Source: Candidatus Zixiibacteriota bacterium | GTDB lineage: Bacteria > Zixibacteria > MSB-5A5 > CAIYYT01 | Direction of reading: 5' to 3' | DNA: 32,434 nt | Assembly: GCA_040235515.1 (NCBI GenBank) | Contig: JBECKX010000008.1 | Coordinates: 1-32,434 of the forward strand | Shown: positions 1-32,434 of the stretch, one piece after another | Position numbering within the stretch: the first letter of the stretch is position 1 | Layout of the letters: the number at the start of each line of letters is the position of its first letter | Position numbers and translations under genes: made by a program | The notes under the pieces: generated by a model | Databases searched by the model: none | What the model saw: only the letters and a program-made list of their open reading frames with translations | What the model was told of the DNA's origin: nothing

Positions 1-483
1 CAATCCGAACGTCGATAGCCCGCTCCGCTTGGTAATGACATCCACAGCCGTTATCCGCATCCGGTACACGCCGGGAGGCAACAGCATCGGCATCACCTCG
101 AACAGGCGCACATTCTTGTCGTAAGCATCTTCGAGGTACTGCACCGAAATCGGCAGAACGCTCGATGAGGAATCGACCACCATGTTTGTCGCGGTATCGA
201 TCGCCTCGGCGTAAAGCAGACAGCCGGCGCGATAACTCCCCTCCTTATCCTCGAACTGGAAATCGGAGCGACGCACCGCCGCGTAAATCTCCACGTAACT
301 GCGAGTAGAATCCTGGTAATACTTATAGGAACTGGCATCCGCCCAGACTCGCAGTGGCTCCGTCGCAGCTTCCTGCGCGAACGTGGTCGCCGTAACAGCC
401 AGTACAAGCGCCACCACCAGGCACTTTGATACTCTAAGTCCGATATTTTCCCCGCGATTCTGCCTTAGCCTATTCAACCTCAT
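1..483 (-). CDS. Secreted protein, probable GWxTD-family paralog (partial; runs off the window's left edge)
   Basis: Not in the ORF track. Hand translation from ATG at 483: MRLNRLRQNRGENIGLRVSKCLVVALVLAVTATTFAQE...WADASSYKYYQDSTRSYVEIYAAV...LPPGVYRMRITAVDVIT, open to position 1. Signal peptide plus similarity to the N-terminal domain of the neighbouring GWxTD protein (LEIYY...IPPGDFEV). Confidence 0.75.
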   Translation of the reverse strand, partial: MRLNRLRQNRGENIGLRVSKCLVVALVLAVTATTFAQEAATEPLRVWADASSYKYYQDSTRSYVEIYAAVRRSDFQFEDKEGSYRAGCLLYAEAIDTATNMVVDSSSSVLPISVQYLEDAYDKNVRLFEVMPMLLPPGVYRMRITAVDVITKRSGLSTFGL

Positions 484-538
484 CTCACTAATACCCCTGC
501 TGGATACTGGTTCAGTCCGAAGTTCAGCAGCTCAAGCA

Positions 539-1924
539 CTACGGCCCGATTCCGGTGCCGATATGGCGCCAGTCACCGTCGTATGGCTGCTGCAATTGAT
601 AATCCCCATCCCCACGTGTATCTTCAAAAACGAATGTCCGTCGCTGGCCGTAATAACGCCAGATCTGGTACGGCTTCCGCTCAAGCTCAAATGGATACCG
701 GTCTATCTGGTCCGGCTCACCATACTGAATGTAGATCATGCCGCGATCCGTCTCCCAACCGTCGCGGCCGATAGCTGAGAAATACTGATTCGCGTAGCGA
801 ATGCGGCGATAATACTCTTCCTTCAGCTCATTCTCCGGCGTCTCCTTGATCGGGTCCTTGCTCGCCCACCACGAGTCAAACCCGGCCACACGCTCGGAGT
901 CGGGCAATGCCAGGAGCTTCTTCTTCTCATCACTATCAATGATATACTTCAACTGCCTCACGGCATAGTCATAGTCATTCTTTACCAGCGAGGTCAACGA
1001 CCACTTGATCATAAACTTGGTCTGGTTGTCGGCGATCTTCTTGCCCTTAGACTCCAGCTTGGTATCGAGCGTATACTCGCCCGGCAACAGTTCATCGATT
1101 CGGATGAAGTTGCGATGCTGTACTGTAGCTGCGCGAATCGGCAGCACATCACTATCAACCAGTTCATAACTGTCATGCTTTCCATGAATCCTGTAACTGT
1201 AGGTCAGGCTGTCACCGATGTAATCCTTGACATACATCTCCTGGTAAACACCCAACTGGCTCGCTTCACCATCGAAGGAACGCTCGACCGCCGGCACCGC
1301 TACCAGTCCCTCCTTCATGAAGGGTGAGTCAGCCGGAACGTTGTCGATCTGCTGGATGAACTCAACCTGCGACAGACCCTCCTCGCTGCCATACGCAGGG
1401 CTCTTGACCCGGCTCTCGATCGTCGACACATCATTTGAACTGTGGTCAACCAGCTTCGAGATCACCTCGAAATCACCCGGCGGAATATTCAATTCCAACT
1501 GGTTGATCAGATAACCCTCATCCGACCGCGTCAACTCGTAGTTCTCAAGCACATAATTGCGTTCGATCGAACGTCCGGTGATCTGTTCGTCACCATCCCC
1601 GATCACGATGATATTGACCTCATAATTGGCGACATACTTGTCACCCTTTTTGATGTAATGCAGGCCATCGTTGAAGATCTTGTAGTAGATTTCTAATCTA
1701 TTGCCGGCAGAATCCGCGAATACGGCGTGGTCGACGAAGAACTTCGAGCGCTCCATGCTGATATTCTCGACACCCTGTCCTGAAACTGCTGAGATGCTCA
1801 ACACGACGAACGCAAACGTCCATGCCAGGCGGCTCAGAATCGGCTTACTCAAGGTTGATGCCCCCAATCTCGGTAACTTGATGAATTGCAGTAGTTTCAT
1901 TCCGACTATCCGCTCCATTGGCAA
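539..1924 (-). CDS. GWxTD domain-containing protein
   Basis: C-terminal WWASKDP...ENELKEEYYRRIRYAN...GWETDRGMIYIQYGEPD motif; N-terminal signal or TM segment; exact start uncertain (TTG 1924 vs ATG 1900). Confidence 0.9.
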   Translation of the reverse strand: MPMERIVGMKLLQFIKLPRLGASTLSKPILSRLAWTFAFVVLSISAVSGQGVENISMERSKFFVDHAVFADSAGNRLEIYYKIFNDGLHYIKKGDKYVANYEVNIIVIGDGDEQITGRSIERNYVLENYELTRSDEGYLINQLELNIPPGDFEVISKLVDHSSNDVSTIESRVKSPAYGSEEGLSQVEFIQQIDNVPADSPFMKEGLVAVPAVERSFDGEASQLGVYQEMYVKDYIGDSLTYSYRIHGKHDSYELVDSDVLPIRAATVQHRNFIRIDELLPGEYTLDTKLESKGKKIADNQTKFMIKWSLTSLVKNDYDYAVRQLKYIIDSDEKKKLLALPDSERVAGFDSWWASKDPIKETPENELKEEYYRRIRYANQYFSAIGRDGWETDRGMIYIQYGEPDQIDRYPFELERKPYQIWRYYGQRRTFVFEDTRGDGDYQLQQPYDGDWRHIGTGIGP

Positions 1925-2116
1925 AAACTTACTCTCTCAAACCATTCCAGCAAGCAATTATTATACGAATCACTTAACCCGCTTGTTCAGTTGCAGAATC
2001 GAGTTGGATGGTCAATTAAGTCAGGTTGGAATATCAGAACATGATCGCGCGCGCACGAAACTCGCTACCGCAGCGAATTCGCCCACACTACGTACTACGA
2101 AATTTGGTGCAGAAAG

Positions 2117-3361
2117 TTATTCGTAGCGAAGGCTGACGATCGGATCAACCGATGCCGCCCGCCAGGCCGGAACCAGACCAGAAAGCAGGCCCACACTCAC
2201 GGAAGCTAAGAATGCGATGAAGATCCAGAAAATCGGGACAATAAGAGGCAGGGACAACAATGCGGAAACGATCAAGCCGACAACGTAACCGAACAATATC
2301 CCGATCAAGCCCCCAGTTCCGGTCATGGTCATCGCCTCTACCAGGAACTGGAAGAACACATTGCGACGGCGGGCGCCAATCGCCTTGCGTACACCAATCT
2401 CCCGCGTACGCTCGGTGACCGACACCAGCATGATGTTCAGTACACCTATCCCTCCTACGAGCAGGCCCACCGAACAAATCCCCAATACCGCCAGCGTGAT
2501 GACTTTCGTTATATCATTGAACATATCCGTCGCCGACTGCTGGGTAAACAGCGCGAAATTGTCTTCCTCATCATAGCGTACCCCCCGAAACCTGCGCAAT
2601 ACCTGCCTGATCTCGTCCTGAGCCTGCTCCATCTTGACAGCGCTCTCCGCGCGTACATTGAGCCACAACTCCTCCTCCCACGGGTAGAGCTTCTCGTAGG
2701 TACCATAAGGCAGTATGATCAGGTTGTTGTTGTTGTCGCCGAAACTGCTCTCCTGATTCTCCAGCACCCCGATCACACGCAGGCGCACATTGTTCATCAG
2801 GATCTGTTTGCCTGTGGCTTCCTCCCCCGCAAACAGCGTCTTCTCCACTTCCGGTCCGATCACACATACCATCGCGCGTCCCTCATCCTCAGACTGGATA
2901 AAGAACCTGCCCCGGTCCGCATAGCGGTTCCGCACCCGCTCCCAATCGACCGTCGTCCCGAACAACTGGAAATTCTCGGAGCGCTTATCCTTGTACTTGG
3001 CCACATTGCCACCGGGCCGGAAATAGAAGTTCTGCGGAGCCACGCCATCCACCGACGGGCAATAATCCTTGATCCAGTGCGCCTCATTGATCGTAATCGG
3101 CGGTCTCCGCCGTTCCTCTTCGCTCAGTTCGCGCCAGTTGGTGTTCGGGGGGAATTTCGTGACCGAGATGATATTCGAACCAAGCTGCTCGATCTCCGCC
3201 TCCACGGATGCTTTGAACGACTGAATCACAGATGCCACCGCAATCACAGAAGCCGTGCCGATCATCACTCCCACAATCGTCAGGAACGAGCGGAACTTAT
3301 TCGATCGCAGCGAATCGAGCGCCAGCAGCACACCCTCTCTGATCTCAAAGATATTGACCAT
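2117..3361 (-). CDS. ABC transporter permease, MacB/FtsX family
   Basis: RSFLTIVGVMIG N-terminal TM, periplasmic core domain, GIGVLNIMLVSVTERTREIGVRKAIGA, C-terminal PAWRAASVDPIVSLRYE. Confidence 0.95.
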   Translation of the reverse strand: MVNIFEIREGVLLALDSLRSNKFRSFLTIVGVMIGTASVIAVASVIQSFKASVEAEIEQLGSNIISVTKFPPNTNWRELSEEERRRPPITINEAHWIKDYCPSVDGVAPQNFYFRPGGNVAKYKDKRSENFQLFGTTVDWERVRNRYADRGRFFIQSEDEGRAMVCVIGPEVEKTLFAGEEATGKQILMNNVRLRVIGVLENQESSFGDNNNNLIILPYGTYEKLYPWEEELWLNVRAESAVKMEQAQDEIRQVLRRFRGVRYDEEDNFALFTQQSATDMFNDITKVITLAVLGICSVGLLVGGIGVLNIMLVSVTERTREIGVRKAIGARRRNVFFQFLVEAMTMTGTGGLIGILFGYVVGLIVSALLSLPLIVPIFWIFIAFLASVSVGLLSGLVPAWRAASVDPIVSLRYE

Positions 3362-3373
3362 TGCTCTTTGCTC

Positions 3374-4588
3374 CTATTCGAACCTCAGTGCATCGATCGG
3401 ATCAAGGCGGGCTGCCTTCCAGGCCGGATAAATGCCGAAGAAAATGCCGATTGAAACGGGGATAATTATGCCTATGATTATCGCCTGGGTGGAGATGAAG
3501 AATGGTACACCGATCGGCCCCGAAATCGCATAATGTATACCCAGCCCTACCACCAGTCCCAGAATCGCTCCTATGAATGACATCAACAGCGACTCGAGCA
3601 GAAACTGCGACAGGATATTGCGACGTCTGGCGCCGACCGCCTTGCGGATACCGATCTCGCGCGTGCGCTCGGTAACAGAGACCATCATGATGTTCATCAC
3701 CACGATCCCCGCCACCACGATCGAGATCGCCGGCACCGCCACCGCAATCAATCGCATCTGCGCCGTGACGCTGCCGAAGAACTCCTGCAGCATATCCGAG
3801 GTCAGCATCGAGAAATCATCCTCATCATGATAAGCCACACCACGCCGCGCCCGCAGTATCGCTCTGATCTGGTCCATCGTCGGATCGATCATCTCCGGCC
3901 GAAATGCCTTCACGTAAATCGTCAACGCTTGATGACGCCCCGTCTCCTTCAGCATCGTGTTGGCCGGGATGCGAACATAGCGATCCATATCGTTGCCGAA
4001 GACAGATCCCCGCTTCTCCCCTACACCGATCACGGTGAATTTGGAGCCGTTGATCGAAATCTCCTTGCCGAGCGGACTCTCATACGGGAAAAGCCGCTCC
4101 TTGATCGTGGCGCCTATCACCGCAACCTGCCGGCGGTGGTCGTCATCGATCTCCGAGAAGAAACGACCATCCTCAAGCTCGATATCCTGTATCATAATCA
4201 AGTTGGGGGTGTCGCCGTATGTCGGCACAAACCACAACGTGTTCGAACCATGTTTGACCGTCGCGCCGCGCTGCACCTCAAGCCCAACTTCATCGGCGTA
4301 GGTGACATGATCCCGCAACGCGTCGGCATCCTCTCGCGTCAACCGCTTCCGCTTGCGAGCCTCCAGTAGCTGTTCATGCGAAGTGATAATTCCGAACTGG
4401 GTCACTATGATGGTCGATGTCCCCTGGCTCTCGAATACCATGTTGATTTTCATCATCATGCTGTCAAGCACTGAGATAATGGCGATCACGGATGCGATCC
4501 CGATCATCAGGCCCAGCAGCGTCAGAACGGTTCGTAGCTTGTGTGCCCACAACGCCTGCGCTGCCAGTTTGGTGGTTTCGAACAGCAT
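3374..4588 (-). CDS. ABC transporter permease, MacB/FtsX family
   Basis: LRTVLTLLGLMIG, GIVVMNIMMVSVTERTREIGIRKAVGA, YPAWKAARLDPIDALRFE. Confidence 0.95.
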   Translation of the reverse strand: MLFETTKLAAQALWAHKLRTVLTLLGLMIGIASVIAIISVLDSMMMKINMVFESQGTSTIIVTQFGIITSHEQLLEARKRKRLTREDADALRDHVTYADEVGLEVQRGATVKHGSNTLWFVPTYGDTPNLIMIQDIELEDGRFFSEIDDDHRRQVAVIGATIKERLFPYESPLGKEISINGSKFTVIGVGEKRGSVFGNDMDRYVRIPANTMLKETGRHQALTIYVKAFRPEMIDPTMDQIRAILRARRGVAYHDEDDFSMLTSDMLQEFFGSVTAQMRLIAVAVPAISIVVAGIVVMNIMMVSVTERTREIGIRKAVGARRRNILSQFLLESLLMSFIGAILGLVVGLGIHYAISGPIGVPFFISTQAIIIGIIIPVSIGIFFGIYPAWKAARLDPIDALRFE

Positions 4589-4642
4589 GGCTTAGCCTTC
4601 AATAGCTAGGTATGAATTCCCGGCAAGTCCCCGAATCGATCA

Positions 4643-5350
4643 TCAGAACTGATCAATCGTCTCGCTGGACGTGATCACTTCCTTCTCGATTCGGCCGTCA
4701 CGAATGTAGATCACCCGATTCGCGTGACGGGCAATCTCACTCTCGTGCGTAACGACGATTATCGTGTTTCCCTCAAGATGTAAACGCGCAAACAGCCCCA
4801 TGATCTCCTCACCCGTCTTCGAATCGAGGTTTCCGGTAGGCTCGTCAGCCAGGATAATCGATGGATCATTCACCAGCGCTCTGGCGACCGCGACTCGCTG
4901 GCGCTGACCACCCGAAAGCTCATTCGGTTTGTGCATCATGCGGTCGCCCAGATCAACCATCTCGAGCGCCCGCTTCGCTTTTTCACTGCGCGTCTTCGAA
5001 TCGGTGCCGTTGTAAATCAGAGGCAATTCGACGTTGTGTAGCGCCGTGGCGCGTGGCAGCAGGTTGAAGGTCTGGAACACAAATCCGATTTCTCGATTCC
5101 GAATATTGGCCAGCTCATCATCATTCATCTTGGCAACCTGTCTGCCGTTAAGCAGGTAAGAACCCTGGCTCGGCGTATCAAGGCAGCCGATCAGGTTCAT
5201 CAAGGTCGACTTGCCCGAGCCCGAAGGCCCCATGATTGCCAGGTACTCCCCCTTCTCAACTTGAAAATCAACTCCCTGCAGAGCGTGTAGCTCTTCAGTC
5301 CCCATCTTGTAAGTCTTCCAGAGGTTCTCAGTATCGATCAATGATGCCAT
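4643..5350 (-). CDS. ABC transporter ATP-binding protein, MacB/LolD-like
   Basis: Walker [10 protein letters not shown], signature LSGGQRQRV, Walker [14 protein letters not shown]-loop VTHE. Confidence 0.97.
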
Positions 5351-5441
5351 AATCTGTCGCCTTGTCTAAGCTTAATATTCCGTTTCTCACGAGCCGTCGC
5401 AGTAATTCTCGTCGCCTTAAGACGCTTTGTCTCCGGTTAGC

Positions 5442-6755
5442 CTAACTTTCGTCACGTTGCGTGAACATTTTCTCGATCTCGACCTTGTCGCCATTCTTGA
5501 GATTGCGCAATACTCGGTAGCTGCCCGTGACTACTTTGTCACCCTTGTTCAAGCCTGCGACGATCTCAATATTCTGCTGGTCAGATATACCTGTGGTGAC
5601 CGGCACGAACTTGGCGCTGCCATCGACGACCGTAAACACTCCCTCGATCTCCTTTGGCTTAACCTCTTTACCGCCCGATGCCGCCGCTCCGCTATTCTCA
5701 TCCTTCACCTCTGCGGCCATCACATCCCCCGACTCAGGCTCCGGCTCAGGCGCCTTCTCCAGTGTGTCGATCTTCTCAGGCCTCATAACAATTGCCTGAA
5801 TCGGCACATACGTGGCATGCTCCCGCTTCGCTGTCGTGACATCCGCCGTTGCAGTCATTCCCGGCTTGATCTCCGGCACGTCATCCAGCAGCAATATCTT
5901 TACAAGGAAGTTGGGTGCAACGTCAGTCGACCCGGATGTGCCCCGGATGGCGGCGTTGCCCACCTCTGTCACCTCACCGCGAAACGTCGTATCGGGGAAA
6001 GCGTCCACCTCAATCTTTGCCGGCTGACCCAGCTTGACCTTGGCGATGTCGGTCTCATCAACCTCTACCTCCACCTCGATCGTGTTGAGGTCCGCCACTG
6101 TCATGATCACCGTACCGGGATTGTTCATCGTCCCGATCATCACGATTTCACCTATCTCGGCGTTCAACTCCGTGACCGTGCCGTCGATCGGCGAGCGAAT
6201 CACGGTCTTCTCGAGGTCATCGATCCGCTGGTCAAGGAACGCCTGCTGCTGCTCGGTGTTGTACCGCGCCGACTCCAGATTGGCCTCCGCGACCTCAAAT
6301 CCCGTCTTGATGCGCGTGAATTCCTCTTCCGATACCAGCTTGTTCTTATAAAGATCAGAGTAACGCTCGAATGCCTGCCTTGCTTCCACCACGTTGGCCT
6401 CGGCGCTCTTCTCCATGGCCTTGGCCGCAGCCAGCGATGCACGCGCCTGTCCCACCGCCGCCTGATACCGGGTGGGGTCAAGCCTGATCAATACCTGGTT
6501 CTTCGTGACCAGGTCGCCCTCTTCGACCGGTAACTCCACGATTTTGGCGGAGACATCCGCACTGATCTGCACCGTCGTCTTCGCCTGCATCCAGCCGGTA
6601 GCAGTCACTTCGGAGATGATCTCACCCTCCTTGGCCTCCTCTACCTGGACCTTGTAAACGTCGGCTCCGGATGACCTGAGGTTCGCGAACACCACTACTA
6701 CCGCGATCACGGCAATTCCCACGATGATCAGTATGTTTCTCGATCTTTTCTTCAT
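5442..6755 (-). CDS. Efflux periplasmic adaptor (membrane fusion protein, MacA/YknX-like)
   Basis: N-terminal anchor, lipoyl halves VEEGDLVTKNQVL and IRSPIDGTV, helical hairpin, VDETDIAKVKLGQ, GLNKGDKVV. Confidence 0.93.
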   Translation of the reverse strand: MKKRSRNILIIVGIAVIAVVVVFANLRSSGADVYKVQVEEAKEGEIISEVTATGWMQAKTTVQISADVSAKIVELPVEEGDLVTKNQVLIRLDPTRYQAAVGQARASLAAAKAMEKSAEANVVEARQAFERYSDLYKNKLVSEEEFTRIKTGFEVAEANLESARYNTEQQQAFLDQRIDDLEKTVIRSPIDGTVTELNAEIGEIVMIGTMNNPGTVIMTVADLNTIEVEVEVDETDIAKVKLGQPAKIEVDAFPDTTFRGEVTEVGNAAIRGTSGSTDVAPNFLVKILLLDDVPEIKPGMTATADVTTAKREHATYVPIQAIVMRPEKIDTLEKAPEPEPESGDVMAAEVKDENSGAAASGGKEVKPKEIEGVFTVVDGSAKFVPVTTGISDQQNIEIVAGLNKGDKVVTGSYRVLRNLKNGDKVEIEKMFTQRDES

Positions 6756-6872
6756 TCAGATTCTCCCGGCGACAGCTTCCAGGTTCGCCTCGCGTATGAT
6801 GACGCCTCCAACGCGCCTCACCTGCCGCCAATCATTCCGTCTCTGCCCCTCAAGTTTACTCAACCATTCAAT

Positions 6873-8216
6873 CTACTTCTGACCCAGTGAGCGCACTATA
6901 CTCGCCGCCGCCCGATTCAGTTCGAACAAAGCCAGCACCCGCGAATATTGAGCATCTGTCAGCGATACCTGCGAGTCGAGCAGCTCAAGGATTGAGGATG
7001 CCCCCAGGCGGTAGCGCTCCTGCTGAAGCCGGAAATCCTCTTCCGCCGACCGCTCAGCCAGTTGCGCCACTTCAAGCTGCAGGTTTGACTTCTCAAAGTC
7101 GAGGTAGGCTTCGCGTACCTGTGCCTGCAGCGAGTTTCGCTGCTGATCCACACTCTCTGCCAGCGACATCGCATTCAGCTTCGCCTTGGCCGGGGCCGTC
7201 TTCTTGCGGAACGCATCGAAGAGGCTGTAGCTGATACCAATCCCGAACGAATAGGTCCGGTGCTCCGAGTCGTACGAGAACCAGTCGCCGCCGTCGGGAT
7301 AACTCCAGCCCCAGCTCAGGCTGCCGGTAACTCGAGGCAGCCAGATCTGGCGTGCCAGCCAGACGGAATTCTTCGCCGCCGCCAGGTCAAGTCGCAGTTT
7401 CTCCAGCGCCGGATTCTGCGCCAGCGATTCTGATAGGTACTGATCCAGCGTCATCTGCAGGGTAACTGGTTCCAGCTTGTCGCTCGGCTGGATAGGCATC
7501 GATACGTCGCGGTCCATTAGAACATTCAGGTTGAACTCCGCGACCTTGATGTCATTCTCTCTCTGCAGCAAAGTCAGCGAGTCGCGGGCAACATTCACTT
7601 CAGCTTTCAGTTTTTCTGAGAGTGACGCAGAACCAAGGTCGTAACGGCTCGAGACCACCTCCAGTTGCTTCTTGGAGCGCTTCAGCGCTTCCATCTGCAC
7701 CGTACGCAGCATCTGCGCTGTCAGCAGGTTGTAGTAGGCAATCTTCGTGCTGTAGGCAATCTCGGCGACCGTCGCATCATAATCGCGTTCCGCCGAACTC
7801 TTGCTGAGGTTGGCATTGCGAATATTCAGCCAGGTCGCGCCCGCGTCGAAAATCGTAAAATCGACTCCCAGCCCGGTATTGTAAGTCTTGGTGCCCGGGT
7901 CGGTGCCAACGTAGGTCGAGTCACCGGCATCGATCAGAACCTGCCTGTTACTCTTGCTGTAGTTGTAGCGCGCCGAGGTGCCAATGCTTGGCAGGACGTT
8001 ACCCCACGCCTCCCAGACGTTCCACTTGGCTGTCTTTATCTGATTCTGTTTCGTTATCACCGTCGCATTGTTATTCAGAGCAGCATCGATACATTCCTGC
8101 AGAGAAAACTGCGACTTCTGTGACGCCATCTGCGCCTCTGCCTCAGTACAGAATCCGATCGATACTACCATGGCTATCATTGTTGTCAGCCAAACGAACT
8201 TTGTCCAAACTCCCAT
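6873..8216 (-). CDS. TolC-family outer membrane efflux protein
   Basis: Signal peptide, SLQECIDAALNNN, two OEP repeats (RYDLGSAS; ERYRLGASSILELLDSQ); operon context. Confidence 0.92.
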   Translation of the reverse strand: MGVWTKFVWLTTMIAMVVSIGFCTEAEAQMASQKSQFSLQECIDAALNNNATVITKQNQIKTAKWNVWEAWGNVLPSIGTSARYNYSKSNRQVLIDAGDSTYVGTDPGTKTYNTGLGVDFTIFDAGATWLNIRNANLSKSSAERDYDATVAEIAYSTKIAYYNLLTAQMLRTVQMEALKRSKKQLEVVSSRYDLGSASLSEKLKAEVNVARDSLTLLQRENDIKVAEFNLNVLMDRDVSMPIQPSDKLEPVTLQMTLDQYLSESLAQNPALEKLRLDLAAAKNSVWLARQIWLPRVTGSLSWGWSYPDGGDWFSYDSEHRTYSFGIGISYSLFDAFRKKTAPAKAKLNAMSLAESVDQQRNSLQAQVREAYLDFEKSNLQLEVAQLAERSAEEDFRLQQERYRLGASSILELLDSQVSLTDAQYSRVLALFELNRAAASIVRSLGQK

Positions 8217-8355
8217 GATTTCTCCTAAGTGATTCCTTACTATACAAGCGTGTTGATTGGGCCTCGGCCCGTGCGCTCCGCCCGCCCCTGTTCAAGGCTC
8301 CGGGCAAAACCGCGCGGCGCTAAACTTCAGTTGGTGTAATTCTCACCCAATCAGC

Positions 8356-9126
8356 CTAACCGCCGAACATACTTCCTATTCCTATTCCAATTGCAGAGAT
8401 GATGAGCGTCGGCACCAGCACTACCACAGCTGCCTTGCCCTTCGAAAAATTGTACACGATTGAGATCCCAATGATCGTAAGAATAACCGCCCAGATCGTG
8501 AAAACATCCGTGAGCGAGTTCAAAATCGCAACCATCGTATCCGTAATCGGCGCATCCGGCATCAACAGCGCCAGCGAGGTCCGTACATCGAGGCTCTGCT
8601 TCGAGAGAATCAAAGGCGCCTTCACGATCGACCCCACAACCATCGGTATCCCCGACCACACCGCCACTGAAAACACCTGGCCAAACGTCGCGCTGCCGCC
8701 AAGGATCACTGATCCCATCAGCATGTACAGCCCGACGATGATGAAGAGGAAGATCACGGCGCCGACCACCTGCGCTCCAACTCCGAACGACATCCATACC
8801 GGGTTGGACTTGGCCGCCTCCATTTGCTGAAACGCCAGATCGCGCTGCTCCTGTGACATGTTCTCGTTGCGTTCGATCAACTGCCGCTGCATGTCGATCT
8901 GGTACGGATAGCTCACGATTCCGGTAACCGTTATCACGAGCAAGAACAGGATCAATGGTAATGCCCACGAACTCTTCGCCTTGATACTTCTGAAAACCGC
9001 TGACGGCTCACTAAAAATCTTTACTAACATAGACCCGGCACCGAGAGGTTTTGTTTCATTTCCGGGGTCACCGAATGCGTCACGTGGCTGTCCACTAAGT
9101 TCCGGGCTTTCAGTCATTTTCTCCAC
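8356..9126 (-). CDS. Yip1-family membrane protein (YknW-like)
   Basis: IFSEPSAVFRSIK N-terminal Yip1 motif, about 5 TM helices, first gene of the exporter operon, GGAG RBS. Confidence 0.85.
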   Translation of the reverse strand: MEKMTESPELSGQPRDAFGDPGNETKPLGAGSMLVKIFSEPSAVFRSIKAKSSWALPLILFLLVITVTGIVSYPYQIDMQRQLIERNENMSQEQRDLAFQQMEAAKSNPVWMSFGVGAQVVGAVIFLFIIVGLYMLMGSVILGGSATFGQVFSVAVWSGIPMVVGSIVKAPLILSKQSLDVRTSLALLMPDAPITDTMVAILNSLTDVFTIWAVILTIIGISIVYNFSKGKAAVVVLVPTLIISAIGIGIGSMFGG

Positions 9127-9300
9127 TCCTTGCTTACGTTTGTGGACAAACGAGGCTTTGAGCCGAAAGTTTCAAAAATCAGGCTCCCCAGCTCACTACC
9201 TCCGCTTTCCACTGCCGTTCCCTACCGTTGCTTCTTCGCTTTCAGGTCGAATCCGATCGACCCCAATCTCGGTGATGGCCACCTTCCAAAAGATAGACAT

Positions 9301-9332
9301 AAGAAAGGGCCGATTCCAAGCGGAATCGGCCC
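9301..9332 (-). terminator. Rho-independent terminator after the lipoprotein gene
   Basis: Minus strand GGGCCGATTCC-gctt-GGAATCGGCCC followed by TTTCTT. Confidence 0.75.
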
Positions 9333-9392
9333 GGCGTAATCACATTTAATAATCTAACAACTCACATCCCGAGTGAATAGTGGCGGCGCCAA

Positions 9393-10424
9393 CTATTGCT
9401 GGTAGATCACAGCCTCCACACGCGGGAATGTCAGCGCGGCCTTGTTGCCCATCGGGAATGTCGTCTTGCGTGCATCAGCGTTTGAGTTCGCAGCACGCAC
9501 CGGCAGAGAACCCTCGAGCACGACGAACTTTGACGGCCGTTCAGGATCGTTATCAGGAATCGGCTCCACGGTCACGAACGCCTTGCCGCCTGACATAATA
9601 TCTGGTGGCCAGCGGTTCTCCGGAACCCGCGCAGGCCGATTCACCAGGAAATCCTCACCGGGGAAATTCGGCGTCGCGCCTAACATCGAGTAGGGCGCCG
9701 CGTAATCCTGGTAATCGGGGAAATAGAACTTGCCGGTCGACAGCGTGTCGCCGGAGGAAAGCGCAACCCAACCCTCATACAGATAGCCCGTATCGGGCAA
9801 CACCGGCAGGAAAAGTCCCTGCTTGTAGGTCTCATCACCGGTCGCGGTGCCGGAACCAACCGAAAGCTCGATAAACCAGATACCGTGCCTCTCGGTCGCC
9901 TGCGACTCACCCTTCTCGTACCAATTGCCGTCCGAGAAAGTACCGATCGCAAACGCGCCATCGGTGGCCGTGCCAAACTCGGCCGGGAAACGCATGATGG
10001 TTGTCACGTTAGGTCTGATCACCGATTCGGCCACAACCGTCGGCGATGGGTCCGGAGCGGGATCATTCGGATACGGCTCAAGCGTGATCGCTACGAGGTC
10101 GTAATCATAGACGTTGCCGTCGATCCGGTAAACCGAATCGAGCTCGACGCTCAAATTCGTCGGTGAGAGCAAACGGTAGTCGAACTCGTTCCAGAAGAAT
10201 TTCACGAGAGACTTCGACTCAACCCAATTGGAATCCTCATCGAGCTTCACCAACCAGGTTTCATACACCAGCGCTTCTGTCAGTGTAGGTAGTCTGTCAG
10301 GACGTAACTTCACTGTATTCGCAGTCGGTATCGGGTCTGTCTTCACTACCACGTCATCCCCACACCCGATTAACATCAATATCGCGAGTATAACGAACGC
10401 AACCGTGAGCAGCTTTCGTGCCAT
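9393..10424 (-). CDS. Lipoprotein with two tandem LPxLP-YExW-STGKF (anti-sigma-K C-terminal-like) domains
   Basis: Start reassigned to ATG 10424 (GGAG RBS; MARKLLTVAFVILAILMLIG-C lipobox). Internal repeat LPTLTEALVYETWLV / LPVLPDTGYLYEGWV. Confidence 0.7.
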   Translation of the reverse strand: MARKLLTVAFVILAILMLIGCGDDVVVKTDPIPTANTVKLRPDRLPTLTEALVYETWLVKLDEDSNWVESKSLVKFFWNEFDYRLLSPTNLSVELDSVYRIDGNVYDYDLVAITLEPYPNDPAPDPSPTVVAESVIRPNVTTIMRFPAEFGTATDGAFAIGTFSDGNWYEKGESQATERHGIWFIELSVGSGTATGDETYKQGLFLPVLPDTGYLYEGWVALSSGDTLSTGKFYFPDYQDYAAPYSMLGATPNFPGEDFLVNRPARVPENRWPPDIMSGGKAFVTVEPIPDNDPERPSKFVVLEGSLPVRAANSNADARKTTFPMGNKAALTFPRVEAVIYQQ

Positions 10425-10482
10425 ATCTCCCATTCCTCCAAAACTTATAAAAAGCAACAACTTCCGCTGCCAAGAAGTGCAT

Positions 10483-10511
10483 ACGATAGCGCGTTGGCAG
10501 GGGTGTGTCAA
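10483..10511 (-). promoter_or_regulatory. Putative sigma70 promoter
   Basis: Minus strand TTGACA-N17-TATCGT, about 60 bp upstream of ATG 10424. Confidence 0.6.
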
Positions 10512-10647
10512 GCCTAAATTTCTTCCCGAGTTATCCTGCCGATTTCCCTCCCTATTCTGAGACGCGCAAGTAGCGATTTTGACTAAAACTTCTTGCGCCC
10601 ATTGACGATAAAGGAAATGACCCAAAGCTATAACGGCGGGGAGGAAA

Positions 10648-12879
10648 ATGATCGAGTGCGCACAATGCGGTACTGCGAACATGTTCGACGGCGCAGCCTT
10701 TTGCCGAAGCTGCGGCGCCAAACTGGACGGTCCCAGGGCCGTCGCAACCGCTACTAAGACATCAAAGAAAAATCGACAGGATCAGGACACTCCTGAGAAC
10801 TTCAACCGGTCCGCAGAGCGAGCTGATCACGCTGATCAGGCTGACCACGTTGCAGCGGATCACCCCGATAACGATCTCGAAGTGCGTGAATCATACGAGG
10901 AACCGGAAAATCAGGGCAATGAAGATCAAGATTTAGATAGACTCAACGCTCAGGACCTCGATTCCGACCGGATGGCAGGAAACTTCTCCGCCCAACCGGC
11001 CGCCGGGGAAGCCTCCGGAACAACGGACTCGCACAAACCGAACGCCTCAGATTTCGACCGCGCCCTGGAAACCTATAACCGCCAAGCAGACGAGCCTCAA
11101 CAACTCTCTGCCGCCGATGATGAAGGGCACGAGAGTCTCGAGATCGAATCTGCCGCAGATGTCCTGATGCGTACTCAGGCCGACGAGAAAGTCGAACAGC
11201 CGGAGCCGCGCTCCTCGCTGACGCCCGGAGAGGCTCAGAAACCCTCCGCCGACGGCTCCCCGCTCCAGGAAGCGGTTTCGGCCAGCGAAAGACAGCAGTT
11301 GCTCGACAACCTCAATAAGACGCTGCATCCGAATTCTGAAGCGCATCCTGCAACCGATTCCGGAGATGACAGCGTTAGCGATTCTGCTCCGGCAACCACC
11401 CTGCCATCCGCTTACGATGACATCGACAGCGATCAGGTCGATATCGGCTGGGGAGCCACCCCCGAAATCGATGCAGATACTGACAGCCCGGCCCATGATA
11501 TCCTGCACTATCGCGGCAACAAAGTACTGCTGGCGATGACGCCGCCGCCACGCCAGGGTGAAACGATCAAGTTCCGCGGAAAAAAGTATGCCCTGCGCAA
11601 AGGCCCGCTCGATAAGAAAACACTCGGTCTCTCCGCCGCGCTCGTGCTGGTGTTGCTCGCAATCATCCTGGTTCAGCAACTGACCGCCCCGGTGCCGCCG
11701 GAACCGGCCCTGTTCGGGGTCGTCAAGAACTCCGAAACGAACGAAGTGCTCGCTGGAGTCAACGTTTCGATTCCTCAGCTCGACATCTTCACCATTACCG
11801 ATGAATATGGCTCCTTCCGCTTCGCCGGACTCCACAACAACACCTACCAGGTGCGGCTCGAAGGCGAACTCTACGAAGCCAAATTCTATCCGGTCAGCAT
11901 AACCGATAACAACAGCGCCTTCCTGCAGGCCAGCCTCGATCCGATTCTCAATCAGCCGAAACAGAGCCGCAGCGCCGTTGATGATGAACCGCAGGAAACC
12001 AAGCCGCGTGTCGGACAACTGAAAATCAGCTGCAATGTCGAGGATGCTTCCGTTATCGTTAACGGCAAGGATCTCGGCACCACCGGACGTACCTTCTCGC
12101 GCATGAAGATCGGCGAACACGAGTTACTCGTGCGCAAAGAGGGCTATCAGGACTTCACGCAGCCGATCAAAATCGATCCGGGTGAACTGACCGAAGTCAA
12201 CGTCAACCTGCTGGCCGTTGAGCCGGACGAGCCAAAAGTCGCCACAGCAGCCGATCACTTCGAAAAAGCTGAAGAACTGATGCAGCTTCACAAATACACC
12301 GAAGCCGCCGGCCACTATACCCTCGCGCTCGCGAAGGACAAAGATTATGTGCAGGCCTACCTGCGCCGGGCTGAAGCAAACGTCGCGCTGAAAAAAGACC
12401 TCGCCGCACGCGCCGATTATCGTGCCGCGGCCGATTTCTATCTCAATTCCAACCGCTATCGGAACGCGATTGTCTGCTTCGACAAAATCCTTGAACTCGC
12501 CCCCAACTCAGTAGGCGCTCTTCAGATGCGCGGCTGGGCCAAGATTTGGAATGACGACAAAGAAGGCGGTCTCTTCGACCTCAATCGCGCGCTCTCAATC
12601 GTCCCCGAGGATGTTGATGCCCGCTTCCAGGTCGGTAAAGCGCTCTATGTCACCGGCAATTTCAAGGAAGCCGAGAAGGCTCTCAAGAAGCTCAAGGATG
12701 ATGCAGACAAGAAGCCGGAGATTTACGCCTACCTCGCGCTCACGCATCTTGCCCGCGGCGACGAGAAGGATGCTCGCAAGTCGTACGAGAAATTCCAGCA
12801 GTACGCGAACTCGACTCTGCAGGCAAGGATGTCCGCCGAGAACGATTGGCAGAAATTGCTGGCGATTCAGGAGAATTGA
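10648..12879 (+). CDS. Zinc-ribbon / TM / carboxypeptidase-regulatory-like / PEGA / TPR protein
   Basis: CAQC...CRSC ribbon, long acidic linker, TM LGLSAALVLVLLAIILV, GVVKNSETNEVLAGVNV...TDEYGSFRF, PEGA-like GQLKISCNVEDASVIVNG...GEHELLVRKEGY, C-terminal TPRs; GGAGG RBS. Confidence 0.8.
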   Translation: MIECAQCGTANMFDGAAFCRSCGAKLDGPRAVATATKTSKKNRQDQDTPENFNRSAERADHADQADHVAADHPDNDLEVRESYEEPENQGNEDQDLDRLNAQDLDSDRMAGNFSAQPAAGEASGTTDSHKPNASDFDRALETYNRQADEPQQLSAADDEGHESLEIESAADVLMRTQADEKVEQPEPRSSLTPGEAQKPSADGSPLQEAVSASERQQLLDNLNKTLHPNSEAHPATDSGDDSVSDSAPATTLPSAYDDIDSDQVDIGWGATPEIDADTDSPAHDILHYRGNKVLLAMTPPPRQGETIKFRGKKYALRKGPLDKKTLGLSAALVLVLLAIILVQQLTAPVPPEPALFGVVKNSETNEVLAGVNVSIPQLDIFTITDEYGSFRFAGLHNNTYQVRLEGELYEAKFYPVSITDNNSAFLQASLDPILNQPKQSRSAVDDEPQETKPRVGQLKISCNVEDASVIVNGKDLGTTGRTFSRMKIGEHELLVRKEGYQDFTQPIKIDPGELTEVNVNLLAVEPDEPKVATAADHFEKAEELMQLHKYTEAAGHYTLALAKDKDYVQAYLRRAEANVALKKDLAARADYRAAADFYLNSNRYRNAIVCFDKILELAPNSVGALQMRGWAKIWNDDKEGGLFDLNRALSIVPEDVDARFQVGKALYVTGNFKEAEKALKKLKDDADKKPEIYAYLALTHLARGDEKDARKSYEKFQQYANSTLQARMSAENDWQKLLAIQEN

Positions 12880-12930
12880 AGTTCTGGCTTGCGCCCTTAG
12901 TCAATCAGCGCAAGTTTGAAGACGTTCAGG

Positions 12931-12953
12931 CGGCGGCTCGCAGTGAGTCGCCG
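12931..12953. terminator. Hairpin between convergent genes
   Basis: CGGCGGCTC-gcagt-GAGTCGCCG between the TPR gene and rlmH; weak U-tract. Confidence 0.45.
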
Positions 12954-12976
12954 TTCTGCGTTATCCCCCGAAAGCA

Positions 12977-13441
12977 TCACTTGTGGTATTTCCCGCCTGC
13001 CAGAAGCGAATAGGAACGATACAGCTGTTCCAGCAGCACCACCAGGCTCAACTCATGCGGGAGCGTGAATCTCGACAACGATAATAATGCCGTCGCGTTG
13101 CGCTTGATCTCTGCATTCAGCCCATACGCTCCGCCGATAAAGAACTGCAGCGGCTTGCCCGCACTCTCCTGCTGCTGCAGAAACTGCGCGAATTCTTCCG
13201 ACGAGTACTGCGCACCCGTTGCATCCAATACAACATTACAGCGCCCGGGATCGAAGCGCGCAGCCAGACGCTCAGACTCGACATCTACGCTGCGCTGATT
13301 CTCCGCAGTCGAGGCGGCTTCCCTGACCTGGCTTAACTCAACTTTGCGGTATTTTGAGAGTAACTTCGTGTAATGTTCAACCCCCTTACCGATCCATCCC
13401 GCTCGCGGTTTGCCAACCGTGACAATCTCGATCTGCGGCAT
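12977..13441 (-). CDS. rlmH: 23S rRNA (pseudouridine1915-N3)-methyltransferase
   Basis: IVTVGK N-terminus, FFIGGAYGL, LSLSRFTLPH, LLEQLYR, KYHK C-terminus. Confidence 0.95.
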   Translation of the reverse strand: MPQIEIVTVGKPRAGWIGKGVEHYTKLLSKYRKVELSQVREAASTAENQRSVDVESERLAARFDPGRCNVVLDATGAQYSSEEFAQFLQQQESAGKPLQFFIGGAYGLNAEIKRNATALLSLSRFTLPHELSLVVLLEQLYRSYSLLAGGKYHK

Positions 13442-13839
13442 CAGCCTGCTATCGTCTTAACAAATACACGGCGCGTGCGGCGGCCATCGAATTCGCAGAA
13501 CATGATCCCCTGCCATGTTCCCAGAAGCAGCTTTCCCTCGCGCACAATCAGCGTCTCCGAACAGCCCACCAGCGAAGATTTAATATGAGAATCTGAATTC
13601 CCCTCCGCATGATCGTAGCCATCTTCTCTGGGGTAGACCTCATTGAGCTTGCGGGTGATGTCACTCTTGACCGACGGATCCGCGTTCTCATTGATCGTAA
13701 TGGCAGCCGTCGTGTGCGGCGTGAACACTACGCAGATTCCATCCCGTATTCCCGAGGCGGCTACCGCTTCGGATACCCGCGGTGTGATATCGATGAACTG
13801 CGTTCGTGAGCTTGTCTCAATTTTCAGTTCCGTGATCAT
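13441..13839 (-). CDS. yjbQ: YjbQ/UPF0047 family (secondary thiamine-phosphate synthase)
   Basis: PHTTAAITINENADP, HAEGNSDSHIKSSL, LGTWQGIMFCEFDG. Confidence 0.93.
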   Translation of the reverse strand: MITELKIETSSRTQFIDITPRVSEAVAASGIRDGICVVFTPHTTAAITINENADPSVKSDITRKLNEVYPREDGYDHAEGNSDSHIKSSLVGCSETLIVREGKLLLGTWQGIMFCEFDGRRTRRVFVKTIAG

Positions 13840-14753
13840 GAGAACAGCGCCTCCACGAATTCCTCCGGTTTAAACTCATCGAGATCATCCATCTGCTCGC
13901 CCAGTCCGATCAGCACCACCGGGAGCTGGAATCGGTCGACGATGGAGAATACTACGCCTCCCTTCGCCGTTCCGTCAAGCTTGGTCACGATGATCCCGTC
14001 GATCTCGAGCATCTGCTTGAATATCTCCACCTGCTGCAGCGCATTCTGCCCCGTGGTACCATCGATCACCAACAGCGTACGATGAGGGGCCGACGCCTGG
14101 GCCTTCGCCACGACTCGCTTTACCTTGCTCAGTTCCTCCATCAGATTCGTCTTGGTGTGCAGGCGACCTGCCGTGTCGATAATCACCACGTCCTCACCGC
14201 GCGCCTCGGCCGACTTCACCGAATCAAACGCAACGGAGGCACTGTCGCCCCCCTCCTTACCCTTCACTATCCTGCAGCCGACTCGATCCGCCCAGATTTG
14301 AAGTTGGTCAATGGCGGCAGCACGGAATGTGTCCGCGGCAGCCATCGTCACCTTCTTGCCATCGTTGACAAACCTGCGGGCGATCTTCGCAATCGACGTC
14401 GTTTTGCCTGTGCCGTTAACACCTACGATCATGATCACATGGGGATTTCCACTGGCGCTGAAAATAGAGTTGCCGTTGCTGGCGGGAAACAATTCGACCA
14501 GCGACTCCTTGAGCAGCCGGTTGACATCTTCGACACTATCGTAACCTTGCTTGGACGCCCGCTCACGCAGCGATTCGAGCACTTTCAGCGTGGTCTCGAC
14601 ACCTACGTCAGAAGTGATCAGAATCTCTTCCAGGTCATCCAGAAGCTCCTGGTCGATCTTCTTGCGTAACCCAACGGCGGTCTTGATCCGCGATACAAGG
14701 TTGTCTTTGGTTTTGGAAAGCCCCGCGGTGAGTTTCTTAAACGAAAATCCCAT
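13836..14753 (-). CDS. ftsY: Signal recognition particle receptor FtsY
   Basis: GVNGTGKTTSIAK, AADTFRAAA, DTAGRLH, TKLDGTAKGG. Confidence 0.97.
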   Translation of the reverse strand: MGFSFKKLTAGLSKTKDNLVSRIKTAVGLRKKIDQELLDDLEEILITSDVGVETTLKVLESLRERASKQGYDSVEDVNRLLKESLVELFPASNGNSIFSASGNPHVIMIVGVNGTGKTTSIAKIARRFVNDGKKVTMAAADTFRAAAIDQLQIWADRVGCRIVKGKEGGDSASVAFDSVKSAEARGEDVVIIDTAGRLHTKTNLMEELSKVKRVVAKAQASAPHRTLLVIDGTTGQNALQQVEIFKQMLEIDGIIVTKLDGTAKGGVVFSIVDRFQLPVVLIGLGEQMDDLDEFKPEEFVEALFS

Positions 14754-14807
14754 TTATCTTCGGCAGATTCTACAATGTTAACTCATCCAGACGAATCCGG
14801 CGGCCCG

Positions 14808-17800
14808 CTATTCGCGCTCACCATCGGAGGATGCCAGATGCTCTTCGCTATCGGCATTTCCATCTGAATTTTCATCGGCGCCCTCAGCACTCTCAACCGA
14901 AGCTGCCAGCGCCGCCTTCGCATCTTCTTCACTTATACGAGACTTCGTCTCTGTCGCGACGGACTCATCCTGAACCTGATCGGCTTCTTCGCTGATGAAT
15001 TTGAGTACCTCAACCTCGGTCGCGCGACTCTTGTTCGTGAAGTCTACACTCACTACCTGGCTCACTCCCGGCTTCTGCATCGTGACACCATAGAGCCTGT
15101 CACACTGCTCCATCGTCCGCTTGTTGTGAGTGATCAGGATAAACTGTGTGCGACCGACGAAGCTGCGAATCATGCGCAGGAAACGCAGAACGTTGGCATC
15201 GTCGAGCGGGGCATCAACTTCGTCCAGAATGCAGAATGGCGATGGCTTCACCAGGTAGATCGCAAACAGCAACGAGATCGCCGTCAGTGCCTTCTCACCA
15301 CCCGATAGCTGGGAGATATTGTGGAATCGCTTTCCGCGCGGTCTGGCCGAAATCATGATCGGCGACTCAAGCGGATCACCCTCGTCCTCAAGTCGAATAT
15401 CGGCCTCCCCCCCCTGGAACAACTCGGCGAACACCTTCTGGAAATTCGTGCGCACTTCATTGAAAGTATCGTAGAACATCTTGCGCGCCGTCGTGTTGAT
15501 GCGGGTAATCGTGGCCTTGAGATCATCCTTCGCCTTGGTCAGATCCTCGATCTGATTCCGCAGGAATTCCTCGCGCTCCGCCTCCTTCTCATACTCCTCC
15601 AGCGCAAGCATATTGACCATGCCAAGCTGCTGCTGCTTCTCGCGACTATCCGCTAATTCGACCTCCATCTCGTGATAGGTCTCATCTCCAAGCGGCTCCG
15701 GCATCGTCATCTGCTCGGCGTCGATCTCAAACGCATCCGCTAGCTGCGTGGCGACATCCTCAAGTCGAGCCTTGATCTCCGTCTCGCTTACCAGCAGCTT
15801 TTGGTTTTCCTCCGACAGCTCATCGCGCGACTGCCGCGTCGTCTTCAACAACTGCTCATATTCCGACTGCTTCTCCGTGAGTTCGCCCTGGCGCTTGGTC
15901 AGTTCGCCCTCCTCATTCCGCATCTCATCAAGCTGACCACTTCGTTCACGCAGGCGTTCGCGGGTCTCCGCGAGCTTTTCCTTCAACTCCCGCAATTCAC
16001 CCTGTCGCTGTTCCACCGCGCCCTTGCGGTTTTCACGCTGCTGATTGTGTTCTTCAACCAGCTCGACCGTACGGGTGAAATTGCCTTCGAGGGATGCCAC
16101 CTCTGACTGCAACCGAACGACGCGCATCCTGGCATCGTCCAGCCGACGCCCTGCGGTTGTAACGTCATTCTCCAGTCGCTGCAGGTGGCTCTCACGTTCG
16201 TGCAGCGCCTGCTCCTTCCCTTCGCGGTCGGCATCCAGCCGTGAGTAGTCAGACTCGATCTTTTCCAGATCAGCCCTCAGCGCCGCTTTCTTACTCTCAA
16301 GAGTTTCTATCTGCTGGCGAGTTTCTTCGATACGTTCATGCAACTGATCGTAGCGAGATTGTCTGCCGGTCTGGTCAACCTGCAGTTGCGAAATCTTTTG
16401 CCGCACGGTCGAAAGCTCGTAAGTCGCCTCGTCAATCTGTACCTTCAGCCGCGCTTCTTCTTCCCGCTGCTCTACCAGTGTGGATTCAAGCGTAACAATC
16501 AGGCGCTCTTTTTCCTGCACGCGCTCGCGCAGAACCTGCAATTCTTCTTCGCGACCCAATAGCGAAAGACTCTTCTGACCGCCGCCGGAACGCAACTCCC
16601 GCGACAGGAACAGGCGTCCCTCATTCGTGACGATCCTGCCGGTCGCCTGCTCGCTCTGCAACATCGCTTCGGCTATCTCTTGCGAAGCCGCAATTCTTAC
16701 ATCACCAAGCAATAATGCCGCGAGCTTTTCGAACCCGGCCCTTGTCTTAACCACATCCAGAGCAGCAATAGCCTGTCCCGCAGAAGAGTTTGCTGTCGCC
16801 GCTGTTCCGGTCTCATACTTCCGCAATTCATCGGCTATCACAAATGTTACTCGGCCAAGGTCGTTGGCACGCAGATGCTCAATTGCAGCCTCCGCGGCCT
16901 CTCTCGTCTCCACCACCACATACTCGGCGGCATCCCCGAGCGCCGTCTCGACCGCCAGGCGGTAACGCTGCTCGGTGTTGATAAGATTCGCGACCGTATC
17001 GACGATCCCGCTCAGGCCGCTCTCCTCCGCGAAGAGCGCACTGACGCCTGAACCATAGCCCTCATAGTGGGCGATCATCCGCTCCAGCATCTGAATCTCA
17101 GTGGCGATACCGCGCAGGTCGGAGCGAGCCTCGCTCAATTCTTTCTCGCGCGCGTCGATATCCGCTTCGACCGACTGGCGCGCCGAGGTCAACTCCTCGA
17201 TCTTCGTCGTCAGCGTTTCCTGGCGCGACCGCGTTTCAGCGAGCGTCTCAGCAATCCGCGCCAACTCTGCTTCAACCACGTTCTGTTCGCGGCCGAACTC
17301 TGAAACTCGTTCACCGGCGGCGGATGTCTCCCGCTCCAGCTCGTCAAGTTGTGCATTGATTCGTTGGCGTGATTGATCGGAAAGCGACCGTTGCCCCTCC
17401 AGCTCAAACAGGTCGCGCTGCTGATTCTCAGCCGACTTGCGGGCTTGCTCCAGCGAGGCGAGCTTCTCCGCTGCTTCACGTTCCTGCTGCTCAAGCTCGA
17501 TTTGCGCCCGCTCAAGCTCTTCCTGGCTGAACTTTATCTTCTCGCTCAACTCGATCTTTTCACGTTCGAGCTGAGCCAGCTTTTCTGCAATACGATCAAT
17601 ATCGCTGGCATCACTGCGGTTGGCGGAATCCGCGCCGCTGATTCTCTCCTCTGTCACGGAGATCTCGGTCTCGAGCCGGTGACACTCCGCCGAACATTCC
17701 TCCACCCTCTGACGCAGCGTTCGCAGCTCCTGAGACACCTCCAGATTGCGACCCGCGTAGTCCTCGCGTCCCAGCTCCCACTTGTCGAGTTCACCCGCTA

Positions 17801-18572
17801 ACTGGGCCAGCTTGATCTGGCTGATTCGCTTCTCCTCGCGTACTTTCTCGAGCTGAACGTGCAGCCTGCGATAGCGCTCCTTCAGGAGCACCTGGCCCAG
17901 GTGCTTGATCCGCTCCTCGAGGTTCTTGTACCGCTCAGCCTTGCGCATCTGTCTGCTCAGACTGTTCGCCTGCGTTCTGACCTCCGCATGGATATCCATC
18001 AATCGGAACAAATCCTGCTCCGTCGCCTCCAGCTTGCGAATCGCCGCACGCTTCCGGTTCTTATAGCGCGTAATTCCCGCGGCCTCCTCGAACAGCATCC
18101 GCCGTTGATCGGCTTTGTCTGAGAGGATCTGCTCAACCATGTCAAGCTCGATCGCGGAGTACGCGTTCGCCCCCATGCCCGTGTCCGCGAACAACTCCGT
18201 AATATCTTTCAGACGGCACACGACGTTGTTCAGCAGATACTCCGATTCGCCGTCGCGATAAAGCCTGCGTGTAATCGTAATGTTGTTGTATTCGGTGGGA
18301 AGAACTCCGTGGGAATTCACGATATGCAGCGATACCTCCGCCATCCCCAGCGGCTTCAGCTCGCGCGTACCGGAGAATATCACATCCTGCATCTGACCGC
18401 CGCGCAGGATCGAAATCCGCTGCTCCCCCAGAACCCAACGGATGGCGTCAAGCACGTTCGTCTTGCCGCAACCATTCGGCCCCACAACCCCCGTTATGCC
18501 GTTCGCAAATTCAACAGTTGTTTTAAAAGGAAACGATTTAAAGCCTATTATCTCCAAGCCTGATAAATACAA
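14808..18572 (-). CDS. smc: Chromosome segregation protein SMC
   Basis: GFKSF, GPNGCGKTN, coiled coils, hinge (GRVTF), LSGGEKAL, CILDEVDAPLD; TTG start with GGAG RBS. Confidence 0.97.
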   Translation of the reverse strand: MYLSGLEIIGFKSFPFKTTVEFANGITGVVGPNGCGKTNVLDAIRWVLGEQRISILRGGQMQDVIFSGTRELKPLGMAEVSLHIVNSHGVLPTEYNNITITRRLYRDGESEYLLNNVVCRLKDITELFADTGMGANAYSAIELDMVEQILSDKADQRRMLFEEAAGITRYKNRKRAAIRKLEATEQDLFRLMDIHAEVRTQANSLSRQMRKAERYKNLEERIKHLGQVLLKERYRRLHVQLEKVREEKRISQIKLAQLAGELDKWELGREDYAGRNLEVSQELRTLRQRVEECSAECHRLETEISVTEERISGADSANRSDASDIDRIAEKLAQLEREKIELSEKIKFSQEELERAQIELEQQEREAAEKLASLEQARKSAENQQRDLFELEGQRSLSDQSRQRINAQLDELERETSAAGERVSEFGREQNVVEAELARIAETLAETRSRQETLTTKIEELTSARQSVEADIDAREKELSEARSDLRGIATEIQMLERMIAHYEGYGSGVSALFAEESGLSGIVDTVANLINTEQRYRLAVETALGDAAEYVVVETREAAEAAIEHLRANDLGRVTFVIADELRKYETGTAATANSSAGQAIAALDVVKTRAGFEKLAALLLGDVRIAASQEIAEAMLQSEQATGRIVTNEGRLFLSRELRSGGGQKSLSLLGREEELQVLRERVQEKERLIVTLESTLVEQREEEARLKVQIDEATYELSTVRQKISQLQVDQTGRQSRYDQLHERIEETRQQIETLESKKAALRADLEKIESDYSRLDADREGKEQALHERESHLQRLENDVTTAGRRLDDARMRVVRLQSEVASLEGNFTRTVELVEEHNQQRENRKGAVEQRQGELRELKEKLAETRERLRERSGQLDEMRNEEGELTKRQGELTEKQSEYEQLLKTTRQSRDELSEENQKLLVSETEIKARLEDVATQLADAFEIDAEQMTMPEPLGDETYHEMEVELADSREKQQQLGMVNMLALEEYEKEAEREEFLRNQIEDLTKAKDDLKATITRINTTARKMFYDTFNEVRTNFQKVFAELFQGGEADIRLEDEGDPLESPIMISARPRGKRFHNISQLSGGEKALTAISLLFAIYLVKPSPFCILDEVDAPLDDANVLRFLRMIRSFVGRTQFILITHNKRTMEQCDRLYGVTMQKPGVSQVVSVDFTNKSRATEVEVLKFISEEADQVQDESVATETKSRISEEDAKAALAASVESAEGADENSDGNADSEEHLASSDGERE

Positions 18573-18596
18573 GCTGCCTCTCCTTATTCCATGGAG

Positions 18597-19166
18597 TTAT
18601 GATCTCTCGGTGATGTCAGGCATGACCGACTGAAGCTGCACGGAAGTCAGAACATCCATCATGCTCCGATACATCTTCAATTCGTCATGTTGATAGTTGG
18701 ACCGAATCTCAAAATTGTGCAGGGGCGCTCCCCAGACACCGGCGAGTCCAATTCGCAAGCCAGCCTTAGAGTGGATTGCGACTAAGGCATTAAAAACATT
18801 TTTATGAGTTTCAAAATCGATAAAAACCGATGCGTCAAATTCTTCGACCTTCTTGAAAAAGCCCTTCTTCGGCAAACCCATCCAGTTGGTCGCATACAAG
18901 TCGGGCGCCACGGTATGGATGCCGCTGCGGCGCGCAACCTCCGTGTCACCCTTCGGAACCGCAATCATCAGGTCGCTGGATGGGAAAATCACCGGCAGTT
19001 CAGAGACCATCCGGAGCAGCACGCTGTTGGTCTGTATCCCGAAAGGCAGCGTGATCAACATCCGCTTGCTTCCCTGCATCGAACCGGGGAACTCGAACTC
19101 GTCCATCGACAGCGAACGGCTCTTCAGCGCGATCATCTGGTATTGGGCTTTTTCTTTAAGCTTCAT
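18597..19166 (-). CDS. Conserved hypothetical protein (DUF6913-like, GT9 N-terminal-like)
   Basis: NWMGLPKK...FIDF...SKAGLRIG pattern; lies in the operon upstream of smc. Family assignment is from memory. Confidence 0.55.
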   Translation of the reverse strand: MKLKEKAQYQMIALKSRSLSMDEFEFPGSMQGSKRMLITLPFGIQTNSVLLRMVSELPVIFPSSDLMIAVPKGDTEVARRSGIHTVAPDLYATNWMGLPKKGFFKKVEEFDASVFIDFETHKNVFNALVAIHSKAGLRIGLAGVWGAPLHNFEIRSNYQHDELKMYRSMMDVLTSVQLQSVMPDITERS

Positions 19167-19262
19167 AATCCTCTAAGTTTCGATCTTGTTCAAAACGAAA
19201 GATGGGGCGCAGACCATTTCCGAGTCCTGCTCGGCTCAACCCCTATTCATTATGTCGACCGC

Positions 19263-20174
19263 CTACCGCCATTCCAACAGGAGCGTGCTATCCACAAATT
19301 GAATATAATTCTCGCGCGTAATGCTGCCCGAAAAGACTCCCGTGCTGCTGAGCGGTGATAGCCGGATCGGAAGTGAATCCACCCAAACCCGTGCCCGCTC
19401 CGGTACACCGATTTTGATCCAGAGGCTGTCCTGCATCGTGCAGCGAATCGGGTCATTCGGCAATACATAGCCAACTTCGATACTCTCCGCGTCGGCATAT
19501 ACCTCGGCATAGCACGTATCACTCGCTTCTACCAGAATCATTATCCGCTCCAGCACCCCGAGCGTGTCTGCAGTCTCGGTCGCGCTGTCTGCGACTACTG
19601 CCGGCATCTGCGTTGTCACCGATGGTGTCGACACCGGCGTCGCACCCTTGCCACCCCAGAACTTCAGCACGATCACCAGGACAACCACGATCAGCACAGC
19701 GATGATCGCCAGAGTGATCATGTGAGTCCGCGTCCGCTTTATCCCCCCCGCAGCCGCAGTCGGCATCTTGCGGATATCTTTGCGGATCTCCCGCTCGATC
19801 TCACTCTTCGCTGGCTCCTTGCCCGCGTCAGGATCCTCCTTGGGACGCGATTCACGCTCCGGTAAACGCAGGAGCGCTTCCTCAAGGTCAATTCCGAGGT
19901 ACTCCGAGTATGCCTTCAGGAACAGATCCTTATAAATCGGTCCCGGCAACTCCTCGTAACGCTCTTCCTCGATCGCCGTCAGAAACCTGCTGTGAATCTT
20001 CAGGCTCTCCGCAATCTCCTCGATCCCCAATTCCTTCTGCAGCCTGATGCTTTTAAGCAAGTCACCGATCGACTTTGCGTCATCCTGACCAAACTCAAAA
20101 CTCAAACCGTGTGTCTCCCAGTATCTATCTCTATCGTCTCTCTCAAACCTTCGCGCCTTCCTCAGAACCCGCAA
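19263..20174 (-). CDS. rodZ: RodZ-like helix-turn-helix membrane protein
   Basis: IGDLLKSIRLQKELGIEEIAESLKI...LTAIEE...LPGPIY...FLKAYSEYLG HTH, single TM, C-terminal DUF4115-like domain; start uncertain. Confidence 0.8.
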   Translation of the reverse strand: MRVLRKARRFERDDRDRYWETHGLSFEFGQDDAKSIGDLLKSIRLQKELGIEEIAESLKIHSRFLTAIEEERYEELPGPIYKDLFLKAYSEYLGIDLEEALLRLPERESRPKEDPDAGKEPAKSEIEREIRKDIRKMPTAAAGGIKRTRTHMITLAIIAVLIVVVLVIVLKFWGGKGATPVSTPSVTTQMPAVVADSATETADTLGVLERIMILVEASDTCYAEVYADAESIEVGYVLPNDPIRCTMQDSLWIKIGVPERARVWVDSLPIRLSPLSSTGVFSGSITRENYIQFVDSTLLLEWR

Positions 20175-20246
20175 GATCCGTCGCTCAAACCCGCCGCCGA
20201 TGTCCCGCTGCTTACGGCAGGACTGAACACACTAGCTCGGTGCGCC

Positions 20247-20897
20247 TCACCCCTCCATCTCCCGCAGCATCCGCACAAACAACTCGATCGGAAACCCGAT
20301 CACGTTGAGCAAACTTCCCTCAAGCTTCTCCACCAGCAACTCACCCATTCCCTGGATGCCATACGCGCCGGCCTTATCCATCGGCTCACCCGAATCGACA
20401 TAACACTTGATGTCTGCCGATTTCAGGTCATTGAAAGTCACATAACTCTTCTCGCCATCGACATAAATCTTGTCAGACTTGCCGTTGCGCAGCGCCAGCG
20501 CCGTCATCACCCAATGCCGCCGTCCTGAGAGAAAACGCAGGATCCGGCGCGCATCCAGATTATCGACCGGTTTGCCCAGTATCTTGTCATTGAGGACCAC
20601 GATCGTATCCGCAGCGATCGTCAGCGACTCATCCGCCGGTATCGATTCCAGCTTGAGCCTGGCCAGCGTGATGGCATAATCGCGCGGAGATTCAATTCCG
20701 TCAAGGTCTTCATTCACGTCCGGCACAATTATCTTCGGCGCAATCCCGGCCAGCCGCAGGATCTGCTTCCGTCTAGGCGACCCGGAAGCCAACGTTACCG
20801 GGCGTCCGCCGATCAGACGTTGAAGCTCTTCTTTAAGCTGGTCCTCTATATGCAGCGAGAATCGTTTCTTCAAAGTCATACTGGCTGTTTCTGTCAT
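20247..20897 (-). CDS. maf: Maf-family nucleoside triphosphate pyrophosphatase
   Basis: LASGSPRRKQIL, AADTIVV...ILGKP, EPMDKAGAYGIQG, NVIGFP. Confidence 0.95.
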   Translation of the reverse strand: MTETASMTLKKRFSLHIEDQLKEELQRLIGGRPVTLASGSPRRKQILRLAGIAPKIIVPDVNEDLDGIESPRDYAITLARLKLESIPADESLTIAADTIVVLNDKILGKPVDNLDARRILRFLSGRRHWVMTALALRNGKSDKIYVDGEKSYVTFNDLKSADIKCYVDSGEPMDKAGAYGIQGMGELLVEKLEGSLLNVIGFPIELFVRMLREMEG

Positions 20898-20969
20898 TCG
20901 GGTGTCTGTCCGTCAAATCGCAATCAATTGTCGGAGTCCAAGGATCCGGGGTGCAGTTTCACTCAACTC

Positions 20970-21042
20970 TGGGTGCCCCACCGCTCTGCGGTGGGCTTCC
21001 GCGCGCGGTGTACGTCCTCGTGCACCGCTTTTTCAGCCCCAG
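20970..21042. repeat. Structured intergenic element (two hairpins, REP-like)
   Basis: CCCACCGC-tct-GCGGTGGG and GCGGTG-tacgtcctcgtg-CACCGC followed by TTTTT; the core GCACGAGGACGTAC recurs at 24911-24924. Confidence 0.55.
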
Positions 21043-21044
21043 GT

Positions 21045-21497
21045 CTACGACCGCTTATCCTCCGAATTCAACACAATCGTCACCGGCCCCCAATTACACA
21101 GTTCCACCGCCATCTTGGCGCCGAAGATTCCCGACTCAACTGCGATACCTTTCGCCTTCACCTGATCCTTGAAGTAATCGAACAATCGCTCAGCTTCCAC
21201 GGGCTCCATCGCATCGGTGAATGCCGGCCGGCGACCCTTGCGCGTATCGGCGTAAAGCGTGAACTGGCTCACTGCCAGCAGCGCGCCCCCGACATCGAGC
21301 AAAGATAGATTCATTTTGTCATTATCATCTTCGAAGATGCGTAAGTTGGCGACGCGCTCGGCGAGGATTTCGGCATCGCGTTCAGAATCGGTATGAGTCG
21401 CCCCGACCAAGGCCATTATGCCGTAATCGATTGCCCCGACGACTTCATCTGATACTTTCACCAGCGCCCATTTCACCCGCTGTAGTATTAGTCGCAT
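21045..21497 (-). CDS. dtd: D-aminoacyl-tRNA deacylase
   Basis: MRLILQRV, LRIFED, VSQFTLYAD...KGRRP, FGAKM...NWGPVT. Confidence 0.97.
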   Translation of the reverse strand: MRLILQRVKWALVKVSDEVVGAIDYGIMALVGATHTDSERDAEILAERVANLRIFEDDNDKMNLSLLDVGGALLAVSQFTLYADTRKGRRPAFTDAMEPVEAERLFDYFKDQVKAKGIAVESGIFGAKMAVELCNWGPVTIVLNSEDKRS

Positions 21498-21580
21498 CTC
21501 ACTCCTTCACAAGCTCGTACGTAAGTAGTTAGCGGGTATTTGTCAACAAAAACAATTGAGGGGGATGAGTAGCTCGCCCT

Positions 21581-21617
21581 GTAGGTCAGGTTTCCTCGGA
21601 ACCTGGAGGTCGACCTC
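21581..21617 (+). repeat. REP-like palindrome (GTAG foot) plus 12-bp palindrome
   Basis: GTAGGT-CAGGTTTCC-tc-GGAACCTG, then GAGGTCGACCTC. Confidence 0.5.
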
Positions 21618-21716
21618 GAAGGTGGGTCATCTGCTCTTGGTACCCGACAGCAACCTAGTGACAGTTGCTGCAATCTTTGGAAATCTCCAAACCACGCGTC
21701 TCTGTGAGAGATCAAC

Positions 21717-21740
21717 GTAGGGGCGCAGCATGCTGCGCCC
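21717..21740 (+). repeat. REP element GTAG-GGGCGCAGCATGCTGCGCCC
   Basis: GTAG tetranucleotide plus perfect 20-bp palindrome; identical inverted copies at 24693-24716 and 24987-25010. Confidence 0.85.
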
Positions 21741-21764
21741 TCAAGGTGAGGCACCCGCCTCACC

Positions 21765-21790
21765 GTCATTCCCGCGCAGGCAGGAATCCA
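21765..21790 (+). repeat. GTCATTCCCGCG...GGAATCCA-type palindromic repeat
   Basis: GTCATTCCCGCGCAGGCAGGAATCCA resembles the widespread GTCATTCCCGCGnAnGCGGGAATCC small-repeat family; preceded by hairpin GGTGAGGC-accc-GCCTCACC. Confidence 0.65.
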
Positions 21791-21973
21791 TGTTCTTGCT
21801 GTGTCGTAGGACCGGATTTAGACCAAGTGTGTTGGTCGTAACAAAGTATGTATTGCCAAGTTGATTATGGCGCCTGAAAATCGACATCCCTTTTTTCTCC
21901 AGCCAGTGACCTACCTGCTCGTCTTCGAATGTATAGTTCCAAGTGAACTTGACTTACGGGCTGTCCAAAGCGA

Positions 21974-22001
21974 TTGACGCTCCGATTCCAATTTTTATAT
22001 T
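21974..22001 (+). promoter_or_regulatory. Putative sigma70 promoter
   Basis: TTGACG-N16-TATATT, 37 bp before ATG 22038; AAGAGGTG RBS follows. Confidence 0.6.
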
Positions 22002-22037
22002 GAACCGTCAGTCTTTACTGCAAAAGAGGTGATATCT

Positions 22038-22661
22038 ATGCTCCGATTCATATTTCCAGTGCTTTTTCTCGCGTGTCTTCTGGGCTGTGCAGCGGGGACC
22101 AAAATGTCCGCCCGCGTCAATCCTGCATACGAACAACAAACTTTTAAGAAAATCTACGTCATGTCCTCGTTCGCAGACCTGGAGCTTCAAACAGCTTTTG
22201 AAGAGAAACTTCAGAATTCCTTCAGAGGCCACGGTGTAGAGTGTGTTTTTGAAAGCTGGGTCGAATTCGACTATGACGTCCGCGACGCTGATCAGCTTCT
22301 CCGAATTCTCGACTCCACCGGTTGTGATGGGGTTCTCGCTGTATATCCTGCAGGCTCAGGATTAAGCCAAGCCTACATACCGAAAACCACTTCCAGTTCG
22401 ACAAGCGGCTCTGGACGAGTTGATAGCTTCGGCAACATCTACTACAACGAAAAGACCCGCACTTCGGAATATGGCGGCTACAACGTGAACAAGCCCTGGG
22501 CGAACTTTGAGGCGACACTCTATGATGCCGCTACCTTCCAAGTAGCATGGAAAGCGTCTGCTCATACCGGCGGAAATGCTTTCGCGAATTGGAAGACGGT
22601 CGTAAGATCGATGGCGGGGCAGACAGTATCGAAGTTGTCAGAACAGAAGCTAATCAAGTAA
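22038..22661 (+). CDS. Lipoprotein, DUF4136-like fold (hypothetical)
   Basis: MLRFIFPVLFLACLLG-C lipobox; FKKIYV, GCDGVL, S/T/G-rich insert, ATLYDAATFQVAWKA. Confidence 0.7.
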   Translation: MLRFIFPVLFLACLLGCAAGTKMSARVNPAYEQQTFKKIYVMSSFADLELQTAFEEKLQNSFRGHGVECVFESWVEFDYDVRDADQLLRILDSTGCDGVLAVYPAGSGLSQAYIPKTTSSSTSGSGRVDSFGNIYYNEKTRTSEYGGYNVNKPWANFEATLYDAATFQVAWKASAHTGGNAFANWKTVVRSMAGQTVSKLSEQKLIK

Positions 22662-22702
22662 TGATTTTTGTAGTGAAGCATAGCGCATAGTTAGATAACA
22701 AA

Positions 22703-24358
22703 ATGGGAGAGCTCATGGCAGCAGATGACTTGTCAAAAGCAGAGTTTCGGTTTAGGAAATCCTCAAGCGTAGGAATACCGCACGCAGAGCAGGATTCTAA
22801 GTTTCTCGACGCATGTTTCGTGAACAATGGGCTATTGGACATTGCGTTAGACACTAATGAACCCAAGATATTTCTGCATGGGAGGACGGGTTCCGGTAAG
22901 ACAGCTCTAATCAAGAAAATCAACTCTATGAAGCCAAAGCAAGTGATCTTGATAAGACCGGAGACATTGGCGCTGAACCATATATCAAATAGCACCATTA
23001 TCAAGTTTTTTGAAGAACTAGAAGTTCGCATGGATTTATTCTACAAGCTCCTTTGGAGACACACGCTTGCGGTGGAAATACTCAAGAAAAAGTATGAGAT
23101 CACTACGCCGAAGGCCCGCAACAGTTGGCTTATGTGGCTAAAGGACAGATTCGATAAGGATGAAGGGAAAAACGCTGCGCTTGAGTATATACAGAAATTT
23201 GGAGATAGTTTTTGGAAGGAGACAGATGAGAGGATTGCTGAAATAACCACTACTATAGAGCGCGAGCTTAGTTCACAAATAGGTTCGGATCTGAGTGGAA
23301 TTATGTCGGCTGGTGCGAAAGGGCGCAGTCAGATTAGCGAACAGCAAAGAGCGGAGATAAAGAAACGTGGTCAAGAAGTCGTAAGCAAAGTAAAAATCAG
23401 GGAGCTAGATCAGATTATCCGGATGTTGGACGAGGATATATTAACTGATGACCAGCATCCTTACTATGTACTAATTGATGGTTTAGATGAGGATTGGGTC
23501 GAGGATCGTCTGCGTTATAAGCTTATAAAGGCTCTTTTAGAAGCTGCTAGGGATTTCTGTCGAATCAAGAATGCCAAAGTGATTGTTGCTATAAGAAGAG
23601 ACTTAATGGAAAGGGTGTTTCGATCGACACGTCACGATGGACAGCAGGAAGAAAAGTACATGTCCTTGTGCATTGATCTCCGGTGGAAACGCAATGATCT
23701 AATAGATCTCATCGACAGGAGAATTAGATTCCTTATTCAAGAGCAATACACGTCCAAAGAAGTAGGCTTGAAACAGCTCTTGCCGACGAAAATAAGCAAG
23801 CAAAACCCCGAGAAGTACATCTTGGATCGGACTTTATTGCGTCCAAGGGATGCCATAGTGTTCATAAATGAGTGCATCAATCTGTGTGAAGGTAAGCAGA
23901 AGTTCACGGCCACCATGATTCAGCAAGCGGAACGAGCGTATTCAAAGAACCGGCTGAACTCCGTCTGTGACGAATGGTATGCAGACTATCCGGAGTTGTC
24001 CCGTTTCGCATTTCTGATTTTGCACGGAAGATCGCATTCGTTCTACTTGCACGAGATTTCGGAGAACGAGTTTGACTCTATGTGTATTGAACTAGCTTCG
24101 AGTCCGCCGCCTGACTGCAAGTTCTTATGGAGTCTTCTCGACAGAAGATTTGATGGGAATATATCTCTCAAACTTTGTGTCTCCAATATATTTGCGGTGT
24201 TCTTCAAGACTGGCCTGGTCGGACTTCGCTTAACGTCAAAGGACAACTATATCTGGTCATTCAACGAAGAATCGATTGTCTCTTCCGATGAGATTGAACC
24301 TAATACGCGCGTGATGATACACCACGCGTTTCGAAATGCTCTGAGTGTAGCAGACTAG
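22703..24358 (+). CDS. P-loop ATPase, Sll1717/FunZ-like family
   Basis: Walker A GRTGSGKT, Walker B VLIDGLDEDW, YILDRTLLRPRDAIVF, C-terminal GLVG...IHHAFRNAL; AT-richer than the flanks. Confidence 0.8.
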   Translation: MGELMAADDLSKAEFRFRKSSSVGIPHAEQDSKFLDACFVNNGLLDIALDTNEPKIFLHGRTGSGKTALIKKINSMKPKQVILIRPETLALNHISNSTIIKFFEELEVRMDLFYKLLWRHTLAVEILKKKYEITTPKARNSWLMWLKDRFDKDEGKNAALEYIQKFGDSFWKETDERIAEITTTIERELSSQIGSDLSGIMSAGAKGRSQISEQQRAEIKKRGQEVVSKVKIRELDQIIRMLDEDILTDDQHPYYVLIDGLDEDWVEDRLRYKLIKALLEAARDFCRIKNAKVIVAIRRDLMERVFRSTRHDGQQEEKYMSLCIDLRWKRNDLIDLIDRRIRFLIQEQYTSKEVGLKQLLPTKISKQNPEKYILDRTLLRPRDAIVFINECINLCEGKQKFTATMIQQAERAYSKNRLNSVCDEWYADYPELSRFAFLILHGRSHSFYLHEISENEFDSMCIELASSPPPDCKFLWSLLDRRFDGNISLKLCVSNIFAVFFKTGLVGLRLTSKDNYIWSFNEESIVSSDEIEPNTRVMIHHAFRNALSVAD

Positions 24359-24448
24359 CCGAAAAGATAGCCCCCGCTCTCATACCAAAACCACATCAAA
24401 AATCCCTCCGCCCCATAAGTAGAAGAGCCTTGTAATCGGCGGAAGCAG

Positions 24449-25059
24449 TCCGCCGGCTGCGCGTGGCCATAGATCACTCACGAGCGTGCCCGTGACCTTG
24501 GTCGCGGTCTCGGGCCAACCATACTCCATTCAGCAGTCCGCGACCAAGGTCGCGGCCACACGCCACATTTTCGTACTGCCAGTAAGAAAAACGCCGCGCA
24601 CCGCCTGCTCGCCGTGGCGAGAGGACGTACGCGGCGCACAAACTGTGGATTTCGGATTCCTTAGGAACCACGGCAAAGTCATCCCTCGCCCCGGGCGCAG
24701 CATGCTGCGCCCCTACAAAGCCCCCCTACTTCTTCATTCCCTCCAGCAGCTTCCTGATCTCCGCCGGGTGCGCGTGACCCTAGATCACTCCACGAGTCGT
24801 GCCCGCGACCTTGGTCGCGGTCTCAAGACACCCATTCTCCATTCAGCAGTCCGCGACCAAGGTCGCGGCCACACGCCGCGATTTGGTACTACCAGTAAAA
24901 GAAACGCCGCGCACGAGGACGTACGCGGCGCACAAATTGTGGATTTCGGATTCCTTAGGAACCACGGCAAAGTCATCCCTCGCCCCGGGCGCAGCATGCT
25001 GCGCCCCTACAAAGCCCCCCTACTTCTTCAATCCCTCCAGCAGCTTCTTGATCTCCGCC
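24449..25059. repeat. Imperfect tandem duplication (311 bp + 294 bp) of a REP-rich unit
   Basis: Copy 1 24449-24759, copy 2 24760-25053; TCCGCC at all three junctions (24449, 24760, 25054). Confidence 0.92.
24897..24930 (-). terminator. Probable terminator of the fibre gene
   Basis: Minus strand CGCCGCG-tacgtcctcgtg-CGCGGCG followed by TTTCTTTT. Confidence 0.55.
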
Positions 25060-27320
25060 AGCTCGTTGCGTAGCTCGTCATTGGATGCCGCCAGCTCGCG
25101 GTTCTGACGCGCCAACTCCTTGATCGCCGCCAGCGCAATGCCGGAAGGGTCAATCGTCGAGATCGTCTTGTCGTTGACGCCGAGCCCGAACACCGAACTG
25201 AAATCCTGCGCCGTCGGCCCGATATGCTTGATGCTCTGACCCTCGACCTTGTAATTCCACTCCGTGATCAGCAACTGCTCGATCTTTGCCAGCAGCTCTT
25301 CGCCATCAACCGCAGTGAAGTTCTCCTTCAGGTTGGCGTCCGAAGCATTCGTCCAGGTGCCACCCGAGGTCAACAACGCACCCGATGAATGCACGATCGG
25401 ATCGAGTGTGCCGCCTACACTCGACTGAAGCGTGAGCGAGGAAATCGTCCCGGAGAAATCATCGCAACCCAGCGAAACTCGCGAGGAAGCGGAATCTACA
25501 GAACATTCCAAATCTACGTTCGAGGAACTGCTTTCACGACGCAGTGTATTGGAGCACTTGGTCTTGTTGGCCTTCTCTTTTGCCTTCATCAGCGCCGGCA
25601 AGAGCAGAGCATCGGTGAACTCAAACGTCGTTTCCGTTACAACGGAATCTGGTGTCGTCGTTACCACCACCCTGTTCCTGTCAGCTCCGGTACCTTTGGT
25701 TTTGATCGCAACAGAACACGTAGTAGGCAGACACCGATCTTCGATTTCACTGTCTGGTATATTGTCGCCATCGCTGTCGGTGTCGATATAGCGGCGCGTC
25801 GAGTCGGCCGTGCAGACCATCTGCATTCCACTCGACGGTCCCGAAGGCGCAAGCGTCGAAGCTCGCGATTGCAACACTGAACCGCCCGGTAACGCGCCAC
25901 CGACCAGATACAGTTCCGGGATGCCGTCACCATCCAAATCGGTGTCGCACTGAACTATGGCGGACGAATCATTGGATGTTGATACTACCCGGTTTCGATC
26001 CGCCCCCGTACCCTTCGTCTTAATCGCCACCGAACAGGTTCCGGGCATCAGGAGCTGGTCAATCTCTTGTTCCGGTACTCCATCCCCGTCGCTGTCCATG
26101 TCGAGGTAGTGACGCGTCGAGTCGCTGGAAACGACCGTGATAACCCGGTTCTTATCCGCCCCGGTACCCTTGGTCTTGATTGCCATCGAGCACGTGCCCG
26201 GCATCAACCGCTGATCCAGTTCAGCCTCCGGAACACCGTCCCCATCGCTGTCGCAGTCGATATAGCGTCGCACCGAATCTGCTGTACAGATATCAAGTGT
26301 TCCGTTTTCAGAGCCCTGCGAGCCAATTCCGCTACACCGAGAGGAGAGAATCGTACCGCCGGGAATCACTCCGCCTACCAACAGCAGGTCAGGTATGCCG
26401 TCATCGTCGAGGTCACCGTCGCAGCGTATTACCGCCGAAGTGTCATTGGTGGACGACACTACCCTGTTCTTATCAGCACCCGTACCCTTCGTTTTGATTG
26501 CCACGGAGCATTGCCCCGGCGATGCCAGCGCATGTACGGAATTCTCGGGAACACCGTCGTCATCGTCATCAGAATCCAGCGTCATCCCGGCAGCTGTGTC
26601 CGAGGCCATCCTCGCAACCAGGTCCGGGACGCCATCACCATCATCATCTCCCCCGGTCGTCACTGCGGAAAGGCCATTGAGAGTAAGGAGATCTATATAC
26701 TTGTGCCCCGGCGTCGTCGGATGATAGTCTAGCTTCAAAGATGACGAGTCAGCATCGCCAGAGGCACTGATCACCTGATCGCCACTGGACTGCACCCGGA
26801 ATGTTCCTCCCGTCCCGTGAGCCTGAAGACCGACTGTGCCTCCACCGCCACCTCCACCTCCACCGCTGCCATCGAGCAGTAGCTCCCCCGGGCCGGTCTG
26901 GAGATCGCCATCGACCCTGATTGCGGTTGATGCGTACGGTACACTAACCAGACGCACCCGTGGAGTGATCGCCTGACCAGCTACGACGACTTCAAGGTAA
27001 CGCTCACCGACTGGTGGCAATCCGCCGCTCGGAGGCGAGGCGAACAGGTCAGCACTGAGCGCCACCGATGACCCAAGCAGAACGTTAAACAAACCATCGC
27101 TAACACTAACCGAGGGATGACTCTCCGACCAGAGCAAAGTTCCACCCGTGGAAGCATCATACACTCTGAATTCCATCGACACAGTTCCGTTGATTGGATT
27201 ATCACTCGCATCGAGAAGCTGGCCCTGGTGATGAATCTCGGTCGGCGCCGCGGCGGCGACCCCGGACATGCACATAAGCAACACGATAAGGACAGAACAC
27301 ACTGCAAGCATGCGCAACAT
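25020..27320 (-). CDS. Secreted tail-fibre-like protein with DxDxDG repeats and C-terminal peptidase S74 intramolecular chaperone
   Basis: Signal peptide (AAA|A); N-terminal HQGQLLD...MEFRVYD...GGTLLWSE...DGLFNVLLG domain; 7 DxDxDGxP[DE]-type loops; SDANLKENF...WNYK...HIGPTAQDF...ALAAIKEL plus coiled coil. Confidence 0.85.
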   Translation of the reverse strand: MLRMLAVCSVLIVLLMCMSGVAAAAPTEIHHQGQLLDASDNPINGTVSMEFRVYDASTGGTLLWSESHPSVSVSDGLFNVLLGSSVALSADLFASPPSGGLPPVGERYLEVVVAGQAITPRVRLVSVPYASTAIRVDGDLQTGPGELLLDGSGGGGGGGGGTVGLQAHGTGGTFRVQSSGDQVISASGDADSSSLKLDYHPTTPGHKYIDLLTLNGLSAVTTGGDDDGDGVPDLVARMASDTAAGMTLDSDDDDDGVPENSVHALASPGQCSVAIKTKGTGADKNRVVSSTNDTSAVIRCDGDLDDDGIPDLLLVGGVIPGGTILSSRCSGIGSQGSENGTLDICTADSVRRYIDCDSDGDGVPEAELDQRLMPGTCSMAIKTKGTGADKNRVITVVSSDSTRHYLDMDSDGDGVPEQEIDQLLMPGTCSVAIKTKGTGADRNRVVSTSNDSSAIVQCDTDLDGDGIPELYLVGGALPGGSVLQSRASTLAPSGPSSGMQMVCTADSTRRYIDTDSDGDNIPDSEIEDRCLPTTCSVAIKTKGTGADRNRVVVTTTPDSVVTETTFEFTDALLLPALMKAKEKANKTKCSNTLRRESSSSNVDLECSVDSASSRVSLGCDDFSGTISSLTLQSSVGGTLDPIVHSSGALLTSGGTWTNASDANLKENFTAVDGEELLAKIEQLLITEWNYKVEGQSIKHIGPTAQDFSSVFGLGVNDKTISTIDPSGIALAAIKELARQNRELAASNDELRNELAEIKKLLEGLKK

Positions 27321-27609
27321 ACACTACTCCATCGGCTAGAAGGTTCTACGGGATTTGGTTGTAAGGTTTTTCCGTTGTAACGAAGTCGGCGGGTCACTCA
27401 CGCCGGCGTTAACGCCTGGGATGCCGGCGCGATCTCCTGCCAAATCTTGGAAGTGCGAAGAAGTCAATAATGGCGCAAGATTTATGAACGCCTAAGAATG
27501 ATAAATCGCAATGAGGAAATATACTGGGCAACATAGAGCCGCGCAATCTAAATTTAAGAAAGTGGTCGGGAGGAAAAAGTCCCGGAGCAAACCCTGAGGT
27601 TACGGGCAG

Positions 27610-27645
27610 AAAACGTCGCCCACCGCCGGCTCACCACGGCGAGAG
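27610..27645 (+). repeat. Diverged copy of the element at 24588-24623
   Basis: 30/36 identity by hand alignment. Confidence 0.55.
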
Positions 27646-27701
27646 ACCGCGCGCATCTCACAATTTCAAACTAACGCAACTACCCAGCCCGTCGCAGCCC
27701 A

Positions 27702-27802
27702 ACCCCTCTCGAGAGGGGTCGTCCCAAAATCGACGCAACGCGGCGAGTTCGGGGCGGGGGTGTGTTCCTTTCCCTCTCAAGGGAAAAATCCGGGGGTGAG
27801 GA
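27702..27802. repeat. CCCCTCTC-GAGAGGGG palindromic repeat cluster
   Basis: Perfect 18-bp ACCCCTCTCGAGAGGGGT (27702-27719), followed by GGGGTGTGTT and TTTCCCT-ctca-AGGGAAA...GGGGGTGAGG. Confidence 0.5.
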
Positions 27803-27894
27803 CACCCGCAATCCCACCTCCGCTCGCGAGCCGAAACAATCAGGCCGCCAGTCGAGGAGGACCGGCGGCCACATATATTCCAGTCTAAAGGTTA

Positions 27895-29811
27895 TCAGTC
27901 ATTCACTACCTCATAGTCAGCCTCAACGCTGCCGCCCGAGGGCTCACTCTTCTGGCGCCCACCACCCTGGCCGTTTTGACCATTCGGCGATGCTCCCGCT
28001 TGCGACTGCTGTGTCTGCTGATACAACTGCGCTGCGGCAGTCTGCATCAGGTTCTGCAACTTCTCGCTCTCCGCTTTCATCGCAGCAGTGTCGGAGCCGC
28101 GGATCACTTCCTTCACCTTCTCGATCTGCGACTCAATCTCAGACTTAGTCCCGGCTTCGATTTTCTCACCATTCTCGCGAATGAACTTCTCCGCCTGGAA
28201 CGCCGCCGAATCGGCCTGGTTGCGGATATCCACCTGCTCGCGCCGCTTCCTGTCTTCAGCGGCATGAGCTTGGGCATCCTTCACCATCTTGTCGATCTCA
28301 GCCTGGGACAAACCGGAGCTTGCCTCGATCTTGATCTTCTGCTCCTTGCCGGTCCCAAGGTCGCGCGCCGACACGTTCAGGATTCCGTTCGCGTCGATGT
28401 CAAACGTCACCTCGATCTGCGGCACACCACGCGGTGCCGGCGGGATACCATCGAGCAGGAACTTGCCGATCGTCCTGTTGTCGATGGCCATTTCACGCTC
28501 GCCCTGAAGCACATGGATGTCGACAGCCGGCTGGTTGTCCTCCGCAGTCGAGAACACCTGCTGCTTCTTGGTCGGAATCGTCGTATTGCGCTCGATCAGC
28601 TTCGTGAACACTCCACCAAGCGTTTCAATCCCGAGCGACAGCGGGGTCACGTCGAGCAGAAGCACATCCTTTACGTCGCCGGTCAGGACACCACCCTGAA
28701 TCGCAGCGCCAACCGCTACAACCTCATCCGGGTTAACGCCCTTCTTCGCCTCACGACCGAAGAACTTCTCCACTTCCTCGACAACCTTCGGCATGCGGGT
28801 CATACCGCCCACCAGCACGACGTCATCGATATCGGCAGCCTTCAGCTTTGCATCATCGAGCGCCCTCTGGCACGGTTCCATTGCCCTCGTAATCAGATCC
28901 TCGGCCATCCCCTCGTACTTGGCGCGCGTGAGCGTCAGATTGAGATGCTTCGGGCCATCCTGGTCAGCCGTGACGAACGGCAGGTTGATGCTTGTTTCCT
29001 TGGTGGATGACAGCTCAATCTTCGCTTTCTCGGCGGCTTCCTTCAAGCGTTGCAGCGCCATCGGATCCTTGCTTAAGTCGATTCCATCGCTCTTCTTGAA
29101 CTCCGCCACCATCCAGTCGATGATCCGCTTATCGAAATCATCACCGCCGAGATGCGTGTCGCCATTGGTCGAAAGTACTTCGAATACACCATCCCCGATT
29201 TCGAGGATCGAGATATCGAACGTGCCACCGCCAAGGTCGAACACCGCGATCTTCTTGTTCTCCTTCTTGTCGAGACCATACGCCAGCGACGCCGCCGTCG
29301 GCTCGTTGATGATGCGCATCACCTCAAGCCCGGCAATCTTTCCGGCATCCTTCGTCGCCTGTCGTTGCGAGTCGTTGAAGTATGCCGGTACCGTAATAAC
29401 CGCCTTGTTGACCTTCTGGCCGAGGTAATCCTCGGCAGCCTGCTTCATCTTGGCGAGTATCATTCCGCTGATTTCCTGCGGGGTGTAATCCTTACCATCG
29501 ATTTCGATCACCGCCAGACCACCGCTCCCCTTCTTAACCTTGTACGGGAAGTTCTTGATCTCCTCGGTTACCTCATCGAAGCGGCGACCCATGAATCGCT
29601 TCACCGAAAACACCGTCTTCATCGGGTTCGTGATCGCCTGGCGCTTGGCCACCTGCCCCACCAGTTTCTCCCCGCTCTTGCTGAAACCAACCACCGAGGG
29701 AGTCGTGCGGTTGCCCTCCGGATTGGGGATCACGACCGGCTCGTTACCCTCCATAACGGAGAGGCACGAGTTGGTTGTTCCCAGGTCGATGCCAATGATT
29801 TTTTCACTCAT
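27895..29811 (-). CDS. dnaK: Molecular chaperone DnaK
   Basis: [65 protein letters not shown]-terminus. Confidence 0.99.
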
Positions 29812-29871
29812 ATCTTCATTCTCCTATCTTCGTTCACTTTCGATTCTCATTCCCTGCTTGCCGTCGTAGTA

Positions 29872-29906
29872 AAGCCCGCCCCGAGCGATTCGTTCGAGGC
29901 GGGCTT
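29872..29906 (-). terminator. Hairpin/terminator between hsp20 and dnaK
   Basis: Minus strand AAGCCCGCCTCGAACG-aat-CGCTCGGGGCGGGCTT, then a short T run. Confidence 0.55.
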
Positions 29907-30005
29907 GGACGCTTGATCCTGATGCATTCCTCTAGACAGTCCAGGTCAGGATCAATACTGACGATCTATGTGTAAAGGCACGGTTCGTTGAGCACCGTCG
30001 GGAAC

Positions 30006-30449
30006 TTACCCGACACTTACCTCGATCTGTTTCGGCTTCATCTCCTCAGCCTTGGGGATCGTGATCTCAAGGACACCATTCTTGTAGTTGGCCTTGATTT
30101 CTTCCGCCTTGACATCCTTCGGCAGCGTCACCGAGCGGCTGAATTTGCCGTACACGCGCTCGACGTAGCACCAGTTCTTGGAGTCCTCTTGCTTCTCGAG
30201 CTTGCGCTCACCACTCACGGTCAGAGCGTTGTCCTCGAACTTGACGCTGATCTGATCCTTCTCCATGCCCGGAAGATCGAACGAGACGACATAATCATCA
30301 TCATGCTCGTTCACATCCACACGCGGTGACCAACCCTCGGTGGTGGGGAGTGATCCGCCATTGAAGAGGTCCTCGAAAAGTCTTTCAAAACCTGAGTTGA
30401 GTAGACCAAAACGGTTTCTCGGTTTGCTTACTGTGAGATACATTGTCAT
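30006..30449 (-). CDS. Hsp20/alpha-crystallin small heat shock protein
   Basis: WSPRVDV, DLPGMEK, LTVSGERK, ERVYGKFSRSVTLP, ANYKNGVLEITIPK, C-terminal IEV. Confidence 0.96.
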   Translation of the reverse strand: MTMYLTVSKPRNRFGLLNSGFERLFEDLFNGGSLPTTEGWSPRVDVNEHDDDYVVSFDLPGMEKDQISVKFEDNALTVSGERKLEKQEDSKNWCYVERVYGKFSRSVTLPKDVKAEEIKANYKNGVLEITIPKAEEMKPKQIEVSVG

Positions 30450-30546
30450 TCCTCCTAATATCTTGAACTCTTAAGTTCTGTTTCTTCGAGCCCCGGCAGC
30501 GCTTCCGACTTCTGCCGGACTCATCAATCTTTCGACTCATATTAAA

Positions 30547-30561
30547 GCAACGCGCGTGCCA
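30547..30561 (-). promoter_or_regulatory. Sigma-54 (-24/-12) promoter for hsp20-dnaK
   Basis: Minus strand TGGCAC-GCGCG-TTGC, an exact consensus match, about 100 bp upstream of the hsp20 ATG. Confidence 0.85.
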
Positions 30562-30640
30562 AAAGCTCGTCATTGGCCTTAACTTATTGCAGTACAGGAT
30601 ATTATGGTTAAGGGGGAGTGTGGGCTAACGTGAGTCGCCG

Positions 30641-30695
30641 CTGTCAAATTGGCAGTGCAACTGCCAAAGACAAGCCAAACCTGTCAAGTTGTCAG
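30641..30695. promoter_or_regulatory. Putative upstream activator sites for a sigma-54 enhancer-binding protein
   Basis: CTGTCA-aat-TGGCAG (30641), CTGCCA half-site (30661), CTGTCA-agt-TGTCAG (30681): exact 20-bp phasing. Confidence 0.65.
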
Positions 30696-30726
30696 GCAGC
30701 GTCTGGCAGGATCTGAGTTGGGCAAA

Positions 30727-31878
30727 CTATGATGGGATGCGTGAGCGGGGTCCGAACGCGAAAAGCTTGCGAGATGTCGTAGTGACGAAGACGATACCGT
30801 CGATGACCGCTGGTGATGACTTAATCGAGCCCTTCACTTCATGCTGCCACAGCAGATTCCCCTCCAGGTCAAGTTGAGCGATCACGCCACCGCTGTTCGC
30901 CACAACCACGCTCTTGCCGGCTATGACCGGCGAAGCCTGCACGATCGCCTCGGTATCGTAAGTCCAGAGCATCCCCCCATCCCGGGAATTGAGGCAGTAG
31001 ATGTTGCGGTCGTCGCTGCCGAAAATCAATTGATCACCGGCTAATGCCGGTGTCGTGTGTATCGGACCGGCAGCCTCGAAGTACCACACGACGCTACCAT
31101 CATTACGATCGAAGACGTAAAGCTTGCCGTCGGCCGACCCGCAGTAGACTCGATCCTCGATCAATGGTTGTGCATAGATGGTGCCATCAGTCGCAATCTC
31201 CCACCTGATCTCACCCGTGGCACGCTCCAGACAATGCAGCACGCCATCCGCGGTTCCGATGACAACTACTTCATCATCCACGGCAGGCTCTGAGTAGATC
31301 TGCGAGTCAAATCGGTGCACCCAGGTTGTGTCACCCCGAAAGCGGTTCAAGTTGAAGAGCGTACCCATCCGCTCAGAGACAAAAAGGTCGTCACCGGCAA
31401 GAATGGGCGAGGTCTCCGAATCGCGTAGCTTCCGCGTGAACACTACCTTGCCGTTGATCAGATTGAGGCAGGTCAGCCGGTCTGCACCAACAGACTCAAT
31501 GAAATAGACCAGTTCATCCTTCACAGCAGCGGATGTTTCCATCGAGGCATCGGTCGCAAATGAGGTAATCTCCTTGCCATCTTGCGGTCGCAGGAAGTAC
31601 ACACGCTTATTGAATGTCGGGACGACGATGAAGTCGCGATTCCCTACCACCTGCGCCGTGATCCCGCCGTTCAGTTTCCTCTCATACAGCAAAGTATCAA
31701 TTACCAGCTTCTTACCATCGACAATAGCATTTCCAGAAGCATCCACACGATGTTGAGTAAAGCCTGTAGTACCTTTGGGTACTTGTTTGAACTTGTGGAA
31801 GCTGGGAGCACAGGCGGAGAGAGCAAGAGAGGCAAGAAGGATAGTCGCGTAAGTCAGCGTGAGCTTCAAGGATGTCAT
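30727..31878 (-). CDS. PQQ-like beta-propeller lipoprotein (BamB-like)
   Basis: Start reassigned to ATG 31878 (overlaps the upstream stop, ATGA). Lipobox LSAC; repeated GxxDG..L...G...W blades. Confidence 0.85.
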   Translation of the reverse strand: MTSLKLTLTYATILLASLALSACAPSFHKFKQVPKGTTGFTQHRVDASGNAIVDGKKLVIDTLLYERKLNGGITAQVVGNRDFIVVPTFNKRVYFLRPQDGKEITSFATDASMETSAAVKDELVYFIESVGADRLTCLNLINGKVVFTRKLRDSETSPILAGDDLFVSERMGTLFNLNRFRGDTTWVHRFDSQIYSEPAVDDEVVVIGTADGVLHCLERATGEIRWEIATDGTIYAQPLIEDRVYCGSADGKLYVFDRNDGSVVWYFEAAGPIHTTPALAGDQLIFGSDDRNIYCLNSRDGGMLWTYDTEAIVQASPVIAGKSVVVANSGGVIAQLDLEGNLLWQHEVKGSIKSSPAVIDGIVFVTTTSRKLFAFGPRSRIPS

Positions 31879-32417
31879 TCTGCTTCTCCATAGAGTCGGC
31901 GATAAAGAAGGTCGAATTCTCGAGGTTTCACGCCTTTCACTTCCAGGTTCTCCATATCGAACAGGTACTGAGTTGCTAGATCTAGCTCCCATTCTGTGGC
32001 ACCTGAGAGCATCGCTAGGCTATCTACAACTGCGGTGTCCTTGGTCGCTCCAGACAACAAGTCAAGGTATGCCGTTGCTACTTTCTGCCTGTCCCTCAAC
32101 CGTGTCGCATCATGAAGCAGCCCAACAACTAAGGAGACATTTTTTGACGTCTCAATATCAAGAAGTGCATCAAGCGAGTCCTTCGATCTAATCAAGTCAT
32201 TGAACAACACAATCGCACTATCGAGCTTCGCAATCGACATCGTATCAATCTGCGTCTGCGATATCTTGAAGTTTGATTCGCTACCAAACAGCTCCATCTG
32301 CTTAACATAGGCCACCTTCCTCGCCGACATCGGACCCGGCTTGAAGATTACCAGATAAAGCGTCAGTGCGATCGCAATCGCGAGCACTATAAAAACGATA
32401 TACTTGCCCTTCATCAT
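31875..32417 (-). CDS. Hypothetical membrane-anchored protein
   Basis: N-terminal hydrophobic helix, helical body, translationally coupled to the propeller gene. Confidence 0.65.
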   Translation of the reverse strand: MMKGKYIVFIVLAIAIALTLYLVIFKPGPMSARKVAYVKQMELFGSESNFKISQTQIDTMSIAKLDSAIVLFNDLIRSKDSLDALLDIETSKNVSLVVGLLHDATRLRDRQKVATAYLDLLSGATKDTAVVDSLAMLSGATEWELDLATQYLFDMENLEVKGVKPREFDLLYRRLYGEAE

Positions 32418-32434
32418 CGTCGGACTTTTGCTAA

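Follow-up and report, generated by a model that had tools for sequence, protein, structure and literature searches.

A predicted secreted fibre with a repeated peptide

We analyzed a window of 32,434 nucleotides from a contig of a Candidatus Zixiibacteriota genome, in which a 766-residue open reading frame on the minus strand (P0001, 25020-27320) encodes a predicted secreted protein like the mosaic adhesive trimer (MAT) fibres that end in a Peptidase_S74 chaperone. All of its features below are on the minus strand. A hydrophobic helix at residues 1-24 (27249-27320; helix 2-22 in the structure model) is a likely signal peptide, and the beta-rich N-terminal domain that follows (26907-27242) resembles the N-domain of Bdellovibrio MAT fibres. 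This domain was modelled as a confident beta domain and aligned with positions 3-77 of the 162 in profile NF053851 at E 7.9e-11 and 42 bits, below the cut-off of 60. Next comes a beta-meander shaft (25752-26570) in which, by sequence and model, six acidic Dx[DN]xDG-like loops (residues 251-259, 303-311, 357-365, 409-417, 461-469 and 515-523) alternate with other long loops; their pattern suggests that the acidic loops may bind calcium. The Peptidase_S74 intramolecular chaperone (25188-25343; PF13884, E 6.7e-11, above cut-off) keeps its SDxxxK motif intact (S660, D661, K665) in columns that are more than 90% conserved, and the protein ends in a modelled helix (residues 725-765, 25023-25148) that is likely a coiled coil.

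An AlphaFold2 monomer model built on a 113-sequence alignment (mean pLDDT 71, pTM 0.32) is a long beta-meander that alternates between short turns and loops of about nine residues. Foldseek returned no meaningful match to this model (TM-score at most 0.16), and an ESM Atlas search with the repeat region gave no usable match. Homologues of P0001 that were named by organism came mostly from Zixibacteria.

The S74 subgroup of Bdellovibrio MAT fibres (Caulton et al. 2024, PMC10769870) resembles P0001, in the available part of that description, by its signal peptide, beta-rich N-domain of ~130 residues, variable beta-rich shaft, S74 domain with SDxxxK and many paralogues per genome. Surface location, self-cleavage and binding to prey or glycans are further marks of these fibres. 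The P0001 N-domain has 28 further tblastn matches in its own genome. P0001 differs in having an N-domain under the family cut-off, and in the acidic loops and shared sequence words of its shaft, which are absent from the same part of the MAT description. The MAT shaft is an intertwined trimeric beta-prism (PMC10769870); the P0001 shaft was modelled, as a monomer, as a beta-meander (pTM 0.32). By itself, the fibre scaffold is a variant of the known MAT kind that matches it incompletely. Elsewhere in the genome, tandem arrays of genes with MAT-like N-domains occur on contigs C28, C62, C84 and C163, with four S74 matches on C84.

A first-pass annotation of this DNA had described a 17-residue peptide present four times, identical at 15 positions and written in scrambled codons. 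We confirmed four in-frame copies within P0001, at 26460-26510 (copy 1, residues 271-287), 26142-26192 (copy 2, residues 377-393), 25986-26036 (copy 3, residues 429-445) and 25668-25718 (copy 4, residues 535-551), with 15 of 17 columns invariant and two varying. In the fibre model copy 1 forms a strand (270-277) and then a flexible loop, and all four copies share this division into a first-half strand and a second-half loop with pLDDT below 50. Because the first half is modelled as a shaft strand, it would have some structural role in the fibre. The S74 domain points to trimerization, in which case each trimer would carry 12 copies.

The codons quoted in the annotation were correct. Of the 95 codon comparisons at identical residues in the six copy pairs, 55 show different codons (58%, compared with 59% expected from P0001 codon usage), and arginine codons change between the CGN and AGR families. 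Synonymous sites between the four copies are saturated, in agreement with the claim that recent duplication within P0001 is ruled out; an old 474-nt duplication spans copies 1-2 and 3-4, giving copy spacings of 318, 156 and 318. The surroundings had been described as varying, which is true in that the flanks are less conserved than the peptide, but they are themselves constrained, with 6-20 of 26 residues identical between copies upstream and 2-10 of 17 downstream. Within a unit of ~52 residues that also holds an acidic loop, conservation is highest in the peptide.

A six-frame scan of the 3.6-Mb genome that allowed 2 substitutions found the core pattern in these four copies only, and a reversed-pattern control had 0 matches among 61 genomes, so the four-copy occurrence is not due to chance. 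Parts of the region are also covered by contigs from two public DNA runs, for which no letter difference is listed within the repeats; these runs are perhaps the source samples and therefore not independent support. No RNA data set was among the listed holders of the region.

Immediately downstream, a tandem duplication of ~311 bp with 87% identity (24449-25059) covers the final codons of the fibre gene and its stop, together with inverted repeats. Pieces of 26-80 bp recur on contigs C51, C91, C103, C113, C121, C146, C165 and C211, like a REP-type element, and Rfam gave no credible match to the repeat. The neighbouring plus-strand gene (22703-24358) encodes a 551-residue KAP/STAND-like P-loop NTPase, has low GC (~0.44), and was possibly acquired and is possibly defence-related.

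The peptide recurs in unrelated proteins and is conserved as residues

The nine-residue core was present in all 120 P0001 homologues listed (463 copies), in a search that favours motif-bearing proteins. Searched as a DNA pattern, it turned up in 18 of 60 relatives and the control gave 0 matches, and a pattern scan of GTDB returned at least 124 loci with the core. The 80 record titles listed from that scan cover at least eight phyla, which we take from the record names to be Bacteroidota, Zixibacteria, Pseudomonadota, Verrucomicrobiota, Planctomycetota, Patescibacteria, Eremiobacterota and Gemmatimonadota. BLAST clustering of 122 open reading frames with the motif masked gave 32 clusters, reduced to 24 when four fibre fragments were merged and four chance-like GTDB matches dropped; 24 is an upper bound because fragments split. 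The four dropped matches (L068, L097, L104 and L110) lacked a signal peptide or context and were left out of counts.

Carriers of the peptide have Pfam architectures that include RHS repeats, carboxypeptidase-regulatory-like domains, DUF5667 with Kazal or cupredoxin domains, FG-GAP and S74 fibres. Some carrier families have no Pfam domain at all, small secreted proteins and lipoproteins are among the carriers, and in several small proteins the peptide lies 1-6 residues from the C-terminus. A crude signal-peptide test was passed by 75 of 81 complete carriers, although the test is lax and was also passed by 66 of 122 controls. There were 0 exact matches to the core pattern in viral contigs, and tblastn with the peptide against phages and plasmids gave none. 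Short segments were also searched against Pfam (58 segments), NCBIfam (58 segments and five proteins) and PHROGs (25 segments and nine proteins), and the fibre's own peptide had no match in these libraries.

Several statistics indicate that the residues are conserved and the DNA is not. Third-position GC of the core tracks that of the host (rho 0.89 over 118 open reading frames), and third-position identity across scaffolds is 0.344, compared with 0.324 expected from codon usage (4587 pairs). Between copies in one protein it reaches 0.512 against an expected 0.399 (61 pairs), a sign that the family does undergo intragenic duplication. Identical 14-mer alleles are shared between scaffold groups far more often than when columns are shuffled: ten between fibres and lipoproteins (shuffled mean 0.94, maximum 4 in 500), six between fibres and other scaffolds (0.33, maximum 2) and three between lipoproteins and other scaffolds (0.54, maximum 2). 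The central 14-mer of copy 1, for example, is found exactly in an unrelated lipoprotein (L140). We conclude that the peptide is under protein-level selection and portable in unrelated scaffolds; the strong selection claimed earlier thus holds at the level of protein, by codon statistics both in P0001 and across scaffolds.

Mobile DNA cassettes in coding genes are known, such as the Rickettsia-type palindromic element. We rejected such an element for this peptide, as third positions across scaffolds are only at codon-usage expectation and there is no DNA-level conservation.

A Bacteroidia lipoprotein family carries the same peptide

In a modelled Bacteroidia lipoprotein the peptide closes a helix and enters a disordered loop (residues 62-75). 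It is kept by 107 of 120 close homologues and by 4 of 139 distant ones, and in a FastTree tree rooted on one distant sequence a group that appears nested among carriers lacks it. One distant lipoprotein has another word of the vocabulary described below in the peptide slot. Distant members have a loosely similar slot of the same length, and by sequence the family is possibly the source of the fibre's word; convergence on the preference of a reader would be expected to give a similar pattern in the slot and in the proline upstream of it. A VIA search with the lipoprotein model matched generic barrel sheets only (Z up to 10.3, rmsd about 5), no sequence relative was found in the PDB, and the lipoprotein profile run on the window's genome matched only the repeats of P0001, with no native copy.

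At L028:1-4174 and related loci, an unannotated Bacteroidia lipoprotein with the word is encoded between siaA-like and siaB/siaC-like genes. These neighbours suggest that the word-bearing lipoprotein acts in a biofilm-signalling operon.

The first-pass annotation had proposed searching for an AIKTKGTGA-type pattern, reasoning that matches in unrelated scaffolds would support a portable cassette and that a motif limited to this repeat family and buried as its core would speak against one. Unrelated scaffolds were found, most of the peptide was modelled with low confidence as a loop in two folds that are unrelated, and lipoprotein relatives exist without it, so the portable-cassette reading stands. 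Nor is the peptide a required fold core, because most of it is loop or disordered in the two folds, it sits near the C-terminus in other proteins and is absent from those lipoprotein relatives.

Alternatively, the peptide could be a self-contained micro-motif for structure or self-association, such as a hairpin or helix cap, whose partners are acidic loops or its own copies. Like the Dx[DN]xDG calcium loop, it would have spread through loop transplant or convergence, and it would need no separate reader. In its favour, couplings between positions of the peptide are found again in every scaffold group, and the fibre model has basic and acidic loops in alternation. Six residues upstream, moreover, a proline is retained by 79% of fibre copies, 98% of lipoprotein copies and 9 of 22 other clusters. 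A helix cap is expected to keep the pattern hydrophobic-x-x-x-Gly-hydrophobic, and this generic slot is kept by 33 of 139 distant lipoproteins against a background of 4%. However, the secondary structure of the peptide differs between scaffolds, and single copies are found where the C-terminus is free and in proteins that have no acidic loops. A structural motif also leaves unexplained the words, presented below, that tile a T3SS-cluster protein or match EF-Tu, and we regard it as an unlikely account.

Carrier neighbourhoods share no modifying enzyme

The peptide had been put forward as a recognition, cleavage or modification tag or as a portable cassette. The portable part of this proposal was upheld in unrelated scaffolds, but a tag cleaved or modified by an enzyme encoded nearby was not, as the carrier neighbourhoods covered share none. 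When we looked for genes co-occurring with motif-bearing proteins, as the annotation had recommended, carrier neighbourhoods were heterogeneous and no modifying enzyme recurred among 132 neighbours scanned, 79 loci of a word-rich family or the regions of 12 relatives inspected by eye.

If the peptide were a tag recognized by a sorting machine, or by an enzyme of the host that modifies, cross-links or cleaves it, this would account for near-invariance with free placement, which are typical of such tags, and the enzyme gene could sit elsewhere in the genome. Compared with RiPP-type and sortase-type systems, though, the carrier loci covered show no dedicated enzyme, and the peptide has neither an invariant modifiable residue nor a fixed end: lysine is replaced by arginine in 3% of fibre copies, threonine is replaced in 10% of lipoprotein copies, and positions are both internal and terminal. 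The ~20 words have no common consensus, and the window's genome has one substrate gene. We therefore judge such a tag improbable. A ligand read by its shape is favoured over a host enzyme tag because no enzyme recurs, one gene in the genome is a carrier, substitutions are tolerated and most carriers look secreted.

In three loci (L064:1327-1806, L069:361-843 and L081:1322-1783), a gene for a dockerin-domain protein of ~160 residues follows several word-bearing fibres.

The peptide belongs to a vocabulary of shared words

Exact 8-mers shared by different scaffold clusters numbered 361, compared with 0, 2 and 1 in shuffles. They fall into 34 groups, or ~20 words by our own count when acidic loops and overlaps are subtracted, and the fibre peptide is one word of this vocabulary. 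P0001 holds others. A glycine-rich second word occurs at residues 316-322 (26355-26375) and again at residues 474-480 (25881-25901); longer alleles in related fibres match a protein described below (L203), and the P0001 copy is too short to score. A third word (residues 570-596, 25533-25613) is found in 17 of 120 related fibres and resembles the post-leader segment of DUF1559 prepilin-like proteins, to which both of its two tblastn matches belong (48% identity, E 0.6). A DUF1559 query of the window's genome gave no match, nor did its control. Using 34 patterns, we found the specific words in that genome only in P0001, one genuine pilin aside.

Most of the 58 short segments had no library match. 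Within carriers, Pfam matched Hcp (E 1.3e-6), EF-Tu domain 3 (E 1.3e-5) and a kinase catalytic loop (0.0014), with a weak match to an eCIS core (E 0.13). Single words can thus mislead annotation, as carriers gain Hcp or EF-Tu matches. Two further words, suspected to be tail-tube-like and cold-shock-like, gave no match in PDB sequence searches, so these labels are unsupported; the tail-tube-like word had one plasmid match, in an unannotated record.

The only PDB sequence match of the fibre peptide was histone H1.1, with six identical residues in a row (E 0.65), and another word resembled an RRM strand (E 0.22). These matches raise the idea that the basic, glycine-rich loop works as the linker histone H1 wing does, gripping a polyanion such as extracellular DNA, and thereby fixes cells within a matrix. 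We hold this to be improbable: neither match is significant, by our estimate a six-residue run is expected by chance in such a library, the fibre model places the peptide in a beta-meander, exact 14-residue alleles would be needless for polyanion binding, and many of the words lack a basic character.

A search with a word-rich segment returned 1216 shorter proteins. The best 120 (P0241-P0360) are mostly of 200-300 residues and largely strings of words; they are likely secreted, lack Pfam domains and, where named, come mostly from Flavobacterium and other Bacteroidota. None of the 120 contains the fibre's core. RHS-repeat proteins (L036, L053, L078 and L087, mostly from Verrucomicrobiota records) have long runs of words inserted between repeat blocks.

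Short segments recurring in different proteins have precedents. The Dx[DN]xDG calcium motif is described as a short loop that turns up in unrelated folds whatever the secondary structure beside it, as a result of loop transplant or convergence (Rigden et al. 2011, PMC3123361). The P0001 sequence has the pattern and the fibre model places it in loops, which alternate with the peptide. In the available text of that study the motif is of low complexity and judged mostly convergent, whereas the words are 14-29 exact, high-complexity residues, of many kinds, some traceable to an intact protein. Bridging themes are also segments common to proteins of different architecture, according to the accessible part of the study that describes them (PMC8136508). 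Unlike bridging themes, the words hardly differ from one protein to the next and are found chiefly in proteins predicted to be secreted. The themes reportedly represent ancient, diverged homologies. A literature search whose coverage excluded supplements and most subscription journals returned no paper for 12 words and no description of a vocabulary for the topics, and we have not found the vocabulary described in print. Exact words of 8-29 residues cross phyla and folds under protein-level selection, and some can be traced to an intact secretion-system protein. This pattern is solid and unusual.

T3SS-cluster proteins as candidate donors and a reading of the words

Following the word-rich family into metagenomes identified intact proteins of 158-188 residues, most of them encoded beside SctJ-, LcrH-, FliG- and FliA-like genes. 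Unannotated proteins of 160-190 residues in T3SS-like clusters with an LcrH-like chaperone and SctJ are at L203:8010-8549, L221:7977-8510, L222:1623-2144 and L224:1404-1967. The first of these adjoins SctJ-, LcrH- and FliG-like genes, and words tile its N- and C-terminal parts: it has exact 8-mers in common with 50 of 158 fibres and 9 of 59 other carriers, and the longest identical runs in the three groups compared are 18, 20 and 29 residues. As L203 was retrieved by similarity to a carrier, its close match was selected, and the direction of copying is therefore inferred from collinearity with diverged relatives. A profile of five T3SS-cluster proteins matched 28 of 242 carriers and 0 reversed sequences. 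P0001 was not among the matches and has only four exact residues in common with L203, and querying the window's genome with a T3SS-cluster protein found no native copy.

An Atlas lead (score 0.85) linked this family to a Myxococcota cluster with T3SS_needle_F in 11% of its members. The myxobacterial T3SS* is described as needle-less, and in the part of the review available its gene set is like that of the donor-like loci with SctJ-, LcrH- and FliG-like genes (PMC10433427). In carriers, only fragments of it are present.

These observations allow a broader and more speculative reading, which we rate as unlikely. Free-living bacteria of many phyla would share a dictionary of fragments copied from the contact-killing machines and abundant proteins of other microbes. 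Shown on fibres, RHS proteins and lipoproteins, the fragments would camouflage the cell, or would decoy or jam its predators and competitors. If so, the dictionary would be a protein-level counterpart of captured invader sequence, and the fibre a multivalent display rack. The EF-Tu- and kinase-like words fit poorly with a purely anti-weapon account.

Our preferred reading, at a probability of about 0.45, is that the peptide is a displayed ligand or mimic loop read by a partner outside the cell. The peptide is one word in a set of short sequences that many environmental bacteria carry in unrelated proteins, and these words would have been copied from donor proteins. The fibre would be secreted, then trimerize and cleave itself through its S74 domain, and the likely trimeric surface fibre would show its 12 copies in loops predicted to be exposed, as a multivalent binding tag or mimic. 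The readers may be predators, competitors or their receptors. If the words are ligands, they form an undescribed recognition code among environmental bacteria and could serve as probes for prey and kin recognition by predators of the myxobacterial type, which the available part of a review calls unknown (PMC10433427). Cultured carriers exist, in named Sphingomonas, Agriterribacter and Flavobacterium records, and the vocabulary is therefore directly testable.

Follow-up and report, generated by a model that had tools for sequence, protein, structure and literature searches.

A prepilin-like 23-residue word in a bacterial S74 fibre protein and its recurrence among unrelated secreted proteins

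Short segments common to unrelated old folds have been described as an "ancient peptide vocabulary" or as "bridging themes", their likeness being remote and at profile level. In Rickettsia, palindromic elements form short foreign coding repeats in unrelated genes, and in bait regions and mimicry peptides are displayed for recognition. The tracts described here, which we call words, differ from the ancient vocabulary in being near-exact, patchy and concentrated in secreted proteins, and from the Rickettsia elements in that the protein and not the DNA is conserved and that the sources are other bacterial proteins. With one copy in its genome and codons that follow its host gene, the word at the centre of this study does not show the DNA-level conservation of a mobile repeat. 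No self-contained palindrome covers it among the repeats listed, and it is not a coding palindromic or mobile DNA repeat.

Mosaic adhesive trimer (MAT) fibres of Bdellovibrio have an S74 subgroup, for which an SDxxxK motif has been defined (PMC10769870). The fibre studied here resembles that subgroup in a likely signal peptide, an S74 domain with SDxxxK and many paralogues per genome, and may have its beta-rich N-terminal domain, to which it gives a match below threshold. Their mosaicism is described at the scale of domains and tips, and the parts of that paper available to us mention no short peptides in common with pilins, HU or RHS proteins. At the DNA level, SPDIR swaps in 3 to ~100 bp of heterologous, also foreign, DNA at microhomologies (bioRxiv 10.1101/2023.11.22.568220), a size range that fits the tracts described below and the 69-bp patch at this locus. 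It is very rare, produces highly variable patches and does not predict that the same peptides and alleles recur across phyla; as to DNA identity with a donor, synonymous sites are here near saturation and this genome holds no donor. We did not find a cross-phylum peptide vocabulary in the literature, and the one reported here matches no known system in a literature coverage that stopped short of most subscription papers and of bioRxiv supplements.

The pilin word within the S74 fibre gene

The window, the whole 32,434-nucleotide stretch of DNA that was analysed, comes from a Candidatus Zixiibacteriota bacterium and carries at 25020..27320 (minus strand) a 766-aa fibre gene, P0001, recognised from the open reading frame list and from Pfam and NCBIfam matches and flanked on one side by dnaK (identified by its sequence) and on the other by a gene for a P-loop NTPase. 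The protein runs from a signal peptide through a MAT-like N-terminal domain and acidic beta repeats with shared words to S74 and a coiled coil. The likely signal peptide (aa 1-24; 27249..27320, minus strand) was read from the hydrophobic N-terminus, not by a predictor. The ~130-aa beta-rich MAT domain was matched below threshold and over aa 14-87 only (27060..27281, minus strand; Bdello_MAT_N, NF053851, E 7.9e-11, 42 bits against a curated cut-off of 60). The Peptidase_S74 intramolecular chaperone (PF13884, aa 660-711; 25188..25343, minus strand; Pfam E 6.7e-11) is present with its SDxxxK motif at S660-K665, and the C-terminal coiled coil is helix 725-765 of an AlphaFold2 model. Judged from these features, P0001 would work like a MAT-type S74 fibre, to which it corresponds in part. 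Its close homologues are entries named Zixibacteria, Ignavibacteriales or "bacterium".

Within the acidic repeats, a Lys/Thr/Gly-rich 14-mer (family D2) that RHS carriers have as well occurs in four minus-strand copies: aa 274-287 (26460..26501), aa 380-393 (26142..26183; identified by shared 8-mers), aa 432-445 (25986..26027) and aa 538-551 (25668..25709), the last two identified both as repeats and by shared 8-mers. Residues 379-393 are identical at 15 of 15 positions to a tract in an RHS protein (L093), and a further shared tract (aa 473-485; 25866..25904, minus strand) includes two 8-mers present in RHS carriers. Within this genome the vocabulary is confined to P0001 and one single 8-mer elsewhere. 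Other S74/MAT-like paralogues in the genome (G000 contigs C28, C62, C84, C163, C191 and C192) lack it.

The earlier note on this DNA had reported a pilin-like 23-mer deep inside the fibre protein, and both its place and its sequence were confirmed: 25539..25607 (minus strand) translates as LLLPALMKAKEKANKTKCSNTLR, aa 572-594 of the 766-aa ORF. The proposed likeness to the segment that follows the N-methylation helix of DUF1559-type prepilins was borne out by identity at 21 of 23 positions to prepilin-type proteins of one Planctomycetota family (ungapped BLOSUM62 score 108, self score 114). The word is single-copy in the genome (profile E 6e-14), where the runner-up among six-frame ORFs scores 40. 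One public contig (run X2, 25527-25696) spans the word and its upstream junction with zero differences, from a run that may be the source of the assembly.

The scaffold repeat has a P..CS motif in which the Cys lies 13 residues after the Pro in four copies (P258, P364, P416 and P522), as against 14 residues after P575 in the 23-mer, as noted previously. The suggested near-register with the repeat thus stands for the spacing, which agrees within one residue, and fails for the sequence, which shows two or three identities in register. Against the rest of P0001 the 23-mer scores at best 12, a value matched by 64% of 1000 shuffles. A drifted repeat or a chance likeness would account for the spacing and for the lack of a Pfam match to the bare 23-mer. 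Set against the score of 108 with pilins, the profile E-value and the absence of gradual drift from the repeat in homologues, drift from the scaffold is ruled out and the probability of this explanation as a whole is negligible. The 23-mer is foreign to the scaffold repeat, as had been claimed, and so withstands the refutation test set for that claim.

P0001 is not a pilin; it has neither a methylation motif nor any other pilin part here. PF07963 matches 13 places in the genome, none of them on P0001 or elsewhere on this contig, in agreement with the reported absence of a prepilin cleavage site. PF07596 (DUF1559) did not match the whole protein, an 81-aa region or the 23-mer at E<=1, nor anything in the genome, where the control likewise matched nowhere. 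The search of the bare 23-mer against family profiles, recommended earlier, found nothing in Pfam at E<=1 or in NCBIfam at E<=0.02, and the DNA-level donor that had been sought in the genome was not found, its own prepilins scoring 34 at most. We found no match to the word in the PDB, and an Atlas search with aa 250-640 of P0001 gave no usable match. A look for expression listed no RNA data set.

The word lies in a conserved module of ~70 aa (approximately aa 552-620; 25461..25667, minus strand), defined by fibre homologues and with strands in the model. The flank-defined modules of fibre homologues all contain the word (33/33, in a set partly found through the word), indicating that the slot is not a point of cassette exchange, contrary to an earlier suggestion that it might hold different cassettes. 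The view that the word is written into the repeat likewise finds no support: it sits in its own module, which is mobile within fibres, from 79 to 460 aa upstream of S74 across homologues and present twice in two of them. The 23-mer had also been described as helical-looking. AlphaFold2 (aa 488-766, 14 sequences, monomer) instead models it as a two-strand hairpin (575-585 and 588-597) with local pLDDT of 80-88 and an overall pTM of 0.36, and a pilin model places the same word inside helix 10-61 (pLDDT 84). If these predictions hold, the word is a beta-hairpin in the fibre and a helix in the pilin, a natural chameleon of ~20 residues.

Since the fibre slot is both invariant and structured, structure may suffice to explain the word there. 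Old and rare borrowings, one capture per family, could have been kept as a useful basic hairpin or linker with no outside recognition; the constant occupancy of the modules, the well-scored hairpin and the erosion of the N-terminal six residues in many carriers all fit this. We regard it as decidedly unlikely, as it leaves unexplained the same tract in 22 protein groups, its repeats in tiny proteins and a derived allele in six groups.

The matching Planctomycetota prepilin family

Scanning GTDB genomes with a degenerate DNA pattern built on the 11 core residues of the word gave 38 loci, of which 12 are prepilins, 24 are carriers other than pilins and 2 are probably chance matches. Ten of the 12 prepilin loci belong to one family, in which the whole word stands directly after the methylation helix and both PF07963 and PF07596 match. 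Of 7984 candidates scored in a profile search, 133 proteins passed at E<=0.1; the prepilin motif was present in 77 of the 120 matches listed, and 62 of these 77 have the word in one of three versions that are nearly identical. Within one class of Planctomycetota, whose genomes are mostly of 5-12 Mb, the family occurs in 15 of 18 genomes, and all word matches inspected in this class were pilin-type. In a 151-genome sample of the phylum of G287, the two matches at E<=1e-7 were an RHS carrier and an ordinary pilin (35 bits).

The pilin family could itself have received the word, reversing the direction of borrowing, as the word varies unusually little in a family whose overall identity is ~50% (and whose members were found with the word). 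This is very improbable: the word occupies a place after the methylation helix homologous with that of ordinary DUF1559 sequences, grades into them, and is present in most genomes of the class. We consider it probable that the fibre 23-mer and the pilin segment share an origin.

Among eight short pilin contigs, five break off 14-29 nt past the stop codon, which gives them a transcript-like look, and the family may be highly expressed. Fibres contain a second tract that resembles this family, agreeing with its C-terminal motif at 12 of 13 positions (L053 against L098; also P0128). The matching pilin was absent from all five carrier genomes checked.

Unrelated carriers and their shared vocabulary

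Of the 24 non-pilin pattern loci, 12 encode RHS proteins, 7 are S74-fibre loci (with an overlap between two of them), 2 encode surface proteins of Planctomycetota and the other 3 encode small or tube-like proteins. A metagenome scan added 33 loci; carriers among them were acidic lipoproteins from a bacterium of low GC, a protein resembling autotransporters in which the word stands twice, and an ORF that is possibly eukaryotic. A HMMER search of 1.84 billion representatives gave 153 matches at E<=0.001, a crude rule classing ~70 of the 150 listed as non-pilin. When the word was masked, the proteins fell into 31 clusters, of which six were dropped (two pilin, three likely chance, one fragment) and three merged, leaving 22 carrier groups and 118 proteins, fibres without the word included. 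These groups include RHS proteins, tube- and Hcp-like proteins, lipoproteins, autotransporter-like proteins and tiny proteins with tandem copies. A signal-like N-terminus was seen in 72 of 90 carriers with a start Met (crude hydrophobicity rule). In the phylum of the window the word is patchy, occurring in 10 of 285 genomes and always in fibres.

We observed several distinct settings of the word. In the RHS loci L009, L026, L035, L042 and L087 it is usually the last in a variable word-rich linker before DUF6531. The signal-peptide, contractile-tail-tube-like proteins L023:3435-4382, L088:2952-3929, P0120 and P0133 have it mid-protein, and L023 and L108 may genuinely belong to the tube/Hcp families as distant members. 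Low-GC-bacterium acidic lipoproteins (L083:884-3742 and L103:2169-4421) are full of the same words in AT-rich codons. On GC-rich contigs, L085 (1829-4312 and 4168-5103, minus strand) and L094, which may be eukaryotic, two ORFs contain the pilin word together with a VgrG-like tract and Cys-rich repeats. The small signal-peptide proteins P0031, P0032, P0137, P0138, P0249 and L081 consist almost only of one to three word copies and another shared tract; the first four hold hardly more than two or three copies and have no fibre fold that would need the word. Such proteins could be peptide precursors or polyvalent ligands. One candidate carrier, L174 (G297:C55), was ruled out as a frameshifted second copy of EF-Tu.

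With the pilin word present in all 22 groups by construction, the groups share 332 exact 8-mers, corresponding to 54 tracts, compared with 0-4 in 20 local shuffles; some of these tracts, acidic motifs of FG-GAP-like type, may be nothing unusual. The first carrier set had given 138 shared 7-mers against a shuffle mean of 2.5. Eight other tracts connect three groups, and direct tracts between fibres and RHS proteins reach 19 of 22 identical residues.

The sources shown by our tools cover a minority of the 54 tracts. They include HU (L040 aa 748-782, E 4e-9) and EF-Tu (L011 aa 891-912, E 3e-4), with further tracts matching VgrG (L085 and P0140), Hcp and tube models. Some other tracts may be cold-shock, RRM or needle-like. 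A single donor class for all words was ruled out, since the HU tract reaches no more than 63% identity with the HU proteins of the pilin class. HU, EF-Tu, tube and Hcp are abundant proteins, and the pilin probably is. Tract ends are ragged, with various carriers reaching further into the pilin sequence on either side, and other tracts span up to 35 codons. Short high-identity matches of this type can lead to misannotation of such proteins as pilin, HU, Hcp or tail proteins.

Codons, alleles and possible routes of borrowing

The GC3 of the word tracks that of its host gene over a range of 0.15 to 0.98 (rho 0.73, n=68; 0.43 in 48 carrier copies). Synonymous identity of the word across families is 0.46-0.48, against an expected 0.39-0.41, and that of other tracts 43% against 39% in a set that retains some partial pilin-word tracts. 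Recent DNA transfer between families was not convincingly detected, with a top z of ~4 among 1843 pairs (mean 0.54, SD 1.09). Between 26 fibre pairs, pS is 0.78 in the word core, 0.74 in the flanks and 0.70 in S74, and pN is 0.045, 0.34 and 0.15, the core pN being biased low because the loci were selected by the search pattern. At the 11 word positions outside that pattern, pN is 0.27 against 0.34 in the flanks, a modest extra conservation.

At position 20, where Ser replaces the Asn of the pilin in 18 carrier copies, every one of the 18 uses AGY, which a single step separates from an Asn codon; this favours descent from a copied DNA segment with Asn at that place. In another word, eight Ser codons in fibres are TCN and four in Planctomycetota surface proteins are AGY (S74 serines being nearly uniform), which fits an independent origin.

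Carriers additionally share an allele with Val9 and Gly13. The two residues are linked (15 sequences with both, 8 and 9 with one, 101 with neither, the rows being dependent and including about ten misfiled pilins), and the double allele occurs in 6 unrelated carrier groups and in none of 65 pilins, nor in any pilin found in the 18 genomes of the class; weakly scoring pilins elsewhere could escape such a search. Several other carrier alleles mirror pilin alleles of the Planctomycetota class. On trees built without the word, Val9+Gly13 must have changed at least 3 times among RHS proteins and 2-3 times among fibres, and close sisters switch alleles. The RHS tree (29 rows) has 11 allele changes, against a minimum of 4 and 13.2 when shuffled, and the fibre tree (36 modules, only 68 columns) has 11, against 11.6 when shuffled. 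The existence of Val9-only and Gly13-only intermediates means that point mutation could yield this allele pattern. The allele series and sister pairs offer a natural test bed for distinguishing transfer from convergence in long exact peptide matches.

Part of this evidence suits convergence at the protein level, in which a widespread reader would select point mutations towards the same peptides with no DNA transfer: synonymous sites are near saturation across families, one word uses different Ser codon classes by family, allele changes are parallel with single-step intermediates and, in fibres, no more clustered than in shuffles, and neither vehicle nor reverse transcriptase was found. Identity over 17-23 residues would however have to arise repeatedly for dozens of tracts, two of them from one pilin family; the uniform AGY codons at the Asn/Ser site speak against it, and a single reader could hardly drive a peptide that is predicted to be a helix in one setting and a hairpin in another. 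We consider convergence unlikely.

The switching of alleles between close sisters, and the abundance of the proteins identified as sources, would also be compatible with a dedicated, for instance RNA-templated, writing system that inserts and refreshes words in target genes. The machinery searched for was absent: reverse transcriptase RVT_1 (PF00078) had no match in this genome, which is 100% complete by markers, and the control was positive in 3 of 14. Within 3.5-4 kb, no neighbour gene family was common to the carrier groups among the clusters listed, all of which fell within one family except a three-locus cluster (L023, L032 and L108). The near-confinement of the vocabulary to one gene of this genome and the absence of the matching pilin from the five carrier genomes also count against such a system, which we judge improbable. 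The word had no match in viral contigs or phages, and plasmids gave one weak, ordinary DUF1559 match. That no recent transfer, vehicle or reverse transcriptase was found keeps convergence, structural retention and a dedicated writer as rivals.

The explanation that we favour is that tracts of 8-35 codons from abundant genes would enter secreted-protein genes by microhomology-guided, SPDIR-like short-patch recombination, that carriers would re-exchange tracts and alleles among themselves with the resident word as anchor, and that protein-level selection would favour an exact match to a community-wide version, as mimic, bait or like-with-like contact. At this locus, the 23-mer probably arrived as a short patch of DNA and is likely kept because a partner outside the cell recognises the exact peptide. 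We favour this combination of capture, exchange and outside selection because the word is nearly identical to pilins and unlike its own scaffold; because 22 carrier groups remain when it is masked, with a large set of shared 8-mers; because other tracts match HU, EF-Tu, VgrG, Hcp and tube proteins and a second one matches the pilin; because of the Ser20 codons, the ragged ends, the host-following GC3 and the scattered Val9+Gly13; and because tiny proteins repeat the word with no fibre fold and pilin contigs look transcript-like. It is weakened by the lack of a recent transfer or a vehicle and by the mixed Ser codon classes, and we put the combination as a whole at slightly under an even chance. 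Recurrent patch exchange as the route is evenly poised, and recognition, not mere structure, is somewhat favoured as the reason why the word is kept.

The recurrence of the word probably stems from a mechanism, so far undescribed, by which short peptides are borrowed and kept. More tentatively, and at a probability that we place below even, the tracts would form a common and continually refreshed dictionary of exact peptides in the secreted proteins of many phyla and perhaps of a eukaryote, a joint claim of abundant-protein sources, peptide-scale exchange or writing and a shared recognition system. If true, this would mean that protein evolution has a unit smaller than the domain, one that crosses phyla with its DNA similarity erased and its amino-acid identity kept, and would point to a candidate peptide reader in sediment, soil and freshwater communities.

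Beside the fibre gene, the P-loop NTPase gene (551 aa, 22703-24358, plus strand; weak KAP/NPHP3_N/AAA_16 matches) lies in a stretch of lower GC (0.44-0.47), on the strand opposite to its neighbours, and may have been acquired. Between it and the fibre gene, two REP-like tandem units of ~310 bp (24449-25059), with 25-nt inverted repeats and a 20-nt perfect palindrome, overlap the 3' end of the fibre gene.
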